This document shows positions 1-64,000 of a stretch of 64,000 nucleotides of DNA, in pieces. The position numbers and the translations under genes are program-made. The stretch is from Vicinamibacterales bacterium. Its GTDB lineage: Bacteria > Acidobacteriota > Vicinamibacteria > Vicinamibacterales > 2-12-FULL-66-21. How positions within the stretch are numbered: position 1 is the first letter of the stretch; each line of letters opens with the position of its first letter. The notes beneath the pieces are model-generated. The model did not search any database and was not told where the DNA came from. It saw nothing but the letters and a program-made list of their open reading frames with translations. The stretch lies in the NCBI GenBank assembly GCA_048594975.1, contig JBMDXQ010000090.1, forward strand, positions 7,093 through 71,092, given 5' to 3'.

Positions 1-831
1 AAGCTTGCCGAGATGACCCTCCGCGAGTACGCCGTCGAGGCGATGCTCTATCGCACCGCCGGCCTGATCGACGCGGCGCTGCAGGGCAGCCACGAAGGCG
101 CGGCCGTGCTGGCGGCCCTCGAGGAGTACGCGATCGAGGCCTCGATCCTGAAGGTCGCGGGCAGCGAGATGATCGACCTCGTCGTGGACGAGAACGTGCA
201 GATACACGGCGGGAACGGGTTCGTGCGCGACTACGCGGCCGAACGCTACTATCGCGACGCCCGGGTGAACCGGATCTTCGAGGGGACCAACGAGATCAAC
301 CGGCTGCTGATCCCGGGCATGCTCGTGCGGCGCGCGGTGAAGGGAGGCCTTGCGCTCATCCCTGCGGCGCGGAAGCTGCAGGAGGAGCTGCTGACGCCGT
401 CGATGCCGGAGCCGATCGGGGACGGCGCGCGGGAGGCGGAACACCGCGCGATCGGGGCCATGAAGAAGGTCGCCCTCATGCTCCTCGGCACCGCGATGCA
501 GACCTACGGCGAGAAGCTCGCGGACGAGCAGGAGGTGCTCACCGCCATCGCCGACGTCGTCATCGACGTGTTCGCGGCGGAGAGCGTGCTGCTGCGCTCG
601 GCCGGCGGCGCCGCGCTCCACCAGGACGCGGCGCGGATCTATATAAATGATGCGGCCGGCAGGGTCGAGCTCGGCGCCCGATCCGCGCTCGCGGCGATGG
701 CCGACGGCGATACGCTGCGGACTCTCCTCGCGGCGCTGCGGCGACTGATGAAGGTGCTGCCGGTCAACACGGTCTCGCTCCGGCGGAAGGTGGCGGAGGC
801 GGTACTCGATCGGAAGGGATATCCTTTCTGA
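1..831 (+). CDS. Acyl-CoA dehydrogenase family protein, C-terminal part (5' truncated by window edge)
   Basis: VQIHGGNGF..Y..ERYYRDARVNRIFEGTNEINR ACAD C-terminal signature; frame open from base 1. Confidence 0.92.
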   Translation, partial: KLAEMTLREYAVEAMLYRTAGLIDAALQGSHEGAAVLAALEEYAIEASILKVAGSEMIDLVVDENVQIHGGNGFVRDYAAERYYRDARVNRIFEGTNEINRLLIPGMLVRRAVKGGLALIPAARKLQEELLTPSMPEPIGDGAREAEHRAIGAMKKVALMLLGTAMQTYGEKLADEQEVLTAIADVVIDVFAAESVLLRSAGGAALHQDAARIYINDAAGRVELGARSALAAMADGDTLRTLLAALRRLMKVLPVNTVSLRRKVAEAVLDRKGYPF

Positions 832-887
832 GTGCCGCAGCCCGCAGGCGACGCCCGCCGCAGGGGCTGGCAGCCGGGAATCAGGCG

Positions 888-1487
888 GTGACGCGACTAG
901 CGCATTCATCAACCATCGCTGGCCTCCTGCTGGTCGCCGTGATCGGCGCGTGTACGACGGCGGAGGCGCCCTACGCGAACGAGATCGACGACTGGCGCGC
1001 GCGAAAGGACGAGTTCATGCGCACCTCCGGCGAGTCGCCGATCCCGGCGGAGAAGCGGGCATCGTTTCCGCCGTTGAACTACTTCCCGGCCGACGAGGAG
1101 TACCGCGTCGCCGCGTCGCTGAAGGTCAACCGCGGCGACGAAGCGATCGAGATGGACACCTCCGACGGCAAGAAGCGGAGGATGCGTCGGATCGGCACGC
1201 TGCAGTTCACGCTGAAGGGGCAGCCGCACACGCTCACCGCCTTCGTCGACGCGAGCGAGAGCGACATGCGGCGCCTGTTCGTGCCGTTCTCGGATCTGAC
1301 CGCCGGGACCGAGACCTATCCCGGCGGCCGCTATCTCGACCTCGATCGCACGGCGACGGGCGTCTACGACCTCGACTTCAACCGCGCGTACAACCCGTTC
1401 TGCTACTTCAATCCGAGCTACGTGTGCCCGGTGCCCCCAAAGGAGAACAGGCTCACCCTCCCGATTCGCGCCGGAGAGAAGCTGTGA
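888..1487 (+). CDS. DUF1684 domain-containing protein (lipoprotein-like N-terminus)
   Basis: FVPFSDLTAGTETYPGGRYLDL, LDFNRAYNPFC, CPVPPKENRL..IRAGEK motifs. Confidence 0.85.
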   Translation: MTRLAHSSTIAGLLLVAVIGACTTAEAPYANEIDDWRARKDEFMRTSGESPIPAEKRASFPPLNYFPADEEYRVAASLKVNRGDEAIEMDTSDGKKRRMRRIGTLQFTLKGQPHTLTAFVDASESDMRRLFVPFSDLTAGTETYPGGRYLDLDRTATGVYDLDFNRAYNPFCYFNPSYVCPVPPKENRLTLPIRAGEKL

Positions 1488-1533
1488 GGCGGCTCGACAC
1501 CACGGGCGCCGAGCGCCGGGCGCCGAGCCCCGA

Positions 1534-2190
1534 ATGATCCGGGCCGTCGTCTTCGACTTCGACGGCGTGCTGGCCGATTCCGAGCCGCTGCACTTCCGCG
1601 CCTACCAGGAAACGCTCGTCGCCTTCGGGATGACGCTGACCGCCGAGGAGTACTACCAGCAGCTGCTCGGGTTCAACGACGAGGACTGCTTCCGGATCAT
1701 GGCGAGCAACCGCGGCCGAACGACAGACGAGGCGGAGGTCGCGGCGTTCGTCGAGCAGAAGGGCCGGGTCTTCGAGCGGATCATCCTGGAGCAGGACACG
1801 CTCTACCCCGGGGCAGCCGAGTGTGTCGAGCGCATGGCGGCGGCCTTCCCGCTGGGTATCGCGTCCGGCGCGTTCCGCCACGAGATCCTGCTCACCCTCG
1901 AGCGGGCCGGACTCGACCACCACTTCCGCTTCGTCGTCGGATCCGGCGACACCCCGCACAGCAAGCCGGCACCCGATCCGTACGTGCGTGCCGCCGAGCT
2001 GCACGGGCTGCCGCCCTCGGAATGCGTGGCGATCGAGGATTCCCGGTGGGGCCTCGAGTCGGCGCGCGCGGCCGGCCTGCGGACCGTCGGCATCACGCAC
2101 ACCTACCCGGCGGCGCAGCTCGGGGACCCGGAAATCGTCATCAACTCGCTGGCGGAGTTCACGCCGAAACTGGTGAGGTTGCTGGGCTGA
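1534..2190 (+). CDS. HAD-superfamily phosphatase (beta-PGM/CbbY-like)
   Basis: FDFDGVLADSE motif I, SKPAPDPY, IEDSRWG. Confidence 0.88.
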   Translation: MIRAVVFDFDGVLADSEPLHFRAYQETLVAFGMTLTAEEYYQQLLGFNDEDCFRIMASNRGRTTDEAEVAAFVEQKGRVFERIILEQDTLYPGAAECVERMAAAFPLGIASGAFRHEILLTLERAGLDHHFRFVVGSGDTPHSKPAPDPYVRAAELHGLPPSECVAIEDSRWGLESARAAGLRTVGITHTYPAAQLGDPEIVINSLAEFTPKLVRLLG

Positions 2191-2236
2191 CGTCCCGAAG
2201 AGCTGCGCCACACGGGTGTGCTACCCTGAGATCACC

Positions 2237-3211
2237 GTGACAGTTCGCGAGGTTCCGAACCTGCAGGCGGCAGTCCGCCTTGTGGCCGACCTGCTCGGCG
2301 CCGAGGTGCAGGGAGGCGGCTGGCCCGCCTACCCCGGCGGCCCGGCGAACGCCGAGTCGACGGCCTTCGCGTGCCTGGCTCTCGCCAGCTCGCAGGCTGG
2401 AGACAGCGGGCGATCGGCGATGCGCGCTGCCGCCGAGCGCGGCTACGCGTGGCTGGCACGGCGGCAGGAGCCGGACGGCGGCTGGCCGCTCAGCGACCAG
2501 GTGCCTGGTTCGACCTGGACGACGGCGCCCGTCGTCCTGGCGTGCGCCGCAGTCGGGCGCGACGACGAGCGCGTGCGCCGCGGGACGGCGTGGCTGATCA
2601 CGCGAAAAGGCAGCGGCTACAGTTTCGCCGGCAGGATCGTGCGCTGGCTGACGGGAGCAGAGGATCCGCGCCAGGTCAACGAGCTCGATATCAGCATCCC
2701 GGGCTGGCCCTGGGCGGACCAGACCGTCAGCTGGGTCGAGCCGACGGCGGTCGCCGTGCTCGCGCTGCGAGCGGCGCTGGCGCGCGGCGCGGTCGACGAT
2801 CGCGACGCGGCCATGCGGCGAATCGGCGAGGCGGTTCGCCTGTTCGCCGATCGCCAGTCCCCGGGCGGCGGGTGGAACTACGGAAACCGGCGCGTCCTCG
2901 GTGAGGACCTCGAGCCCTACCCGGACACGACCGGCTGGGCGCTGCTGGCGTTGCGCCCGGTGGGCCCCGAGGCGACGAAAGAATCGCTCGGGCGACTCGG
3001 ATTCCTGGTGCGGCACACGCGGTCGCCGCTCGCGCGCGCCCTGGCGGTGCTGGCGCTGCGAGCGCACGGCGAGGAGGCGCGCGCGAGCACGGAGCTGCTG
3101 GCGGCGCAGTGCGCCGGCGTTTCCGCCGACACCCCTCCGCACGACACGCGGACGCGCGCCCTGTCCCTTCTCGCGCTGGCCGGGCCGGCGCTGCCCTTCG
3201 AGGTCGCATGA
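2237..3211 (+). CDS. Prenyltransferase/squalene-oxidase-repeat (alpha6-alpha6 barrel) protein; start uncertain (2216 or 2237)
   Basis: QW-like repeats WLARRQEPDGGW and RQSPGGGWNYG; GWPW...SWVEPT; stop overlaps next ATG (ATGA). Confidence 0.7.
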   Translation: MTVREVPNLQAAVRLVADLLGAEVQGGGWPAYPGGPANAESTAFACLALASSQAGDSGRSAMRAAAERGYAWLARRQEPDGGWPLSDQVPGSTWTTAPVVLACAAVGRDDERVRRGTAWLITRKGSGYSFAGRIVRWLTGAEDPRQVNELDISIPGWPWADQTVSWVEPTAVAVLALRAALARGAVDDRDAAMRRIGEAVRLFADRQSPGGGWNYGNRRVLGEDLEPYPDTTGWALLALRPVGPEATKESLGRLGFLVRHTRSPLARALAVLALRAHGEEARASTELLAAQCAGVSADTPPHDTRTRALSLLALAGPALPFEVA

Positions 3212-4206
3212 CATCCCGGCGCCGGTTCATCGGCGCGCTGGCGATCGGGCTCTCGGGGGGAGCAGCCGGCGGGGTCTACCTGCTGCGACGATCTCGCTGG
3301 GATCGGGATGCGTACAGGAAGCCGGCGCGTTCGCAGGTCGCCGTCCTTCGCGCCCGCGCCTACGACGAGCGCCTCGACGACGTGGTGCGCCGCGGCATCG
3401 AGCTCTGCGCGCTGCCCGTCCGCGGCCGCCGCGTCGTGCTGAAGCCGAACATGGTCGAGTTCGATCCTGGCGGGGTCATCAACACCAGCCCGGCGCTGGT
3501 GGCCGCCGCTGCGCGCGTGTTCCGCTCGCTCGACGCGCGCGACGTGGTGGTTGCCGAGGGGCCCGGCCACCGCCGCGACAACGACTACCTGCTCGACGCC
3601 TCCGGCCTGCGGGCGGCGCTGGCCGACGTGGACGTCCGCTACGTCGACCTCAACACCGACGGCGTCCGCCGGATCCCCGCGCGCTCGCGCTTCACGCGCC
3701 TCGAGCACCTCTGGCTGCCGGAGACGATCGCGTCCGCCGATCTTGTCGTCTCGATGCCGAAGTTGAAGACGCACCACTGGGCCGGCGTGACGCTCTCGAT
3801 GAAGAACCTGTTCGGCGTCATGCCCGGCATGGTCTACGGCTGGCCGAAGAACGTGCTGCACCAGCAGGGCATCCCCGCCAGCATCGTCGACATCAACGCG
3901 TCGCTGCCGGCGGCGCGCTTCGCGATCGTCGACGGCATCGTCGGGATGGAAGGGAACGGCCCGATCCAGGGGACGGCGAAGCGGAGCGGCCTGGTCGCGT
4001 TCGGCACCGACTTCGTCGCCGTCGACGCCACGTGCGCGCGGCTGATGACCATCGAACCGGATCGGGTCGAATACCTCCGCAGTGCCGACGAGTTCCTCGG
4101 CAACCTCGCCGAGGAGCGGATCGAGATGCTCGGGGAACCGATCGACGGGCTGCGCCAGGACTACCAGCTGCTCGAGCGGTTCCGGCAGCTGAAGCCGTCA
4201 GCCTGA
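3208..4206 (+). CDS. DUF362 domain-containing protein with twin-arginine-like N-terminal anchor
   Basis: VVLKPNMV, PKLKTHHWAGVTLSMKNLFG, IVDGIVGMEGNGP, DFVAVDATCAR; N-term SRRRF plus hydrophobic stretch. Confidence 0.85.
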   Translation: MTSRRRFIGALAIGLSGGAAGGVYLLRRSRWDRDAYRKPARSQVAVLRARAYDERLDDVVRRGIELCALPVRGRRVVLKPNMVEFDPGGVINTSPALVAAAARVFRSLDARDVVVAEGPGHRRDNDYLLDASGLRAALADVDVRYVDLNTDGVRRIPARSRFTRLEHLWLPETIASADLVVSMPKLKTHHWAGVTLSMKNLFGVMPGMVYGWPKNVLHQQGIPASIVDINASLPAARFAIVDGIVGMEGNGPIQGTAKRSGLVAFGTDFVAVDATCARLMTIEPDRVEYLRSADEFLGNLAEERIEMLGEPIDGLRQDYQLLERFRQLKPSA

Positions 4207-4248
4207 CAGCGGCCGTGATGCGCGCGCCCGTGCTGTCGCGCAGGCGAC

Positions 4249-5331
4249 TCAGGGCACGGCCTCTTCCCGCCGCACCGCGGCGCGGGCGGAGGCGATCAAT
4301 CTTGAGAGACCTTCCGGAGCGTAGAGCACCGCGTACCCCCACAGCGGCGCCGTGACCCAGCCCCAGTACCAATTGAACTCCTGTCCGACGACCCAGAAGA
4401 GCGCGACGTAGAGCAGCAGCGACGCGCGAAGCTGAGGAGGCATGCTGCGCGCCGCCGTGCCGCTCAACCCCAGCACCGCCACGATCGGTGTGACCGCGTG
4501 CGGCAGCACCATGGTCCAGCCGTTCGCCCAAATCGTCTGGAGCACGAACCACCAGCCCAGCAGACGCACCCAGGAGCGGGGCCACGCATAGTCACCCGGC
4601 TGTATCGCGTTCACGACGGCGGTGACGTGGACGGCGTAGTAGACGGCGTAAGCCAGTCCGCCGACGATCCAGACGGCGGCCTCGGTGCGCCGTTTGCGCG
4701 CGAGCGCGAGAACGGCGCAGACGACCGCATACGGCGCGGCGAGCTCGCGCATGAACACGGCGAGCACCGCCGCCAGCGCGCCCGCGGTGAACCAGCGCAG
4801 GTGGCACGCGCCGAGCGAGAGGGCGATGAGGATGCCCGCCCACTGCTCGGCAAACAGGTTCGCCCGGCCGGGCGTGAACCAGACCGGGAGCGTCGTGCCG
4901 AGCAGAACGGCGGCCGCGAGAAGCCCGCCCGGACGGGAGCGCGAGGAAAAAGCGGCTGCACCGGCAGCGACGGCCAGGAGCGCGGCAAGGACGAGCAGCG
5001 TCTTCGATCGCGCCGGCCCGAGCGCGGCGACCGCCGAGTAATGCAGCGGCGTGCGCCAGTTCGCTACGGAGGCCGACGGGTATCCGCGCGCCCGCAGCTC
5101 CGTCCCCACGGCCGCGTAATACGGCTCGCCCCGCCCGATCCTCTCGATGCACGCGGCGTGCAGCGCGTCGTCGTCGAGACCCGGCACCAGGGACAGCCGC
5201 GGATCGAGACGATCTGCGTACGCGAATCCGAGCGCAAGGAGGGCAGCGAGCCCGAGCAGCGCCGCGATCGACAGGTAACGTGGGGGCACGATCGCGCGGC
5301 GCGTCGCTGGCCGGAGCGTCCGCGATGTCAC
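4249..5331 (-). CDS. Polytopic membrane protein, putative GT-C-like glycosyltransferase (paralog B)
   Basis: Multiple TM segments; acidic DDD after first TM; strongly similar to 7762-8889. Confidence 0.65.
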   Translation of the reverse strand: MTSRTLRPATRRAIVPPRYLSIAALLGLAALLALGFAYADRLDPRLSLVPGLDDDALHAACIERIGRGEPYYAAVGTELRARGYPSASVANWRTPLHYSAVAALGPARSKTLLVLAALLAVAAGAAAFSSRSRPGGLLAAAVLLGTTLPVWFTPGRANLFAEQWAGILIALSLGACHLRWFTAGALAAVLAVFMRELAAPYAVVCAVLALARKRRTEAAVWIVGGLAYAVYYAVHVTAVVNAIQPGDYAWPRSWVRLLGWWFVLQTIWANGWTMVLPHAVTPIVAVLGLSGTAARSMPPQLRASLLLYVALFWVVGQEFNWYWGWVTAPLWGYAVLYAPEGLSRLIASARAAVRREEAVP

Positions 5332-5354
5332 ACGGCTCGTAACATACCATCCCC

Positions 5355-7796
5355 TCAGGGCTTCGCGTTCGGTGCGTCGTGCCCGGCGGGTCCCGCGGTC
5401 CGGAATTCAGGACGCGCTCTGCGCATCCAGGGCACCAGCAGGATGAGGGCGACGACCGCGAGAGCAGTTGCGCTCACCGCCCGGCCGCGACGATAGGAGG
5501 GTGGAGCGAACGAGAACACGACGTCGGCAGCTCCTGCACCGACGGGCGTGGCGCGGAACAGGTAGTTGGCGCGGTAAACGGGCGAGGGGATCCCGTTCAC
5601 CTCGGACGTCCACCCCGGATACCACGGGTCGAGAAGCACGACGAAACCGGGCGGGCCCTCCTCGACACGGACGAGCACTCGATTCGGCAGGTGCGCCTGC
5701 ACCGTCGCCTTCCGCGAGTAACCCGCCGTGACCAGCGAACCCTCCCATCCGGTGAGAAGGACCTCGCGGCTGAATTCGGTGTTCTTCAACGTATGGAGGA
5801 CATCCCCCTCCTCCGTCCAGGAGCGCGCCGACCCGACGACGATGACTCTTGGAAAGGCGTCGGTGTTCTCGTACACGTGATACGGCGGCAGCGGCCGGAG
5901 TCCACCAGTGACTACGTTGTACGAGGCGGGCTCGTCGTCCCGGTAGAGGAATCGCCAGCCGCTTCCCGCCAGCATCTCGTTGCCAGGCTGCAGGAGGCAG
6001 CGGACGCCGAGCAAATCGAGCAGCGGTTTGTTGACGATCGGGAAGTCGCGCATGACCGGGAACGTCAGCGGGCCATCGAGCGGACGAAGCTGCCGGTTCT
6101 CGTCCGTGATGAACTGCAGGTAGTTCTTGTAGCGCAAGTAGTCGAGGGGGTTGTAGCCGCGGAGCGATTCGATTCGTCGAATGAGGGCGACTGGCGCCCC
6201 CACCCCGAGCGGTGACCCGTCGTCCGGCCCTGGGCCGTCCCTGTCCAGAAGCCGCGCCCCGCGCGCGACAGACTCGGCGATTCTCACGCCCTCCGAAGCG
6301 GCATAGATCTCCCGTTCCGATCGGACGTCCACGAACGGCCTGGCAATACTCCAGAGATCAACGAGGAGGACGGCGATCCACAGCGCCAGCAACGGCGGCG
6401 AGGCCATCGGGCGGCCAAGGAGCCACCACGCCAGCGGCAGCGTGATCACGAGGGTCACCCAGTAAGGATGGACGAACAGGTCCACGCCCTGGCGCGTCAT
6501 CAGCACCGCCATCACACCACTGGTCGCGGCCACGATGCCGCCGGCGACCGCGAACAGTTCCCGCCGGCGTCTGACAATCGCGGCGGTCACCATCGCGGTC
6601 CTCGAGAGCGCGTCGGTCGTGATTCCGGCGAGGAACGCGATCGGGAACGCCGCGATCAGGAGCATCCGCGACGGGACGCGAAAGGCGCGGAACCCGGGCA
6701 GGCCCTGAAGCGCCAGGGCACCGCCGATCGAGAAGACTATCAGCGAGAGGCACACGGCGGCCTGGAACCTGGTGCGGGCGTTGCGCACCAGGAGGGACAA
6801 CATTGCGGCGACAATCCAGATCACCCCGAAGCCGCCACGACCTTCCCACAGCAGCGAAGACGGCCCGGCGCGAAGCGCCGGCCCGACCAGGCCGAACAGC
6901 GTCCGCACGCCGTCGCTGGCGACGCCTGCCGTATCCACACCCGCGGATCGCGTCGAAAGCGACGCGGCTTCGAGCGTGGGCAGCAGCTGCACGGCTGACA
7001 GAGACAGCGCGATGACGGAGACCCACAGCCCGGTCAGCGCCCACGGCGTGATGAACCTGGAGAGCCCGAGGGACGTCTCCGGTCCTGCACCGGCCGGAGA
7101 TCCCCTGCGCTCAAATGCGGTCCCCGCAGTCCAGACAGCAGCAAAGATCCCGGCGTAGAACGTCCACTGTGGATGGGTGCCAAGGACGACCAGGCCGAGC
7201 ACCACGCCCGACCAGGTTGCGTCGACCAGGCTGCGGCGGCATATGGCGCGTTCCATGCCTAGCAGGAGCAACGGCAGCCAGGCCACTCCCACTGTCACGT
7301 AATGTCCGCCGGCCAACAGGTGGAGCATCCACTTGCCGGCGAACATCCAGCCCATAGCAGCGACGAAGCACGCGGGACGTACGAGACCACGCCAGCGCGC
7401 ATACAGGTGCATCGCCCAGCCGGCCAGGAGCACGTGGAGGACCGTCAGCCAGCTCAGCGCCGCGCCAACGAATTCCTCCGGCAGCGCAAGCAATACCCAG
7501 TGCGGCGGATAGAACATCCCGGCCTGGGGGTCGTGCACGAGTGGGGACCCGGCGAAGTGGTAGGGGTTCCAGAGCGGCAACTCGTGGGTCTCGTGGTACG
7601 AGCGCACGAGGAACCGCTTCAGCGGCAGATGTTCTGCGAGGACGTCCGAGTAGGGCGAGTAGAGGACGAGGCGCGGGTGGAGGAGGAGCTCCGAGAAGAA
7701 GACGAGTCCCAGCGCGCCGAGGAGGAGATACGGGAGAGCGCGCCCCGCCAACCCGCCGCCATCACCGGGCGCCGCGTGTCGAGGCCGCTCTGTCAT
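5355..7796 (-). CDS. YfhO family membrane protein (GT-C fold)
   Basis: LPLWNPYHFAGSPL..DPQ..FYPPHW; C-terminal VVLLDPWYPGW..VNG....VYRANYLFRA..V..G...VVFSFAP; ATG at 7796. Confidence 0.8.
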   Translation of the reverse strand: MTERPRHAAPGDGGGLAGRALPYLLLGALGLVFFSELLLHPRLVLYSPYSDVLAEHLPLKRFLVRSYHETHELPLWNPYHFAGSPLVHDPQAGMFYPPHWVLLALPEEFVGAALSWLTVLHVLLAGWAMHLYARWRGLVRPACFVAAMGWMFAGKWMLHLLAGGHYVTVGVAWLPLLLLGMERAICRRSLVDATWSGVVLGLVVLGTHPQWTFYAGIFAAVWTAGTAFERRGSPAGAGPETSLGLSRFITPWALTGLWVSVIALSLSAVQLLPTLEAASLSTRSAGVDTAGVASDGVRTLFGLVGPALRAGPSSLLWEGRGGFGVIWIVAAMLSLLVRNARTRFQAAVCLSLIVFSIGGALALQGLPGFRAFRVPSRMLLIAAFPIAFLAGITTDALSRTAMVTAAIVRRRRELFAVAGGIVAATSGVMAVLMTRQGVDLFVHPYWVTLVITLPLAWWLLGRPMASPPLLALWIAVLLVDLWSIARPFVDVRSEREIYAASEGVRIAESVARGARLLDRDGPGPDDGSPLGVGAPVALIRRIESLRGYNPLDYLRYKNYLQFITDENRQLRPLDGPLTFPVMRDFPIVNKPLLDLLGVRCLLQPGNEMLAGSGWRFLYRDDEPASYNVVTGGLRPLPPYHVYENTDAFPRVIVVGSARSWTEEGDVLHTLKNTEFSREVLLTGWEGSLVTAGYSRKATVQAHLPNRVLVRVEEGPPGFVVLLDPWYPGWTSEVNGIPSPVYRANYLFRATPVGAGAADVVFSFAPPSYRRGRAVSATALAVVALILLVPWMRRARPEFRTAGPAGHDAPNAKP

Positions 7797-8889
7797 GCAG
7801 CAGCTTGTAGTCCGATGGTCTTCGGATCTGAATTCCCGCCGCTTTCGTCCACAACTGCCGTACTCCGAGAAGCCCGTACCCGATTGCCAGGGCCCATGTC
7901 GGCGCAACGAGCAGGCCCCAGTAGCTGTTGACGGGCTGTCCGATGATCGCAAAGAACGCGAGATACGTTGCCACGCAGGCTTTCAGGTGGCGTGGCGCAG
8001 AAGACCAGAAGCTGGCCGCGACCAGCGTGCAGGCGAGCGCGACGATCCAGGCAGCGGCAAGCGGAAACCAGCTCCCGAATCGAATTGCCGACAGGATAAA
8101 CCGCAGACCGCCAAACTGGATCCAAGCCGACGTATACGCCAAATCAGTGGCAAGGATCTGATTCTGAATCATGTGCACGTGGTACGCGTAGTAGGCGAGA
8201 AAGGACAGAAGTCCGATGGCCCAGACGCTCGCCTCGCGCCACCGTCGGCCCGTGATCGCCATGACACCGCACACGAGCGCGAACGGCGCGACCAGCTCCC
8301 GCACGAACAGGCCAGCGAGGACGAGGATGGCACCGGCAGTGTGCCAGCGCCGCGCGTACGCCAGGACCGCGAGCGCGAGCAGCAGGCCGGCCCATGCTTC
8401 CGCAAACAGCCGCCCCAGCGACGTCAGCGGCGCAATGATCGCGCCGAGTTCCAGGGCCACGATGGTCATCAACGCGGCCAGCGGCAGCCGGTTGGACAGT
8501 TCGATGGTGGCCAGGAGCACCGCCCCGAGCAGAGCGAACAGCACCACTCGCGTCACCACTCCGCCATGCGCGAACGCCGCGTACAACGTCGGCAGCCGCC
8601 AGTTGAAGACACTTCGCACCGGGTAGTTCCCGGCGCGCAGCTCCGCGCCCATCGCCTCGTAGTACGAGGCCCCGCCGACGATGCGCTTGACGACCGCGTC
8701 GAAGGTCTGCGGATCGCTCCAGTCGGAACGGGTGGTCTTTTGAGAGGTCGTGACGGGCTGACTCGCAGCGGCGACGGCCAGGAGCAGAAGGCCGGACAGG
8801 ACGGCGCGCGCAAGCCACTGCTGCTGAACCGGCCGCATCGGCAGGCCCGTCGGGGCGGCGACGACGACGACGGGCGCGTGAGCGGGCAT
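7762..8889 (-). CDS. Polytopic membrane protein, putative GT-C-like glycosyltransferase (paralog A)
   Basis: YYEAMGAELRAGNYP..SVFNWRLP, LFAEAWAG, VRELVAP, GQPVNSYWG shared with 4249-5331. Confidence 0.65.
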   Translation of the reverse strand: MPAHAPVVVVAAPTGLPMRPVQQQWLARAVLSGLLLLAVAAASQPVTTSQKTTRSDWSDPQTFDAVVKRIVGGASYYEAMGAELRAGNYPVRSVFNWRLPTLYAAFAHGGVVTRVVLFALLGAVLLATIELSNRLPLAALMTIVALELGAIIAPLTSLGRLFAEAWAGLLLALAVLAYARRWHTAGAILVLAGLFVRELVAPFALVCGVMAITGRRWREASVWAIGLLSFLAYYAYHVHMIQNQILATDLAYTSAWIQFGGLRFILSAIRFGSWFPLAAAWIVALACTLVAASFWSSAPRHLKACVATYLAFFAIIGQPVNSYWGLLVAPTWALAIGYGLLGVRQLWTKAAGIQIRRPSDYKLLHDRAASTRGAR

Positions 8890-8908
8890 CGCGGTGCAGC
8901 TGCACTCC

Positions 8909-10129
8909 TCAGGTGAGCGTGATCTGCAGGCGGTAGCGCACCGGCTGACCGGACCTGCTCGCGGGTCTGAAGATCCACGCCTTCACCGCCGCGAGAATCA
9001 TCGTGTCGTAGTAGCGGCGCTCCGCGGTCGTTCTCAGCAGCCTGACCGTTTCGACGCGGCCATCCGGCGTCACCACGACCTCCACGGTGCCGGCCTGATC
9101 GCGCGGGAGGCCGACCGATTCCCGCGTCGGCAGGTGGGGTCGCACCAGCACAGGCGGCTCGACATCGGCGTCGCCGCGGTTGAACGTGCGGGTGACATCC
9201 GCTGGCAGTTCCAGGCGGGGCGCCGACCACTCGAGAACAGGTCTTGGCTGAGCCGCGAGGTACGCGAGCTCCAGGCGGCGCGGGTGCGGCGCCGCCGTCC
9301 CAGCCTGCGACAGCGTGATCGGCCCTCTCGCAGCCGGCCGTCCGTGCGACGGCTGCGGCCCGGCAGGCTCCGCCTTAACGACCGGCGGATCGGGGGCCTC
9401 CGCCTGCGTCGTCTTGCCGAACGCCGACCGGGCCGCTTTGCGCAGCGTTCCGACGATTCCTGTGTCTGAGGCGGCGGCAGCCGAGGTACCGGTAACCACC
9501 GCCTTCTCCGCCGAGGCGGGCAAAACAACCAGCGCGATGGCGACGCCGCCGGCGGCGCCCAGCGCCGCCAGCGCAGCGAGCGTCTTCCCGGAGAGCTTCT
9601 TCGCCGGTCCCGACTGCGGCGGCGCGTCTTCCTCCGGCCGCGAATGATCGTCGGCCCGTGCCTTGCGCTTCAGGCGTTCGATCTCTTCCTCGAGCTGTCG
9701 CTCCTGCTGGATCTTCTCGAGCCGCGCGGCGAGCGCCTGCCGGTCCCTGGCCGACGACGGCCGCTCGAAGAAGGCCAGCGCATCACGGAACTCCACCGGC
9801 GTCGAGACGCGAATGGACCCCTGGCCGTCGCCGAGCCCCCTCAGCTCCGCCGGGGCGTCGGCCGGCATGAGGTCGCGAAGCAACTGGCGCATGGCCGCCG
9901 CCGACTGCGCGGCGTCGCTCGCCCGCGCGGCCAGGCCGGGCGGAACGTGCAGCGAGCCGTCGCGCTCGAGGGCCAGCTCTCCTGAAGAGGGGACGGAGCC
10001 CAGCCGGCCCTCGACAACCGCGTCAGCGACGCTGCGCACGATCGCCACCGCCTCGTGCCAGTGCAGCGGCGAGTCGTCCGGTCGAACGAGAATCGGCGGC
10101 TCGATGGTTCCTGCCGTTATCGCGCGCAC
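8909..10129 (-). CDS. Membrane-anchored protein with C-terminal TonB-C-like domain and degenerate kinase-like N-terminus
   Basis: C-term GTVEVVVTPDGRVETVRL..MILAAVKAWIFRPA..GQPVRY; central TM and Pro-rich linker; N-term WHEAVAIVRSV lacks catalytic kinase motifs. Confidence 0.6.
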   Translation of the reverse strand: MRAITAGTIEPPILVRPDDSPLHWHEAVAIVRSVADAVVEGRLGSVPSSGELALERDGSLHVPPGLAARASDAAQSAAAMRQLLRDLMPADAPAELRGLGDGQGSIRVSTPVEFRDALAFFERPSSARDRQALAARLEKIQQERQLEEEIERLKRKARADDHSRPEEDAPPQSGPAKKLSGKTLAALAALGAAGGVAIALVVLPASAEKAVVTGTSAAAASDTGIVGTLRKAARSAFGKTTQAEAPDPPVVKAEPAGPQPSHGRPAARGPITLSQAGTAAPHPRRLELAYLAAQPRPVLEWSAPRLELPADVTRTFNRGDADVEPPVLVRPHLPTRESVGLPRDQAGTVEVVVTPDGRVETVRLLRTTAERRYYDTMILAAVKAWIFRPASRSGQPVRYRLQITLT

Positions 10130-10132
10130 ATG

Positions 10133-10324
10133 TCACCCCGTAATGGCCTGGACGACGGCCGACGCGACGTCGCCGGCCCAGCGGATGCCCTTCACCAGCA
10201 TCCGGTCGAGCGCCGTGACGGCGTCCGCCGGTGTGCCGTACATCCAGATGTAGATCGCGGCGAAGATCGCGGCGGGCGCGATGTACAGCAGCGTCTCGGA
10301 TTTGCCGCGCCCCGACGTTCTCAT
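10133..10324 (-). CDS. Small membrane protein (63 aa)
   Basis: ATG overlaps VWA stop; one hydrophobic TM; stop abuts next start. Confidence 0.6.
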   Translation of the reverse strand: MRTSGRGKSETLLYIAPAAIFAAIYIWMYGTPADAVTALDRMLVKGIRWAGDVASAVVQAITG

Positions 10325-12318
10325 TTCGTCGCTCCTGATCCGACCCGGCTGGCGCTCAGCGGCTGCGGCGCGAAATACCCGCTCTGGCTCCGGACCTTCG
10401 TATCCGGCACCCGGCTCGAGATCTCGACCGCCCGCCAGGCGCCGTCGCGCGTCGAGTTGGTCGACGTATAGGTGATGACGTAGCGCCGCCGGAGGTTCTC
10501 GAGAATCCGGCGGTACTGCAGGTCCAGCTCGGCCACGTCGGCCGGGAAGTACGCCTCGCCGCCGGATTGCTCCGCCAGCTGCGCGAGCACCTCCCGATCC
10601 ACCTTCGGACCGAGGCCGATCGTGAAGATCGCCACCTCAATCTCCTTCATCGCCCGCAGGACGTCTGCGAGGGTGTGAGTGCTGCCGGGGGCGGTCCCGG
10701 GGTTGTTCTCGTCGCGCCCGTCGGTGACGACGACAAGGATCCGCCGGGTCTTTTCGTGCTTCAGGCGGAACAGCGAACCATGAATCGAGTCGTAAAGCGC
10801 CGTGCCGCCGCTGGCCACGTAGCCGGCGATGCCGGCGTAGCTGAGCGAGCGGTCGGTGGCCAGATCATGGGCGAACCAGATCGTGTCGGCGAAGGTCGCG
10901 ACAGCGAGGGGATCCTCCGGCCGCAGGGCGGACACGAAGGAGCGTGCGGCCGCCTGCACTGCCGCCGCGTCCTTCTTCATGCTCCCGCTCGAGTCGATCA
11001 GCAGGATCATCGACACCGGTGCCACCGCCTCCTCGAAGGTGTCGAGCGTCTGCTCCACGCCGTCCTCGACGACGACGAGGTCGTCGACGCTGACGGCGAG
11101 CAGCTCGCGCCGGGTGTTCATCAGCGAGAACTCGAACGACGGCCGGATCGGCGGCGGCTTCGGGGCGTAATAGCCGGCGCGGGTGCGCACCCGCCATTCC
11201 GGCCTGGGCGTGGTCAGCGAGATTGCGCGCCACGTGCCGTCGATGTTCTGGTTGGTGGAGGTGTACGCGACGACGTAGCGCTGCTGCACTTCGTCGGTGA
11301 TGCGCTGGTCCACCCAGTCGAGCTCGGTCTCGCGATACGGGAAGAAGGCGCGGCCGCCCGTCTCGGCGGAGATTTCCCGCAGGAACCGCTCGCCCTTGAT
11401 CGAAATGCCCGCGGACGCGGCGATCCCGACCGCGTAGAGCGTCGCGTGGATGCCCTTCACCGCCGCCACCGCCTCCTGCCGCGCGAGGGTGCTGTGCTCG
11501 TCGTAGCCGTCGGTCATCAGCACGATCGCATGCCGGCCCTGGTGCGGCTGCAGCCGCTCGGCGACATCCTTGAGGACGTCGAGAATCGCGGTGCCGCCCG
11601 TCGCCGCGATGCCGTCGATCGCGTCGAGCACGGTCTTGCGATCGGTGGTCGGCCCGGTGATCGGCAGCAACGTCCGCGAGAAGGGGGCGACGACGATCAT
11701 GTCGTCGGGCCGCAGGTGCTTCACCAGCTGCGCGGCTGCGTCGCGGACCGCGTCGATGCGCCGCGACATGCTCTGGCTCGTGTCGACGAGCAGCGTGAAG
11801 GTCGCGGGCAGGCGTTCCGGGCGTGCCTGGTCGAGCGTCTGCGGCTCGCCGTTCTCGAGCAGGCGGAAGTCGTGGGGACCGAGCCCGCGCACGAACTGCC
11901 CCTTGGCGTCGTGCACGGCGACGTCGAGCACGACGCTCGACACCTGCGAGGCCTCGGTCACCTGCAGCGGCCTGAGGACGACGCGGTCGCGCGCGATCTG
12001 GCCGGTCGTGTCGCTGACCTCCACCGAGATCTCGCGCGCCTCGAACGGATTGTCGTCGGTCCACTCGAGCGCGTACGGCGGGCCGTCGACGTCCTCGCCG
12101 AGCAGCGCCGCATCGACGAAGAACCTGACCGGCTGGAGCGTGCGGTCGTCGCGGTGCTGCACCTGCGCGACGATGCGTACCCGCTGGATCAGCCCGGTGC
12201 GACCGAGCGGCGAGGTGATCCGGACCGACAGATCGGCTCTGTCCTGCCCCTTGCCGGCCGGCCCCGCCCAGACCGGCGCGGCCGTCGTCAACAGAACGAA
12301 CAGACCGAGGCATGACAT
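10321..12318 (-). CDS. Secreted double-VWA domain protein with N-terminal Ig-like domain (acidobacterial VWFA-type); start uncertain
   Basis: Two MIDAS sets DTSQS/GGTA/MTDG and DSSGS/GGTA/VTDG; two DGxWRxI tails; VRITSP..VRFFVD..DGPPYALEW Ig-like; signal peptide MSCLGLFVLLTTAAPVWA. Confidence 0.8.
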   Translation of the reverse strand: MSCLGLFVLLTTAAPVWAGPAGKGQDRADLSVRITSPLGRTGLIQRVRIVAQVQHRDDRTLQPVRFFVDAALLGEDVDGPPYALEWTDDNPFEAREISVEVSDTTGQIARDRVVLRPLQVTEASQVSSVVLDVAVHDAKGQFVRGLGPHDFRLLENGEPQTLDQARPERLPATFTLLVDTSQSMSRRIDAVRDAAAQLVKHLRPDDMIVVAPFSRTLLPITGPTTDRKTVLDAIDGIAATGGTAILDVLKDVAERLQPHQGRHAIVLMTDGYDEHSTLARQEAVAAVKGIHATLYAVGIAASAGISIKGERFLREISAETGGRAFFPYRETELDWVDQRITDEVQQRYVVAYTSTNQNIDGTWRAISLTTPRPEWRVRTRAGYYAPKPPPIRPSFEFSLMNTRRELLAVSVDDLVVVEDGVEQTLDTFEEAVAPVSMILLIDSSGSMKKDAAAVQAAARSFVSALRPEDPLAVATFADTIWFAHDLATDRSLSYAGIAGYVASGGTALYDSIHGSLFRLKHEKTRRILVVVTDGRDENNPGTAPGSTHTLADVLRAMKEIEVAIFTIGLGPKVDREVLAQLAEQSGGEAYFPADVAELDLQYRRILENLRRRYVITYTSTNSTRDGAWRAVEISSRVPDTKVRSQSGYFAPQPLSASRVGSGATK

Positions 12319-12544
12319 CACGGCGCTGCTCGCGAGGCGTAGGCACACCAAGCGGACCGCCGCGGCGGGTCCTGTCCGCGTACAGCCCCACCGACTGACA
12401 CCCCACCGCGCAGAGAACGTGCGGCGGGGACCCCGCCTCGCGCCGAAAAACACATGCAACAGCGGACGGCGCTGCGGCGGCCGGCGGGGCGCACCGTTTG
12501 CGGCCACCCGCAAGTGGCGGTCCCTAGCCTCGGGGTACGCACCT

Positions 12545-13876
12545 TTACGCATACGTGACCGGCAGCTCACGATCGTCGACGAAGTAGCTGGCGCACGCCG
12601 CGTCGAGCAGTTCCGGCGTCAGGCGGCGTTCCGCGTCGAGATAGTCGGCGAGCGAGAGTACGTGCTCCACGAGGTCGCGGGGCTGGCAGCCGCGCAGCTG
12701 GATCTGCCGCGGCCGGTAGTAGTTCACGAGCATGTGCTCGATCGGCTCGCGGTCGAAGGGGATCCGCCGTTCGCCGCAGACGTTGCTGAAGATCTGCATG
12801 AACTCCGGCAGCGTCGGGCTCTCAGCGAAGATCTTGTAGTGGATGCGGCGAAGGAACGCCTCGTCCACCAGGTCCGCCGGCTTGATGTTGGTGGCGAAGA
12901 CCACCAGGGTCAGGAACGGCAGCTCGAACTTCTGGCCGCTCTGCAACGTGAGGAAGTCCACCCGGCTCTCGAGCGGCACGATCCAGCGGTTCAGCAGGTC
13001 ACGCGGCGAGCAGGCCTGCCGGCCGAAGTCGTCGATCACGAGCACGCCGCCGTTGGCGATCGTCTGGACGGGCGCGGCGTAAAACCCCGCGGTGGCGTTG
13101 TAGTTCAGCTCGAGGGACTCGAGCGTCAGCTCGCCTCCCACCATCACCATGGGGCGACGGCAGGCGACCCACCGGGCGTCGAGCTGCGACCCCCTGTCCA
13201 GCCCGATGCCGGACGCGGGTCCTTCCGACGCCGTCGCGACCGGTTCATGGTTCACCGGATCGAACAGCCGGACGATGTTGCCCTCCACCTCCAGCGCGTG
13301 GGGGATCGCGATCTGCCCCTCCAGGAGGTTGCGGATCGCCTGCGAGATGACGGTCTTGCCGTTGCCCGGGGGCCCGTACACGAACATCGAGTGGCCGGCA
13401 TTGATCGCCGGGCCGAGTTGATCGAGCACGCGGTCGCCGATGACGAGGTGCGAAAACGCCTGGCGCACCTGCTCGCGCGTCGCCTTGCGCGGGCGCGCGT
13501 CGCGGAATGCGCCCATGTAGCGGCGGTATTGCTCGAGCGGCACGGGCGCGCAGCCGACGTAGTGGCTCGACTCGAGGAAGAGCGCGGCCCGCGTGCGGCC
13601 CGCGTCGGTGATGCGGTAGCGGTACGACGCCCGGCCGATCATCGAGCCGCCGCCGATCTCGCAGTGGCGCTGCGCGACCATCATTTCGAGCACGGGCTCG
13701 ACGACCGTGAAGTTCAGCCCCAGCCGGCGGGCGAGCTCGACGCCGGTCAGCTCACCGCTGAAGTGCAGCGCCTTGAGCGCCAGCTGCAGGACCAGGTCCG
13801 CCTTCAGGCCGGCCTCTTCGAGCGTCGTCGGGGCGGTCGGGTGCTCGACGAGTTTCGGATCGGCGATCGTGGTCAT
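12545..13876 (-). CDS. AAA+ family ATPase with N-terminal winged-helix-like domain
   Basis: Walker A GPPGNGKT, Walker B VLVIDDFG, FATN, EAFLRRI; ATG overlaps upstream stop (ATGA). Confidence 0.82.
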   Translation of the reverse strand: MTTIADPKLVEHPTAPTTLEEAGLKADLVLQLALKALHFSGELTGVELARRLGLNFTVVEPVLEMMVAQRHCEIGGGSMIGRASYRYRITDAGRTRAALFLESSHYVGCAPVPLEQYRRYMGAFRDARPRKATREQVRQAFSHLVIGDRVLDQLGPAINAGHSMFVYGPPGNGKTVISQAIRNLLEGQIAIPHALEVEGNIVRLFDPVNHEPVATASEGPASGIGLDRGSQLDARWVACRRPMVMVGGELTLESLELNYNATAGFYAAPVQTIANGGVLVIDDFGRQACSPRDLLNRWIVPLESRVDFLTLQSGQKFELPFLTLVVFATNIKPADLVDEAFLRRIHYKIFAESPTLPEFMQIFSNVCGERRIPFDREPIEHMLVNYYRPRQIQLRGCQPRDLVEHVLSLADYLDAERRLTPELLDAACASYFVDDRELPVTYA

Positions 13877-14853
13877 TGGGGTTCCCCCGCATCCGCCAGC
13901 GAGGCGCGGAGCGCCCTGGCGCGGTCGCAGGCGTCCGCCGGGCCGCCGCGCGCGCCGCACGCCGCCTGGAAGGCGGCGAGCGCCGCCGGCCGTTCGCCGA
14001 GCGACAGGTTGATGACGCCTTCGTTGTAGTCGGCGCGCGCCACCGATCCCGCCTCGCGCAGCGCCTGGCGCGCCAGGTCCATCCGCCTGCTGGCCGCGTA
14101 GGCGAGCGCGAGGTTGTGCCGCGCCGCCAGCAGCGCCGGATCGGCGGCCACCGCCTGGCGGCAGTAGCGGATCGCCGTGGCGGCATCGCCGTCCACGAGC
14201 GACAGGTAGCCGAGGTTGTTCATCGCGAAGGCGGCGTCCGGCTGGATGGCCAGCGCGACTTCGTACGCGTTCTGCGCCTCACGCTCGTTGCCGAGCGCCT
14301 GCAGCACCGTGCCCAGCGTGTTCCGCGCCGCCGCGGAGTAGGGCGCGAAGTACACCGCGCGGTGGGCATCGGCCAGCGCCAGCGCGGGCAGCCGCGCGTC
14401 GCGCCACAGCCGCGCGAGCCCGTCGTACGCCGCCGCGTCACGCGGATCGAAGACGAGCGCCACGCGATAGTGGCGGTGCGCCGCATCGAAGACGCCGAGG
14501 CGGGCGTATTCCGCCGCGACCCGACGATTTGTTTCGGCCCCGGGCATCGCCCGCAGCGCCAGCAGCGCCGCCGCCAGCCCCGGATCGGAGCTCTCGAGCG
14601 TGGACCCGAGTGCCTGCCGGGGTCTCGGCTGCGCGCGTGCCGAGAGCTCGCGGATCTTGCCAATCACGGTCTCGAGGGAGTCCGCCGCGGGAGCCACGTC
14701 GAACGGGGCCGGGGCGGAGGCGGAGCCGGGCTGCGCCCCGCTCACGAAGCGGCTCGACAGGCTGGACGGCGCGCGCGAGGACGCGCATCCCGCCGCCAGT
14801 GCCCCGGCAACGACTACTCCCACCGTCAGTCGACTGGCTCTCGCGATCGTCAT
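13873..14853 (-). CDS. TPR lipoprotein, TadD/pilotin-like
   Basis: Lipobox LAAGC; TPR repeats (RNTLGTVLQALG, MNNLGYLSL, RHNLALAYA); position after tadC. Confidence 0.75.
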   Translation of the reverse strand: MTIARASRLTVGVVVAGALAAGCASSRAPSSLSSRFVSGAQPGSASAPAPFDVAPAADSLETVIGKIRELSARAQPRPRQALGSTLESSDPGLAAALLALRAMPGAETNRRVAAEYARLGVFDAAHRHYRVALVFDPRDAAAYDGLARLWRDARLPALALADAHRAVYFAPYSAAARNTLGTVLQALGNEREAQNAYEVALAIQPDAAFAMNNLGYLSLVDGDAATAIRYCRQAVAADPALLAARHNLALAYAASRRMDLARQALREAGSVARADYNEGVINLSLGERPAALAAFQAACGARGGPADACDRARALRASLADAGEPQ

Positions 14854-14882
14854 GCCCCTGGCCCCGATGTCAGCAACGCGGC

Positions 14883-14984
14883 TCAGTCGAACTTCTCGCT
14901 GCGCAGACGCGCGCGGCGCTTGACCAGCCACAACCCGCCGAACACCACTGCGCCGACGATCGCGATCACTGTGATGGGTTCCAT
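14883..14984 (-). CDS. 33-aa single-TM micropeptide MEPITVIAIVGAVVFGGLWLVKRRARLRSEKFD (not called separately in ORF track)
   Basis: Strong SD AAAGGAG with A-rich spacer before ATG 14984; fills tadC-tadD gap; TM plus basic tail. Confidence 0.72.
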   Translation of the reverse strand: MEPITVIAIVGAVVFGGLWLVKRRARLRSEKFD

Positions 14985-15025
14985 TTTGCTTTCTCCTTTG
15001 ATGGTTATCCGTGGTCCGAGTTCGC

Positions 15026-15940
15026 TCACCGGCCGTGCGTGCCGAACACCTCGATGATCTTGATGACGGCAGGGCCGAGAATCACGACGTAGAGTGCCGG
15101 GAAGAGGAGCAGGACGAGCGGAAACACCAGCTTCACGGTGAGCTTGGCGGCCCGCTCCTCCGCCCGCTGCCGCCGCTTGGTACGGGACGTGTCGGCGTGT
15201 GTCCTGAGCGCCTGCGCGACGCTCGTTCCGAACCGGTCCGTCTGCACGAGCATGGCGACGAGCGAACGCACGTCCTCCACGCGCGTGCGATCCGCGAAGT
15301 TCTTGAAGGCTTCGAGCCGCGCCTTGCCGGCGCGGATCTCCATCGTGACGAGGCGCAGCTCCTCGGCCAGCGCCGGGTAGGCGAGGTCGAGTTCCTCGCT
15401 CGCCTTGACGATGGCCTGATCGAGGCTGGAGCCGGCCTCCAGGCACACGATGAACAGGTCCAGGGCGTCGGGCAGGCCGTTGCGGATGACCCGCTGACGG
15501 CGCCTGGTCTGCCGCCCGAGCCACAGGTCGGGCAGCAGGTAGCCGACCACGACGCCGAAAATCGCCGGCAGGATGCCGCGGCGCCCGAACACCAGGACGA
15601 TCGTGGCGGCGAGGCCCGCCGCGCAGAGGATCTTCGCCGCGGAGAACGCGATCGTCGCGTTGAGGCTGCGGTAGCCGGCGGCGGTCAGGCGCCGGCGCAG
15701 GAGCGACATCTCCTTCGGAGACTTCTGCACGACGGTGGCGACCTTCTTGGCGAGCGGGCTCACGGTGTCGGCCACGAGCGGCGCCGGGAGCACCAGGTCG
15801 GTGCTGGGGCCGGCGCTGAGTCCGTCCAGCCGCCGCCGCGCGGGCGCGCGGCCGAGCAGGATCGACCTGGTCACGAGCCCGGTCGTGAGCGCCACGCCGA
15901 TGAACACCGCGGTAACGGCAATGAGGAGATCGGCTTGCAT
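15026..15940 (-). CDS. tadC: Tad inner-membrane platform protein TadC (T2SS F family)
   Basis: LPDALDLFIVCLEAGSSLDQA, LVQTDRFGTSVAQALR, AEERAAKLTVKLVFPLVLLLFP. Confidence 0.92.
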   Translation of the reverse strand: MQADLLIAVTAVFIGVALTTGLVTRSILLGRAPARRRLDGLSAGPSTDLVLPAPLVADTVSPLAKKVATVVQKSPKEMSLLRRRLTAAGYRSLNATIAFSAAKILCAAGLAATIVLVFGRRGILPAIFGVVVGYLLPDLWLGRQTRRRQRVIRNGLPDALDLFIVCLEAGSSLDQAIVKASEELDLAYPALAEELRLVTMEIRAGKARLEAFKNFADRTRVEDVRSLVAMLVQTDRFGTSVAQALRTHADTSRTKRRQRAEERAAKLTVKLVFPLVLLLFPALYVVILGPAVIKIIEVFGTHGR

Positions 15941-15949
15941 CGGGTTGCC

Positions 15950-16918
15950 TCAGTACTCGAGGTTAGTGAGCCGCTTCACGACGAGGCCGCCTGTCACCTG
16001 CAGGATGAGCGCGGCCACCACCATCTTCACGCCCAAGGGATGCGTGATCAGAATCTTCATGGTGTCCGGCGCCACCACCGCGATGGCCAGGGCCGTGACC
16101 GGGGGGAGGCCGACGAGGACGAAGCCGGTCATGCGGGCGTGCGCGGAGATGACGCGGACCTGCCGCTTCACCTTGAAACGCTCGCGGACGACGCGGGCCA
16201 GATTGTCGAGCACTTCCGAGAGGTTGCCGCCCGCCTCGCGCTGCGTCAGCACCGCGGTCGCGAAGAACCGCGCGTCCAGGAGCGCGATGCGCTCGGCGAA
16301 CGCCCGGAGCGCGTCGGACAGCGGCATCCCGAAGTTCTGGCGGTCATAGAGCAGCCTGAATTCCGCGGAGACCGGATCGGGCATCTCGTCTGCGACCATG
16401 CCGAGGCCGGTGGTGAACGCGTGCCCGGCGCGCAGCGCGCGGGCGATGAGGTCGAGAGCCTCCGGGAACTGCTCTTCGAACAACAGCATGCGGCGGCTGC
16501 GCTTCCACGCCAGGTAAACGTAGGGGCCGAACATCAGCAGCACGGCGGCCACGGCGCTGATGCCGCGCAGACCGGTCAGGATGGCGAGGATGGAGTAGCC
16601 GCCGAACAGCGCGGTGCCGCTCATCAACAGGAACATCCCCACGGTCATGCGGGCGTCGGCCTGCTGGATGAGGCGCTCGATCGGCGCCGTGATCCGCGTC
16701 GCCCTGATGAGGAGCCGGTTGAGCGCGCCGACGTTGCTGAGCTGCTGCTCCTGTACGAGCAGCGCCGGCGTCTTCGCCAGACGGCTGCCGGCGGCTGCTT
16801 TCAGCCGCTTCTTCAGCTTCCTGGTCGACTCCTGCTCGGTCCGGACGACGAACCCCCAGTACAGGCCGAGCACGATGGCGAGCACTCCGACGAAGGTCCC
16901 GAGAATCAGCGGCTGCAC
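15950..16918 (-). CDS. tadB: Tad inner-membrane platform protein TadB (T2SS F family)
   Basis: FEEQFPEALDLIARALRAGHAF, QREAGGNLSEVLDNL; GGAGG SD before GTG 16918. Confidence 0.92.
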   Translation of the reverse strand: MQPLILGTFVGVLAIVLGLYWGFVVRTEQESTRKLKKRLKAAAGSRLAKTPALLVQEQQLSNVGALNRLLIRATRITAPIERLIQQADARMTVGMFLLMSGTALFGGYSILAILTGLRGISAVAAVLLMFGPYVYLAWKRSRRMLLFEEQFPEALDLIARALRAGHAFTTGLGMVADEMPDPVSAEFRLLYDRQNFGMPLSDALRAFAERIALLDARFFATAVLTQREAGGNLSEVLDNLARVVRERFKVKRQVRVISAHARMTGFVLVGLPPVTALAIAVVAPDTMKILITHPLGVKMVVAALILQVTGGLVVKRLTNLEY

Positions 16919-16929
16919 TGTCGCCTCCG

Positions 16930-18261
16930 TTACGCCACGACCTGTATGTGGTCGAACATCTCGATCGCCAGCGGATAGCCCGACGACTGCAGCTGCGCGC
17001 TGCACTTCGGCCGGATGCCGGTGGCCTTGAACCGGCCGATGATGCGGCCCTCCGGCGTGAGCCCGGTGCGCTCGAACACGAAGATCTCCTGCAGCGAGAT
17101 GATGTCCTGCTCCATCCCGGTGATCTCGGAGATCGCCGTCACGCGCCGCGCGCCGTCGGTGAAGCGGGTGATCTGCACGATCAGGTTGACCGCCGAGGCG
17201 ATCTGCTGGCGCACGGCGCGCTCGGGGATGTTCAGGTTGGCCATCGCCACCATCGTGTCCAGCCGGTAGAGCGCGTCGCGCGGGCTGTTGGCGTGAATGG
17301 TGGTCAGGCTGCCGTCGTGGCCGGTGTTCATCGCCTGCAGCATGTCGAGCGCCTCGTCGCCGCGCACCTCGCCGACGACGATGCGGTCGGGCCGCATGCG
17401 CAAGGCGTTGATGACCAGCTGGCGCTGCCGCACCGCGCCCTGCCCCTCGATGTTGGCCGGCCGGGTCTCGAGCCGCACCGTGTGTCGCTGGCGGAGCATC
17501 AGCTCGGCGGCGTCCTCGATGGTCACGATGCGTTCCTTCTCGGAGATGAACCCGGAGAGCACGTTGAGCATCGTGGTCTTGCCGGCGCCCGTGCCGCCCG
17601 AGATGATCACGTTCAGCCGGCAGGCCACCGCCGCGCGGAGGAAGTCGAGCATCGGCTGCGTGAGCGTCTGCCGCGCGACCAGGTCCTGGGCGCCGAGACG
17701 ATCGGTGCGGAAGCGCCGGATCGAGAGGCACGGGCCGTCGAGCGCGAGCGGCGGGATGATCGCGTTGACGCGCGAGCCGTCCTGGAGGCGCGCGTCCACC
17801 ATCGGGCTCGACTCGTCCACCCGTCGGCCGACCGAGCTGACGATGCGTTCGATGATCCGCAGCAGGTGCCGATCGTCCTTGAAGACGAGCGCGGTCTCCT
17901 CCAGCCTGCCGTTCCGCTCGATGTAGATTCGGTCGTGCCGGTTGACGAGGATGTCGGAGATCTCGTGATCGCGGAGCAGCGCCTCGAGCGGTCCGAGCCC
18001 GAACAGCTCGTTGAGCACGTCGACGATCATCGACTCGCGCTCGAACAGGCTCAGCGGCACGGTATCCGACTCGCGGTCGAGCAGCGAGACGATGATGCTG
18101 CGGATCTCGGGCTCCGCCTCCTCCTTGTGGACCTTGGCGAGCCGCTCCAGGTTGAGGCGGTTCAGCAGCTCCTGGTGCACGCGGGCCTTCAGGTCCTGGT
18201 ACTCCGGGTTGCGCACGTCGGCGGCGACTGCAGGGGCTGTCTTGACCGTGAGTGAAGTCAT
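16930..18261 (-). CDS. cpaF: Tad pilus assembly ATPase CpaF/TadA
   Basis: Walker [47 protein letters not shown]. Confidence 0.96.
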
Positions 18262-18285
18262 CCTCGTCTCCAGTGTCTCCAGTCG

Positions 18286-19446
18286 TCAGGACCTTGCGAT
18301 GCCCAGGCGCCCGAACAGGCCGGCCTGGCGCTCGTCTTTCGTGGATCTGCCAGCCTCGAGGCCGGCGAGGTTATGGGCCAGGGTCGCGAACGAGGCGGCC
18401 AGGCGGTTGTGGTTCTCGATCACCACCGGCCGGCCCTGGTTGAGCCCCTCGAGCGCGATCCGGTAGTCGCTGGGGATGACGTGACGGACGGCGCCGCCGG
18501 TGACCCGCTCGACGTCTTCGCGCGCGATCTCGGCGGTGCGGTCGAAGCGATTGATCACCAGCCCGACGCGCTCCTTGCCGTAGCGCTGGCGGAGCGCGAT
18601 CGCCAGCGCGCCGGCGCGGCGCACCGTCGCGAGCTCCTGGTTGGCGACGAGCACGACCGTCGCCGCCAGGTCGAGCGCATCGAGCATCGTGATATCGGTG
18701 CGCGGCACGTCGAGGAGGACGTACTGGTAGTGCCGGGCGGCAAACGCGATCAACTCGCGCACCGGCTCGGGACCCGGCGCCGGCGTGACGCCGCGATCGC
18801 TCGAGGCCAGTACGTGCAGGCCCGAGCCGGTGGTCGCGACGACGCCGCGCAGGTACGCTTCGTCCAGGCGGTGGCTGTTCTCGAGCACGTCCGCGGTGGT
18901 GAAGCGCGGCTCGATCCCGGCAAACAGCGCCGCATCGCCGTGCGCGAGGTGGAGGTCCACCAGCAGCGCGCGGCGCGGCGCCACCCGGGCGAGCGCGGTC
19001 GCAACGTTCACCGCGACGGTGGTCGTGCCGACCCCGCCCTTGGCGCCGACGAAGGCGAACACCTTGCCGTCGGCCGTCTTCGGCGCGTGCACCGCGGTCA
19101 CGCGCTGGATCGCCGCAACCAGCTCGGTCGCGGTCAGCGGCTCCGGGAGCCACTCGGTGACGCCGGCGCGCATCGCCTCGAGCATCAGCGCCGGATCCAG
19201 CGCCGCGGCGACGATCACGACGCCCAGCGCCGGATGGTGCCGCTTCAGGCCGGCCAGCCCGAGCGGGAGCGACGTCCGTTCCCGGAGGTCCACGATGGCG
19301 GCGTCGAAACCGCCCGCGTGGCCCACCGATTCGAGATCGTCGAACGAACGGGAGGAGACCTGCGCGCCGCTCTCGCGCAGCATCTCGTCGAGCCGGCGGT
19401 CCGCCGACCCGACGACGACGACCTTGACCTTCGACTGGGTGTTCAT
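18286..19446 (-). CDS. cpaE: CpaE/TadZ (receiver-like domain plus MinD/ParA-like ATPase)
   Basis: AKGGVGTTTVAVN deviant Walker A; LLVDLHLAHGD; N-terminal receiver-like region. Confidence 0.9.
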   Translation of the reverse strand: MNTQSKVKVVVVGSADRRLDEMLRESGAQVSSRSFDDLESVGHAGGFDAAIVDLRERTSLPLGLAGLKRHHPALGVVIVAAALDPALMLEAMRAGVTEWLPEPLTATELVAAIQRVTAVHAPKTADGKVFAFVGAKGGVGTTTVAVNVATALARVAPRRALLVDLHLAHGDAALFAGIEPRFTTADVLENSHRLDEAYLRGVVATTGSGLHVLASSDRGVTPAPGPEPVRELIAFAARHYQYVLLDVPRTDITMLDALDLAATVVLVANQELATVRRAGALAIALRQRYGKERVGLVINRFDRTAEIAREDVERVTGGAVRHVIPSDYRIALEGLNQGRPVVIENHNRLAASFATLAHNLAGLEAGRSTKDERQAGLFGRLGIARS

Positions 19447-20777
19447 CACCGCCTCAGGAGAATCGTGCGGAGAAACGCCGCGTTGGGATCGATGGACGGC
19501 CCGCCCGCCAGTGTCAGGCCGGGCAGCGTCACGAGGCGGCCGACGACGATGTCCGCGTTCTGCCGCAGGGGATCGCCGGGATCGAACTGGAGGTTCCCGT
19601 CCTGATCCAGCCTCCCCATGCCCTCGATGAAGAACCCGAAGATGTTCACCAGTTTGGCTGAGTCCGTTGAACCCTGCGGGTCCGCTGCCAGGAACAGGTC
19701 GATGTCCATCACCCCGATCGGAACAATCCTCGGACTCGGCGTATGCGAAGAGCCGCCGATGCCGCCCCGGCCACCGTCCAGGGTGGGGACCCAGTGGGCG
19801 CCGGGGTCCCGGCCGTACAGCTCCACGATCCCCGCCCTCGTGTTTCCCTGGTCACACCCGGTCTGGACGCGGACGCAGCCACGCGCGGCCCAGTAGATTT
19901 TCTCCTCCAGCGTGGAAATGGCGCTCCCGCTCGGGCACTGCGTAGCGGGATCGGCGATCGCAACCGGATAGCCGTTGCAGCTCACGATGTTCTCGCCGTA
20001 CGCCTGCCCGCCCTGATTGTTCCCGTCTGTTCGGGGCAGATCGATCTGTCGGTACCAGCCGGAGGTGACGTCCTGCCCGCCGCACGTCTTGATCGTGAAC
20101 TGCTGCCCGTAATCGGCGAGCGTCCACCCCGTTCCCGGTGAATCCGCCGTCGGAGGCACGTAGAGATCGGGCTCTGGACTGCGGTTCCACGGCGAGGGAT
20201 AGCGGTCGAACGTCGACGTGTTCGGCACGAAATCAGGGTCGGTGCCAGGGTAGTCCGGCTCGGGTCCGTCAACTTCGTCCCAGCGATCGACGATGGCCCA
20301 GGGTCTCAGACATTCGGTGGCGGTGCCGATGCGCACCTGGGCGGTGGCGGTGGCGACCACGCCCTGCTGCCTGATGTTCAGGATCTGCGCGAAGAACGTG
20401 GGCAGCGCGGTGTTCCGGTCCTGGTTCCGGAACACGTCCACCTTCACGCAGACATCGCCTTCGGCCGCGCAGGGCGGGATCGCGCCGCTGATCGTGACGT
20501 CGACAGCCCCCGCCTGACCCCAGACCAGGTTGGCGAGCGCGTAGCCGCGCGCGCTCTGCGCCCCCATTCCGGTTTGCGTGAAATCGTTCGGGTCGTCGAA
20601 CGCCAGGCCGACGGCGCCGGCGAGCGCGCCCGCGTCGGCCGCGTTCTGCGCCTGGCCGCGCGCCACCCACCTCACGCCGGCGTCGATTGCCAGTGCCGAC
20701 ACTCCGAGCAGCGCAACCATGGCGACCGCCACGTGCACCAGCACCGCGCCGCGATCGTTACGAACCCCGCTAGCCAT
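19446..20777 (-). CDS. tadG: TadG-like pilus-tip/adhesin protein
   Basis: Prepilin-like RGAVLVH, AQNAADAGALAGA Tad domain; Cys-containing variable C-terminus. Confidence 0.8.
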   Translation of the reverse strand: MASGVRNDRGAVLVHVAVAMVALLGVSALAIDAGVRWVARGQAQNAADAGALAGAVGLAFDDPNDFTQTGMGAQSARGYALANLVWGQAGAVDVTISGAIPPCAAEGDVCVKVDVFRNQDRNTALPTFFAQILNIRQQGVVATATAQVRIGTATECLRPWAIVDRWDEVDGPEPDYPGTDPDFVPNTSTFDRYPSPWNRSPEPDLYVPPTADSPGTGWTLADYGQQFTIKTCGGQDVTSGWYRQIDLPRTDGNNQGGQAYGENIVSCNGYPVAIADPATQCPSGSAISTLEEKIYWAARGCVRVQTGCDQGNTRAGIVELYGRDPGAHWVPTLDGGRGGIGGSSHTPSPRIVPIGVMDIDLFLAADPQGSTDSAKLVNIFGFFIEGMGRLDQDGNLQFDPGDPLRQNADIVVGRLVTLPGLTLAGGPSIDPNAAFLRTILLRR

Positions 20778-20813
20778 CGTCCTGTCCTCTTTCCTTGGTG
20801 GGCGGTCCGTGCC

Positions 20814-22259
20814 CTACTCCGGCCGTTTCGCCTGCGCCGGCACGCCGACCGGCGGCGCGTCCACGGCGCCGCCGCCGCCGTTCATGTGCTCGCCGACGTC
20901 CTTCCCCGGCGGCAGGAACTTGCGCTGCTCCGTGGGCAGCGGCGGCACCTCGTCCGGATCGAGCGGTCGCACCAGGCGTGGCGTGATCAGCACCATGAGC
21001 TCGGTGCGCTCGGCGCGCTCCGCCTTGCTCTTGAACAGCGGGCCGATGATCGGGATGCGGCTGAGAAACGGAATGGCTGCCCGGTCGTTCTGGGCGACGT
21101 TGTCGAGCAGGCCGGCGATGGCGAACGACTGGCCGTCGCGCAGCTCGACGTCGGTCTGCGCCCACCGCGAGGTCAGCGCCGGGACGCGGAAGCCGCTCAG
21201 CGTCAGACCGTTGGCGAAGTCGAGCGCGCTCACCTCCGGGCGGACCTTCAGCCGGATCGTGTCGCCGGCGATGGTCGGCGTGAACGTCAGGCGCACGCCG
21301 AACTCCTTCCAGGAGATCGTCACCGTGCCGGTCGCCCCCTGAACGACCGGGACCGGGAACTCGCCACCGGCGAGGAAGCTCGCCTCCTGGCCGTTGTAGG
21401 CGATCAGGTTCGGCTCGGCGAGGCTCTGGAAGGCGCCGCTCTGATCGAGCACCCGGAGCACGACGCCGATGTCGTACTTCGCGCTGAGGACGAAGACGTT
21501 GAGGAAGTCGCTGAAGTTGAGCTTGCCCTTCACCGCCGTCAGGTCGCCCCCTGTCTTGGTGGTCTCCAGGTCCTCGAACACGGGCGCGGAGAACTGACCG
21601 GTCGTCGTACGCCCCCACGTGTCGTTGATCCCGATGCCGGACGTGAAGAACGAGATGCCGCGCTCGGCGAGCGTCCGGCGGTTGACCTCGGCAAACCGCA
21701 CCTGCAGCATCACCTGCTGGCTCGCCGCTCCGCCGGGGAGCTGCAGCATGTTGACGACCTTCAGCTTGCTCGAGCTGGCGTGGGCAATCTCACCGGCGCG
21801 GAGCATCACCTGGTTGTTCGACACGTCACCGGAGAGAATGATGGCCTCGTCGCTGACGTTGACGTGGATGTCTTCCGCAGGGAAGAGCGCCCGGAGCTGC
21901 TGCTCGAGGTTGGTGACCGCCGGTTCGACCACCAGATCGAACTGTTCGCGGCGCCCTGCGCCCCACACGATCAGGCTCACCGTCCCGGGCGCTTTGCCGT
22001 CGATGAGGACTTCGCGGGGCTGCACGACGACGACGTCGGCCACCGCCGGGTTGGTGACGGCGACGCGCGTGATGTTGAAATCGGTCGGCATGACGGTCGA
22101 TCGGCCGGCCGTCAGGTTGATCTTTTTCGTCTCCGCCGGCTGTGCGCTGACCGCCGCTGCCGGCACCGCCGGGGCGGCCGGCGGCTGCTGGGCGGAGGCG
22201 GACGCCGCGGCGACCGCACCGAGCGCGAGCACGAACACCAACGTGGTCTGGGGTCTCAC
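20814..22259 (-). CDS. cpaC: Tad secretin CpaC/RcpA
   Basis: QVMLQVRFAEVNR, LAEPNL...GQEASFLAGGEFPVP, VELRDGQSFAIAGL, PFLSRIPIIGPLFKS. Confidence 0.95.
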   Translation of the reverse strand: MRPQTTLVFVLALGAVAAASASAQQPPAAPAVPAAAVSAQPAETKKINLTAGRSTVMPTDFNITRVAVTNPAVADVVVVQPREVLIDGKAPGTVSLIVWGAGRREQFDLVVEPAVTNLEQQLRALFPAEDIHVNVSDEAIILSGDVSNNQVMLRAGEIAHASSSKLKVVNMLQLPGGAASQQVMLQVRFAEVNRRTLAERGISFFTSGIGINDTWGRTTTGQFSAPVFEDLETTKTGGDLTAVKGKLNFSDFLNVFVLSAKYDIGVVLRVLDQSGAFQSLAEPNLIAYNGQEASFLAGGEFPVPVVQGATGTVTISWKEFGVRLTFTPTIAGDTIRLKVRPEVSALDFANGLTLSGFRVPALTSRWAQTDVELRDGQSFAIAGLLDNVAQNDRAAIPFLSRIPIIGPLFKSKAERAERTELMVLITPRLVRPLDPDEVPPLPTEQRKFLPPGKDVGEHMNGGGGAVDAPPVGVPAQAKRPE

Positions 22260-23128
22260 TTTTTCACCACCTCTTCGCCGCGCTTCGCTGCGCGGATGGT
22301 CTCCACCGTGTAGGCCGGGTCGGGCGGGGGCGCGACGACGACGGCAGGCTTCGGCGCCGGGACCGCCTTGCGGGCACCGGGGCCCGGCTTCACCACCGGC
22401 TGCGGCCCGGGCGGGCCGGTCAGACTCGCCATGCGAATGCCCTGTGTCTGGGTGGGCACGTTGTCGAGCGGGTTGCGAAGGGTCAGCATGATCTTCCCCT
22501 CCGTCGAGGCCAGCGTGACGCGCTCGGCGTCGGGCGGCGTCGCCAGCAGCGTCACGACGGTAGTGGGAATCGGCTTGCCGTCGGCCTTCGCCTTCTCCTG
22601 GTCGAAGCGCGTGCCGGCGGTCAGCACCTCGACGTTGCTGACCACCGCGCGGGTGATGCTGGTCTTGCCGTCACGGTCGTCGACGGTCACCAGCACGTCG
22701 ACGCGCGACCCCGGGATCACGAATCCCGCCACGCCGATGACCTCGTTGACCTTCACCGACACGGCGCGCATCCCGGTCGGGATCGTCGTCGAGAGCCCGG
22801 CGCCGGCGCCGAGCGGCGCGAGCTTGCTGTCGGTGATCGGCTCGTTCTCGCCCACCGGTGCGATCACGCCGCGGTTGACCACCTGGTCGATGGACGCGAA
22901 CGCGCCGGTGACCGGGCTGCTCTTCGGCCAGGGCACGAGCTTCGCCGCGTCGGCGGTGATGAGCGTGCCGACCGGCAAGTGGTTCTTCGCCACGACCACC
23001 TGCACCGACGCCACCTCGACTTCCCGCACGGGGATGCGCTGGACGGCGCGGTAGACACCGTAGCTGGCGACGGTCGCCGCCACCAGCGCGATAGCAAGGA
23101 CGAGAATCGTTCGGTTCCGTCGATTCAT
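22256..23128 (-). CDS. cpaB: Flp pilus assembly protein CpaB/RcpC (SAF domain)
   Basis: GMRAVSVKVNEVIGVAGFVIPGSRVDVLVT, VVTLLATP. Confidence 0.94.
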   Translation of the reverse strand: MNRRNRTILVLAIALVAATVASYGVYRAVQRIPVREVEVASVQVVVAKNHLPVGTLITADAAKLVPWPKSSPVTGAFASIDQVVNRGVIAPVGENEPITDSKLAPLGAGAGLSTTIPTGMRAVSVKVNEVIGVAGFVIPGSRVDVLVTVDDRDGKTSITRAVVSNVEVLTAGTRFDQEKAKADGKPIPTTVVTLLATPPDAERVTLASTEGKIMLTLRNPLDNVPTQTQGIRMASLTGPPGPQPVVKPGPGARKAVPAPKPAVVVAPPPDPAYTVETIRAAKRGEEVVKK

Positions 23129-23150
23129 TGATCTTCCCCTTCAGGACCGG

Positions 23151-23594
23151 CTACGGGCCGACCGCGGCAATCTCCGTTCGCATCACGGCGAACGACTGGA
23201 GCGTGATTTCGTCGGTGAACGAGCCGTTCATCAGCGCCGCGATCGGGCCGAGGAACTGGCAGTCGTGGGTGTAGGTCACGGTGACGCGCGCGCCGTTTGC
23301 CGACAGCGCCCCGAGCGCCACCGGCTCGGGCACCACCGCGATGGTGCGGGCACCGGGGAGCGCGGCGTCGGCCAGGTAGCTCTCGACGCGCGCCCGCACG
23401 AGCGCGTAATCGTTCTCCTCGTTCCCGGGCAGCGCCGCCAGCCGCGCCCCCTCGCGCGCCGCGTTGGTCGTGATCTCGAAGACCCGCAGCATGAGGCCGA
23501 ACTCCGCGATGCCCGACAGGATCAGCAGGAGCATCGGCATCACGATGGCGAGCTCGACGAGGGCAGCGCCGTTCTGCGAAGGCAGTCGCTTCAT
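23151..23594 (-). CDS. tadE: TadE/TadF family pseudopilin
   Basis: G|AALVELAIVMP with Glu+5; NAAREGAR. Confidence 0.9.
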   Translation of the reverse strand: MKRLPSQNGAALVELAIVMPMLLLILSGIAEFGLMLRVFEITTNAAREGARLAALPGNEENDYALVRARVESYLADAALPGARTIAVVPEPVALGALSANGARVTVTYTHDCQFLGPIAALMNGSFTDEITLQSFAVMRTEIAAVGP

Positions 23595-23600
23595 GAGACC

Positions 23601-24068
23601 TCAGGGACAGGGTATGAACGTCTGGATTTCCGAGCGCATCAGCGACGACGTGGCGTAGGTCAGCGAAGTACGCATCGTCCCGTTAAGCAGCCCGACTACC
23701 GGCCCCACGACGGTGAAGTTGTGCGTGTAGGTCACCGTCACCCGCACGCCGCTTCCCGGCGTGCCGCAGGCGGTCAGCGGCACCTGCGTCACGGTCGTCG
23801 TGAACGGGCCCCTGGCGCCGCCCGACTGGAGATAGGTCGCGACGCGGGCCCGAGCGACGGCGTAGTCATTCGCTTCGTAACCGGGGAGGACCGCCAGCCT
23901 CGCCCCTTCCCGAGCCGCGTTGGTCGTCACTTCGTAGCTCTGGAACAGGAACGCGAAGTCCACGATGCCGGCGATGAGCAGCAGCAGCACCGGGAACACG
24001 ATCGCGAACTCCACGAGCTCGGCACCTCTCTCCGATCGACGACTCCGGGCCGGGGCTATCGAAGCCAT
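23601..24068 (-). CDS. tadE: TadE/TadF family pseudopilin (paralog)
   Basis: RG|AELVEFAIVFP, NAAREGARLA; similar to 23151-23594. Confidence 0.9.
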   Translation of the reverse strand: MASIAPARSRRSERGAELVEFAIVFPVLLLLIAGIVDFAFLFQSYEVTTNAAREGARLAVLPGYEANDYAVARARVATYLQSGGARGPFTTTVTQVPLTACGTPGSGVRVTVTYTHNFTVVGPVVGLLNGTMRTSLTYATSSLMRSEIQTFIPCP

Positions 24069-24571
24069 AACGTTGTCAGCGCGCCGGCCGCGATCGGCAC
24101 GGCATACGCCAGGCGCGGTCCCCGCGCCGTTTGCAGCGTCAGACCCGGCACCGGGCGCAGGCCACAGACCCGCCAGGTCGTCAGCAGCAGCCAGATGTTT
24201 CCCGCCGTCTCCCGGACGGCACGGCGGGCCAGCACCGAGGCGATGGCCATCACTCCGCCGGCAAGCCCGGTGAAGACGGCGAGGTACAGGGCGTTCACTC
24301 CGCCCAGCCACGCGCCCAGCGCCCCCAGCAGCTTCACGTCCCCCGCCCCGAGGCCGCCCAGGGCGAACACGGGGAAGAACAGCACGACGGCGGTCAGCCA
24401 GCCGGCCGCGCTCGAGCCGAGACCGCCCAGCCCGTTCTGCGTCAGCGAGAAGGCCAGCGCCGCGGCCGTCGCGCCGAACGTCAGGAGGTTCGGCAGGCGG
24501 CGCGTCCGGATGTCCCAGGCGCAGGCCACGACAGCCACGCCGAGTACAGCAACCGAACGAGCATCGAACAT
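24056..24571 (-). CDS. cpaA: Prepilin peptidase CpaA/TadV (A24 family)
   Basis: WDIRTRRLPN, LGAGDVKLLGALGAWLG, LAYAVPIAAG. Confidence 0.92.
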   Translation of the reverse strand: MFDARSVAVLGVAVVACAWDIRTRRLPNLLTFGATAAALAFSLTQNGLGGLGSSAAGWLTAVVLFFPVFALGGLGAGDVKLLGALGAWLGGVNALYLAVFTGLAGGVMAIASVLARRAVRETAGNIWLLLTTWRVCGLRPVPGLTLQTARGPRLAYAVPIAAGALTTLWLR

Positions 24572-24584
24572 CACCGCGCGTCTC

Positions 24585-24803
24585 CTATGAACACGTGCAC
24601 CCGGATCCATCGGGCTCCGGCGTGCAGCATGAAATCTCGTGCTGGTCCCTGTCGTCCCAGCCGGTGTATCCGGCAGCGATCGCGTCCTGGAACGCCAGCC
24701 AGGCAACGAGCGCGACCAGGCCGACGAAGGCGACGAGCATCGCGTATTCGACGATGTCCTGCCCCTCGTCTTCGTCCCACAGGCGCCTCAGGATTCCTGG
24801 CAT
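24585..24803 (-). CDS. flp: Flp family pilin 2 (minor pilin candidate, Cys-rich tail)
   Basis: G|QDIVEY Flp motif; SD GAGGA before ATG 24803; ends CCTPEPDGSGCTCS. Confidence 0.82.
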   Translation of the reverse strand: MPGILRRLWDEDEGQDIVEYAMLVAFVGLVALVAWLAFQDAIAAGYTGWDDRDQHEISCCTPEPDGSGCTCS

Positions 24804-24863
24804 GTGTCCTCTCGAGAAAGGAGGAGCGCCGCCCAAGCGGCGCCCCTCCCGGAAGGCCAGCGA

Positions 24864-25049
24864 CTAGCTGCCGGCCGGCGCCCAGGTGGCGACCTCGGCC
24901 TCGAGCGAGTTGTAGTAGTCGAGCAGCTCGCCGCCGAACGCGACCACGCCCGCCATCACGATGAAGGCGATGAACGCCACGAGCAGCCCGTACTCGGTGA
25001 GGTCCTGGCCTTCTTCCCCACGAACGAAACGCTTGAACAGGTCCTTCAT
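24864..25049 (-). CDS. flp: Flp family pilin 1 (major pilin candidate)
   Basis: G|QDLTEYGLLVAFIA Flp motif; first gene of tad cluster; SD GAGGGAG. Confidence 0.92.
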   Translation of the reverse strand: MKDLFKRFVRGEEGQDLTEYGLLVAFIAFIVMAGVVAFGGELLDYYNSLEAEVATWAPAGS

Positions 25050-25209
25050 ACGACTCCCTCACACAGGTTGTGCGGCTCGCGGGACGTTCCGCAGCCACCG
25101 GCAGGCTGCCGGGTCCGGCGTGTTCGTGTGGGCCCGTCGGCCCGTCCGCCAGATATGGCGATGAACACTGGATCCCGGCACCACCCGCTTGCACAGATCA
25201 CGCGTCGGC

Positions 25210-25223
25210 GCGACGGCTGTGCC
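25210..25223 (-). promoter_or_regulatory. Possible sigma-54 -24/-12 element upstream of flp1
   Basis: GGCAC..TCGC with GG-N10-GC spacing on minus strand; -12 deviates from TTGC and region is GC-rich. Confidence 0.2.
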
Positions 25224-25272
25224 CCCGCCGCGCCGCATCCGTCATCCTCCTGATGGCGGAATCTCTATCAGT

Positions 25273-25365
25273 CCGGGGGGCTTCGCCCCGCCGGACTCCC
25301 CTCGCCGTCGCTCGCGGGGCCCCTTGCCCCCCTCCGCTCCGGCGCGGCGCGCCCGTGGCGCGCCT
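25273..25365. repeat. REP-like GC-rich palindromic element
   Basis: GGGGC-TTC-GCCCC hairpin followed by further GC-rich palindromic segments; intergenic. Confidence 0.5.
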
Positions 25366-25717
25366 AAACAGGCCGGTCCGTTCCGAACCGTACCGAATGC
25401 AGCGCCGACGGCTGCAGGCTGGCGACCAGGCGGCGCACCGACCGCTCGTCGGGCCGGCTGGTCCACAGGAACTGGGCGCCGACCCCGAACCAGCCGTTTC
25501 CGTTGGCCGGGTGGTGACACCGAATCACCCGCACGTCGTCCACGTACTCGGCGCCGTCGTAGGTCACGCGCAACGATCCGGTGGTCCCGGCGACGAGCTG
25601 CACTTCGCTCTGCAGCAGGCATCCCGAACTGCTCACGTCGACCACGCGGACCGAAACATCGCGCCCGAGAACTGCCAGGACATCGTCTGCGCGAAGAATC
25701 GCGTCCAGGGCTTCCAC
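25364..25717 (-). CDS. PilZ-like domain protein carrying only the DxSxxG motif
   Basis: VRVVDVSSSGCLLQSE..GTTGSLRV..VRVIRC..GVGAQF; GGAG SD before GTG 25717. Confidence 0.78.
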   Translation of the reverse strand: MEALDAILRADDVLAVLGRDVSVRVVDVSSSGCLLQSEVQLVAGTTGSLRVTYDGAEYVDDVRVIRCHHPANGNGWFGVGAQFLWTSRPDERSVRRLVASLQPSALHSVRFGTDRPV

Positions 25718-25718
25718 G

Positions 25719-26045
25719 TCAGATCTCCACCGCGTCGAGACCACTGGCGTTCGCCCGCCCCGCGGGCTGTGGTGTCGCACCGACCACCGCGAGGCGGAGG
25801 CGGTGCCGCACGGTGCCGTCGAAGACGACCGGCATGCTCTCGACGACCCGGACCTTCAACCCGAGGCTCGCGCCCCCGCCGACCACGTCGAGCGACATCT
25901 CCTCGTCAATCAGCCCGGCGATCGTGCTGACCGCCATGAGCTCCAGCGGGCCCGTGCGCTGGACCACCACATCGCGCAGCACCCGCACTGCGCCGTCCCA
26001 GGGTGCCGTCACCGCGAACCTGGGATGAGATCGCCGACCACTCAT
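25719..26045 (-). CDS. PilZ-like protein carrying only the RxxxR motif
   Basis: MSGRRSHPRF N-terminus; beta-rich body; GAGG SD before ATG 26045. Confidence 0.7.
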   Translation of the reverse strand: MSGRRSHPRFAVTAPWDGAVRVLRDVVVQRTGPLELMAVSTIAGLIDEEMSLDVVGGGASLGLKVRVVESMPVVFDGTVRHRLRLAVVGATPQPAGRANASGLDAVEI

Positions 26046-26327
26046 GTGCACCTCGACGGGAAAGCAGCGTCGCAGCCTGCTGCCGCGACGTTGGTCGCCG
26101 CGGCGTGCGCGCTTCCCTGAGGCAACGGCGATGCCGCCGCCGCGCGTCCGCGCGCCGTGCGGGAAAGCGTCAGCGATTGCAGCGAGTTAAGCGGCGAGAG
26201 ACGTACGGATGCGGAAACGAACCCGTGCGGGAAGTGTGGCCGGGGGCAAACATTGTGGGAGGCCGCGGAGTAACTGCGTGAGATCGGGAGTGGAGGCCAC
26301 AGAGCGATTGCTCAACGCAGGGACAGA

Positions 26328-26596
26328 GAGTACTAACTCACAGGCCACGGAGATCAAGTAACTCCGGCACCCGCCGCCAAGCGGGCGCAGCTCTCGGACT
26401 GAACTGCGCCGGATGATGACGCGACTTCTACTTTTCCACCAGACTCAAGACACTACCGCCACGGAGAATACTGACTCAGACGCCCACAGATGCCATGGAG
26501 AATGCTGACTCAGAGGCCACCGAGGCCACGGAGAACGCTTACCTCATTGCTCCGTGACCTCCGTGGCCTCTGAGTGAGACCCCCTCCGTGGCCTCC
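26328..26596. repeat. GCCACGGAG/ACTCAGA repeat cluster with 26-bp inverted arms
   Basis: GCCAYGGAG at 26458, 26492, 26525 (33-34 nt period); 26508-26533 pairs imperfectly with 26550-26575. Confidence 0.7.
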
Positions 26597-26610
26597 TGAT
26601 CCTCCGGGTG

Positions 26611-27540
26611 CTACGCCTCCCCGAGCCCGCTCAGATCGAACAAGACGGTCGCCAGCGCCGAATAATCCAGGTCGCCCTTGCCGCGTGCGACCATCGCGTA
26701 GACCAGCTGCTGCACGACCGACGAGACCGGGGCCGCCGTGCCGCTCGCGGCGAGCGTCGCGCCGACGATGCGCATGTCCTTGGCGTAGAGCTGCGCGCGG
26801 AACCCGGGCGCGTAATTGCCGTTGAGGATGCGGTCGCCGTGCACCTCCAGGACGCGGCTGGCGGCAAACCCGCCGAGCAGCGCCTCGCGCATCAGCGCCG
26901 GATCGACGCCCGCCTTCCGGGCGAGCGCGAAGGCCTCGCTCACACCGGCCAGCGTGGCGCCGATGACCATCTGGTTGCACGCCTTGCACACCTGGCCGGC
27001 GCCCGATTCGCCAGTGTGGACAACGCAGTCGCGGTTGCCCATCGCATCGAGGATCGGCCTCACCGTTGCGAAGGCCTCGGCATCGCCGCCGACCATGATC
27101 GACAGCGACGCGTTGATCGCGCCGATCTCGCCGCCGCTGACCGGCGCGTCGAGCATCTCCGCGCCGAGCGCCTTCGCGCCCGCCGCGAGCCTCCGCGCCA
27201 CCGACGGCGCTATCGTACTCATGTCGATGAGAACGTAGGGCATCTGCCCCGGAGGGCTGCCGGAACCTTCCGACGCCTCCGGCAGGACGCCGAAGATCCC
27301 GTCGGGCCCCTCCATCACCCGCTCGACATCCGGCGAGTCCGGCAACATCGTGACGATGCGGGTCGCCCGGCGCGCGACGTCGGCCGGCGACGCCGCGGCT
27401 TCCGCCCCCGCGGCGACGAGGTCGTCGACAGAGGCTCGCGTTCGGCTGTGCGCGACGACGCGGTAGCCCTTTTTGAGGAGGTTCTTTGCCATGGGCCGGC
27501 CCATGACGCCCAGCCCGATGAAGCCGACGGTTTCCTGCAT
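26611..27540 (-). CDS. 2-hydroxy-3-oxopropionate reductase / beta-hydroxyacid dehydrogenase
   Basis: GFIGLGVMGRPMA, DAPVSGGEIGA, GAGQVCKACNQ, GFRAQLYAKD. Confidence 0.88.
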   Translation of the reverse strand: MQETVGFIGLGVMGRPMAKNLLKKGYRVVAHSRTRASVDDLVAAGAEAAASPADVARRATRIVTMLPDSPDVERVMEGPDGIFGVLPEASEGSGSPPGQMPYVLIDMSTIAPSVARRLAAGAKALGAEMLDAPVSGGEIGAINASLSIMVGGDAEAFATVRPILDAMGNRDCVVHTGESGAGQVCKACNQMVIGATLAGVSEAFALARKAGVDPALMREALLGGFAASRVLEVHGDRILNGNYAPGFRAQLYAKDMRIVGATLAASGTAAPVSSVVQQLVYAMVARGKGDLDYSALATVLFDLSGLGEA

Positions 27541-27748
27541 GGCTGCCGCCGTTCGGTAGGTGTCTGCCTGCCGTCGCACGTTGGCGACGCGATCTGCCAT
27601 CCGCCCGAGCCGACATCATAGTCCGGACCTCGCGTCCCACGCCTCGCGAGACTTGCTGCTGTCTCGCACGGTCCTTCACGACCGCGCTCACGCCGGGCTC
27701 TGCCGTCCGCGCCCGTGGGTGCCGCGAACTCGCGGTACAATCCAGGCG

Positions 27749-28693
27749 ATGAGCGGGTTCTCGCTCCATCTCGGGCCGCGCGCAGCCCAGGTCGCGGCCG
27801 AGCTCGAGCGCGCGATGAACGCGCCGGGGGAAGAGCTCGCGCCGGCCGCGCTCGCCATCGCGCGGGTGGAGTATCCGGCGCTCGACCTCGCGCCGTACCT
27901 GGCGCGGCTCGATCGCATGGGCCGCGAGGCCCGGGCGCGGCTCGCGCCCGGCGCGACGCCCGGCGACGCCGTGCGCGCGCTGAACGAGTATCTCTACGAC
28001 GAGAACGGCTTTACCGGGAACCGGGAGCGATACGACGATCCGCGCAACAGCTTCCTCAATGACGTGCTCGATCGTCGCACCGGGATCCCGATTACCCTCG
28101 CCGTCGTGTACCTGGAGGTGGCGCGGCGCGCCGGGATGGCGGTCGCCGGGGTCAATTTCCCCGGCCACTTCCTGCTGCGCAGCGGCGGCGGCCGGTCCGG
28201 CGACTACACCGGCGGCGCCGACGACCTGCTGATCATCGATCCGTTCCACGGCGGTGCCCTGCTGAACGAGACGGACTGTCGCCAGCTCCTCCGCCAGCAC
28301 GTCGGCGACGAGGCGGCCTACGATCGCTCGCTGCTCGCCCCGGCCACCCGCCGCGACATCGTCGTGCGCATGCTCGTCAACCTGAAGCGGTTGTACGTGC
28401 GGATGCGATCGTTCCCGCACGCGCGCTTCATCTCGCACCTGCTGCTCGCGGCCGACCCCTCCGCTGTTCTGGAGCTGCGCGACAGAGGGCTGCTCGCCTA
28501 CCATCTGGAGGACTTCGCCGCGGCGCTGCGCGACCTGGAGGAGTACCTTCGCCTCGTGCCGAAACGGCAGCCGGAGGGGCCGAGCGATGAGGGCAGCGGG
28601 GCCGCCGACGGCGGGAACGAGGATGCGGACGAGACCGCGCAGGTCTGGGAACACGTGAAGGCGCTGCGCAAGCGCGTCGCCGGATTCAACTGA
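27749..28693 (+). CDS. SirB1/transglutaminase-like TPR protein
   Basis: FTGNRERYDDPRNSFLNDVLDRRTGIPITL, GVNFPGHFLLR, RMLVNLK, RDRGLL. Confidence 0.88.
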   Translation: MSGFSLHLGPRAAQVAAELERAMNAPGEELAPAALAIARVEYPALDLAPYLARLDRMGREARARLAPGATPGDAVRALNEYLYDENGFTGNRERYDDPRNSFLNDVLDRRTGIPITLAVVYLEVARRAGMAVAGVNFPGHFLLRSGGGRSGDYTGGADDLLIIDPFHGGALLNETDCRQLLRQHVGDEAAYDRSLLAPATRRDIVVRMLVNLKRLYVRMRSFPHARFISHLLLAADPSAVLELRDRGLLAYHLEDFAAALRDLEEYLRLVPKRQPEGPSDEGSGAADGGNEDADETAQVWEHVKALRKRVAGFN

Positions 28694-28778
28694 CCCGGAG
28701 CGCCGATCGGATGTCGCGGGCCGCAGGTCGACCTGCAGCCGGGTTCGCCAGGCACGAAGCCGCGAAGGCCCCTCGAAC

Positions 28779-30818
28779 GTGCGTATCCCGGCGTCGAGCC
28801 CCGAGCCCCGAACTTTGAGCACCCCGAGCACCACTGGCCGCGCGCTGCTGGCCATCGCCGCCGCTGCGCTTGCCTGGTCGGCGATCGTCGCGTTGAGCGG
28901 TGGGTTTCAGGTCCGCATCGCCGGCGTCCCCCTTTCCTCGCGCGACGCCAGCACGGCGCTGGTCGTCGCCGTCGTCGCGGCGATTGCCGGCGCCGCTCTC
29001 ACCTGGCGGTCGCGCGGTTGTCGCGCGGCGACGGGTGAATGGCTGCGGCTCAGGGATGCCGCCGCTGCGCGGACGATGCGGTCGTGGCGCCGCGTTCGCG
29101 AGCAGGCCTCGACCGTGACGGCGGACGCGCGGGAGCGCGAGCCCTGGCTGGCACTCGCGCCGGCGCTGGCAGTGGCGAGCGCCGGAGTCGCGGTGGCCGT
29201 GACGCAGTGGCTCGAGGCCCCGCCGTTCTGGCTCGACGAGGAGATGATCCTGCTGAACGTGCGGGATCGATCGTCGACCGGCCTCGGCGGCGCGCTGTGG
29301 CTCGGACAGAGTGCGCCGCTGGCGTGGCTCGCGGCCGAACGCGCGGCGCTGGTGACGATCGGACCAGGCGAGGCTGCGCTGCGCCTCGTGCCGCTGCTGT
29401 TCGGGCTCGCCACCGTCGGCGCGGCAGTCTGGATCGCGCACCGGTGGATGACCTCGCTCGGCGGCGCCATCCTCGTGCTGCTCTGCGCCTTCGCTCCGTT
29501 CGTCTCGCATTACTTCTTCGAGACCAAGCACTACTCCGCCGACACGTTCTGGGCGCTGCTCCTCCCGGCGCTGGCGGCGTGGGCGATCGACGGTGCCCGT
29601 CCCGAGACACGCGCCCGCCGCGCGCTGGCGTGGTGGACCGTGGCAGCCGTCGGCCAGACGGTCGCCAACGGCGCCCTGCTCGTGGCGCCCGGCTGCGCGC
29701 TGGTCCTCGTCCTCTGGTCGTGGCGCCGCGACGGCACGCGCGCCGCCGTGCGGGTGGCGCTGATCGGTTCGGCCTTTCTCGTCGTGTTCGCGGCACACTA
29801 CCTCGTCTCGCTCCGGTTCACACACGACAGCGAGTTCCTCCGCACGTACTGGCAGAACGAGGTGCCGCCAGCCTCCTCGGGCCCGTTCGCGCGGCTCGGG
29901 TGGGTTGGGGATCGACTGCCGCTGCTGGCGGAGAACCCCGCTGGCACGCGCTTCTGGAGGAGCCTGTGGATCGTGTCGGCGCTCGGCCTGGCGATGTCGC
30001 TCGTCGGGCGCACACGATCGCCGGCCCGTCGCCTCCTCGCCGTCGCCTTCGCGACCGCGCCGCTCACCGCGTTCCTGCTCGCCGCGATGCGCCTCGTCCC
30101 GCTCTACCAGCGCTTCTCGATCTGGATCGTGCCGGCCCTCTACGTCGGCGTCGCGCTGTCGCTCGACGCCGCGGTCCACGCCGTCCGGGACGCCCGTCGC
30201 CGGCGCCGGTGGACCCGGGCCGCCGCGACCCTTCCAGTCGCGGCCGCCGCCCTGGTGGTCAGCGCCGACATCCACGCCCGCGGGGTGCACGACATCGCGA
30301 ACATTCGCCCGTCGGAGAGCAAGCACGCGCTCAACGACCGCTATGCCGTCGAGTGGCTCATGGCACGCCTCCAGCCCGGCGACGCGCTGATGACCACGCG
30401 CCTCGGGTGGCCGGCGGTGTGGTGGTACGGAAACATCTCGATCGCGAACGCGGACCCGGATGGCGCCGTCAGCCATCCGCACGGCATTGCGCTGCTCCAG
30501 GCCGAGCATTCTGCACCGGGGCCCGACTGCGACGACGCCCTGCCGGGCGAGCAACTGAAGGATTACCGGCGGGTGCTGGTCTATGTCGGGTTCCGCGACC
30601 AGCCTCCCGGCTTCGACTACCTGCTCCTCGACGCGCTCGATCGCATCGGGGCGATCAAGGCGTTCAGCCGCTACAGCGAGCTGGGGCTCGCGGCGGTGAT
30701 CGATCTCGATGACCGAGCCGCGACGGATCGCACGCTGCCGGCGGTCAGCCCGAAGACGGTCGAGGCCCGCGAGCCGCTCGAGGGGTGCGTCCGCGTGCAG
30801 CCGGCGCGGCGGTGGTAG
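28779..30818 (+). CDS. GT-C membrane glycosyltransferase (GT39/PMT-like); start uncertain
   Basis: FWLDE acidic loop motif, ALRLVPLLFG, YFFETKHYS; many TM segments. Confidence 0.65.
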   Translation: MRIPASSPEPRTLSTPSTTGRALLAIAAAALAWSAIVALSGGFQVRIAGVPLSSRDASTALVVAVVAAIAGAALTWRSRGCRAATGEWLRLRDAAAARTMRSWRRVREQASTVTADAREREPWLALAPALAVASAGVAVAVTQWLEAPPFWLDEEMILLNVRDRSSTGLGGALWLGQSAPLAWLAAERAALVTIGPGEAALRLVPLLFGLATVGAAVWIAHRWMTSLGGAILVLLCAFAPFVSHYFFETKHYSADTFWALLLPALAAWAIDGARPETRARRALAWWTVAAVGQTVANGALLVAPGCALVLVLWSWRRDGTRAAVRVALIGSAFLVVFAAHYLVSLRFTHDSEFLRTYWQNEVPPASSGPFARLGWVGDRLPLLAENPAGTRFWRSLWIVSALGLAMSLVGRTRSPARRLLAVAFATAPLTAFLLAAMRLVPLYQRFSIWIVPALYVGVALSLDAAVHAVRDARRRRRWTRAAATLPVAAAALVVSADIHARGVHDIANIRPSESKHALNDRYAVEWLMARLQPGDALMTTRLGWPAVWWYGNISIANADPDGAVSHPHGIALLQAEHSAPGPDCDDALPGEQLKDYRRVLVYVGFRDQPPGFDYLLLDALDRIGAIKAFSRYSELGLAAVIDLDDRAATDRTLPAVSPKTVEAREPLEGCVRVQPARRW

Positions 30819-30822
30819 GCGG

Positions 30823-31545
30823 CTACTTCCAGCCGACCGAGGCGGCCAGGCGCTGCAGCAGTCCGGGAAACGACGGGCTCACGCTTGCCTTTTCGAGGAC
30901 GTCGAGGCACTCCTCAATCGACCCCACGGTCCCGATGCCGAGCGCCCTGGCGGCGGCAATCGACGATTCGTCGTGTCCCGGCAGGATGAGGAGCGGTTTC
31001 GCGCGGGAATCGGCGTTGACGTCGATGCAGTGCTGGAGGGTGTCGTCGACGTGGTAGTCCAGCTGCAGCGCGCGGGCGGCGGCGCCGCGCGATCCGGGGA
31101 TGACGAGCACGCTTGGCAAATCGAAGCCGTGCCGGACCAGCCAGCGCTGCGTCTGGCGCTGAACCGTGTCCCCGTCGGTTGCCGGCCGCTGCGTGATGAA
31201 GAAGACCTGCCAGCGGTGCCGGAGCATCATCTCGTGAATGCGGGCCACGGCTCCCGCGGCAGTCGGCTGCAGCGACTCCCAGAAGTTGGGTGTCGCGCGA
31301 ATGTCCCGCCAGACCGCGGCGAGGCGCTCCCGCAGCTCGCGCGCGGACGCGGTGCGATCGGCGGCGGCTGCGCCGGCGTCCGGCGCGACCTCTTCACCAC
31401 CGGACGCAGCGTCTTCTTCTTCAGGCTGGCGCACGGGCTGGCCGCCATCGTTGCGTCCGGCCGATCCGAAGAGGCGCCCTTCGACCTCGCGGAAGGCGGA
31501 TTCGAAATCCGCGAGCACGCCGTCCATGTCGAATGCGACCTTCAT
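30823..31545 (-). CDS. HAD-type 5'(3')-nucleotidase-like protein
   Basis: [27 protein letters not shown]. Confidence 0.65.
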
Positions 31546-32504
31546 ACGCCGGCCGGCGCGTGCGAGGTACGCAGCGAGGCCTGGTGCTCGAGGAACCACC
31601 GGTAGGTAGACTCGAGGCCGTCGCGGAGCGGGATAGAGTGACGCCATCCGAGCGCGTGGATCAGGGACACGTCGAGCAGCTTGCGCGGCATGCCGTCCGG
31701 CTTCCCGACGTCGAACACGAGCGCAGCGTCCGGATGGATGACGTCGCGCAGCGTCTCGGCGAGCTCACGGATCGACAGATCTTCACCGGTCCCGACGTTG
31801 ATATGTCCGGCCTGGTCGTAGCGCTCCATCAGGAACACGCAGGCCGCCGCCAGATCGTCCACGTGGAGGAACTCGCGCTGCGCCGCACCCGTTCCCCAGA
31901 TGACGACCTCGCGATCGCCGTTCACTTTCGCCTCGTGGAACCGGCGGATGAGGGCGGGAAGGACGTGTGACTGCGTCGGGTCGAAGTTGTCGTTGGGCCC
32001 GTACAGGTTCGTCGGCATCGCCGAGATGAAGTGCGATCCGTACTGCGTCCGGTACGCCTGGCAGAGCTTGATGCCGGCGATCTTGGCGACGGCATACGGC
32101 TCGTTGGTCGGCTCGAGGGGGCCGCCGAGGAAGTGCTCTTCCTTCATCGGCTGCGGGCAGAGGCGCGGGTAGATGCAGGAGCTGCCGAGATACAGCAGCT
32201 TTCGCACGCCGAACAGGTGCGCCGCGTGCACCACGGTGGCGTGAATCATCATGTTGTCGTAGATGAACTCGGCCGGCCGCGTGGAGTTGGCGAGGATTCC
32301 GCCGACCGTCCCGGCCACGAGGTAGACGTACTCGGGCCGGCTGGCGCGGAACCAGTAGTTGACCGCCGCCTGGTCGCGCAGATCGAGCTGCTCGCGGGTC
32401 GCGGTCAGGACGCTCGTGGCACCGAGGGCTGCGAGGCGACGGACGATCGCGGAGCCGACGAGGCCGCGGTGGCCGGCGACGAAGACGCGCGCGTTGGGGT
32501 TCAT
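31542..32504 (-). CDS. fcl: GDP-L-fucose synthase
   Basis: [47 protein letters not shown]. Confidence 0.95.
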
Positions 32505-32572
32505 CTACGTCACCGTGCTTCCTCGAATGCGACGGTCCTGGCGCGAACCCATCGGCGACCGTCGCGTGCAGC

Positions 32573-33193
32573 CTATCTGGCTGCCGTCTTCTTCCTGAAC
32601 GTGCCCGAGGCGTCCGGCCCGGTCTCGATGAACGCCAGGTCCGCCCCGTCGTAGGTGATCCGCCGGTCCGCCCGGCCGTCGCCGTCGTCGTCGAACGCGG
32701 CGGTCTTCACGCCGCCGTCAGCGTATGTTTCCCACTTGTCGGGACGGCCGTCGCCGTCGGTGTCCTCCTCGGAGCGCTCGAGGGTGTTCGCCCTGTAGAA
32801 CTCCCACCGCCCGATCTTCTTCTCGTCGCCGGTGAACGAGATCTCGACGCGTTCCAGGCTGCCGTCGGCGCCCGAGTACGCCCACGCGTCCGGCCTGCCG
32901 TCATCGCGGCGCGAGAAGCCGACCTTCACGAGCTTCGCGTCCACGCCGCAGTACTCCCAGCGGTCGATCCGGCCGTCCTCGTTGCGATCCTGTCTCGTGA
33001 ACAGCGGCCGGGAGCCGTCCATGTCCGTCCACGTGTCGATCGTGCCGTTGCCGTTCCGATCGTAGGTGAGTTGCCGCAAGCGCCCGGTCGTCGTGTCGTA
33101 GGTCGGGACGGTCGTCCGGCGCAGCCGCTCCGTGGCCGGATCGGAGCACGCCGTCAGGCACAGCAACGCTGCGGCGGCCGGAAAGATCTTCAT
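32573..33193 (-). CDS. Lipoprotein with DxNxDG..DxW repeats
   Basis: Lipobox LTAC; about six repeats such as DRNGNGTIDTW, DRNEDGRIDRW, DTDGDGRPDKW. Confidence 0.75.
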   Translation of the reverse strand: MKIFPAAAALLCLTACSDPATERLRRTTVPTYDTTTGRLRQLTYDRNGNGTIDTWTDMDGSRPLFTRQDRNEDGRIDRWEYCGVDAKLVKVGFSRRDDGRPDAWAYSGADGSLERVEISFTGDEKKIGRWEFYRANTLERSEEDTDGDGRPDKWETYADGGVKTAAFDDDGDGRADRRITYDGADLAFIETGPDASGTFRKKTAAR

Positions 33194-33249
33194 GGGAACA
33201 ACAAATTGTAACACGGCCGAGTGGGCCGGGCGGGCTGATTGCGCTACGT

Positions 33250-33415
33250 CGAACGCCGATCGGCGATCAACGGATTGAGCACTGCTGATCGTCGATCTGT
33301 CCAGGAATGACCGGGCCCGCGCGTGCGTACAATCGGCAGCCGGCGAGCGCCGCACACTCGTCAATCGCCGATCGTCGATGACGTGTGATCGAGGATCGGC
33401 GACCGACGATCCGCA
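33250..33415. repeat. CGATC-rich degenerate intergenic repeat with inverted copies
   Basis: GATCGGCGAT near 33257 and its inverse ATCGCCGATC near 33364; many CGATC units. Confidence 0.4.
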
Positions 33416-33421
33416 CTGGTC

Positions 33422-34792
33422 CTACTGCAGCCGGGAGACCTCGTCGTAGAGATGGGCGGACGCGATGATGCCGCCGTGGAAGTTCCCGAGGTCGAGCTTT
33501 TCGTTGGGCGCGTGGGAGTTCTCGTCGGGCAGACCGACGCCGAACAGCACGGACGGCAGGCCGAGGATCTCCTGGAAGGTCGCCACGACCGGAATCGACC
33601 CGCCCTCGCGGTTGAACACCGGCGCCTTCCCGAACCCCTTCTCGATCGCACGACCGGCGGCCTGCACGTACTTGTTGTCGAAGTCGGTCATCCACGGCTT
33701 GCCGCCGTGCATGCGCGTGACCTTCGCCTCCACGGTCTTCGGCGCGATCTTCTTCACGTAGGCCTCGAACAGTTCTGCGACGCGATCCGGGGATTGGTCG
33801 GGCACGAGACGCATGCTGCACTTGGCCATCGCCACGGCGGGAATGACCGTCTTCGCGCCCTCGCCGGTGAACCCGGCGAGCAGGCCGTTGACCTCGAAGG
33901 TCGGCCGCGCCCAGGTGCGCTCGAGCGTCGAGTAGCCGCTCTCGCCGAACAGCCGTGGCGCGCCGAGCCCCTTGCGGTAGCGCGTCTCGTTGAACGGCAG
34001 CTTCTTGAACTCGGCGCGCTCCTCGTCGCGCAGCGGCCGCACGTCGTCGTAGAAGCCGGGAATCTTCACGCGTCCGCCGCGGTCCTTCATCTGCGCGATC
34101 ATCTGGCAGAGGACGAACCCGGGATTCGCCACCGCGCCGCCGAACGACCCCGAGTGCAGATCGCTCTTCGACCCGCGCAGGTCGATCTGGAAGTAGACGA
34201 GGCCGCGCAGGCCGTAGCAGATCGAGGGCACGCCGCGGTCGAACATCGGCGAATCGGAGATGACCACCACGTCGGCGCCGAGCTCGCCCTTGTGCTCCTT
34301 GATGAAGTCGTCGAGGTGCTTCGATCCGACCTCCTCCTCGCCCTCGAGGATGATCCGCAGGTTGACGGGCAGGCGGCCGTTCTGCTTCATGTGCGCTTCG
34401 ATCGCCTTGAAGTGCATGAAGACCTGGCCCTTGTCGTCGGCGGCGCCGCGCGCGTAGATCTCGCCGTCACGGATCGTCGCCTCGAACGGCGGCGACTCCC
34501 ACAGCTCGACCGGGTCTACCGGCTGCACGTCGTAGTGGCCGTAGAAGAGGATGGTCGGCGCGCCCTCGGTGTGCAGCCAGTCGCCGTAGACGACCGGATG
34601 CCCCGGCGTCTCGATGATCCGGACGTTCTCCATGCCGATCCGTCGCATCTCGTCGGCCGTCCACTCCGCACAGCGGCGCAGGTCCTGCTGGTGCTGCGGC
34701 AGCGCGCTGATGCTCGGGATGGCGAGCCAGGCCTTGAGCTCGTCGACGAAGCGGTCCCGGTTGGTGTTGATGAAATCGATGACGTTGTTCAT
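33422..34792 (-). CDS. M20 family dipeptidase (CNDP/DUG1-like)
   Basis: YGHYDVQP, RGAADDKGQ, EGEEEVGS, HAPNEKL. Confidence 0.92.
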   Translation of the reverse strand: MNNVIDFINTNRDRFVDELKAWLAIPSISALPQHQQDLRRCAEWTADEMRRIGMENVRIIETPGHPVVYGDWLHTEGAPTILFYGHYDVQPVDPVELWESPPFEATIRDGEIYARGAADDKGQVFMHFKAIEAHMKQNGRLPVNLRIILEGEEEVGSKHLDDFIKEHKGELGADVVVISDSPMFDRGVPSICYGLRGLVYFQIDLRGSKSDLHSGSFGGAVANPGFVLCQMIAQMKDRGGRVKIPGFYDDVRPLRDEERAEFKKLPFNETRYRKGLGAPRLFGESGYSTLERTWARPTFEVNGLLAGFTGEGAKTVIPAVAMAKCSMRLVPDQSPDRVAELFEAYVKKIAPKTVEAKVTRMHGGKPWMTDFDNKYVQAAGRAIEKGFGKAPVFNREGGSIPVVATFQEILGLPSVLFGVGLPDENSHAPNEKLDLGNFHGGIIASAHLYDEVSRLQ

Positions 34793-34804
34793 GTCTGCCT
34801 CTCG

Positions 34805-35641
34805 TCAGTTCCTCGTGGGCACTTCCACCGGCAGGCCCTCCCTGTCCCCCCACTCCTTCCAGGACCCGACGTAGTTCCGCACGCGCAGGTAGCCGAGGAG
34901 GCGAAGGGCCAGGTAGGAGTGCGCGGCCCGGTAGCCGCCCTGGCAGTAGGTGAACACCTCACGATCCGGCGTCACGCCGGCATCGCGGTACATCTTCGAC
35001 AGTTCGCCGGCCGGCTTGAAGCGGCCGTCGGGAGCGAGGTTGCGCGTCCACTCGATGTGAACGGCACCGGGGATCGCGCCGCCGCGCCGCGCCCGGGCGA
35101 TGGCACCGGTGTACTCCGCGTCGGTGCGCGTGTCGAGGACGACGACGTCGCGGCGGCCGAGGGCGGCCCGGACGTCGCGCCACGTGGCGATCGTCTTGCC
35201 CTCGCGCGACCCGGCCCACTCGCTCTTTGGTGGCGGCGCCGGGTCGGTCGACACGGGCATTCCTGCCGCCGTCCACGCCCCGAAGCCGCCGTCGAGCAGC
35301 CGCGCCGACGGGTGGCCGAAGTACTCGAGAAACCAGAACGCGCGCGCCGCGCGGATGCCGGACTGCTCGTCATAGACCACCACCGGCCTCGCGGCATCGA
35401 CGCCGTGGATCTGCAGCACGTGCTCGATCATCCACATGAAGGCGCTGAGCGGCGCCGGGTCCGTGTCGATCAGGCTGACGCCCCACAGATCGAGGTGGAT
35501 CGCCGCGGGGATGTGCCCGGCGACGTACGCCTCGGGCGGCCGCAGGTCGAGCACGAGCGGTCGCGCTGCACCGTCGCCGTCGAGCATTCCCGCCAGCTCC
35601 TGCGCGGACACCAGAAGGTGGCCGTTGGCGAAGGAGGTCAT
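34805..35641 (-). CDS. Tandem-domain rhodanese sulfurtransferase (TST/MPST-like)
   Basis: YVAGHIPAA, LLDGGFGAW, active-site YCQGGYRA, NYVGSWKEW. Confidence 0.9.
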   Translation of the reverse strand: MTSFANGHLLVSAQELAGMLDGDGAARPLVLDLRPPEAYVAGHIPAAIHLDLWGVSLIDTDPAPLSAFMWMIEHVLQIHGVDAARPVVVYDEQSGIRAARAFWFLEYFGHPSARLLDGGFGAWTAAGMPVSTDPAPPPKSEWAGSREGKTIATWRDVRAALGRRDVVVLDTRTDAEYTGAIARARRGGAIPGAVHIEWTRNLAPDGRFKPAGELSKMYRDAGVTPDREVFTYCQGGYRAAHSYLALRLLGYLRVRNYVGSWKEWGDREGLPVEVPTRN

Positions 35642-35684
35642 AACCGTCAATGCTACTAGAAAGTGGGCGGCTCGGGGGTGGTTG

Positions 35685-35842
35685 GGTGCTGGGGGTGCTG
35701 GAGGGTGCTGGGGGTGCTGGAGGGTGCTGGGTGCTGGGGGGTGCTGGGTGCTGAGAGGTGCTGGGGGGTGCTGGGTGCTGTGAGGTGCTGGACGGTGCTG
35801 GGTGCCGGAGGGGGCTCAAAGGGTGCTGGTGCTCATGGTGCT
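35685..35842. repeat. Tandem GGTGCT(G) array, left arm (about 16 units)
   Basis: Direct count of GGTGCT units with short G-rich spacers. Confidence 0.85.
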
Positions 35843-36003
35843 TCACGGCCGCCCCATGATCGGCGCAGGGCCATGTTCGCCTTCATGGCCCTGATGCAGA
35901 TTCGCTTCATCTGTAGGTATTGTGCGTCGGTGAAGTCGCCGCTCTCTCGCCCGTCTGCGATCTGGTCCAGCGCCTCGCCGAGCGAGCCTCGGGCGATATT
36001 CAA
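35833..36003 (-). pseudogene. Four-helix-bundle protein remnant (C-terminal half)
   Basis: LNIARGSLGEALDQIADGRESGDFT resembles the IARGSL.E motif; in-frame TAG at 36036-36034 upstream; no intact N-terminus. Confidence 0.65.
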
Positions 36004-36103
36004 CGCGGCCTGCCAGCGCGTGGCGCTCCAGATCTACGGTTGAAACGGCGATCTGTCAGCAGCTCCTGCACCCTGGGATCGCCAGGGTTGCCGCAGAATC
36101 CGC

Positions 36104-36193
36104 AGCACCCTTTCAGCACCTCTGAGCATCCACCAGCCTTCAGCACCCAGCACCTTCCAGCACCCAGCACCCCCCAGCACCCCCCAAGCACCC
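36104..36193. repeat. Tandem AGCACC array, right arm (about 8 units), inverse of left arm
   Basis: AGCACC is the reverse complement of GGTGCT. Confidence 0.85.
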
Positions 36194-36213
36194 CTCAGCC
36201 CGAGACCGCCCGG

Positions 36214-37536
36214 TCACACCAGCCAGACATATCGCGCCACGAAGAGCGCGGCGAACAGGTAGATCAGCCAGTGCGCCTCCCGCCTGCGTCCGGTGGCGAG
36301 CTTCAGCGTGGCGTGCGCGATGAAGCCGAAGGCGATGCCGTCGGTGATGCTCACCGTCAGCGGCATGACGACGATCGTCAGGAATGCGGGAATCGCCTCG
36401 GTCGGATCGCTCCAGGCGATCCGGCCCACGCCCGCCATCATCAGCGTGCCGACGAGCAGCAGCGCGGGAGCGACGACCGGATACGTCACTGGCCCGGCCC
36501 CGGCCTGGTAGCCGCCGCCGATCATCCGGACCAGCGGGAAGCAGAAGAGCGACAGGAAGAAGAGCAATGCGGTCACGACGTTCGCCAGGCCGGTGCGTCC
36601 ACCGGCGGCCACGCCGGTCGAGCTCTCGATGTAGGCGGTGACGGTGGAGGTGCCGAGTGCTGCGCCGACGACGGTCCCGATCGCGTCGGCGAGGAGCGCC
36701 TGGCGCGCGCGCGGCAGGGTGCCGTCGCGCATCAGCCCCGCCTGGCTCGCCACGCCGACCAGCGTCCCGACCGAATCGAACAGCGCAAGGAAGAAGAAGA
36801 CGAAGATCACCGAGATCATCGCCGGCTGGAGCGCGCCGGGGACGTCGAGGCGCAGCAGCGTGGGCGCGAGCGACGGCGGCCGGCTGACCAGTCCCTGGTA
36901 AGTCACGACGCCCGAGGCAAGGCCCACGACCGTCGACGCGAGGATGCCAACCAGCATCGCCCCGCGCACCCGCCGTGCCAGCAGGACGGCCATCACGAAC
37001 AGCCCGAACAACGTCAACAGCGCAGCGGGCGACCCGAGGTCCCCCAGCGTGACGAGCGTTCCCGGCGAGCCGACGACGATGCCGCCCCACTCGAGGCCGA
37101 TGAGCGCGATGAGCAGTCCGATGCCGACCGCGATCGCGTGCTGGAGCGAGGCCGGGATGGCCCTGATCAGGTGCTCGCGCAGCCCGATCCCCGCCGTGAG
37201 GATGAAGATGACGCCGGCGATCGCTACCGCGCCGAGCGCGATCGGCCAGGGCGTGCCCAACCCCGCGACGACCGTGTACGCGAAGAAGAAGTTGTGGCCC
37301 ATCGCCGGCGCTACGGCGATCGGGTAGTTCGCCAGGAACGCCATGAGCAGCGTCGCGATCCCGGATGCGAGGCACGTGGCGACCAGCACGGCGCCGAAAT
37401 CCATCCCCGCCGCCTGCAGCACCGCCGGCTGCACGAAGATGATGTAGGCCATCGTCAGGAACGTCGTCACCCCGGCGACGACCTCGGTCCGCGCGGTCGT
37501 GCCGTGTTCCGTCAGCCGGAACACGCGTTCGAGCAC
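36214..37536 (-). CDS. NCS2 (AzgA/PbuG-like) nucleobase permease
   Basis: EVVAGVTTFLTMAYII, APAMGHNFFF, TAYIESSTGVAAGGRTGL, SITDGIAFGF. Confidence 0.93.
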   Translation of the reverse strand: MLERVFRLTEHGTTARTEVVAGVTTFLTMAYIIFVQPAVLQAAGMDFGAVLVATCLASGIATLLMAFLANYPIAVAPAMGHNFFFAYTVVAGLGTPWPIALGAVAIAGVIFILTAGIGLREHLIRAIPASLQHAIAVGIGLLIALIGLEWGGIVVGSPGTLVTLGDLGSPAALLTLFGLFVMAVLLARRVRGAMLVGILASTVVGLASGVVTYQGLVSRPPSLAPTLLRLDVPGALQPAMISVIFVFFFLALFDSVGTLVGVASQAGLMRDGTLPRARQALLADAIGTVVGAALGTSTVTAYIESSTGVAAGGRTGLANVVTALLFFLSLFCFPLVRMIGGGYQAGAGPVTYPVVAPALLLVGTLMMAGVGRIAWSDPTEAIPAFLTIVVMPLTVSITDGIAFGFIAHATLKLATGRRREAHWLIYLFAALFVARYVWLV

Positions 37537-37606
37537 GCGCAGAGCATACCGCTTCGCCGTGCACCCTTGACTCGGCGGGCCTCTGGATCGCAAAGTAAGT
37601 GGAGAC

Positions 37607-38245
37607 ATGGACCTCTCGCGGGCGCTTGCCGACATCGCCGAGATCCACGAGCAGATCGCGAAGGGAGAAGTCTACCGGGGCTACCGGCCGGTGCCAATCG
37701 CGGCGTCCGGCATCCTCGGCCTCGCGGCGGCATGGCTCGAACGCCCCGGCCTCGGGCCCGGCGATCCAGTCGGCTTCGTCGCCTACTGGACGGTCGCGGC
37801 GGCGCTCGCCGGCCTGGTCGGATCGAGCGAGATCATCTACAACTACGCCGTCCACGACGATGCGGCGGCGCGGCGGCGGACACGGCGGGTCGTCGGCCAG
37901 TTCCTGCCCGGCGTGCTCGCCGCCGTCATCATCACCGCCGGGTTCGTGCGCCTGAACGCTGCGCTGGTGCCGCTCCTGCCGGGCCTGTGGGCGCTCTGCT
38001 TCGGCGTCGGCACGTTTGCCTCGCGCCCCTACCTGCCGCGCGCCAGCGCCATCGTCGCGGTCTTCTACTATCTGGCGGGCGTCGCGCTCCTGTGGAACGC
38101 GCGCGCCGAGGCGATCAACGGCTGGTGGGTAGGGGGGACGTTCGGGGCCGGCCAGCTGCTCGCGGCGGCGGTCCTGTATCTCGACGGTCGCCGCGTCGCG
38201 ACGCGTGCGGTACTCACGACTTATGACGAAGAAGAAGAAGACTGA
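37607..38245 (+). CDS. Hypothetical membrane protein
   Basis: GGAG SD; about 6 TM segments; stop overlaps next gene. Confidence 0.7.
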   Translation: MDLSRALADIAEIHEQIAKGEVYRGYRPVPIAASGILGLAAAWLERPGLGPGDPVGFVAYWTVAAALAGLVGSSEIIYNYAVHDDAAARRRTRRVVGQFLPGVLAAVIITAGFVRLNAALVPLLPGLWALCFGVGTFASRPYLPRASAIVAVFYYLAGVALLWNARAEAINGWWVGGTFGAGQLLAAAVLYLDGRRVATRAVLTTYDEEEED

Positions 38246-38624
38246 ACGGATGGATCAGCCCGGGCGGTTCGCCTACGAGGGCCTCGAGCGGGTGCTGCAC
38301 GAGAAGGCACGGCTCGGCATCATGACGTCGCTGGTGACTCGGCCCGAGGGCATCCATTTCACCGAGCTGAAGCGCCTGTGCGCGCTGACGGACGGAAACC
38401 TGAGCCGCCACCTCGACGTACTGCGCGAAGCCGGCCTCGTCGAAGTGTGGAAGGGGTTCGAGAACCGTCGTCCGCAGACGCTCTGCCGGCTCAGCGCGGA
38501 AGGCCGCCAGCGCCTCCTCGCCTATCTCGAGCAGCTCGAACAAGTGATCCGCGACGCGATGCCGCGGGTGGCCCGGCGCGCGGAGCGCGTCCCCGACGTT
38601 CCGGCCGGCTTCCAACCCGCCTGA
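38223..38624 (+). CDS. Winged-helix transcriptional regulator (ArsR/MarR-like); start 38223 or 38250
   Basis: LERVLHEKARLGIMTSL, FTELK..ALTDGNLSRHL..L.EAGLV, RPQT..LSAEGR. Confidence 0.85.
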   Translation: MTKKKKTERMDQPGRFAYEGLERVLHEKARLGIMTSLVTRPEGIHFTELKRLCALTDGNLSRHLDVLREAGLVEVWKGFENRRPQTLCRLSAEGRQRLLAYLEQLEQVIRDAMPRVARRAERVPDVPAGFQPA

Positions 38625-38634
38625 CCCGCATTCG

Positions 38635-38670
38635 TGAAGGAGTAAGGCAGGGCTACCCCTTACCCCTTCA
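38635..38670. terminator. Hairpin between convergent genes (possible bidirectional terminator or REP)
   Basis: TGAAGGAGTAAGG / CCTTACCCCTTCA 13-bp stem with one mismatch, 10-nt loop; no clear U-tract. Confidence 0.5.
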
Positions 38671-39439
38671 GGATCCGCCACCTCCCTGCCGCGTCGACCT
38701 CCGTCATCCTGTCCTCCTCCAGCTTCAGCAGATGGGCGTAGACCGTCTCCTCGGCGGCGGCGGCGATTGCGGCCGCGAGCGGGCCGTAGATCTCGGGCAC
38801 GAGCTCCGCTGTAGACGCGGGCTTCCGGCGAAGGATGGCGACGATCTGCGACTCGCGCTCGGCGCGATGCGCGAGGTAGCCCTCCAGGAGAGCCACCGGC
38901 TCGTCGATAGCGGGCCCGTGGCCGGGCAGCAGGCGGCGCGGCTCGAGATCGCGGATCCGCTTCAGCGACTCCAGGTACTGCCGCAGGCTGCCGCCGTGCC
39001 GCCCCGGGATGACGATCGTCCCGTTCGCGCGCGCCAGGTCGCCGCAGTAGACGTCGCCCGACGATTCGTCGAAAAAACAGAAGTGATCCGGCGAGTGGCC
39101 GGGCGTGTGGATGGCGATCAGGTAGCCGTCGCCCGCCGCGATGCGTTGCGGACCCTGCCCCGGCGCCGCCGCCGCATCACGCGGATCGAAGACGAAGAGC
39201 GGGCTCCAGCGCTCCTGCAGCGCGTCGAGCCCGGAAGCGTGGTCCCTGTGGCCGTGCGTGATCAGCACGCGCGCGAGGCGCACGCCGGCGAGCGACGCCG
39301 CGATCGCCTCGATGTGCGCCGCGTCGCCCACGCCAGCGTCCACGAGCGACGGCACCGCGCCGGTGAGCAGGTAGGTATTGGTCCCCGTCGGGCCCGTCCA
39401 GGACGACGCGTTTCCCGCGGGGATCGTAATCGGCTGCAT
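38660..39439 (-). CDS. MBL-fold metallo-hydrolase (LACTB2-like)
   Basis: GTNTYL, THGHRDH, HTPGHSPDH, GD, PGHG. Confidence 0.9.
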   Translation of the reverse strand: MQPITIPAGNASSWTGPTGTNTYLLTGAVPSLVDAGVGDAAHIEAIAASLAGVRLARVLITHGHRDHASGLDALQERWSPLFVFDPRDAAAAPGQGPQRIAAGDGYLIAIHTPGHSPDHFCFFDESSGDVYCGDLARANGTIVIPGRHGGSLRQYLESLKRIRDLEPRRLLPGHGPAIDEPVALLEGYLAHRAERESQIVAILRRKPASTAELVPEIYGPLAAAIAAAAEETVYAHLLKLEEDRMTEVDAAGRWRILKG

Positions 39440-40644
39440 CAGAAGTACACCTTGAGTCGAGCATAGAGGAAATCGCGGTCGGCGAATCGGCCGACGAGGT
39501 CGCGGCCGGCGCCCGCGAACCACCCTGCCGATCCCTCCAGCGCGAAGTCGTCGGTGAGCTTCGCGGTGACGATCCCGCGGAGGAACCCCGATCCCTCGGT
39601 CGCGCCGTACACGCCGAACACCCGCAGGCTGTATTTCTCGCGTGCGAACGCGCGGTCGGCGGCAAGGACGAGCGACAGGTCCGTGCGCGACGGCTCGCGG
39701 TGCACGAGCGCCGACCCGCTGATGCGGTAATCGCCGGCCTTGCGGTCGATGCCCAGCCCTGCGTCGTACGACTTGCCGCTCGTGTAGGACGCCGGTCCCT
39801 GGAAGCTGTCGCGCAGGAACGCGGCCGCCTCTCCGCGGATGCCCCACTGCCCGCGCACCGTCTCGAAGTCGGCGCCGACCATCGTGAAGCGCGGGTATTC
39901 CCGCACGACTCCGGACGGCGTCGCGGCGAACAGGCCGAAGGGCTCGATACCGCGAAAGGCGGAGACGCTCCAGTCCGCGCGGCCGACCGTGGCGCTGAAG
40001 CGCGCGCCGCCCTGCGCGTTGCGGAGCGCGGCGGCGGGCTCGCGGTCGTCGAACGGCAGCTCGCCCGGATCCGCCACGAGGTTGAAGGGCGAGGTCGGCT
40101 CGTCCAGCCGATCGAACCGGCCGCGCCTGAACAGCGGCACGTAGATAGCCTCGAGTGCCACGTCGTCGGCGAGGAACAGCCGTCCGCGGACGAGCGCCAC
40201 CGGCAGCCGCGCCTCCGAGCGGCCCTCGAGGAAGAACCTGGAGACGTCGAGCGGATTGATCACATCGGTGGGCTGGAGCTCGTCGAGGCGGCCCCACGCG
40301 ATCCGGGCGAAGCCGGCGAGGAGGTCGACGCGCCCGAGCCTCGCCTCGGCGCTGGCGTCCTGCACTTCGGCAATGGCGTCCTTCGCGAAAGCGGGCGGCC
40401 TCCTCTGCCGGAGAGGAGGCAGCCCCCTTCTGGCCAGGAGGCCCTCGGCGAATCCCGACAGGGTCAGGGTCAGGCGATCGGTCGGCGCAATCCTGTGCTC
40501 GGCGAACGCCCGAGCGCGGAGCTCGACCGTGTCGCCGCGGTTCGGAAGATAGTCGACCAGCGCAGACACGTACCCGGTAGGGCGCGTCTGGGCGGCGGCG
40601 TTCGAGGCGAGGAGGAGCAACAGGAGTGCGGCGGCGATGCGCAT
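39439..40644 (-). CDS. Putative outer-membrane beta-barrel (DUF1302-like)
   Basis: Signal peptide; WGRLDELQPTDVINP; alternating beta strands; C-terminal F (KVYF). Confidence 0.65.
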   Translation of the reverse strand: MRIAAALLLLLLASNAAAQTRPTGYVSALVDYLPNRGDTVELRARAFAEHRIAPTDRLTLTLSGFAEGLLARRGLPPLRQRRPPAFAKDAIAEVQDASAEARLGRVDLLAGFARIAWGRLDELQPTDVINPLDVSRFFLEGRSEARLPVALVRGRLFLADDVALEAIYVPLFRRGRFDRLDEPTSPFNLVADPGELPFDDREPAAALRNAQGGARFSATVGRADWSVSAFRGIEPFGLFAATPSGVVREYPRFTMVGADFETVRGQWGIRGEAAAFLRDSFQGPASYTSGKSYDAGLGIDRKAGDYRISGSALVHREPSRTDLSLVLAADRAFAREKYSLRVFGVYGATEGSGFLRGIVTAKLTDDFALEGSAGWFAGAGRDLVGRFADRDFLYARLKVYF

Positions 40645-40666
40645 GCGGACCGAAGGGTGCCTGGGG

Positions 40667-40755
40667 CAGCCCTGAAGGGCGGCACTTCGCATGAGGGTAC
40701 AGCCCTCAAGGGCTGGACTGCGACCCGGGTGCGTGCGGCCCGCCCTCACGCACCC
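40667..40755. repeat. REP-like cluster (CAGCCC-N4-GGGCTG twice plus 9-bp hairpin)
   Basis: CAGCCC-TGAA-GGGCGG at 40667, CAGCCC-TCAA-GGGCTG at 40700, GGGTGCGTG/CACGCACCC at 40727-40755. Confidence 0.65.
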
Positions 40756-43060
40756 CGACCAGGTCACGGCTTGCCACCCCCGATACCCCCGCGCCGTACA
40801 CCCGCGGCAGCGTCCTGATAATCGCCGGCAGAATGAACACCTCCGCGAGGAACGCCACGCTCATCGTCAGCGCCAGCAGCCCGCCGAACCACGCGCTCGG
40901 ACGGTACTCGGACATCAGCAGCACGGCGAATCCAACAGTGTTGATGAGCGCCGTCGTCAGCGACGCCCGGCCTTCGTGTACGGTCGCGGTTTCGATGGCG
41001 GCGTCGGTCGTCGCGCCGGCCGCCACTTCTCGGCGATAACGATTGATGAAGTGAATCGTGTCGTCGTCGACGACCCCGAGCGCGATGCTCGCGACCATCA
41101 CGGTGGCGACGTTCAGCGAGATGTCGAGGTGACCCATCAGGCCCAGCACGGCGAGCACGGGCAGCAGGTTGGGCGCAATGGTCAGCAGCCCGAAGCGGAA
41201 CGAGCGGAAGACGATGAAGATCACCCCGAACACGGTCACGAACGCCATCCCGAAGCTGCTCAATTGCGATATCACCAGGTAGTGGTCGAGCGTGCTGAAC
41301 AGTTTTCCCGAGCCGGTGGTCATGGTGCGGATACCGGTTCCCGCGAAGGCGTCCCTCGCGATCTCCTCGGTCTTCTGGACGACCGCGAGCACCACGTCGG
41401 AGCTCATCGAGCGGAGCTTGATGGAGATCTGCGCCCGCGAGAAGTCGCTGGCGGCGATCCGCTCGAGCTCGTGGCGGCCTTCGCCGCCGAGCGTGAACGC
41501 GAACAGCTCCTGGGCGATGGTCGCGGCGTCTCCCGGCACGACGTCAGCCTCATCGCGCCCGTCGTTCAGCTCCTTGTTGATCCGGCGGACGTAGTCCGCG
41601 AGCGACGTGACCTTCTTCACCTCGGGCAGGTTGCGGAGATCGTTCGCGAGCCGATCCATCCGCCGCAGCGCCTCCGGTGTCTTCAGCGCGTCCGGCTCCC
41701 CTTCCAGCATGACCTGGAAGCTGTAGACCCCCGAGAGCTCCGAGTCGATCACCCTGGCCGATTCGCCCAGCGGGTGGGTCTCGCTGAAGAAGTGGATGTG
41801 GTTGGTGTCCACGCGGAGGCGCAGCATGCCGGCAATCGCCACCGCCGCAACCACCAGCGCCAGCGCGAGGACGCGGCCCGGGAATCGCGACGAGAGGCGT
41901 GCGATCGCCAGCATGGACGGCAGGAGATAACGCTCGTGCGGCGCCGTCGCGGTCTCCGGCTTCGCCAACTGCAGCAGCGTCGGCACCAGGATCACCGAGA
42001 GCGCGAAGTCCACCATGATGCCGACCGCCGCTCCGATGCCGAACGTGCGCACGGCGACCACGTCGCTGGTGGCGAGCGACAGCATCCCGAGGGCGGTGGT
42101 CAGGCTGGCGCCGAAGAGCGGCGTGAGCAGGTGCGCGACGGTTCGCTTGAACGCCGCCTCGCTGTCGCCAACCCGGCGCTCCTCCTCCCAGTGCTGCATG
42201 ATGTGCACGTCGTCGGCGATCGCCAGCACCACGATGAGCGGCGCGATCATGCTGGAGAGCACGTTGTAGGTGAACCCCATCAGGGTGTACAGACCCAGGG
42301 TCCACAACACGCTTGCCGCGATCGCGATGCAGGCGACCAGCGTCCGCCGCCACGAGCGGAAGGCCGCGTAGATTGCGGCCACCGTGAACAGCAGGATCGG
42401 CGGCATGAACTTGCGCTGGTTGTCGAGCGTGACGCGGTTGTAGGTCTCGCTGATTTCCAGGCTGCCGTTGTAGTAGGCGCGGACACCGGCGGGCAGCTGC
42501 GGCTCGACCACCTCGTGGATCCGCCGGATGACACCGGCGCGGACGTCGTCGATGCGGTCCTCGTCGAAGGTCACGACGATCGCGGTGACGGTCGCGTCCT
42601 CAGACACCAGGTCGCCGCGCAGCAGGTCGTCTCGCAGCGCCCGCCGCCGCACGTCGGCCGGTGGCTGCGTGTCGGCGTTCTCCAGGAGGGGCCGGACGTC
42701 GAGGGCGTCGGGGACCGCTTCGACGATGGTTGCGGTCGAGAGACTGGACACGCGGTGCACGGTGTCGACCCGCTCGATGTCGCCGGAGATGCGCTCGATG
42801 GCGCGTAGCGTCTCGCGCGAGAAGAGCAGGTCGGCGCGATCGGCCTGCAGCGCGACGATGAGCGAGCGCGTGCCGCCGAATTCGCGGCGGAAGCGCTCGT
42901 AGTCCTGGTAGACCGGATCCGCGGTCGAGAACCAGGCGGTGATGTCGTTGTCGATGCGGGTGAAGTCGGCGCGCGGCGCCAGCGCGATCGCGCCGAGCAG
43001 GATGAACGCCGACAGCGGCCGGCGCCAGCGGTAGATGACGCCCGCGACGATGCGGCTCAT
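40706..43060 (-). CDS. MMPL/RND family transporter
   Basis: Two-repeat topology; LAIADDVHI and LGVVDDDTIHF TM motifs; FGASLTTALG. Confidence 0.9.
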   Translation of the reverse strand: MSRIVAGVIYRWRRPLSAFILLGAIALAPRADFTRIDNDITAWFSTADPVYQDYERFRREFGGTRSLIVALQADRADLLFSRETLRAIERISGDIERVDTVHRVSSLSTATIVEAVPDALDVRPLLENADTQPPADVRRRALRDDLLRGDLVSEDATVTAIVVTFDEDRIDDVRAGVIRRIHEVVEPQLPAGVRAYYNGSLEISETYNRVTLDNQRKFMPPILLFTVAAIYAAFRSWRRTLVACIAIAASVLWTLGLYTLMGFTYNVLSSMIAPLIVVLAIADDVHIMQHWEEERRVGDSEAAFKRTVAHLLTPLFGASLTTALGMLSLATSDVVAVRTFGIGAAVGIMVDFALSVILVPTLLQLAKPETATAPHERYLLPSMLAIARLSSRFPGRVLALALVVAAVAIAGMLRLRVDTNHIHFFSETHPLGESARVIDSELSGVYSFQVMLEGEPDALKTPEALRRMDRLANDLRNLPEVKKVTSLADYVRRINKELNDGRDEADVVPGDAATIAQELFAFTLGGEGRHELERIAASDFSRAQISIKLRSMSSDVVLAVVQKTEEIARDAFAGTGIRTMTTGSGKLFSTLDHYLVISQLSSFGMAFVTVFGVIFIVFRSFRFGLLTIAPNLLPVLAVLGLMGHLDISLNVATVMVASIALGVVDDDTIHFINRYRREVAAGATTDAAIETATVHEGRASLTTALINTVGFAVLLMSEYRPSAWFGGLLALTMSVAFLAEVFILPAIIRTLPRVYGAGVSGVASRDLVGVREGGPHAPGSQSSP

Positions 43061-43959
43061 CTATCGGCCGGGACTCCACGCTCGAGCTCGCGGCGGCTGA
43101 AGTCAGACGCCTTCAGCCCGACGTTGTAGTCGATGCGCTCGACCACGAGCTCGGTCCGCGTCTTCTCCTGCGCGTCCACCATCTCGGCAGCCATCGCCGT
43201 CCAGATCCCTTCCACCGGCTCGAGCCGCCGCACGGCGTAGGTCTTCTGCTTCTCGTCCCTGCGGTTGTGGATCTCCGCGTGTGCGACGACGAAGAGGTCC
43301 TTCAGCACGATCGAGACGACGCGCGGGAACTTCGCGGCGGCGTCCTTACGGCGCGACTCCAGCCGCCAGGCAGGGCGCGCCAGGCCGGAGCCGGTCGACC
43401 ACGACGCGTTCTCGTCCAGGATCGAGTAGGTGTACTCGTCGAGCTCGCGCCCGCCGATGTCCTCGTAGGTGAAGTCGGTGCCGACGAAGCTTTCCTGCGT
43501 CTCCGCTCCGGCGATGCGGCGGACGCGGGCCAGCGCGGGCAGGTAGAGGAAGCGCTCGTCGTCGGCGTCGGGGCGCTCCCACACGAGGAAGCTGGTGCCG
43601 CGGATGTCGTTCGGGTAGGTGAAGCGGATCAGCAGGCGATCACCGGCTGGCGCGTCCTTGCCGCCGCCGGCGCTGCGGCCGCGCAGGGCAATCATCGTCA
43701 GCGCGCGCTCGCGCGCGCGGCCGTGCGGATCGAACAGTCTCATCCGCAGCGTGGTCCGGCTGTCCAGGCCAGTGTGGCGGTCATGAACGCGGCGCGCTAT
43801 CTCATCCGCCGTCAGACGCTGCCCGCCGTCAGGTGTGATCGTCTCAATTCCCGACGCGCCAACGGCCAACAGCCAGACGCCGAAGACGGCAACCCCCACC
43901 AGGCAAAGACCGAGGGTCAAGGCGCGCCCGCTCAAGAGGGGTTCTTTGGAGATCGCCAT
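43057..43959 (-). CDS. Outer-membrane lipoprotein-sorting (LolA-like) protein; start uncertain
   Basis: RFTYPNDIRGTSFL, FLYLPALARVRRIA, SFVGTDFTYEDI, YNVGL...FSRREL. Confidence 0.85.
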   Translation of the reverse strand: MAISKEPLLSGRALTLGLCLVGVAVFGVWLLAVGASGIETITPDGGQRLTADEIARRVHDRHTGLDSRTTLRMRLFDPHGRARERALTMIALRGRSAGGGKDAPAGDRLLIRFTYPNDIRGTSFLVWERPDADDERFLYLPALARVRRIAGAETQESFVGTDFTYEDIGGRELDEYTYSILDENASWSTGSGLARPAWRLESRRKDAAAKFPRVVSIVLKDLFVVAHAEIHNRRDEKQKTYAVRRLEPVEGIWTAMAAEMVDAQEKTRTELVVERIDYNVGLKASDFSRRELERGVPADR

Positions 43960-44097
43960 TTGCACATTGGGGGCTGGAAAGTTCGGCCGTCGGCCTTTGG
44001 GAGTTGGGAATCGACCACGCCCTGGCGCCGCCATTGGCGCCATCGATTATCTGAATGCCCCTGTGAGTAAAGCAAGCCGCCGGGTTACCATCGCTGT

Positions 44098-44313
44098 ATG
44101 GTGCTCATCTTCGGCAAGGACACGTGACCCTATACGATGGCAGCGCGTGAGGATCACGCCAGGCGCAGGGTCGAGTTCGAGTACATCAACGTCAAGAAGG
44201 ACCGCGCGCAGCTCGAGCGCATGATGCGCCTCACCGGGGGCCGCCGCGACGTGCCGGTCATCGTCGACGGCGACAAGGTGACGATCGGCTTCGGCGGCAC
44301 CTGAGGCGTGTAG
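44098..44313 (+). CDS. Glutaredoxin-like selenoprotein with two Sec codons (UXX-star type), 71 aa
   Basis: MVLIFGKDT-U-PYT...RDVPVIVDGDKVTIGFGGT-U-GV*; TGA at 44125 in the Grx CPY(T/C) position and at 44302; Grx VP and GG motifs lie beyond the first TGA. Confidence 0.88.
44145..44159 (+). promoter_or_regulatory. SECIS-like hairpin 1 (in coding region)
   Basis: GCGTGA-GGA-TCACGC; G-first loop begins 23 nt after UGA. Confidence 0.65.
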
Positions 44314-44336
44314 CGGCCGCCGGCGGCGGCCAACGC
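44306..44336 (+). promoter_or_regulatory. SECIS-like hairpin 2 (spans stop and 3' flank)
   Basis: GGCCGCC-GGC-GGCGGCC with lower GCGT/ACGC stem; loop begins 17 nt after UGA. Confidence 0.6.
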
Positions 44337-44389
44337 GCCCGTCACGTGCCGCGGCGTGCGGGAACCCGGCGACAGGCGCGTGCCGGGTG

Positions 44390-44791
44390 TTACCGCGGCC
44401 CCGAGAGCAGGGCCCGCACGTCGTCGGGGACCGGCACCGGCCTGCCGGCCGCGTAGTCGTACGCGACCAGTATGGTCTTCGCGGTGGCGACCATGTTGCC
44501 GTCCTGGTCGACGATCTCGTACTCGTAGGTGAAGCTCGTCCGGCCGATGGCGGCTACGCCGATGCGGATTTCGAGCAGGTCGCCATACCGGGCAGGCCGC
44601 CGGAAATCGATCTCGGCGCGCGCGAGGATGACGCCGGGCACGTCCTCCCCCGACGCGAAGCGCCTGACCGAGCGCCAGTGCGCGAACCGCGCCTGCTCGA
44701 GATAGGTGAGATACACCGCGTTGTTCACGTGCCCCATCGGGTCGCAGTCGCGGAACCGGACTTCCAGGCGGTGAGAGAAGATCGAATCCAT
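44390..44791 (-). CDS. Acyl-CoA thioesterase (4HBT/YbgC-like hot-dog fold)
   Basis: VRFRDCDPMGHVNNAVYLTYLEQAR, IGRTSFTYEY. Confidence 0.9.
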   Translation of the reverse strand: MDSIFSHRLEVRFRDCDPMGHVNNAVYLTYLEQARFAHWRSVRRFASGEDVPGVILARAEIDFRRPARYGDLLEIRIGVAAIGRTSFTYEYEIVDQDGNMVATAKTILVAYDYAAGRPVPVPDDVRALLSGPR

Positions 44792-44881
44792 AGATGATCC
44801 GTGTGACACGGCGCGGTCGGGCACGGGCCAAGGCGCCGAACGCCGAGCGCCGAGCGCGGAAAAGAAGCATACAATCCCGCC

Positions 44882-46546
44882 GTGCCCTCCACCCTCGCTT
44901 CGGCCGAACCCTTCACCGAGGACGAACGCGCGCGGCTCGCGCCTTATTTCACCAACCTCGACGGCCACGTTTTCGCGCTGACGAATCTCCCGGAGACGGT
45001 CAAGGGGGCACTCTTCGCGCGGTACTCGCGCTCCCCGAAGTCGCTTCGGCGGCTGTTTCTCGACGAGTTCGCGGACAAGGTCGGCGCGGAGCCTTCGGTC
45101 GTGCAGGACGCCGGTGACGACAACCGACGGCCGGCTGCGAACGTCGCAACGACCCTGGCCGCGACCGAGCGCGCCGAACGGCTGTACGCGCGGGTGTTCA
45201 ACGACTACGGCGACGACTCGGTCGCGCAGCTGGGTGGCGCGCACATCGCCTGCGAGTACGTGTCGAACGTCCTCACGAAGGTGCTCGAGTGGGGCCGGCT
45301 GATGGCGTATCTCGAGCAGTCGACACGCTACGTGCCGTACACGGACAAGCTGCACGGGCGGTGGAGGTATCACGTCCCCGCCGAGATTGGCGAGGGCGCG
45401 CTGCGGGAGCAGTACGTCGGCACGATGGACGCGGTGTTCGAGACCTACGCGAAGTGGATCCCCGTCATGCAGGGGTACTTCGAGGCGCGATACCCGAAAG
45501 GACCGGCGGACTCCGAGGTGGTGCACCGCGCCGCGATCCGCGCCAAGGCTCTCGACACTCTGCGCGGGCTGCTCCCGGCCGCCACCCAGTCGAACGTGGG
45601 CATCTACGGGACCGGTCAGGCGTTCGAAGCGCTGCTCCTCCGGATGCGCGCCAGCCCCCTCGCCGAGGCGCAGCAGTGCGCCGCCGCGATGCTCACCGAG
45701 CTGCGCAAAGTGATCCCGGCGTTCCTGACGCGTGTCGATCAGCCGGACCGCGGCGAACGCTGGCGCGCCTACCTCGCGGAGACGCGGCAGGCGACGACGA
45801 CCGCGGCCGAGCGCGCGCTCGCCGGGCGCGAGCCCGAGCCGCGCGACGAGGTCACGCTGACCGACTTCGACCCCGACGGTGAAACCAAGATCGTCGCCGC
45901 CGCGCTGTACGGCGCCTCGGACTTTCCCGACGACCAGCTGCTGGCCATCGCGCGGCGGATGACCGCCGCGGAGCGCGCCGCGGTCCTGCGGGCCTACGTC
46001 GGCTCCCGCGCCAACCGCCGCCATCGGCCGGGACGTGCGTTCGAGCGGACCGCCTACCGGTTCGACATCCTGACCGACTACGGCGCATTCCGCGATCTGC
46101 AACGCCATCGGCTGCTGACGCTCGAGTGGCAGCCGCTCACGACGCGCCACGGCTACACGCAGCCGGAGGCCATCCGCGCGGCAGGCGGCAGCGCCGACTG
46201 GGAGCGGGTGATGGACGCCTCGGCCGACCTGCACGACGCCATCCTGGCGGCAGGCCGGCGCGAGGCGGCGCCGTACGCTGTCGCCATGGCCTACCGCGTC
46301 CGCTTCTACATCGAGATGAACGCGCGCGAAGCGATGCACCTCATCGAGCTGCGCACCGCGCCCCAGGGCCACCCGGCTTACCGCCGCGTCTGTCAGCAGA
46401 TGCACCGCCTTATTGCCGACCGCGCCGGCCACCAGGCCGTGGCGGCGGCAATGCAGTTCGTCGATCACTCGGAGGTGGAACTCGAGCGGCTGAACGCGGA
46501 ACGGAGGCTCGAGAAGAAGCGGCGGGAGGTGGAAGAGAGAGGGTAA
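44882..46546 (+). CDS. thyX: FAD-dependent thymidylate synthase, tandem-domain form
   Basis: LFARYSRS, YGDDSVAQL, EQSTRY, LDTLRGLLP, DLQRHR, ELRTAPQGH..YR. Confidence 0.85.
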   Translation: MPSTLASAEPFTEDERARLAPYFTNLDGHVFALTNLPETVKGALFARYSRSPKSLRRLFLDEFADKVGAEPSVVQDAGDDNRRPAANVATTLAATERAERLYARVFNDYGDDSVAQLGGAHIACEYVSNVLTKVLEWGRLMAYLEQSTRYVPYTDKLHGRWRYHVPAEIGEGALREQYVGTMDAVFETYAKWIPVMQGYFEARYPKGPADSEVVHRAAIRAKALDTLRGLLPAATQSNVGIYGTGQAFEALLLRMRASPLAEAQQCAAAMLTELRKVIPAFLTRVDQPDRGERWRAYLAETRQATTTAAERALAGREPEPRDEVTLTDFDPDGETKIVAAALYGASDFPDDQLLAIARRMTAAERAAVLRAYVGSRANRRHRPGRAFERTAYRFDILTDYGAFRDLQRHRLLTLEWQPLTTRHGYTQPEAIRAAGGSADWERVMDASADLHDAILAAGRREAAPYAVAMAYRVRFYIEMNAREAMHLIELRTAPQGHPAYRRVCQQMHRLIADRAGHQAVAAAMQFVDHSEVELERLNAERRLEKKRREVEERG

Positions 46547-46680
46547 GTGGTAAATGGTACGTGGGAGACGCGTGGCTTGTGGAAACTTGGCGAAGCCGAG
46601 ACGACGTCGCCTTACACGCTGCCGTTTGGCGCTTCCGTTGCCCCAGCGTCGGTCCTTATCACGTACCACGCACCACTTAC
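46543..46680. mobile_element. MITE-like 138-bp element with 21-bp imperfect terminal inverted repeats
   Basis: GTAAGTGGTAAATGGTACGTG versus revcomp of right end GTAAGTGGTGCGTGGTACGTG (18/21); between convergent thyX and def; no transposase. Confidence 0.5.
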
Positions 46681-46684
46681 CACT

Positions 46685-47251
46685 TCACTCGGCCGGTACT
46701 TCCCTCCCGCTCCCGTACCGATTGAACTCCTCGAGGAACGTCAGCGACTCGAAAGAGCGCATGCGATCGAAAAAGAGCACGCCGTCGAGGTGGTCGGTCT
46801 CGTGTTGGACGACCCGCGCGGTGAAGCCGCTCACGCGCAGCTCGATCCGCTTGCCGCCGCGATCGTAGCCGCGCACTGTGATCTGCCGCGCGCGCGGGAC
46901 ACGGCCGCGGATGTCGGGAATGCTCAGGCAGCCCTCCCAGTCCTCGGTGAGGTCGGCACCCACCGGCGTGATCTCAGGGTTGACGAGTGCCATCAGCGGC
47001 ACCCGGTCCTCGTCCGGGACCCTCTCGTCCTCCTCGTCGTGCGGTGACGGCGCGAAGCCGCACACGAACAGCCGCAGGCTTTCGTGCACCTGCGGCGCCG
47101 CCAGCCCCACTCCCTGGTACTCCCTCATCGTGTCGAACATGTCGTCGATCAGCCGCTGGAACTGCGGCGACCGGATCAGCGCCGGCTCGACCGGCCGGGC
47201 GGGTGCGCGGAGCAGGGGGTGGCCCATGCGGGCGACCTTCAAGATGGACAT
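46685..47251 (-). CDS. def: Peptide deformylase
   Basis: GVGLAAPQV, EGCLS, QHETDHLDG. Confidence 0.95.
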   Translation of the reverse strand: MSILKVARMGHPLLRAPARPVEPALIRSPQFQRLIDDMFDTMREYQGVGLAAPQVHESLRLFVCGFAPSPHDEEDERVPDEDRVPLMALVNPEITPVGADLTEDWEGCLSIPDIRGRVPRARQITVRGYDRGGKRIELRVSGFTARVVQHETDHLDGVLFFDRMRSFESLTFLEEFNRYGSGREVPAE

Positions 47252-47402
47252 AGCTGGATTATAGGGCTGGCAATAATTCCCACCGGCCATCGACCTGCCG
47301 GGCGAAGCAACCCACCTTCCAGGACCGACTGCTGACAACGCGATTGGGAGTTCCGCAGTTTGGGAGTTGGCGCTTGGTAATTGGGAGTTATCGTTGTCCC
47401 CA

Positions 47403-47912
47403 GTGCAGTACAGGTATTGTCCGCTGTGCGCCGGAACGCTCGAGCCGAAGGTACTGAAGGCGGGCGAGCCGCAGCGGCTGGTCTGCGGCCGCTGCGCGTT
47501 CGTCTTCTACCTCGATCCGAAGGTCGCGGTGGGGACGATCATCGCGGTCGAGGACGGACGCCTCGTACTCGTCAAGCGGGCCATCGAGCCCGGCTACGGG
47601 CTCTGGGTGTTTCCCGGCGGCTACGTGGATCGCGGCGAGGAGATCACCGCGGCGGCGGTCCGTGAGGCGCGCGAGGAGTCCGGGCTCGACGTCCGCCTCG
47701 ACGGGCTCGTCAACATCTACTCCTATCCCGGCCGTCCGCTGATCATCATCGTGTATGCAGCGACCGCGCTCGGCGGCGAGCTGTGCGCCGACGACGAGTG
47801 CCTGGAAGCGAGGCTGTTCGCACCGCGCGAGATTCCGTGGGACGAGCTCGCGTTCCCGAGCACCGGCGACGCGCTGCGCGATTACCTGGCGGGACGAGTG
47901 CAAGGGATGTAA
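47403..47912 (+). CDS. NUDIX hydrolase with N-terminal zinc ribbon
   Basis: YCPLCA..CGRC, PGGYVDRGEEITAAAVREAREESG. Confidence 0.88.
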   Translation: MQYRYCPLCAGTLEPKVLKAGEPQRLVCGRCAFVFYLDPKVAVGTIIAVEDGRLVLVKRAIEPGYGLWVFPGGYVDRGEEITAAAVREAREESGLDVRLDGLVNIYSYPGRPLIIIVYAATALGGELCADDECLEARLFAPREIPWDELAFPSTGDALRDYLAGRVQGM

Positions 47913-48098
47913 GTGACGCGATTGCGTGTCGCGCCACGTCCGAACGTGCAGCGGCGCCGCGACCTCAGCCGTTCCCCCTCCGGTCTCGTTCGGTGCGCGC
48001 TCGCCGCTTCGCTGTTCCGGCGATGGTATGATCCTCGCCGACCACCACCTACATTCGCGGCGGCCAGCGCCCGATAGAAGGTCGGGGGAAGACGACCT

Positions 48099-48554
48099 AT
48101 GGAGACACGCTACTGCTTCCTCGCCGCGGTGGTCGCCATCGCCGCCGCGGGATGCGTCGATTACGAACGTCGGAGCGGGACGGGGCCGTCGGCCAGCGGC
48201 ATCAACGCGCTGTCGGGCCACTGGTCGTCCTCCAACATCATTCCGTCGCCGCAATCCTGCAGCAACTTCCAGTGGACCGCGTCGCAACAGACGCCGACGT
48301 CGGCCCGGGGCTCGTTCAGCGCCAGGTGCGCCGGCGACCTTCAGGTCTCCGGGGTCGCCGAGGGATCGTTCGCGCCGAACACGACCTCCGTGATCAACTG
48401 GAGCGCGAGCGGCACCGCCACCGGGCCCGGGATCACCAACTGCGAGATCACGCTGCAGGGTACGGCGGAGCTCGGCGTCGACTCGATCCGCATCCCCTAC
48501 TCCGGCAGGACATGCCTCGGCTTCGTCTCCGGGGTCCAGATGCTCACGCGTTGA
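48099..48554 (+). CDS. Hypothetical lipoprotein
   Basis: Lipobox AAGC; Ser/Thr/Gly-rich beta body with 4 further Cys. Confidence 0.7.
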   Translation: METRYCFLAAVVAIAAAGCVDYERRSGTGPSASGINALSGHWSSSNIIPSPQSCSNFQWTASQQTPTSARGSFSARCAGDLQVSGVAEGSFAPNTTSVINWSASGTATGPGITNCEITLQGTAELGVDSIRIPYSGRTCLGFVSGVQMLTR

Positions 48555-48679
48555 GCGACGATGCGTGCGTCAGGCACCACCTGTGAGGAACAGGAGCAAG
48601 GGAGAAAGGGAGTCATTTGAAAGCGTCGTCCCACCGTCACGCCAGGTCCATTCCGGAAACTATGAGCTGGAAGTAGCCC

Positions 48680-49576
48680 ATGCTGAGAGGACCCATAGCC
48701 GTCGCAGGCGTCACGCTCACCGTGTGGGTAACTGGGTCCGGAATTCTCGGCCCTCATGGATCGGTTCACGCCCGCGTGGTCAATGGCGTCGAGGCCGGGA
48801 CGCGACTCGCCAATGTCGGCATGGTCGTTGGACGCTTCGAAGTCGGCGGCCCGTGGCGGTGGCTGGGGTGTTCGGGCACGTTGATCGCCCGGCACGTCTT
48901 TCTGACCGCCGCTCACTGCGTTGCGCCGAACGTCGGCTTTGTGGCGGAATTCGGTGTCACCTTCACCGCATCGATACCGATCGTGCAAGGCGATTTCAAC
49001 CCCTCGATCCCACCTGGGGTTCGCGTCTACGCCGGCGAGGCATTCGTCCATCCGGATTTTGACAGCACGACGCTGACCACTCCTGAGGCGGATTCGTTCG
49101 ACCTCGCGGTAATCAGGTTAAGCGAGAGGGTGGTCGGGATGCCACCCGCGCAACTTGTCCTACCCGACCACTTCGATCTCTTCCAGAACGCCTACGAGCA
49201 CTTAGGGCTTGGCCAGGCGGGTTACGGGAACACCAGTTTCTTGCCGTTCTTGGGACTGGAGCCCTTTGACTGGGGCGTCAGGCGATATACGACTGGCCGG
49301 CTCGACACGGTCTACGCGGCGAAGGTCACGGTTGCACCCGCCCCGGGTCAGATTTGCGCCGGCGATTCAGGTGGGCCAGGTTTTCCAGCCGTTATCGACG
49401 ACCTTCAGCATCCGGTGCCACCCTACGTTCACTCGATCAGCGCCATCGTTTCCTTCACTGTCGTCACGGACACGACGTTGCCGTGCGAGACTGCTTCGAT
49501 CCTTTACCGTCTGGACACGCCTCAAGCAAGAGAGTTCCTTGGCGAGTTCGTCACGCTGAAGCACGCGAGTTTCTAG
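48680..49576 (+). CDS. Secreted S1 (chymotrypsin-fold) serine protease
   Basis: CSGTLI..VFLTAAHC (His), DLAV (Asp), CAGDSGGP (Ser); R|VVNG activation-like site. Confidence 0.88.
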   Translation: MLRGPIAVAGVTLTVWVTGSGILGPHGSVHARVVNGVEAGTRLANVGMVVGRFEVGGPWRWLGCSGTLIARHVFLTAAHCVAPNVGFVAEFGVTFTASIPIVQGDFNPSIPPGVRVYAGEAFVHPDFDSTTLTTPEADSFDLAVIRLSERVVGMPPAQLVLPDHFDLFQNAYEHLGLGQAGYGNTSFLPFLGLEPFDWGVRRYTTGRLDTVYAAKVTVAPAPGQICAGDSGGPGFPAVIDDLQHPVPPYVHSISAIVSFTVVTDTTLPCETASILYRLDTPQAREFLGEFVTLKHASF

Positions 49577-49903
49577 CGCGTGCGCGGTATGTGTGTCGCT
49601 TCGGCTGCCCGCGGTTCTCGGCGTGCGACCAGCTGTCGGTTTGCAGAAGGTATGGACCCCGGATTCTCAAAACCTTTCCCCCTGGGAGTTCCCTGGTCTA
49701 CCGCGCACTGAGCGTGCCCGAATTCGGCGCCGCTGTCAGCCTCCTTCGTTCTTCGGTCAATACATGACGATGATCGGCCGCGGAAATGTGGGTCATAGCG
49801 TTGGCGTAGGCGCACGGCAACCCCCTGGCTCTCCTGCTCCCTGTGCAGCACGCCCGGATACGGCACCGGCTAACGAAGCGACGAGGAAGAGCCTCCGGCC
49901 GAG

Positions 49904-50908
49904 CTACTTCAGATCGTCGGCGCTCTTCGCGCCGTAGACCTCGAACCACGGCCGCGCCGCGGCAAGCCGCTCATTCACCTTCGTGATGTTCTTCACTCCG
50001 TCGCCTTCGAGCCAGGCCCTGAACGCCGCCCCGCCCTGCGTGGCGTACACCGGCATCCCGTCCTTCCACGTGGCGCGGCCGCAGAGCACGCCGGAGAAGC
50101 GTGTGCCGGCCTCCGCCGCGAGCTCCAGCGATTCGGTGAACTCGGCGTTGCTGACCCCCGCCGACAGGTAGATGAACGGCTTGGTCGCGACCTCGGCGGC
50201 GCGGCGGAAGTGATCCATCGCCTGCGGCTTCGTGTACGCCATCTCGCCGCCGAAAGCGCGCGTGCCGTCGACGTATTTCATGTTGACCGGCACCTCGACC
50301 TTCATCACGTCGACGCCGTAGCGTTCCTTGGTGAACTCCGCCATGCTGGCCGTCACGATTTCCGGCTTCTTCCTCGCGTACTCCGGCCCCTTCTCGTCGG
50401 CCCCCTCCTCGTAGCCCACGAACTCGAGGAAGAACGGGATGTCGTTCGCCCGGCACTCGTCACCGATGCGCTCCACCCAGGCGTGCTTCCGCTCGTTGAC
50501 GTCCTTCGGATCGAACGGCGTGTAGTAGAGCAGGATCTTGATGCAGTCGGCGCCCGCGTCCTTCAGACGGCGCACCGACCAGAGGTCGAGCAGGTCGGGC
50601 AGCCGGCCCGGGCCCGTCTTGTCGTAGCCGGTCTTCTCGTAGGCGAGCAGCAGCCCGGCACCCTTCGCCCGCCGCTGGCTCGCCGGCAGCCCCCACTCCG
50701 GATCCAGCAGGATCGCGCTGGCGTGCTTCGTCAACACCTCGGTGACCAGCGTCTTGAACTCCTCCATCTCGCGGTCGCCGACCTTCGCGTTGTCCTTCGC
50801 CAGCGCCTTCTTCAGCGATCCGCGCTGGTCCATTGCCGCCGCCGCGATCACGCCGCGTTCGTTCGAAACCGCCTTCATGCCATTGAGTTTGCCGGGTGTG
50901 ATCTTCAC
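49904..50908 (-). CDS. lacD: Tagatose-1,6-bisphosphate aldolase
   Basis: AAAAMDQRGSL, ILLDPEWG, KILLYY, DVMKVEVP, YLSAGVS, GVLCGRATW. Confidence 0.9.
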   Translation of the reverse strand: MKITPGKLNGMKAVSNERGVIAAAAMDQRGSLKKALAKDNAKVGDREMEEFKTLVTEVLTKHASAILLDPEWGLPASQRRAKGAGLLLAYEKTGYDKTGPGRLPDLLDLWSVRRLKDAGADCIKILLYYTPFDPKDVNERKHAWVERIGDECRANDIPFFLEFVGYEEGADEKGPEYARKKPEIVTASMAEFTKERYGVDVMKVEVPVNMKYVDGTRAFGGEMAYTKPQAMDHFRRAAEVATKPFIYLSAGVSNAEFTESLELAAEAGTRFSGVLCGRATWKDGMPVYATQGGAAFRAWLEGDGVKNITKVNERLAAARPWFEVYGAKSADDLK

Positions 50909-50927
50909 GGTGTCCTCTTCAATCAGT

Positions 50928-50973
50928 GCGCGTGGGGCCGCACCCCACGCGCCTCTACGCGCGCTTCGCGCGC
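50928..50973. repeat. Tandem hairpins (REP-like or terminator) between thiI and lacD
   Basis: GCGCGTGGGG-CCGCA-CCCCACGCGC perfect 10-bp stem, then GCGCGC-TTC-GCGCGC. Confidence 0.55.
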
Positions 50974-51037
50974 GGGCACATGGGTCCTTTTCGCCTGTCC
51001 GATCATTCTGGCACACGCGCTGCGGCGAGGCCGGCCA

Positions 51038-52219
51038 TCAGGGAACCTTATCAACAGCGGCGGGAAATTGGAACGCTTCCACCGCCGCCGAAGCGACCGC
51101 CTCCTCGACCATCTCGGCGATCGGCAGCGGCTCTTCCGCCCGTTCGACGTCGGCGCGGCGCGCCTTCGTCGCCGGGTGCCGCGGCGTGAACAGCGTGCAG
51201 CAGTCCTGGTCCGGGATGATCGATATCGGGTAGGTCCCCAGCCGCGCTGCCTCGGCGCTGATCTCGTCCTTGTCGAGGCCGATGAGCGGCCGCAGCACCG
51301 GCAGCGACACGACCGACTCGATCGCCGCCAGGTTCTCGACCGTCTGCGAGGCCACCTGCCCGACGACCTCGCCGGTGACCAGCGCCTGGGCGCGGTGCCG
51401 GCGCCCGATCTCCTCGGCGATGCGCATCATCAGCCGCCGGTAGATCACGACGCGCAGCGGCGGCGCGACGGCGAGGACGACGCGCTGCTGGATCTCGCCG
51501 AAGGGAACCAGGAACAGCCGCGACTCGAACTGGTAGCGCGTGAGCAGCGTCACCAGCTCGCGCACCTTCTCCTGCGAGGCCCGCGACAGGATCGGGTAGC
51601 TGTGGAAGTGGACGAAGAGCACGCGGCAGCCGCGGCGCATCATCCGCCAGGCGGCGACCGGGGAATCGATGCCGCCGGACAGCAGGCACACGACGCGTCC
51701 GCTGGTGCCTGCCGGCAGCCCCCCGGCGCCGCGCTCCTTGCCGAAGAAGTAGAAGGCCTCGCTGGTCAGCGTCTCGACGTGGATGGTCAGCTCCGGCTTC
51801 TCGAGATCGACCGCCCATCCCGTCGCCTGCTTGATCCGTCCGCCGATCTCCCGCTCGATCTGCGGCGAGGTGAGCGGAAAGCGCTTATCCGCCCTTCGCG
51901 CCGACACGCGGAACGTTCGCGCCTCGCGGTCGCCCAGGTCCGCCAGGATCTCGCGCGCGATCGCATCCACATCCAGCGGCGCCCGCCCCGCCTTCGCGAA
52001 GTTGGCCACGCCGAACACGCCGGCAACGCGGTCGCGCACTTCCGCCCAGTCCGCCGACGGACCCAGCTGAATCTCGATGCGTCCCATGAGCGCGCGCACG
52101 GCGATGACGTCGAGGTCTGACACCGCCTGGCGGAGATTCCGCACCAGCCGGGCGATGAACCACGGGCGGTTGGCTCCCTTGAGGGCGATCTCCTGGTAGT
52201 GGACGACGATGGATTTCAT
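51038..52219 (-). CDS. thiI: tRNA 4-thiouridine synthase ThiI (THUMP plus PP-loop, no rhodanese domain)
   Basis: HYQEIALKGANR, LLSGGIDSPVA, GEVVGQVASQT, DQDCC..TPRHPAT. Confidence 0.92.
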   Translation of the reverse strand: MKSIVVHYQEIALKGANRPWFIARLVRNLRQAVSDLDVIAVRALMGRIEIQLGPSADWAEVRDRVAGVFGVANFAKAGRAPLDVDAIAREILADLGDREARTFRVSARRADKRFPLTSPQIEREIGGRIKQATGWAVDLEKPELTIHVETLTSEAFYFFGKERGAGGLPAGTSGRVVCLLSGGIDSPVAAWRMMRRGCRVLFVHFHSYPILSRASQEKVRELVTLLTRYQFESRLFLVPFGEIQQRVVLAVAPPLRVVIYRRLMMRIAEEIGRRHRAQALVTGEVVGQVASQTVENLAAIESVVSLPVLRPLIGLDKDEISAEAARLGTYPISIIPDQDCCTLFTPRHPATKARRADVERAEEPLPIAEMVEEAVASAAVEAFQFPAAVDKVP

Positions 52220-52240
52220 GGGTGTCAATGCCGGATGACG

Positions 52241-52297
52241 AACGCCGAATGCCGAACGCGTGCCTTGTTCGGCATTCAGCATTCGGCATTCAGCACT
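52241..52297. repeat. GCCGAAT/ATTCGGC heptamer stutter forming an 11-bp hairpin
   Basis: GAATGCCGAAC (52247) / GTTCGGCATTC (52267) plus additional CATTC(A/G)G units. Confidence 0.7.
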
Positions 52298-53601
52298 GAC
52301 GAGGCCGCGCGGTGCCCCGAAACTACGGCACTCTCAATCGTACCGGGCAGCCCCGTGTCTATCCAGTCGCCTGCCAGCACCAGGCCGGCGACCGGGGTCT
52401 CCGTCGACGGCCGCGGCGGCTGGCCGGGCGCGAGCGAGAAGGTCGCCTGCTTCTCGCGGATCGCGCTGCCGCGGAGCAGCGCCGCGCCGCGTGCGGCAGG
52501 CAGCGCGCCGGCCACCTCGGCAGCAGCCAGCCGCACGAGCTCCTCCGCCGGCCGGGCGGCGATCGCTCCGGCCGCGCTCGACACCAGCGATAGGTGCGAT
52601 GCCTCCTCCCCGAACGCCAGCCGTTTCTCAAACACCCACTGCATCGTCCGCCCGGGCAGCCCGAGGATCGCCTCCGTCATGATCGGGCGGTCGTACCACA
52701 GGTTGACGGTGACGATTGGCTTCGAGGCCATCGCCGCCGCCGATCGGACGATCGGCGCCATCGCCGCCGGCACCCCGCCGCCGAACAGCTGACGCAGCGC
52801 GTGCCACGGCACCGCGGCCACCGCGCGCGCCACCGGGACGCGCTCTCCCCGCACCTCCACTGCTTCGACGCGGTCGCCGTGGACGACGAGGCGCGCCAGC
52901 GCGCCGGTTCGCACCTCGCCGCCGCGCGCGGCGATGTACTCGCGCGCCGGCTCCGCGTACATCAGGTGCAGCGGCCGGGTCGGGAGGACGATCGCCGAAG
53001 CAGACGCCTCGGGCCCGAACATCTCCGCCAGCACCCGCACGAACGGCGCGGCGGCCGCTTCGCCCGGCAGCTGGTTCAGCGCCGCGACCGCGAGCGGCTC
53101 CCAGAGCCACTTCCGCAGCCGCTTGCCCTGACGGTTCGCTGCCAGCCACTCGGCCACGGTCTGGTCGCGCGGCAGCACGCCGCGCCGCGCTCGCCGCAAC
53201 GGCCCCGCGAGCCGCAGCGCCGACAGGCGATCGGACCACGGAAGCGTGTCCCAGTCGAGAATGGCGGCAAGCAGGTGGAGCGGCGCCGGCAGCGGCGGGC
53301 AGCGCAGCACCGAGCGGCGGCCGCGGAGGTCGATGAACGGCACTTCGAGCGCCGGGGACACGCGCACGCGATCCTCGGCCCCGATGCGGCGCAGGAACCG
53401 CATCGTCTCGTAGTAGCACCCAAAGAGCACGTGCTGCCCGTTGTCGACGAGCTCGCCGGTGACGCGATCGACGAACGCGGTGGCGCGGCCGCCGAGCTGC
53501 GGCCGCGCTTCCAGGACCAGGACGCGGGCTCCGGACGCCGCCAGCGCCGTCGCTGCCGACAGTCCGGCGAAGCCGCCGCCGATGATGACGACGTCGACCA
53601 T
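52276..53601 (-). CDS. hpnE: Hydroxysqualene dehydroxylase
   Basis: GGGFAGLSAA, LGGRA, VDNGQHVLFGCY, LAGDWIDTGLPGTIESAV; follows hpnC/hpnD. Confidence 0.9.
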   Translation of the reverse strand: MVDVVIIGGGFAGLSAATALAASGARVLVLEARPQLGGRATAFVDRVTGELVDNGQHVLFGCYYETMRFLRRIGAEDRVRVSPALEVPFIDLRGRRSVLRCPPLPAPLHLLAAILDWDTLPWSDRLSALRLAGPLRRARRGVLPRDQTVAEWLAANRQGKRLRKWLWEPLAVAALNQLPGEAAAAPFVRVLAEMFGPEASASAIVLPTRPLHLMYAEPAREYIAARGGEVRTGALARLVVHGDRVEAVEVRGERVPVARAVAAVPWHALRQLFGGGVPAAMAPIVRSAAAMASKPIVTVNLWYDRPIMTEAILGLPGRTMQWVFEKRLAFGEEASHLSLVSSAAGAIAARPAEELVRLAAAEVAGALPAARGAALLRGSAIREKQATFSLAPGQPPRPSTETPVAGLVLAGDWIDTGLPGTIESAVVSGHRAASSVLNAEC

Positions 53602-54435
53602 TCAGACGCCCGCGATGGTGCGGAGCCAGGTGCGCGCGGCGATGAGCGCGCGCCGGGGACGGGGGATGCGGACGACGCGGGAGAAGACGTCGTAGCCGGA
53701 ACCCTCGATGGCGTCGAGGATGGCCTCGTAGATCGCGCCCATGATCTCGGCGGCGGCGAGACGGCGGGCGTCCGCCGGCGGCAGCGCCGCTGCCGCACGC
53801 CGGTAATAGTCGCGCGCGCGTGCCGCCTGCGACGCGAGCAGCGCGCGGACCGCGGCCGAACGAACGCCCGCGCCGGCCGATGCCGCCTCCGCCCGCAGGT
53901 CGGCTTCGCTCACGCCGAACTGCTGCAGCTCGGCCTGCGGCAGGTACATGCGGCCGCGCGCCAGGTCGGCGGCGACGTCGCGCAGGATGTTCGTCAGCTG
54001 GAGCGCGATCCCCAGATCGGTCGCGTACTGCCGCGCGCGCGGGTCGCGGCAGCCGAAGATCGACAGGCACACGATCCCCACCGCCGACGCGACGCGAACG
54101 CAGTATTCGTACAGGTCGGCGAAGGTCTCGTACCGCCTGGAGCCGACGTCCATCTCCACGCCCTCGATGAGCGCCTCGAACGAGTCCCGCGGCAGACCGA
54201 ATCGGCGGATGAACGGCACGAGCGCCGCGCCCTGCGGCGTCACCGGGACGGCGCCGTCGAAGCACGCGGCGAGCTCGCGACGCCAGCGCTTGATCTCCGC
54301 CGCCGCGTCCCCGGCCCCCGCTTCGTCCGCCGCGTCGTCCACCGCGCGGCAGAAGTCCCACACCGCCACGATGGCGCGCCGCTTCTCGGCGGGCAGCACG
54401 AGGAACGAGTAGTAGAAGTTGGTGTCGCGAGGCAC
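53602..54435 (-). CDS. hpnD: Presqualene diphosphate synthase
   Basis: TNFYYSF..LP, FCRAVDDAAD, YCVRVASAVG, LQLTNILRDV. Confidence 0.85.
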   Translation of the reverse strand: MPRDTNFYYSFLVLPAEKRRAIVAVWDFCRAVDDAADEAGAGDAAAEIKRWRRELAACFDGAVPVTPQGAALVPFIRRFGLPRDSFEALIEGVEMDVGSRRYETFADLYEYCVRVASAVGIVCLSIFGCRDPRARQYATDLGIALQLTNILRDVAADLARGRMYLPQAELQQFGVSEADLRAEAASAGAGVRSAAVRALLASQAARARDYYRRAAAALPPADARRLAAAEIMGAIYEAILDAIEGSGYDVFSRVVRIPRPRRALIAARTWLRTIAGV

Positions 54436-54439
54436 CTGA

Positions 54440-54533
54440 GTCGACAGTCGTCAGTCGATAGTCACAGTCAGGGTCTCAGAGTCAGGGTCAGAGTCAGGGT
54501 CAGAGTCAAAGTCAGAGTCCGGGTCGAAGTCAC
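54440..54533. repeat. (A/G)GTCAG hexamer tandem array between hpnC and hpnD
   Basis: GAGTCAGGGTCAGAGTCAGGGTCAGAGTCAAAGTCAGAGTC visible directly. Confidence 0.75.
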
Positions 54534-54558
54534 GTCCTCTTCACCCTACCAGTACCAT

Positions 54559-55461
54559 TTACCATTTCGTGCCCGCGTCCGCGTCCCAGCGGACGGCTCG
54601 CCAGAGCAGGGTGGCAGCCTCGGCCCGGCCGATCGCGGGGCGGCGATCGAACACGTCGTAGCCGATCCGTTGCAGCTTCTCGAGGATTTGCATGCCGCCG
54701 AGCCAGGTCAGGCGCAGCTCCCAGCGCAGCCGTCCGCGCACGGCGTCGCAAACCGGCCGCCCGCGCACGAACAGCTCGCGCGTGCGCTGCACGAGCTCGG
54801 CGAGCGTGGCGCGCCATTCCGGGGTCATGCGGCGCGCCGCCAGGTCCTCTTCCCGCGCGCCGTGACGAAGGCGATCGTCGAGCGCAACGTACAGCCGGCC
54901 GCGGCGCCAGTCGCGATCGAGATCCTGCCAGAAGTTGGTGAGCTGCAGCGCGGTGCATACATCGTCCGAGGCGCGGTCGAGCGCCGGATCGTCGCGGCCG
55001 GCCACGCGCAGCACCAGCCGGCCGACCGGGTTGGCGGATCGGCGGCAGTAGTCGAGCACCTCCGCCCAGGTTTCGTAGCGGTTGGTGGTGACGTCCTGGC
55101 GGAACGCGTCCAGCAGATCCTCGAACAGCTGCCGGGGCAGGCGGCACGCCGCGATCGTGTGATGCAGCGCCCGGAAGACCGGGACACGCAACGTGTCGGG
55201 AACGGAGGTCAGCTCCGACGCTGGTATGTTCCGGTCCTGCAGGCACATCCTCCACTCGTCCAGGCGGCGCAGGCGGTCGTCGCAGTCGAGGCCGGGCTCG
55301 TCGGCGAAATCGTCCGCGATGCGCGCGAACGCGTAGATGGCGGCGATGTGCGGCCGCATGCCCGCGGGCAGCAGCCGCGAGGCCACGGGGAAGTTCTCGT
55401 AGTGCTCTCGCGCGAGCCGTTCGCACGCGGCGTAGGCGGCGCGCAGGCGCGGGTCTACCAC
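54559..55461 (-). CDS. hpnC: Squalene synthase HpnC (hydroxysqualene synthase)
   Basis: AREHYENFPVASRLLP, YAFARIADDFADE, YCRRSANPVGRLVL, LQLTNFWQD. Confidence 0.92.
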   Translation of the reverse strand: MVDPRLRAAYAACERLAREHYENFPVASRLLPAGMRPHIAAIYAFARIADDFADEPGLDCDDRLRRLDEWRMCLQDRNIPASELTSVPDTLRVPVFRALHHTIAACRLPRQLFEDLLDAFRQDVTTNRYETWAEVLDYCRRSANPVGRLVLRVAGRDDPALDRASDDVCTALQLTNFWQDLDRDWRRGRLYVALDDRLRHGAREEDLAARRMTPEWRATLAELVQRTRELFVRGRPVCDAVRGRLRWELRLTWLGGMQILEKLQRIGYDVFDRRPAIGRAEAATLLWRAVRWDADAGTKW

Positions 55462-55994
55462 TCCGCTTCCGGCGCGCCGGCGCGGCGGTTCACCGCCCGC
55501 GCCATGACGAAGAGCAGGTCGGACAGACGGTTGACGTAGACGAGCAGCTCGGGCTCGAAGGCGTCGCGTCCGAGCGCGACCATCGCCCGCTCGGCGCGGC
55601 GGCACACGGCGCGGGCGACGTGCAGCGCGGCACCCGCCGGCGAGCCGCCCGAGAGGATGAAGCGCCGCAGCGGCGGCACCTCCTCCTCGAGCCGATCGAT
55701 CCACCCTTCGAGGCGCGCCACGTCATCTGCCGTAATCGCAGCCTTCTCGACACGCCCGGCGATGCGCTGTGCAGGGTCGGCGAGCCGCGCGCCGAGCGCG
55801 AACAGATCGCGCTGGATCCGGTCGAGCATCGCGTCGATCGCATCCGGCAGGCGCGCCGCGCGCGCGAAGCCGACGACGGCGTTCAGCTCGTCGACCTCCC
55901 CGTAGGTCGAGACGCGCGGGTCCGCTTTCGACACCCGCGTGCCGTCAAACAGGCCGGTCTCGCCGCCGTCGCCGGACCTGGTGTAGATTTTCAC
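55455..55994 (-). CDS. PduO-type cob(I)alamin adenosyltransferase
   Basis: KIYTRSGDGGET, YGEVDELN, RAVCRRAER, NRLSDLLFVMAR. Confidence 0.92.
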   Translation of the reverse strand: MKIYTRSGDGGETGLFDGTRVSKADPRVSTYGEVDELNAVVGFARAARLPDAIDAMLDRIQRDLFALGARLADPAQRIAGRVEKAAITADDVARLEGWIDRLEEEVPPLRRFILSGGSPAGAALHVARAVCRRAERAMVALGRDAFEPELLVYVNRLSDLLFVMARAVNRRAGAPEAEW

Positions 55995-56069
55995 GGCGCA
56001 ATTATAGGACTACGGCGCGTTCGCGACGGGCCATTGGCCACGGATCGTTCGCACTGGTGCTGCCCACGC

Positions 56070-56768
56070 ATGAGTTCCCGGGTTCGCAAGGTTTCGCTTC
56101 CTCCACCGGCGCGGCGCCGCTGGTTCCGGCGGCGGCTGCTCGAGTGGTACCGGCGCAACGGACGCGACCTGCCGTGGCGGCAGACGCGCGATCCGTACCG
56201 CATCCTCGTCTCCGAGATCATGCTGCAGCAGACCCAGGTCGATCGCGTGCTGTCGAAGTACCACGAGTGGCTGCACAAGTACCCCACGCTCGAGGCGCTC
56301 GCCGCGGCACCCGCGCGTGACGTCGCCGCGACCTGGCGCCCGCTCGGCTACAACATCCGCCCGCGCCGCCTGCACGCGATCGCGCGGGAGTCGGTCGCCT
56401 CGTACGGCGGCGCGCTGCCGGCCGACGAGGCGACGCTGCGCTCGTTCGAGGGAATCGGCGCCTACACCGCCGGAGCGGTCCTGAGCTTCGCGTTCGGACA
56501 GCGGGCGGCGATCCTCGACACCAACGTCGCACGGGTGCTGTTCCGCGTCTTCGTCGCCGGCGGCGAGCTGAAGGCGCACGCGATGACGCGCGCGCTGTGG
56601 GAGATCTCGCGCGCCCTGCTCCCGCACCGCCACGTCTTCGACTTCAATCAGGCGCTGATGGACTTCGGCGCGACGCTCTGCACCGCGCGGCGGCCCGCGT
56701 GTCGCGCGTGCCCGCTGCGCCGCGGGTGCGTGAGCTTCCCCGTCATCGCCAACGGCGGCGGCGCGTGA
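56070..56768 (+). CDS. mutY: A/G-specific adenine glycosylase, short form lacking the C-terminal domain
   Basis: RDLPWRQTRDPYRILVSEIMLQQTQV, GIGAYTAGAV, FNQALMDFGA, CTARRPACRACPLRRGC. Confidence 0.88.
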   Translation: MSSRVRKVSLPPPARRRWFRRRLLEWYRRNGRDLPWRQTRDPYRILVSEIMLQQTQVDRVLSKYHEWLHKYPTLEALAAAPARDVAATWRPLGYNIRPRRLHAIARESVASYGGALPADEATLRSFEGIGAYTAGAVLSFAFGQRAAILDTNVARVLFRVFVAGGELKAHAMTRALWEISRALLPHRHVFDFNQALMDFGATLCTARRPACRACPLRRGCVSFPVIANGGGA

Positions 56769-57163
56769 CCGCCGCGCCCCGCCAACGGGTGGTCGTCGCC
56801 GCGGCCGTGATCGAGCGCGGTGGCGCGTTCCTCGTCACCCGGCGGCTCGAAGGCGCCCACCTCGAAGGCCGCTGGGAGTTCCCCGGCGGCAAGTGCGACC
56901 CCGGCGAGTCGCTCACCGCCTGCCTGAAGCGCGAGATCCTCGAGGAGCTCGGCGCCGGCCTGAGGATCGGTCCCGAGATCTTCGTCGTCGAGCACGACTA
57001 CCCGGAGCGGGTCGTCGAGCTGCATTTCTTCGCGTGCGAGCTGACCGGGGTGCCCGCGCCGGTGCTCGGGCAGGCGATGCGGTGGGTACGGCGCGAGGAA
57101 CTGCGCTCGCTCGATTTCCCTCCCGCCGACGCGGAGCTGGTCGAGCGGCTGCGACGCGGCTAG
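56765..57163 (+). CDS. mutT: MutT-like NUDIX pyrophosphohydrolase
   Basis: WEFPGGKCDPGESLTACLKREILEELG; FPPAD; GTGA overlap with mutY. Confidence 0.85.
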   Translation: MTAAPRQRVVVAAAVIERGGAFLVTRRLEGAHLEGRWEFPGGKCDPGESLTACLKREILEELGAGLRIGPEIFVVEHDYPERVVELHFFACELTGVPAPVLGQAMRWVRREELRSLDFPPADAELVERLRRG

Positions 57164-57227
57164 CCGTTCCGGGACCGTCGCGTCGACGCCGGCACCAGCT
57201 CCCAACTCCCGAGACGCCTCTTCGTGA

Positions 57228-59408
57228 TCAGAACCGGAAGAGATAGCTCCCCTTCACGAAGACCTGCCGACCGGTCGAGCGCAGTCCCGGCGCGCGGGTG
57301 AATTCGAACGGATCCAGCCGCTCGTAGCGGTCGGTGTAGCCGACGTACACGGCGGTGCCCGGGTTGAGCAGCCACGTGAACAGCAGGTCGGCGGTCACCG
57401 TCTCCTCGTCCTCGACCTCCACCAGCCCGGGCGTCGGACGCACGGTCGCGTAGTCCACGATGGCGCGCAGCGAGAACGCGCGCGTGAACTGGTAGGTCAC
57501 CCGCGAGCGGAGGATGTGATTGGTGAAGATCGTTTCGCCGGCGCCGCGGGTCGAGAGGCTCGAATAGAGGTAGCCCTGTTGCACCCTCAGCCGCGAGCCG
57601 GGCCGGACCGTCACGTTCGCTTCCGCTTCGCGCCCCGCCGCAAGGAACGGGGCGGCGCCGCCGCCGGGGAAGAAGTTGATCTCGGTGCCCCAGGTCACGC
57701 CCGCCCCGCCGCTCAGCCAGGTGAACCACGCGGACTCGAACGCCACGTCGCTGGCGTGCTTCCGGAACTCGATGCCCTCGAACAGCTCGAACGACTGCGC
57801 GTGACCGGCGAAGAGGTAGGTCTGCCGCGTCAGCTCGAGATCGAACTCGGGGTTTATCTGCCAGTCCTGCAGGCGGCCGGCGTGATCCCAGTTGGCCAGC
57901 AGCTCCAGCTCCGGGCCGTAGCGCAGGACGGCCCTGCCATCCGGCCTCCAGTTGTACTCGAGCCGCTGCTCGACCTGGCGGATGTCGACACGCGGTACGA
58001 ACCCGAGCGGCGCGCGGAACTGCGGGCTGATGTCCAGGTACTCTGCCGCGTACGAGAAGGTGCGCGCCTCCCGGAACAGCGATGCGCTCACCGCTCCCCC
58101 CGCCTCCGCCGCGGTCCCGGGCTCGCGTGTCTGGCTGAACGCGACCTGCCCGTGCGCGATCCAGTTGTCGGTCAGCTTCCAGCGCCCGTCCGCCGATGCA
58201 ACACGGCTAGAGGCGCCCGCGAAGTCGCGGCTCGTGGCCAGCATGCCGAGCGACGACTGCTCGCCGAAGTCGCGCTGCGCGCGGACGATCCCGATCGCGG
58301 CGCGATCGCCGGCGCCGGGATCGGGCGGCGCCAGGCGGCGCCCGGGCGCACGGTCGTCGATGGCGAGCGCCCCCAGCGCCCACCCGCCGGACTTCCCGGT
58401 CGCGCGCGCCCCGACCTGCGGATCGACGATGCGCCGCGAGAACACCAGCTGGATGGGCGTCTCGAAGTAGGTTGCGTTCTCGATGAAGAACGGCCGCCGC
58501 TCCGGAAAGAACACCTCGAAGCGCTGGTTGATCGTCACCTGCGGTTCGTCCGACTCGACCTGGCTGAAATCGGGGTTCAGTGCCAGATCGAGCGTGAAGG
58601 CGTCCTTCAAGACGATCTTGCCGTCGAGCCCGACACGTGCGTCGTTCTCGCTCTGATACGCGCCAGCGGGCGCTCCCACGAACACGCGCGCACCGGCGAA
58701 GACGCCGTACGGGATCAGCTGGATGTTGCGCCCCGGTGAGATGCGCTCGAGCCCGTCGAGCTGCGCCAGCTGCTGCCCGAAACCGGCCACCCGCCGCGTG
58801 ATGTACGGCCAGAACGTGTCCTCGTTGGTCCGCGGAATCAGCCGCGCGAGCGCGATGCCCCAGGTCTGCTTCTCCACGGCGGGGAAGCGCAGGCTCTTGA
58901 ACGGCAGCTCGAAGCGCACGACGTAGCCGAACGGCGTCAAGCGCCCCTCGGACCTCCACAGCGTATCGAAGCTGTAGTCGTCCTCCTGTCCCTCGCTGAC
59001 GATCCCGTCGAGCTGAACGCCGTGGGGGTTGGCCATGAACACGTACGAGCGCCGCTGGTCGTAGAACGTGTCCAATACCACGCCCACGACGTCGTCGCCC
59101 TCGACGTCCTCGCGGCGCGTGAGCCGTGCGCGGATCAGGCGGGGGTCGGTGTCCTCGCAGACGAAGACCACGTAGAGGTGATCGTCGTCGTACGAGACGT
59201 AGGCGGTGGTGCTCTGCGTCGCAGGCACGCCGTCGCCGGGCTCCCGCTGCACGAAACCGGTCACGGCGGCGATGCCGGCGGGAGGCGAGCCGTCGAGGTA
59301 ATCCTCGAGCCGCGGCGGCTCGCTGACCCGCTCGACGCGCAGCGCGGGTTGCGCAGACGCGGCGGCCGGGAGGAGCGCGAGGAGGATGGTGCCGGGCAGG
59401 AAACGCAT
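57228..59408 (-). CDS. DUF5916-like outer-membrane protein (CBM9-like N-domain plus beta-barrel)
   Basis: YDDDHLYV, DTFYDQRRSYVF..NPHGVQ, NPDFSQVESD, FPERRPFFIE, FSRRI; C-terminal F. Confidence 0.82.
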   Translation of the reverse strand: MRFLPGTILLALLPAAASAQPALRVERVSEPPRLEDYLDGSPPAGIAAVTGFVQREPGDGVPATQSTTAYVSYDDDHLYVVFVCEDTDPRLIRARLTRREDVEGDDVVGVVLDTFYDQRRSYVFMANPHGVQLDGIVSEGQEDDYSFDTLWRSEGRLTPFGYVVRFELPFKSLRFPAVEKQTWGIALARLIPRTNEDTFWPYITRRVAGFGQQLAQLDGLERISPGRNIQLIPYGVFAGARVFVGAPAGAYQSENDARVGLDGKIVLKDAFTLDLALNPDFSQVESDEPQVTINQRFEVFFPERRPFFIENATYFETPIQLVFSRRIVDPQVGARATGKSGGWALGALAIDDRAPGRRLAPPDPGAGDRAAIGIVRAQRDFGEQSSLGMLATSRDFAGASSRVASADGRWKLTDNWIAHGQVAFSQTREPGTAAEAGGAVSASLFREARTFSYAAEYLDISPQFRAPLGFVPRVDIRQVEQRLEYNWRPDGRAVLRYGPELELLANWDHAGRLQDWQINPEFDLELTRQTYLFAGHAQSFELFEGIEFRKHASDVAFESAWFTWLSGGAGVTWGTEINFFPGGGAAPFLAAGREAEANVTVRPGSRLRVQQGYLYSSLSTRGAGETIFTNHILRSRVTYQFTRAFSLRAIVDYATVRPTPGLVEVEDEETVTADLLFTWLLNPGTAVYVGYTDRYERLDPFEFTRAPGLRSTGRQVFVKGSYLFRF

Positions 59409-60448
59409 CAGGCAAACGGCGTGGCGGCGACGATCGCCGGAACAGCGCCGACGTGCACCGCCGTACCAGGCGAGGTGAAGTCGCGGTGCACGTAGCCGAG
59501 CGCAATGGCGGTGCCCAGCCGCGGCGAGCGGGCCGCGCTGGTGGTGCGGCCGATCTCCCGGCCCTCGGCGCGGATCGCTTCGCCGCGCGCCGGCACGGCA
59601 GCCGACGCGAGCCGCAGGCCGACCAGCCGTCGCGCCACCCGGCCGTGGCCACGGTCGAGCACGCGGACAATCACCTCCTGCCCGACGTAGCACCCCTTGG
59701 TTCGGCTGATGGCGCGGTCTTCGATGCCCGCCTCCAGCGGAATCGTCTCTCCGTCCATGTCGAGCCCGAAACGCGGACGACCTGCTTCGATGCGGGTCGT
59801 CTCGGTCACTGCCTCGTCGACGTCAACGGCTCCCTGCCCGCGCAGCGCCGCGAGCAGCGTCTCGCGGAGCGCGGCGTCGACGACGAGATCGAAGCCGGCG
59901 ACGCCGGGATCGTCGCTCCGGAGCACGTACACCGGCGAGCCGCGGACGTCCCAGTGCGCGCTGCCGAGCATCGGCATCGCCTCGAGGATGCCGACCGCGG
60001 GCCAGCCGATCACCGCGGCGTCGCCGTGCTGCGGCGCGTCGACGTCCGGGTGCGCAGCTGCCAGCGCGGCAGACAGCACCGCCGGCGAGCGCGGTCCGTA
60101 GATGCCGAGTTGCGCTTGCTCCGCGCTCAGGTCCTTGATCTCGACGTCCTCGCTGAACACGAACTGGGCGAGGCGATCGCGCACGGTGGTGGTCACGAAG
60201 CCTTCGAGGTCGAGCAGGACCGCGTCCCCCAACTCGAACACGCGCAGGTCGGCGATCATGCGGCCCTGCGGCGTGAGATAGGCGGCGTAGCACCCGGTGC
60301 CCGCGGCCAGCACGGTGATGTCGTTGGTCAGCAGCCCGTGCAAGTAGGACCGGCGATCGGAGCCGGTGACGAGGAGCCGGCCGCGAGCCGATCGCTCGAC
60401 GATGGCCGCACCTTCGCGGATGGCGTGATAGCGCTCGAAGAAATCCAT
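59408..60448 (-). CDS. ygfZ: Folate-binding YgfZ/GcvT-like aminomethyltransferase-family protein
   Basis: YLHGLLTND, LTPQGRM, KGCYVGQE. Confidence 0.88.
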   Translation of the reverse strand: MDFFERYHAIREGAAIVERSARGRLLVTGSDRRSYLHGLLTNDITVLAAGTGCYAAYLTPQGRMIADLRVFELGDAVLLDLEGFVTTTVRDRLAQFVFSEDVEIKDLSAEQAQLGIYGPRSPAVLSAALAAAHPDVDAPQHGDAAVIGWPAVGILEAMPMLGSAHWDVRGSPVYVLRSDDPGVAGFDLVVDAALRETLLAALRGQGAVDVDEAVTETTRIEAGRPRFGLDMDGETIPLEAGIEDRAISRTKGCYVGQEVIVRVLDRGHGRVARRLVGLRLASAAVPARGEAIRAEGREIGRTTSAARSPRLGTAIALGYVHRDFTSPGTAVHVGAVPAIVAATPFA

Positions 60449-60477
60449 TGCCGGCGTCGCTGATATATCCTCAAGGC

Positions 60478-62130
60478 ATGCCCGCGTTGCGCCATTGTAC
60501 CGCCGCGCTCGTCGCGCTCCTAGCCGCGGGCGGCGCTGCCGCGCAGACGCCGGCGCCGCAGCCGGCACCGGGGGACGCCGAGTACACGATCTTCTACCGC
60601 GGCGCGGCGATCGGGCGCGAGAACGTGCACCTCGCGCGGACGAAGGACGGCTGGATCCTCACCGCCGGCGGCCGCACCGCGCCGCCGTACGACAACACGC
60701 TCCATCGCTTCGAGCTGAAGTACACCGCCGACTGGCAACCGGTCGAGCTCAAGCTCGACGCCACCGCGGGCCGGACCAGCCTCGGGATCGCCACCTCGTT
60801 CGGCGGCACGACGGCGATCAACGAGATCACCCGCAACGGCATGACCAACGCGAAGACCGACCAGGTCTCGCCGCGCACGATCGTCCTGCCCAGCAACTTC
60901 TACGCCGGCTACGAGGCGCTCGCGGCGCGGCTCGCGCGTACCTCGGTCGGCGACCAGCTGCCGCTCTACATCGTCCCGCAGGCGGAAGTGACAATGACGG
61001 TGAAGAGCATCCGCGAGGAGCCGCTCGCGATCCCCGGCGGCACGCTGCACACGCGGCGTTACGAGACGACGGTGGACAACCCGGCCGGCCCGCTGGTCGT
61101 GCAGGTCGGCGTCGATCAGCGTTCGCGCTTCGTTCGCCTCGACGTGCCGTCGGCCGGCCTGCTCGTGCTGCGCTCCGATGTCGCCAGCGTCGCGACCCGC
61201 CCGCTGACCGCGCGCAACCCGACGGATTTTGACGTCTCGATTCCGGGCAACGGCTTCAATCTGGCCGCCACCGTCACGACACCTCCGGCCGCAGCGTCGC
61301 GGCTGCGCTACCCGGCGGTGATCCTGGCCGCCGGCTCCGGCCCTGCCGATCGGGACCAGATCTCCTCGGGCGTCCCCGTCTTCGCCGAGCTCGCCGGCAT
61401 GCTGGCCGAGCGCGGCCTGGTGGTCGTGCGCTATGACATGCGCGGCATCGGCCAGAGCGGCGGACGGACCGAGACGGCGACGCTCCAGGACTTCGCGGAG
61501 GATCTGCGGTCGGTGGTGCGGTGGGTGGAGAAGCGCAAGGACGTGGACAAGAAGCGCATCGCCGTCGCGGGCTACAGCGAGGGCGGCTGGGTGGCGCTCC
61601 TGGCCGCGTCGCGCGAGAAGAAGATCGCATCGCTCATCCTCGTTGCCGCACCGGGCACGACCGGCGCCGAACTCGTGCTCGAGCAGCAGCGCCACGCGCT
61701 CGACCAGCTGAAGGCGAGCGAGGAGGAGCGGAAGAAGAAGATCGAGCTGCAGCATCGCATCCACACCGCGGTGCTCACCGGCAAGGGGTGGGAGAACATC
61801 CCCGAGGAGCTGCGCGCGCAGGCCGACGTCCCGTCGTTCGCGAGCCTGCTTGCCTTCGACCCGTTGAAGGTGATGTCGAACGTGAAGCAGCCGATCCTCG
61901 TCCTGCACGGGGAGCTCGACAAGGAGGTGCCGCCGCATCATGGCACCCGGCTCGCCGAGCTCGCCGGGGCGCGCAAGAACGCGGCGAGCGTGGAGCTGAA
62001 GCAGCTGCCGGGCGTGAACCACCTCCTCGTTCGCGGCACCACCGGCGAGGTCTCGGAGTACGGGACGCTGCCGGCGCCAGCCGTGGCGCGCGAAGCGGGC
62101 GAGGCAATTGCAGCATGGCTGGGGAAATGA
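60478..62130 (+). CDS. Secreted alpha/beta hydrolase with N-terminal beta-rich domain
   Basis: GSGPADRD, RYDMRGIGQS, nucleophile GYSEG, HGELDKEV, VNHLL. Confidence 0.82.
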   Translation: MPALRHCTAALVALLAAGGAAAQTPAPQPAPGDAEYTIFYRGAAIGRENVHLARTKDGWILTAGGRTAPPYDNTLHRFELKYTADWQPVELKLDATAGRTSLGIATSFGGTTAINEITRNGMTNAKTDQVSPRTIVLPSNFYAGYEALAARLARTSVGDQLPLYIVPQAEVTMTVKSIREEPLAIPGGTLHTRRYETTVDNPAGPLVVQVGVDQRSRFVRLDVPSAGLLVLRSDVASVATRPLTARNPTDFDVSIPGNGFNLAATVTTPPAAASRLRYPAVILAAGSGPADRDQISSGVPVFAELAGMLAERGLVVVRYDMRGIGQSGGRTETATLQDFAEDLRSVVRWVEKRKDVDKKRIAVAGYSEGGWVALLAASREKKIASLILVAAPGTTGAELVLEQQRHALDQLKASEEERKKKIELQHRIHTAVLTGKGWENIPEELRAQADVPSFASLLAFDPLKVMSNVKQPILVLHGELDKEVPPHHGTRLAELAGARKNAASVELKQLPGVNHLLVRGTTGEVSEYGTLPAPAVAREAGEAIAAWLGK

Positions 62131-62176
62131 CCTCGTCTGCCGGAAAACCGGCAGGACTTCGACTAGACTCCCTTCG

Positions 62177-63310
62177 ATGACAGTTGGCGTTCCGAAGGAA
62201 TCCTGGCCGGGAGAAGCGCGCGTCTCCCTGGTCCCTGCCGCGGTCACCAAGCTCACCAAAGCCGGTCTCGAGGTCGTCGTCGAACGGGGCGCCGGCGCAG
62301 CCGCCGGGTTCACCGACGACGCCTATGCCGCGCAGGGCGCGAGGCTCGCCGATCGCGATGCGGTGGTCGCCTCCTCCGACATCCTCCTGCAGGTCCGCAC
62401 GACTCCGGACGGCGTCGCGCTCAGGGCCGGCCAGGTGGTCATCGGCTTCGCCGACCCGCTCGGCGCGCCGGCGGCGATCGCCCAGCTCGCCGCCACCGGC
62501 GTGTCGACGTTTTCGATGGAGCTGATGCCGCGGATCACCCGCGCGCAGAGCATGGACGCGCTCTCGGCGATGGCGACCATTGCCGGGTACAAGGCGGTGC
62601 TGATCGCCGCCAACGTACTGCCGCGGATGTTTCCGATGATGATGACCGCCGCCGGCACGGTCTCGCCCGCCCACGTGTTCGTCGTCGGCGCCGGCGTCGC
62701 GGGGCTGCAGGCCATCGCCTCGGCGCGGCGGCTCGGCGCGAAGGTGGAGGCGTACGACGTCCGGCCGGCGGTCAAGGAGCAGGTGCTCAGCCTCGGCGCA
62801 AAGTTCGTCGAGCTGCCCCTCGAGGTGGCGGATGCGGAGGACAAGGGGGGCTACGCCCGGGCGCAGGACGAGTCCTTCTATCGTCGGCAGCGCGAGATGA
62901 TGCTTGGTGTGGTCGCGCACAGCGACGTGGTGATCACGACGGCGCAGGTGCCGGGCAAGCGCGCCCCGATCCTGATCACCACCGAGATGGTGGAGAGGAT
63001 GGCGCCGGGCAGCGTGGTCGTCGATCTCGCCGCCGAGCGCGGCGGCAACTGCGAGCTCACCCGCCCAGACGAGCACGTGGTGCACCGGGGCGTGAGCGTC
63101 ATCGGGCCCTCGAACCCGGCGTCGCTCGTCCCCTACCACGCCAGCCAGATGTACGCCCGGAACATCACCACCTTCCTCCTGCATCTGCTCGGGAAGGAGG
63201 GAGCGAAGGAGGCGTCGATGCCGATCGACGTGAACGACGAGATCACGCGCGAGACGCTGCTCACGCGCGACGGCGCGGTCGTGCACCCGCGGGTCAAGGA
63301 GCTTCTCTGA
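62177..63310 (+). CDS. pntAA: NAD(P) transhydrogenase alpha subunit part 1
   Basis: VGVPKES..EARV, RITRAQSMDALS, GAGVAGLQA, DLAAERGGNC. Confidence 0.95.
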   Translation: MTVGVPKESWPGEARVSLVPAAVTKLTKAGLEVVVERGAGAAAGFTDDAYAAQGARLADRDAVVASSDILLQVRTTPDGVALRAGQVVIGFADPLGAPAAIAQLAATGVSTFSMELMPRITRAQSMDALSAMATIAGYKAVLIAANVLPRMFPMMMTAAGTVSPAHVFVVGAGVAGLQAIASARRLGAKVEAYDVRPAVKEQVLSLGAKFVELPLEVADAEDKGGYARAQDESFYRRQREMMLGVVAHSDVVITTAQVPGKRAPILITTEMVERMAPGSVVVDLAAERGGNCELTRPDEHVVHRGVSVIGPSNPASLVPYHASQMYARNITTFLLHLLGKEGAKEASMPIDVNDEITRETLLTRDGAVVHPRVKELL

Positions 63311-63588
63311 TGGAAGCGTTCATCACGGTTCTGACGATCTTCGTCCTGGCGCTCTTCGTGGGCTGGGAGGTCATCACGAAGGTGCCGCCGCTGCTGCACA
63401 CGCCGCTGATGTCAGGGTCGAACGCCATCTCCGGCATCACCATCGTGGGAGCCATGCTCTCGGTGGCGACGCCGAGCCCGTATTCCACCGCTCTCGCATT
63501 CATCGCCATCGTGTTCGCGACGATCAACGTGGTCGGCGGCTTCCTGGTGACGCACCGGATGCTCGGGATGTTCAAGAGGAAGGGCTGA
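63310..63588 (+). CDS. pntAB: NAD(P) transhydrogenase alpha subunit part 2
   Basis: LHTPLMSGSNAISGI, INVVGGFLVTHRML. Confidence 0.95.
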   Translation: MEAFITVLTIFVLALFVGWEVITKVPPLLHTPLMSGSNAISGITIVGAMLSVATPSPYSTALAFIAIVFATINVVGGFLVTHRMLGMFKRKG

Positions 63589-63593
63589 TCGCG

Positions 63594-64000
63594 GTGCCGC
63601 CGTACCTCATCACCCTCGCCTACCTGGCCGCCTCGGTGCTGTTCATCTTCGGCCTGAAGGGGCTCGCGCACCCGCGCACCGCCGTGCACGCGAACCAGGT
63701 CGGGGCCCTGGGCATGCTCGTCGCCGTCATCGCGACGTTCCTCTATCGCACGCCCGCGGGCATCGGCCCGGCGCAGGCGTGGGGGCTCATCCTCGCCGCG
63801 GTGCTGATCGGGGCGGTTGCCGGCGCGCTGCTCGCGTTGAAGATCCAGATGACCGCGATGCCGCAGATGGTCGCGCTGCTGAACGGGTTCGGCGGCGGGG
63901 CGTCGGTGCTGGTCGCCGGCGCCGCCCTGGTCGACGTCTCGAGCGCGCCGTCGCTGCAGTTCCTGATCGCCACCGCAGCAACGGGGCTCATCGGCGCGGT
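63594..64000 (+). CDS. pntB: NAD(P) transhydrogenase beta subunit (3' truncated by window edge)
   Basis: LFIFGLKGLAHPRTA, MTAMPQMVALLNGFGG. Confidence 0.92.
   Translation, partial: MPPYLITLAYLAASVLFIFGLKGLAHPRTAVHANQVGALGMLVAVIATFLYRTPAGIGPAQAWGLILAAVLIGAVAGALLALKIQMTAMPQMVALLNGFGGGASVLVAGAALVDVSSAPSLQFLIATAATGLIGA

Follow-up and report, generated by a model that had tools for sequence, protein, structure and literature searches.

The Tad operon of a soil acidobacterium (Vicinamibacterales bacterium, GCA_048594975.1, contig JBMDXQ010000090.1, positions 7,093 to 71,092 of the forward strand; this whole stretch of 64,000 nt is called the window) has an open reading frame (ORF) of 33 codons directly after tadC, which raises the question whether so short a frame is a gene and, if so, what its product contributes to the pilus machine. 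Tad pili drive adhesion and biofilm formation, and the inner-membrane platform is, to our knowledge, the least understood part of the Tad machine. Judged by its sequence and by comparison with relatives, the ORF is a real, conserved protein-coding gene tied to tadC, and its product probably belongs to the Tad adhesion-pilus machine as a small component that has been overlooked.

The operon lies on the minus strand and comprises genes for a TadG-like protein with a Tad domain, a TadZ/CpaE-like ATPase, a T2SSE ATPase and two T2SSF platform proteins, and continues with the micropeptide ORF and genes for a TPR lipoprotein, an AAA+ protein, and a double-vWA protein. The features around the micropeptide gene are, in window coordinates:

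15950 to 16933, minus strand: tadB, the second platform gene, T2SSF domain (Pfam PF00482, E 6.9e-20).
15026 to 15940, minus strand: tadC, 304 aa, T2SSF domain, directly upstream of the micropeptide gene (Pfam PF00482, E 5e-19).
14993 to 14998, minus strand: Shine-Dalgarno (SD) sequence AAGGAG, 8-nt spacer to the ATG at 14984.
14883 to 14984, minus strand: micropeptide gene, 33 codons with the stop codon within the coordinates, product MEPITVIAIVGAVVFGGLWLVKRRARLRSEKFD (from translation; conserved 3′ of tadC).
14922 to 14975, minus strand: predicted transmembrane (TM) helix, codons 4–21, ITVIAIVGAVVFGGLWLV (hydropathy maximum; single helix in AF2).
14901 to 14921, minus strand: juxtamembrane basic motif KRRARLR, codons 22–28, with the two invariant Arg R23 and R26.
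13873 to 14853, minus strand: TPR lipoprotein gene, lipobox LAAGC, TadD/Tgl/PilW-like, directly downstream (TPR Pfam matches).
14883 to 15524, minus strand: spurious 213-codon GTG ORF in the frame of the micropeptide, its upstream part lying out of frame over tadC.

The initial annotation had described a micropeptide with this translation as filling the gap between tadC and tadD, with a strong ribosome-binding site, one TM helix with a basic tail, and a spurious longer ORF around it. This description agrees with the features found, with the correction that the gene is on the minus strand: the ORF begins 41 nt after the tadC stop codon, 29 nt separate its end from the start codon (ATG) of the TPR gene, AAGGAG (14998 to 14993) precedes the start at a spacing of 8 nt, the single hydrophobic stretch has a charge of −1 on its N side and +4 on its C side, and the tadC overlapped by the longer GTG ORF has the Pfam T2SSF match. 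The name tadD for the downstream gene is reasonable as far as TPR-lipoprotein resemblance goes and no further, its NCBIfam Tgl and PilW matches being sub-threshold. The micropeptide had also been called hidden, which it is not really: gene calls for precisely this 33-aa product exist in NCBI and on 9 Logan contigs, the order always being tadC, peptide, next gene, and the micropeptides of relatives are annotated at NCBI as “hypothetical protein.” Third-position GC content (GC3) was 0.88 in the micropeptide frame vs. 0.62 and 0.47 in the other two frames (tadC, 0.93). Promoter-like or terminator-like sites were not found in 13800–16000, and the search of the micropeptide region against Rfam gave no match and no antisense RNA was found there.

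TadC searches in related genomes and assembled genome contigs yielded 93 loci, and a scripted junction scan covered 63 genome-contig loci (56 of acidobacterial type and 7 of Planctomycetota). A conserved ORF at the tadC junction of relatives, on which the initial annotation had made its proposal depend, is indeed kept: a homologous ORF of 29–35 aa lies 3′ of tadC in 56/56 acidobacterial loci recovered with TadC from genome contigs (49 intact copies with SD, six frame-broken copies, and one cut by the contig end). Every intact homologue has a GGAG/GGAGG-type SD at the same distance from its start, and the start lies at about −60 to +51 nt relative to the tadC stop codon. Type-1 Tad loci of related genomes likewise carry the micropeptide, which reads MDTMTLVGIIGAVVFGGLYLAKRRARLRSDQFE at the tadC junction of a same-genus relative and, for example, MDTTTMVAGAGALVALVLYLMRRRARLAKDDD and MSTTTIVLLVIFAVLLVVYLGRRRGRLGRED in more distant relatives. 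The six frame-broken copies (L039, L076, L078, L079, L083, and L086) are all in “MFD” metagenome-assembled genomes (MAGs) on very long contigs, and one of these loci has a broken tadC too. Since the frame breaks are confined to MFD or few-contig assemblies, they look like long-read indel errors and not like gene decay. Frame breaks also occur in two loci of the related-genome set (L014 and L015; MFD or few-contig assemblies), and several of all these frame-broken loci have broken tadC or TPR frames as well. An apparent peptide-TPR “fusion” of 360 aa in L014 was rejected as a frame-shift artefact, as the acidic tail SEEADGK, followed by the stop codon, lies in the neighbouring frame. One of the 56 loci, labelled “uncultured Bifidobacteriaceae” (L059, CAZDLW010000035.1) has the Vicinamibacterales-type block of tadC, peptide, TPR, AAA+, and vWA genes; its TadC nests within the Vicinamibacterales clade, and the contig is probably mis-binned or mislabelled. 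Nothing comparable to the micropeptide was found in the seven Planctomycetota loci, the sole loci examined outside Acidobacteriota.

The micropeptide is inherited with one tadC lineage and was retained throughout its diversification. In a TadC tree of 115 sequences (FastTree; quick and unrooted), 58/58 members of the Vicinamibacterales type-1 clade were peptide-positive vs. 0/17 members of the paralogous clade, and presence of the peptide required seven state changes on the tree vs. 33 with shuffled labels. The genome’s other, paralogous Tad locus (C154:120090–120968) encodes a TadC that is 46% identical and has a DUF192 gene directly after tadC and no micropeptide; relatives’ Tad loci of the paralog type are likewise peptide-free with DUF192 after tadC. 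This paralogous locus lies on the same contig (genome G000, C154:119000–121200, outside the window), and the genome has in addition two two-domain PilC/GspF-type genes (C56 and C7). The usual order within Vicinamibacterales is tadC, peptide, TPR, AAA+, and vWA, and the micropeptide still follows tadC in the loci without a TPR gene (L056, L057, L061, L064, and L075) and in those without an AAA+ gene (L049, L070, and L074); these sub-lineages retain the vWA gene along with the micropeptide. Because the TPR or AAA+ gene is missing in some loci and the next gene in other classes is DUF192, tadC is the only constant neighbour. Co-inheritance with the TPR lipoprotein was consequently rejected from the loci that have the peptide and lack the TPR gene, as was co-inheritance with the AAA+ ATPase from the loci that have the peptide and lack the AAA+ gene and from the other classes, in which the AAA+ gene is present in 3/17 peptide-positive vs. 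8/20 peptide-negative loci. The micropeptide is also not a helix split off from TadC, whose length of 304 aa is the same in the two Tad loci of this genome, with and without the peptide, and no TadC with a C-terminal extension of the TM + RRR type was found.

Selection was examined on a codon alignment of 51 micropeptide copies, whose consensus is M-x-T-x-T, a helix of about 18 residues, and LYLx(K/R)RRxRLxx(E/D)D. Alignment columns 24 and 27 are invariant Arg in the 51 copies (R23 and R26 of the window peptide); they are encoded by five and four codon types, with 875 and 873 synonymous vs. 0 nonsynonymous pair differences. Tyr20 is kept in 50/51 copies, the window peptide having Trp at this position, and the Leu preceding it in 45/51. 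The ratio pN/pS was 0.44 in the motif, 0.78 in the TM segment, and 0.65 over the whole ORF (about 0.43 corrected), synonymous sites being near saturation in this alignment. Constraint on the whole ORF is moderate and the helix accepts many hydrophobic swaps; the lower pN/pS of the motif compared with the TM segment places the constraint mainly on the predicted cytoplasmic juxtamembrane motif LY-L-x-(K/R)-R-R-x-R-L-x-x-(E/D)-D. On this substitution pattern the micropeptide is under purifying selection at the protein level.

In a search of 300 Acidobacteriota genomes with the peptide profile, strong matches were confined to the order, and two weak genome-wide matches (G070 and G300) fell exactly after tadC. 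Inspection of tadC 3′ junctions of other classes revealed a TM + RRR peptide of 29–33 aa, sometimes duplicated, in about 17 of 41, with about 24 of 41 lacking it. This sister type has the form MDxxTIIRIVAGVLFVIVLxxLIQRRRTRVK, and the gene after it is DUF192 or DUF192-PilZ. The two groups share the site after tadC, the size, the M-D/E-x-x-T start, one helix, the RRR-x-R cluster, and the occurrence of tandem duplicates, and hhalign aligned the Vicinamibacterales and other-class groups with a probability of 96.5% and an E-value of 8.7e-10, a value that the TM-plus-basic composition may inflate. They differ in that the Vicinamibacterales form has the near-invariant Tyr, the R-L pair, the acidic tail xx-E/D-D, and the block of TPR lipoprotein, AAA+, and vWA genes next to it, whereas the QRRRTRVK type has a basic C-terminal end and precedes DUF192(-PilZ). 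The window peptide shows the features by which the family was delimited, i.e., an ORF of 29–35 aa with an SD that starts no more than about 50 nt from the tadC stop codon, a polar start, one helix, and R-R-x-R. Tandem duplicates with an SD each were seen after tadC in one Vicinamibacterales MAG (L038:3937–4133) and in two genomes of another class (G147, L136/L160; G070, L108/L172), so that the copy number of the micropeptide is not fixed. Absence from the paralogous loci, from Planctomycetota, and from many loci of other classes indicates that Tad machines do not universally require it.

The best 17-residue Kyte-Doolittle window of the product starts at residue 4 (mean 2.44), and AF2 returned one helix over residues 3–30 (pLDDT 87.5). 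As the charge on the C side exceeds that on the N side (+4 vs. −1), the positive-inside rule predicts an N-out/C-in topology. TadC itself can be read as having four membrane helices, a cytoplasmic T2SSF domain, and a periplasmic C-terminus, and the latter would be compatible with an N-out partner helix. TadC residues 73–89 (gene at 15026–15940) form an invariant cytoplasmic segment, SPKEMSLLRRRLTAAGY, with an RRRL string that resembles the RRxRL motif of the peptide; the resemblance may be a coincidence or may reflect a shared contact surface.

This is a genuine Tad-operon gene, and we favour, with moderate confidence, the reading that its product serves the TadB/TadC platform in the inner membrane as a small accessory subunit, comparable to KdpF, CydX, and AcrZ. 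The gene would be translated from its own SD site into a single-pass inner-membrane microprotein, with a short polar/acidic N-terminus in the periplasm, a helix of about 18 residues spanning the membrane, and the cytoplasmic juxtamembrane motif LY/W-L-x-(K/R)-R-R-x-R-L followed by an acidic tail. The helix would pack against the membrane helices of the TadB/TadC platform and place the invariant Arg at the cytoplasmic surface of the membrane, the site at which the TadA ATPase and the platform come together. Predicted topology, putative platform binding, and a presumed effect on pilus assembly together make up this reading. The earlier proposal of a highly translated small accessory subunit or regulator of the Tad platform is supported in part: the real small protein of the Tad operon tied to tadC stands, and high translation, binding to TadB/TadC, and a role as regulator in place of subunit are carried over as predictions. 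Further reaching and clearly more tentative is the idea that the micropeptide might be a third Tad platform subunit across Acidobacteriota, with its invariant R-x-x-R motif contributing to the contact through which TadB/TadC would be linked to the cytoplasmic motor (TadA/TadZ) or to c-di-GMP signalling.

KdpF (of KdpABC), CydX (of cytochrome bd), and AcrZ (of AcrB) are operon-encoded single-helix micro-subunits. The micropeptide resembles them in its roughly 30 residues, its one TM helix, its place in the operon of a membrane machine, its own SD, and its co-inheritance with one membrane component; there is no sequence relationship, the likeness being one of general knowledge and not of homology, and physical association is putative in the present case. 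It would fall in this class by having fewer than about 50 residues with one TM helix, by its position in the operon of its presumed partner together with co-inheritance, and by the purifying selection on it. An operon-encoded single-helix micro-subunit is a known kind, of which the micropeptide would be a putative case not yet described for Tad machines in the literature searched: full-text searches returned no such micro-subunit, neither for Tad machines nor for those of type IV filaments. A recent in-situ cryo-tomography study of Caulobacter lists cpaA-K, cpaO, pilA, cpaL, and cpaM as components, with no microprotein among them, and model Tad systems, as far as the literature shows, lack the micropeptide.

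Rather unlikely, in our estimate, is that the micropeptide acts as a membrane tether or regulator, its basic-then-acidic cytoplasmic tail recruiting or gating a soluble partner (TadA, TadZ, a PilZ/c-di-GMP protein, or the AAA+ ATPase of the operon). Such a role would fit the finding that the cytoplasmic R-R-x-R-L motif, and not the helix, is the most conserved part, as well as the R-x-x-x-R spacing in the motif and the DUF192 or DUF192-PilZ gene that comes next in other classes. However, the peptide tracks neither the TPR gene nor the AAA+ gene (the 3/17 vs. 8/20 loci of other classes given above), the downstream partner varies between classes, and an Arg cluster after a helix also resembles a simple topology signal.

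Still less probable than tethering or regulation is a real small membrane protein that has nothing to do with pilus assembly, e.g., a membrane-stress or toxin-like hydrophobic peptide riding in the operon. The product is short and hydrophobic with a charged C-terminus, as are many small membrane peptides, and its weak, sub-threshold matches were to models of sorting anchors and of various small membrane proteins; searches of Pfam, NCBIfam, and PDB sequences with the micropeptide gave nothing above threshold. Against such a peptide speak its one fixed site after tadC across the TadC clade and other classes, the genome-wide profile matches in G070 and G300 exactly at tadC, and the operon context, in which an own promoter, an antisense RNA, or an Rfam match was not found.

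The families closest in appearance were each rejected as an identity for the micropeptide. Sorting anchors (PEP-CTERM, LPXTG, MYXO-CTERM, and similar) have a helix followed by an Arg/Lys cluster, and this resemblance accounts for the weak matches; they are tails of large exported proteins with a signature motif before the helix, whereas the micropeptide is free-standing with its own SD and ATG. Their scores lay below the curated cut-offs (PEP_CTERM, 14.5 vs. 16 bits; LPXTG_anchor only at E ≥ 0.02). DUF6203 (PF19706) and DLW-39 (NF038356) are small actinobacterial membrane proteins that are likewise short with a single helix, and their best single-member E-values were 0.0058 and 0.00048, respectively; DUF6203 reached 17 vs. 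a cut-off of 26.7 bits with 1/42 members matching, and DLW-39 reached 12.7 vs. 24 bits with 6/42 members matching. We know of no Tad context for either family. Flp/Fap pilins (PF04964) are likewise small hydrophobic products of Tad loci, but they are distinguished by a leader peptide ending in Gly and by the G/xxxxEY motif, which none of the 51 micropeptide copies has (0/51), and by the Pfam match that the micropeptide lacks; its hydrophobic segment moreover occupies the extreme N-terminus, with the cytoplasmic Arg cluster coming after it.

That the act of translation is what matters, through coupling or spacing for the downstream gene, with the peptide itself irrelevant, is very improbable: the short gaps of 41 and 29 nt and the weaker SD-like sequence of the TPR gene would suit such a device, but amino-acid identity is kept through synonymous change, length and motif stay the same even though different genes lie downstream (TPR, AAA+, or DUF192), and tandem duplicates occur. 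That the ORF arose by chance in a GC-rich gap between genes, for which the abundance of long shadow ORFs in GC-rich genomes would speak, is excluded for practical purposes, since all relatives with this type of Tad locus keep the ORF and the SD, the codon pattern, and the size of the family agree with a gene.

The family is large. Of 1.84 billion representatives of 50% identity clusters searched with the profile, 733 matched at E ≤ 1e-3, 28 of them at E ≤ 1e-10. The top-ranking 150 of the 733 matches were all free-standing and 26–70 aa long, the longer ones being start miscalls or read-throughs, and fusions of the Rosetta-stone kind were absent among them. These 733 cluster representatives at 50% identity make up an uncurated family that is locked to one Vicinamibacterales tadC lineage and has relatives elsewhere in Acidobacteriota, and at minimum argue on firm evidence for an annotation fix and for a curated model of this small-protein family. 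If the micropeptide is a platform subunit, it would offer a small, easily mutated handle on platform assembly or ATPase coupling, and the Tad parts lists from model organisms would be incomplete for major soil phyla. If the tentative third-subunit reading is true, pilus extension/retraction in abundant soil bacteria would depend on a 30-residue protein omitted by annotation and by every current Tad model.

Two further forms of the tadC junction were observed. A longer variant after tadC, 55–65 aa as called, is present within one family in two genomes (L117/L169 in G282; L137/L170 in G055); it has an extended N-terminal part before the helix and ends in VIVVRRRM(R/Q)ERDD(E/D)W, with an AAA+ gene about 3.5 kb downstream. 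In a peptide-negative locus of another class (L178, G234:C93), a TPR protein is encoded directly after tadC, and this protein has an N-terminal membrane helix of its own with a basic cluster before it (RSRLMHKRRLVAIAIALML...).

Follow-up and report, generated by a model that had tools for sequence, protein, structure and literature searches.

Results

A short gene with two in-frame UGA codons

The window analyzed here is a stretch of 64,000 nucleotides (contig C154, positions 7093-71092) from a soil Vicinamibacterales (Acidobacteriota) MAG of 7.2 Mb, 163 contigs and 68% G+C. Positions are those of the window unless a contig is named. We found a small gene on the forward strand that contains two in-frame UGA codons. 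The gene and its elements are as follows.

44086..44091, + strand: -10-like hexamer TACCAT, spaced 6 nt from the ATG; putative promoter of a leaderless mRNA (Shine-Dalgarno motif absent)
44098..44313, + strand: CDS of a UXX-star family 1 glutaredoxin-like selenoprotein, 71 aa, ATG at 44098 and TAG at 44311-44313 (from translation, NF041114, PF00462, AF2 and Foldseek)
44125..44127, + strand: UGA codon 10, predicted Sec of the U-P-Y-T active-site motif
44137..44304, + strand: internal 55-aa ORF, from an ATG to the second TGA (stop-to-stop ORF listing; P0003, 100% identity)
44138..44167, + strand: likely SECIS 1, within the CDS (agrees with the bSECIS rules; synonymous-site conservation in Sec-type genes)
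44302..44304, + strand: UGA codon 69, predicted Sec 3 residues before the C-terminus (G-G-T-U-G-V-stop)
44305..44339, + strand: predicted SECIS 2, across the stop codon and into the 3' UTR (fold; kept in relatives)

With TGA read as U, positions 44098-44310 translate as MVLIFGKDTUPYTMAAREDHARRRVEFEYINVKKDRAQLERMMRLTGGRRDVPVIVDGDKVTIGFGGTUGV*. The codon-69 TGA is followed by GGC GTG TAG, so that the protein has a U-x-x-star ending. A first-pass annotation of this DNA, made from the sequence, had proposed a 71-aa peptide with U10 and U69 followed by TAG, and re-translation reproduced it to the base. That annotation had also called the gene unannotated. This is nearly right: the sole product recorded for the locus is the 55-aa internal ORF (P0003), in which strand 1 and the active site are missing.

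The two TGA codons are not an artifact of sequencing. Logan contigs from four metagenome runs (soil or straw) contain the selenoprotein stretch with 0 differences, and we rejected sequencing error on this basis; these runs are possibly the source samples, so that they exclude an assembly slip and do not represent independent strains. The runs found to hold the stretch were DNA only; no RNA run in the Logan search held it. We also rejected a global reassignment of TGA, since TGA is the ordinary stop codon of four neighboring genes and none of the seven neighbors has an internal TGA.

The protein belongs to a catalogued selenoprotein family

We searched profile collections with the protein sequence, entering U as C. 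It matched NF041114 of NCBIfam, "UXX-star selenoprotein family 1", over the entire profile (1-70 of 70) at 119.1 bits, well above the curated cut-off of 72. The parent subfamily NF041212 (102.7 bits; cut-off 66) and the Pfam family Glutaredoxin, PF00462 (40.1 bits; cut-off 22.9), were also matched, and a six-frame search of the genome recovered the NF041114 match at 104.2 bits with 2 TGA codons read through. In contrast, the ordinary Grx, NrdH and mycoredoxin models of NCBIfam were all well under their own cut-offs. For example, TIGR02181 (Grx3) scored 39.2 against 90 and TIGR02194 (NrdH) 25.4 against 85.75, and the protein has U-P-Y-T in place of C-x-x-C. These matches bear out the first-pass suggestion of a glutaredoxin-like protein of the UXX-star kind.

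Orthologues in Vicinamibacterales MAGs are named "UXX-star (seleno)protein family 1" by NCBI, and truncated 68-aa orthologues are named "glutaredoxin 3" by JGI. A 2026 review lists the family as 'Distant Grx-like protein 1', with 2 Sec, and cites Haft & Tolstoy 2025 (mSystems) for the UXX-star families (PMC13188914). The phrase "distant Grx" is absent from the main text of Zhang & Gladyshev 2008 (the GOS paper), which is apparently the review's reference 61. Selenoproteins of Acidobacteria have been counted since 2006 (PMC1794560). Thus, the two-Sec form is already catalogued and orthologues from the same order are already named; novelty is low, and the gene is nothing new in kind.

Relatives have Cys or Sec at both positions

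A match to NF041114 above the cut-off was found in 37 of 61 related genomes, each with 1-2 in-frame TGA codons. We read 106 family genes, taken from loci of related genomes and 80 loci of GTDB genomes. Records labelled Thermoanaerobaculia, Desulfobacterota, Methylomirabilota, Woeseiaceae, Brocadiales, Bacillota and Cryosericum contain members of the family as well. Following a check proposed with the first-pass annotation, we looked for Cys-containing homologues at both TGAs, and Cys or Sec aligned at both. At the C-terminal codon, 105 genes have TGA and one, from a Deltaproteobacteria MAG (L105), has TGC. At the active-site codon, 54 have TGA and 52 have TGC or TGT. As pairs (active site/C-terminus), 54 genes are U/U, 51 are C/U and one is C/C.

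The stop codon after U-x-x is TGA in 57 of the 106 genes, TAG in 39 and TAA in 10. That is, in 57 genes (among loci L020-L129) UGA specifies Sec-69 and, 9 nt on, stop; the window gene uses TAG. In these double-UGA genes, the SECIS loop follows the first UGA by 16-21 nt and the second by only 7-12 nt. They would provide a natural case of spacing deciding between Sec and stop.

Three loci (L084, L096 and L104) have near-identical Grx-like genes, Vicinamibacterales-like synteny and ThyX proteins of 60-65% identity. Two of them are labelled Woeseiaceae and one marine Acidobacteria; the labels of the bins may be wrong, or the block may have been transferred recently.

A hairpin beyond the stop codon is conserved in the family

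Both UGAs are followed by a hairpin that agrees with the bSECIS rules, which are a loop of 3-9 nt, a G in the first two loop positions, a stem of at least 4 bp, a distance of 16-37 nt after the UGA, and an MFE of -7.5 kcal/mol or lower (PMC13188914, section 5). The apical hairpin of SECIS 2 is GGCCGCC-GGC-GGCGGCC (44315-44331), with a 7-bp stem (44315-44321 with 44325-44331) and the loop GGC at 44322-44324, 17 nt after UGA-69. It lies wholly past the TAG; a lower stem pairs 44305-44311 with 44333-44339. No T-run follows the hairpin, and a scan for terminators found none.

The folding energies of the single sequences are unremarkable for DNA of 68% G+C (z of -0.5 to -2.0). The window hairpins alone therefore prove nothing, and the case rests on comparison. 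Our comparative test combined the bSECIS rules with a stricter requirement, a perfectly paired stem of 5 bp or more. At site 2, 87 of 98 distinct family genes passed, and in 82 the loop was at 16-21 nt. These elements had 72 different 5' stem sequences, and the usual loops were GGC, GGU, GUC, GGUC and CGUGC. In contrast, only 10.9% of 3000 random TGAs of the same genome passed, with loops spread evenly over 16-37 nt. At the ends of ORFs of at least 500 codons, with a pseudo-UGA placed at the stop minus 9, 15% passed and 4.5% had a loop at 16-21 nt. The view that site 2 has a SECIS element across and beyond the stop codon is thus well supported by comparison of sequences.

The element within the coding sequence is conserved as sequence

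SECIS 1 has the apical hairpin GCGUGA-GGA-UCACGC (44145-44159) and a short lower stem. Its 6-bp stem pairs 44145-44150 with 44154-44159 around the loop GGA at 44151-44153, 23 nt after UGA-10. Folding of the 37 nt at 44134-44170 gives an MFE of -10.7 kcal/mol; with the 57 nt after the UGA it is -13.9 kcal/mol. In the window gene His20 is encoded by CAC; most relatives have Tyr (TAC or TAT), and through the T-to-C change the apical stem has a G-C pair in place of G-U.

Tests of structure gave little at this site. Two of 52 Sec-type genes passed the perfect-stem test. With a looser test based on MFE and the bSECIS rules, 14 of 52 passed, compared to 20% of random TGAs; the window element passed. 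In a ten-pair model, 76% of cells were paired, with no excess over shuffles and hence no signal of covariation.

We found that the synonymous sites 16-26 nt after UGA-10 (GCC-CGT) are conserved in Sec-type genes and not in Cys-type genes. The third-position entropy, Sec-type compared to Cys-type, was 0.27 versus 1.59 bits at Ala16 and 0.62 versus 1.73 bits at Arg17. Arg17 is CGT in 44 of 52 Sec-type genes and in 6 of 47 Cys-type genes, and the motif CCCGKGAVGA is found in 44 of 52 and 5 of 47, respectively. On the best tree of the 70-aa protein, the link between TGA-10 and the CGT motif involved 16 state changes, one of them on supported branches; the tree is weak. We conclude that SECIS 1 is likely real, a view that draws on conservation of sequence and not on structure statistics.

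The first-pass annotation had described hairpins with GG-starting loops 23 and 17 nt after the two UGAs, and this geometry was correct. It had taken both for SECIS-like elements, the second extending past the stop. For the second, the comparison with controls agrees. For the first, the window element has the form that the bSECIS rules describe, and the family adds support through sequence conservation, not covariation.

The genome encodes selenocysteine machinery

A selenoprotein at this locus implied a selABCD system in the host, as had been pointed out in the first-pass annotation, and all four genes are present. Profile searches of the genome gave matches above the cut-offs for selA (540.9 bits, summed), selB (355 bits) and selD (360 bits). 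The selD gene is itself Sec-encoded, with one in-frame TGA in the matched region (C154:464293-465222, - strand), ~393 kb beyond the window. ARAGORN identified a tRNA-Sec of 99 nt with the bacterial 8/5 acceptor/T-arm fold (C4:17155-17253). A second tRNA-SeC call (C7:59474-59561, - strand) has mismatches in the acceptor and T stems and is probably false.

Taken together, the profile matches, the Cys/Sec alignments, the conserved elements and the machinery lead us to conclude that a genuine gene of UXX-star selenoprotein family 1 lies at 44098-44313 and was mis-called; the record needs an annotation fix. We regard it as very probable that the protein is a family member and that both UGAs are decoded as Sec.

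Gene callers that work from stop to stop reduce this gene to the 55-aa fragment without the active site, and its Cys-type relatives to 68 aa. Catalogues of soil metagenomes therefore under-count a selenoprotein found in ~60% of the related Vicinamibacterales genomes searched.

Two other features of this genome lie outside the window. Another Grx/NrdH-like ORF (C66, about 130012-130197; 1501-1686 of locus L018) has an in-frame TGA in G-U-L-G-C (UxxC) and a later TGA as stop. It is below every NCBIfam cut-off (the best match, YruB-like, scored 47.8 against 88.6) and is probably a generic Grx-like UxxC selenoprotein. There are also two tmRNA genes (C48:167944-168296 and C51:67117-67470). They have the same tag, ADTQLALAA, but are only 91% identical and differ in their flanks; the pair is either a true second copy or comes from a related organism's contig in the bin (contamination estimate, 1.6%).

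The start region and the neighborhood

The hexamer TACCAT 6 nt before the ATG had suggested in the first reading that the gene is leaderless. The hexamer is there, and the relatives support this idea. Among 96 distinct orthologue upstream regions, 28 have TAnnnT at a spacing of exactly 6 nt from the start codon, and every other spacing had 0-4 cases. An SD-like motif was found in none of the 33 regions with a spacer of 5-7 nt, compared to 40 of the 63 others; the window gene is in the group with a spacing of 6. A scan of the start region for a consensus sigma-70 promoter found nothing. The selenoprotein mRNA is probably leaderless.

The neighboring genes are as follows.

40706-43060, - strand: MMPL/RND transporter
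43057-44043, - strand: LolA-like protein
44390-44803, - strand: 4HBT thioesterase
44882-46546, + strand: ThyX, 554 aa
46685-47338, - strand: peptide deformylase
47367-47912, + strand: NUDIX hydrolase

The LolA-like gene runs divergently from the selenoprotein gene, and their start codons are only 54 nt apart. Portions of this block were seen again in 21-49 of 110 loci, with varying orientations. The block is missing from nearly all loci labelled as other phyla or classes; the exceptions are two loci labelled Woeseiaceae that have the whole Vicinamibacterales-type block. No partner gene conserved across phyla was found among the 110 loci. We rejected the synteny partners (thioesterase, ThyX, PDF, NUDIX, LolA-like and MMPL) as functional evidence because they are conserved only within the lineage.

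Two parts of the neighborhood have features of their own. The ThyX gene contains two Thy1 (PF02511) stretches and appears to be a tandem fusion; many Vicinamibacterales loci have kept it close to the Grx-like gene. On the other side, 39439-44043 (- strand) contains co-directional genes for a DUF1302 outer-membrane protein, the MMPL/RND transporter, whose start overlaps the stop of the LolA-like gene by 4 nt, and the LolA-like/DUF1329 protein. This block looks like a system for export of lipids or hydrophobic compounds.

Predicted structure

We modeled the Cys-substituted protein with AlphaFold2, using an alignment of 90 sequences. The model had a pLDDT of 97.9 (at least 93 in the tail) and a beta-alpha-beta-alpha-beta-beta fold: strand 2-6, helix 11-22, strand 27-31, helix 36-46, strand 54-57 and strand 60-63. 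U-P-Y-T (residues 10-13) is at the start of helix 1, as in a glutaredoxin-like fold. The closest solved folds found by Foldseek (TM 0.78-0.82) were the A. fulgidus Grx 3IC4, the clostridial Grx1 7C10/7C12, 3GRX and the NrdH 1H75; TM was 0.82 for 3IC4, 7C12 and 3GRX. The Grx3-glutathione mixed disulfide 3GRX ranked fourth. None of the solved structures is closely related to the 71-aa protein in sequence.

DSSP assigned two extra two-residue bridges to the model, at 51-52 and 69-70. Since the four main strands satisfy one another, these bridges are most simply mutual partners. That is, U69-G70 would pair with D51-V52, just before Pro53.

Discussion

A proposed redox pair between residues 10 and 69

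We propose that SelB and Sec-tRNA(Sec) would read both UGAs as Sec, each directed by its own stem-loop. SECIS 1 would act inside the coding sequence, and SECIS 2 would be an untranslated 3' element that starts just past the TAG. The protein would be a redox module of the monothiol type, with U/C-P-Y-T and no second active-site Cys, and the partner of residue 10 would be the nearly invariant C-terminal Sec. In the model, the tail Thr-Sec-Gly-Val would fold back on the Val52-cisPro53 loop, the site of the glutathione Cys-Gly in glutaredoxins. There, U69 could form an Se-Se bond with U10, or an S-Se bond in the Cys-type relatives, and the 10-69 bond could cycle with a reductant or a substrate.

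We favor the 10-69 pair because of the docking of the tail, the lack of a resolving Cys in U-P-Y-T, the near-invariance of Sec-69 and the swapping of Cys and Sec at position 10. We give a redox mechanism through a 10-69 Se-Se or S-Se pair about an even chance; the proposed Se-Se bond is read from DSSP symbols, and these come from a Cys-substituted model. The first-pass annotation had inferred an intramolecular diselenide switch, and the structure model makes this proposal more plausible. In glutaredoxin complexes (3GRX and others), the residue just ahead of the cis-Pro is where the glutathione Cys-Gly backbone pairs, and this places the sulfur of glutathione on the active-site Cys. A bolder version, which we put forward tentatively and consider somewhat doubtful, is that the tail is a tethered mimic of glutathione and that the U10-U69 or C10-U69 bond copies the Grx-glutathione intermediate. 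The protein would then be a glutathione-independent selenium shuttle, made in Vicinamibacterales from a leaderless mRNA, with SECIS 2 doubling as a 3'-end hairpin. The tail-docking model provides a concrete and cheap hypothesis for the role of the protein.

Alternative explanations

It is possible that the gene is decoded as we propose and that its two Sec residues do something else. The 2026 review suggests that the Sec residues of this family may bind metals or unknown substrates (PMC13188914). They could be ligands of soft metals or metalloids (Hg, As, Cu), and the protein a chaperone or scavenger. Two selenolates brought close by the predicted fold would chelate well, and genes for an MMPL/RND-type transporter and a LolA-like protein adjoin the gene. 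However, the neighborhood has no mer, ars or cop genes and is conserved only in Vicinamibacterales-like genomes. The glutaredoxin scaffold also has its cis-Pro loop and GG motif intact, and free exchange of Cys and Sec at position 10 is typical of redox sites. We consider a role in metal binding improbable. A much less likely notion is that the protein serves specifically to supply electrons to the long ThyX-like flavoprotein (44882-46546), as NrdH does for class Ib ribonucleotide reductase. The predicted fold is similar to that of NrdH, and a ThyX homologue is at most 3 kb away in 48 of 110 loci. But a thioesterase gene is in between, the genes occur in several orientations, and ThyX uses NAD(P)H and FAD directly. 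The link is absent at nearly every locus labelled Thermoanaerobaculia, Desulfobacterota, Methylomirabilota, Bacillota or Cryosericum, and the only loci from other groups that have it are the two labelled Woeseiaceae, which share the whole block. Confined in this way to the Vicinamibacterales-type block, the link looks like lineage synteny. Genomes without ThyX keep the Grx-like gene, which weakens the idea further.

It could also be argued that the gene is decaying or truncated, that one or both TGAs are true stops, and that only a fragment such as the 55-aa ORF, or nothing, is made. Gene callers do yield only that ORF, and the hairpin energies are what one expects from the G+C content. Nevertheless, ~100 relatives keep in frame both the nine codons that precede TGA-10 and the two that follow TGA-69, the TGAs align to Cys codons, and the genome has the Sec machinery. 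The full-length protein is predicted to fold with high confidence, whereas the 55-aa piece would be missing strand 1 and the active site, and the same sequence was recovered from all four metagenome runs. We think there is hardly any chance that this explanation is correct.

Comparison with known systems

The protein is like other members of UXX-star family 1 in its full-length HMM match, glutaredoxin fold, U/C-P-Y-T, G-G-T-U-x-x-stop and two Sec codons. Nothing essential is different: the stop codon here is TAG and not the more common TGA, residue 20 is His and not the usual Tyr, and gene calling in the source data gave only a 55-aa fragment of this copy. It also resembles the dithiol glutaredoxins (E. 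coli Grx3, 3GRX and 1FOV) and NrdH-redoxin (1H75) in fold (TM 0.78-0.82), in the active-site residue at the N-terminus of helix 1, in the cis-Pro loop (V-P) and in the GG motif after strand 4. In contrast to these, it has no second active-site Cys and no C-terminal helix, and it has a Sec-bearing tail.

The Gly-Cys-Sec-Gly arm of mammalian thioredoxin reductase is similar: its Sec is near the C-terminus, and the short tail that bears it is rich in Gly and moves over to a second redox center. For recombinant thioredoxin reductase, the SECIS must lie after the stop codon. However, thioredoxin reductase is a eukaryotic flavoenzyme of unrelated fold, with a eukaryotic 3'-UTR SECIS, and its Sec pairs with the adjacent Cys; the proposed partner here is 59 positions away. 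SelL (UxxU) is thought to form an Se-Se bond. SelL and the prokaryotic UxxU families (NF041115 and the Prx-like UxxU family, the latter in the review table of PMC13188914) also have two Sec in one redox protein of the thioredoxin fold. Their Sec residues are 3 residues apart, in one motif with one shared SECIS region. In contrast, 59 residues separate the two positions in UXX-star family 1, where each Sec has a SECIS of its own and Cys often takes the place of one partner.

Compared to the bSECIS model, SECIS 1 appears to be kept mainly as primary sequence (GCCCGUGAGGA), and the corresponding regions of relatives often fail a simple hairpin test. Both elements agree with the rules drawn for SECIS elements of the E. 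coli fdhF type, but SECIS 2 is outside of the coding sequence. Bacterial SECIS elements have been described as lying in coding regions (PMC13188914). UXX-star family 1 would thus provide a clean natural example of a bacterial SECIS that acts from the 3' untranslated region.
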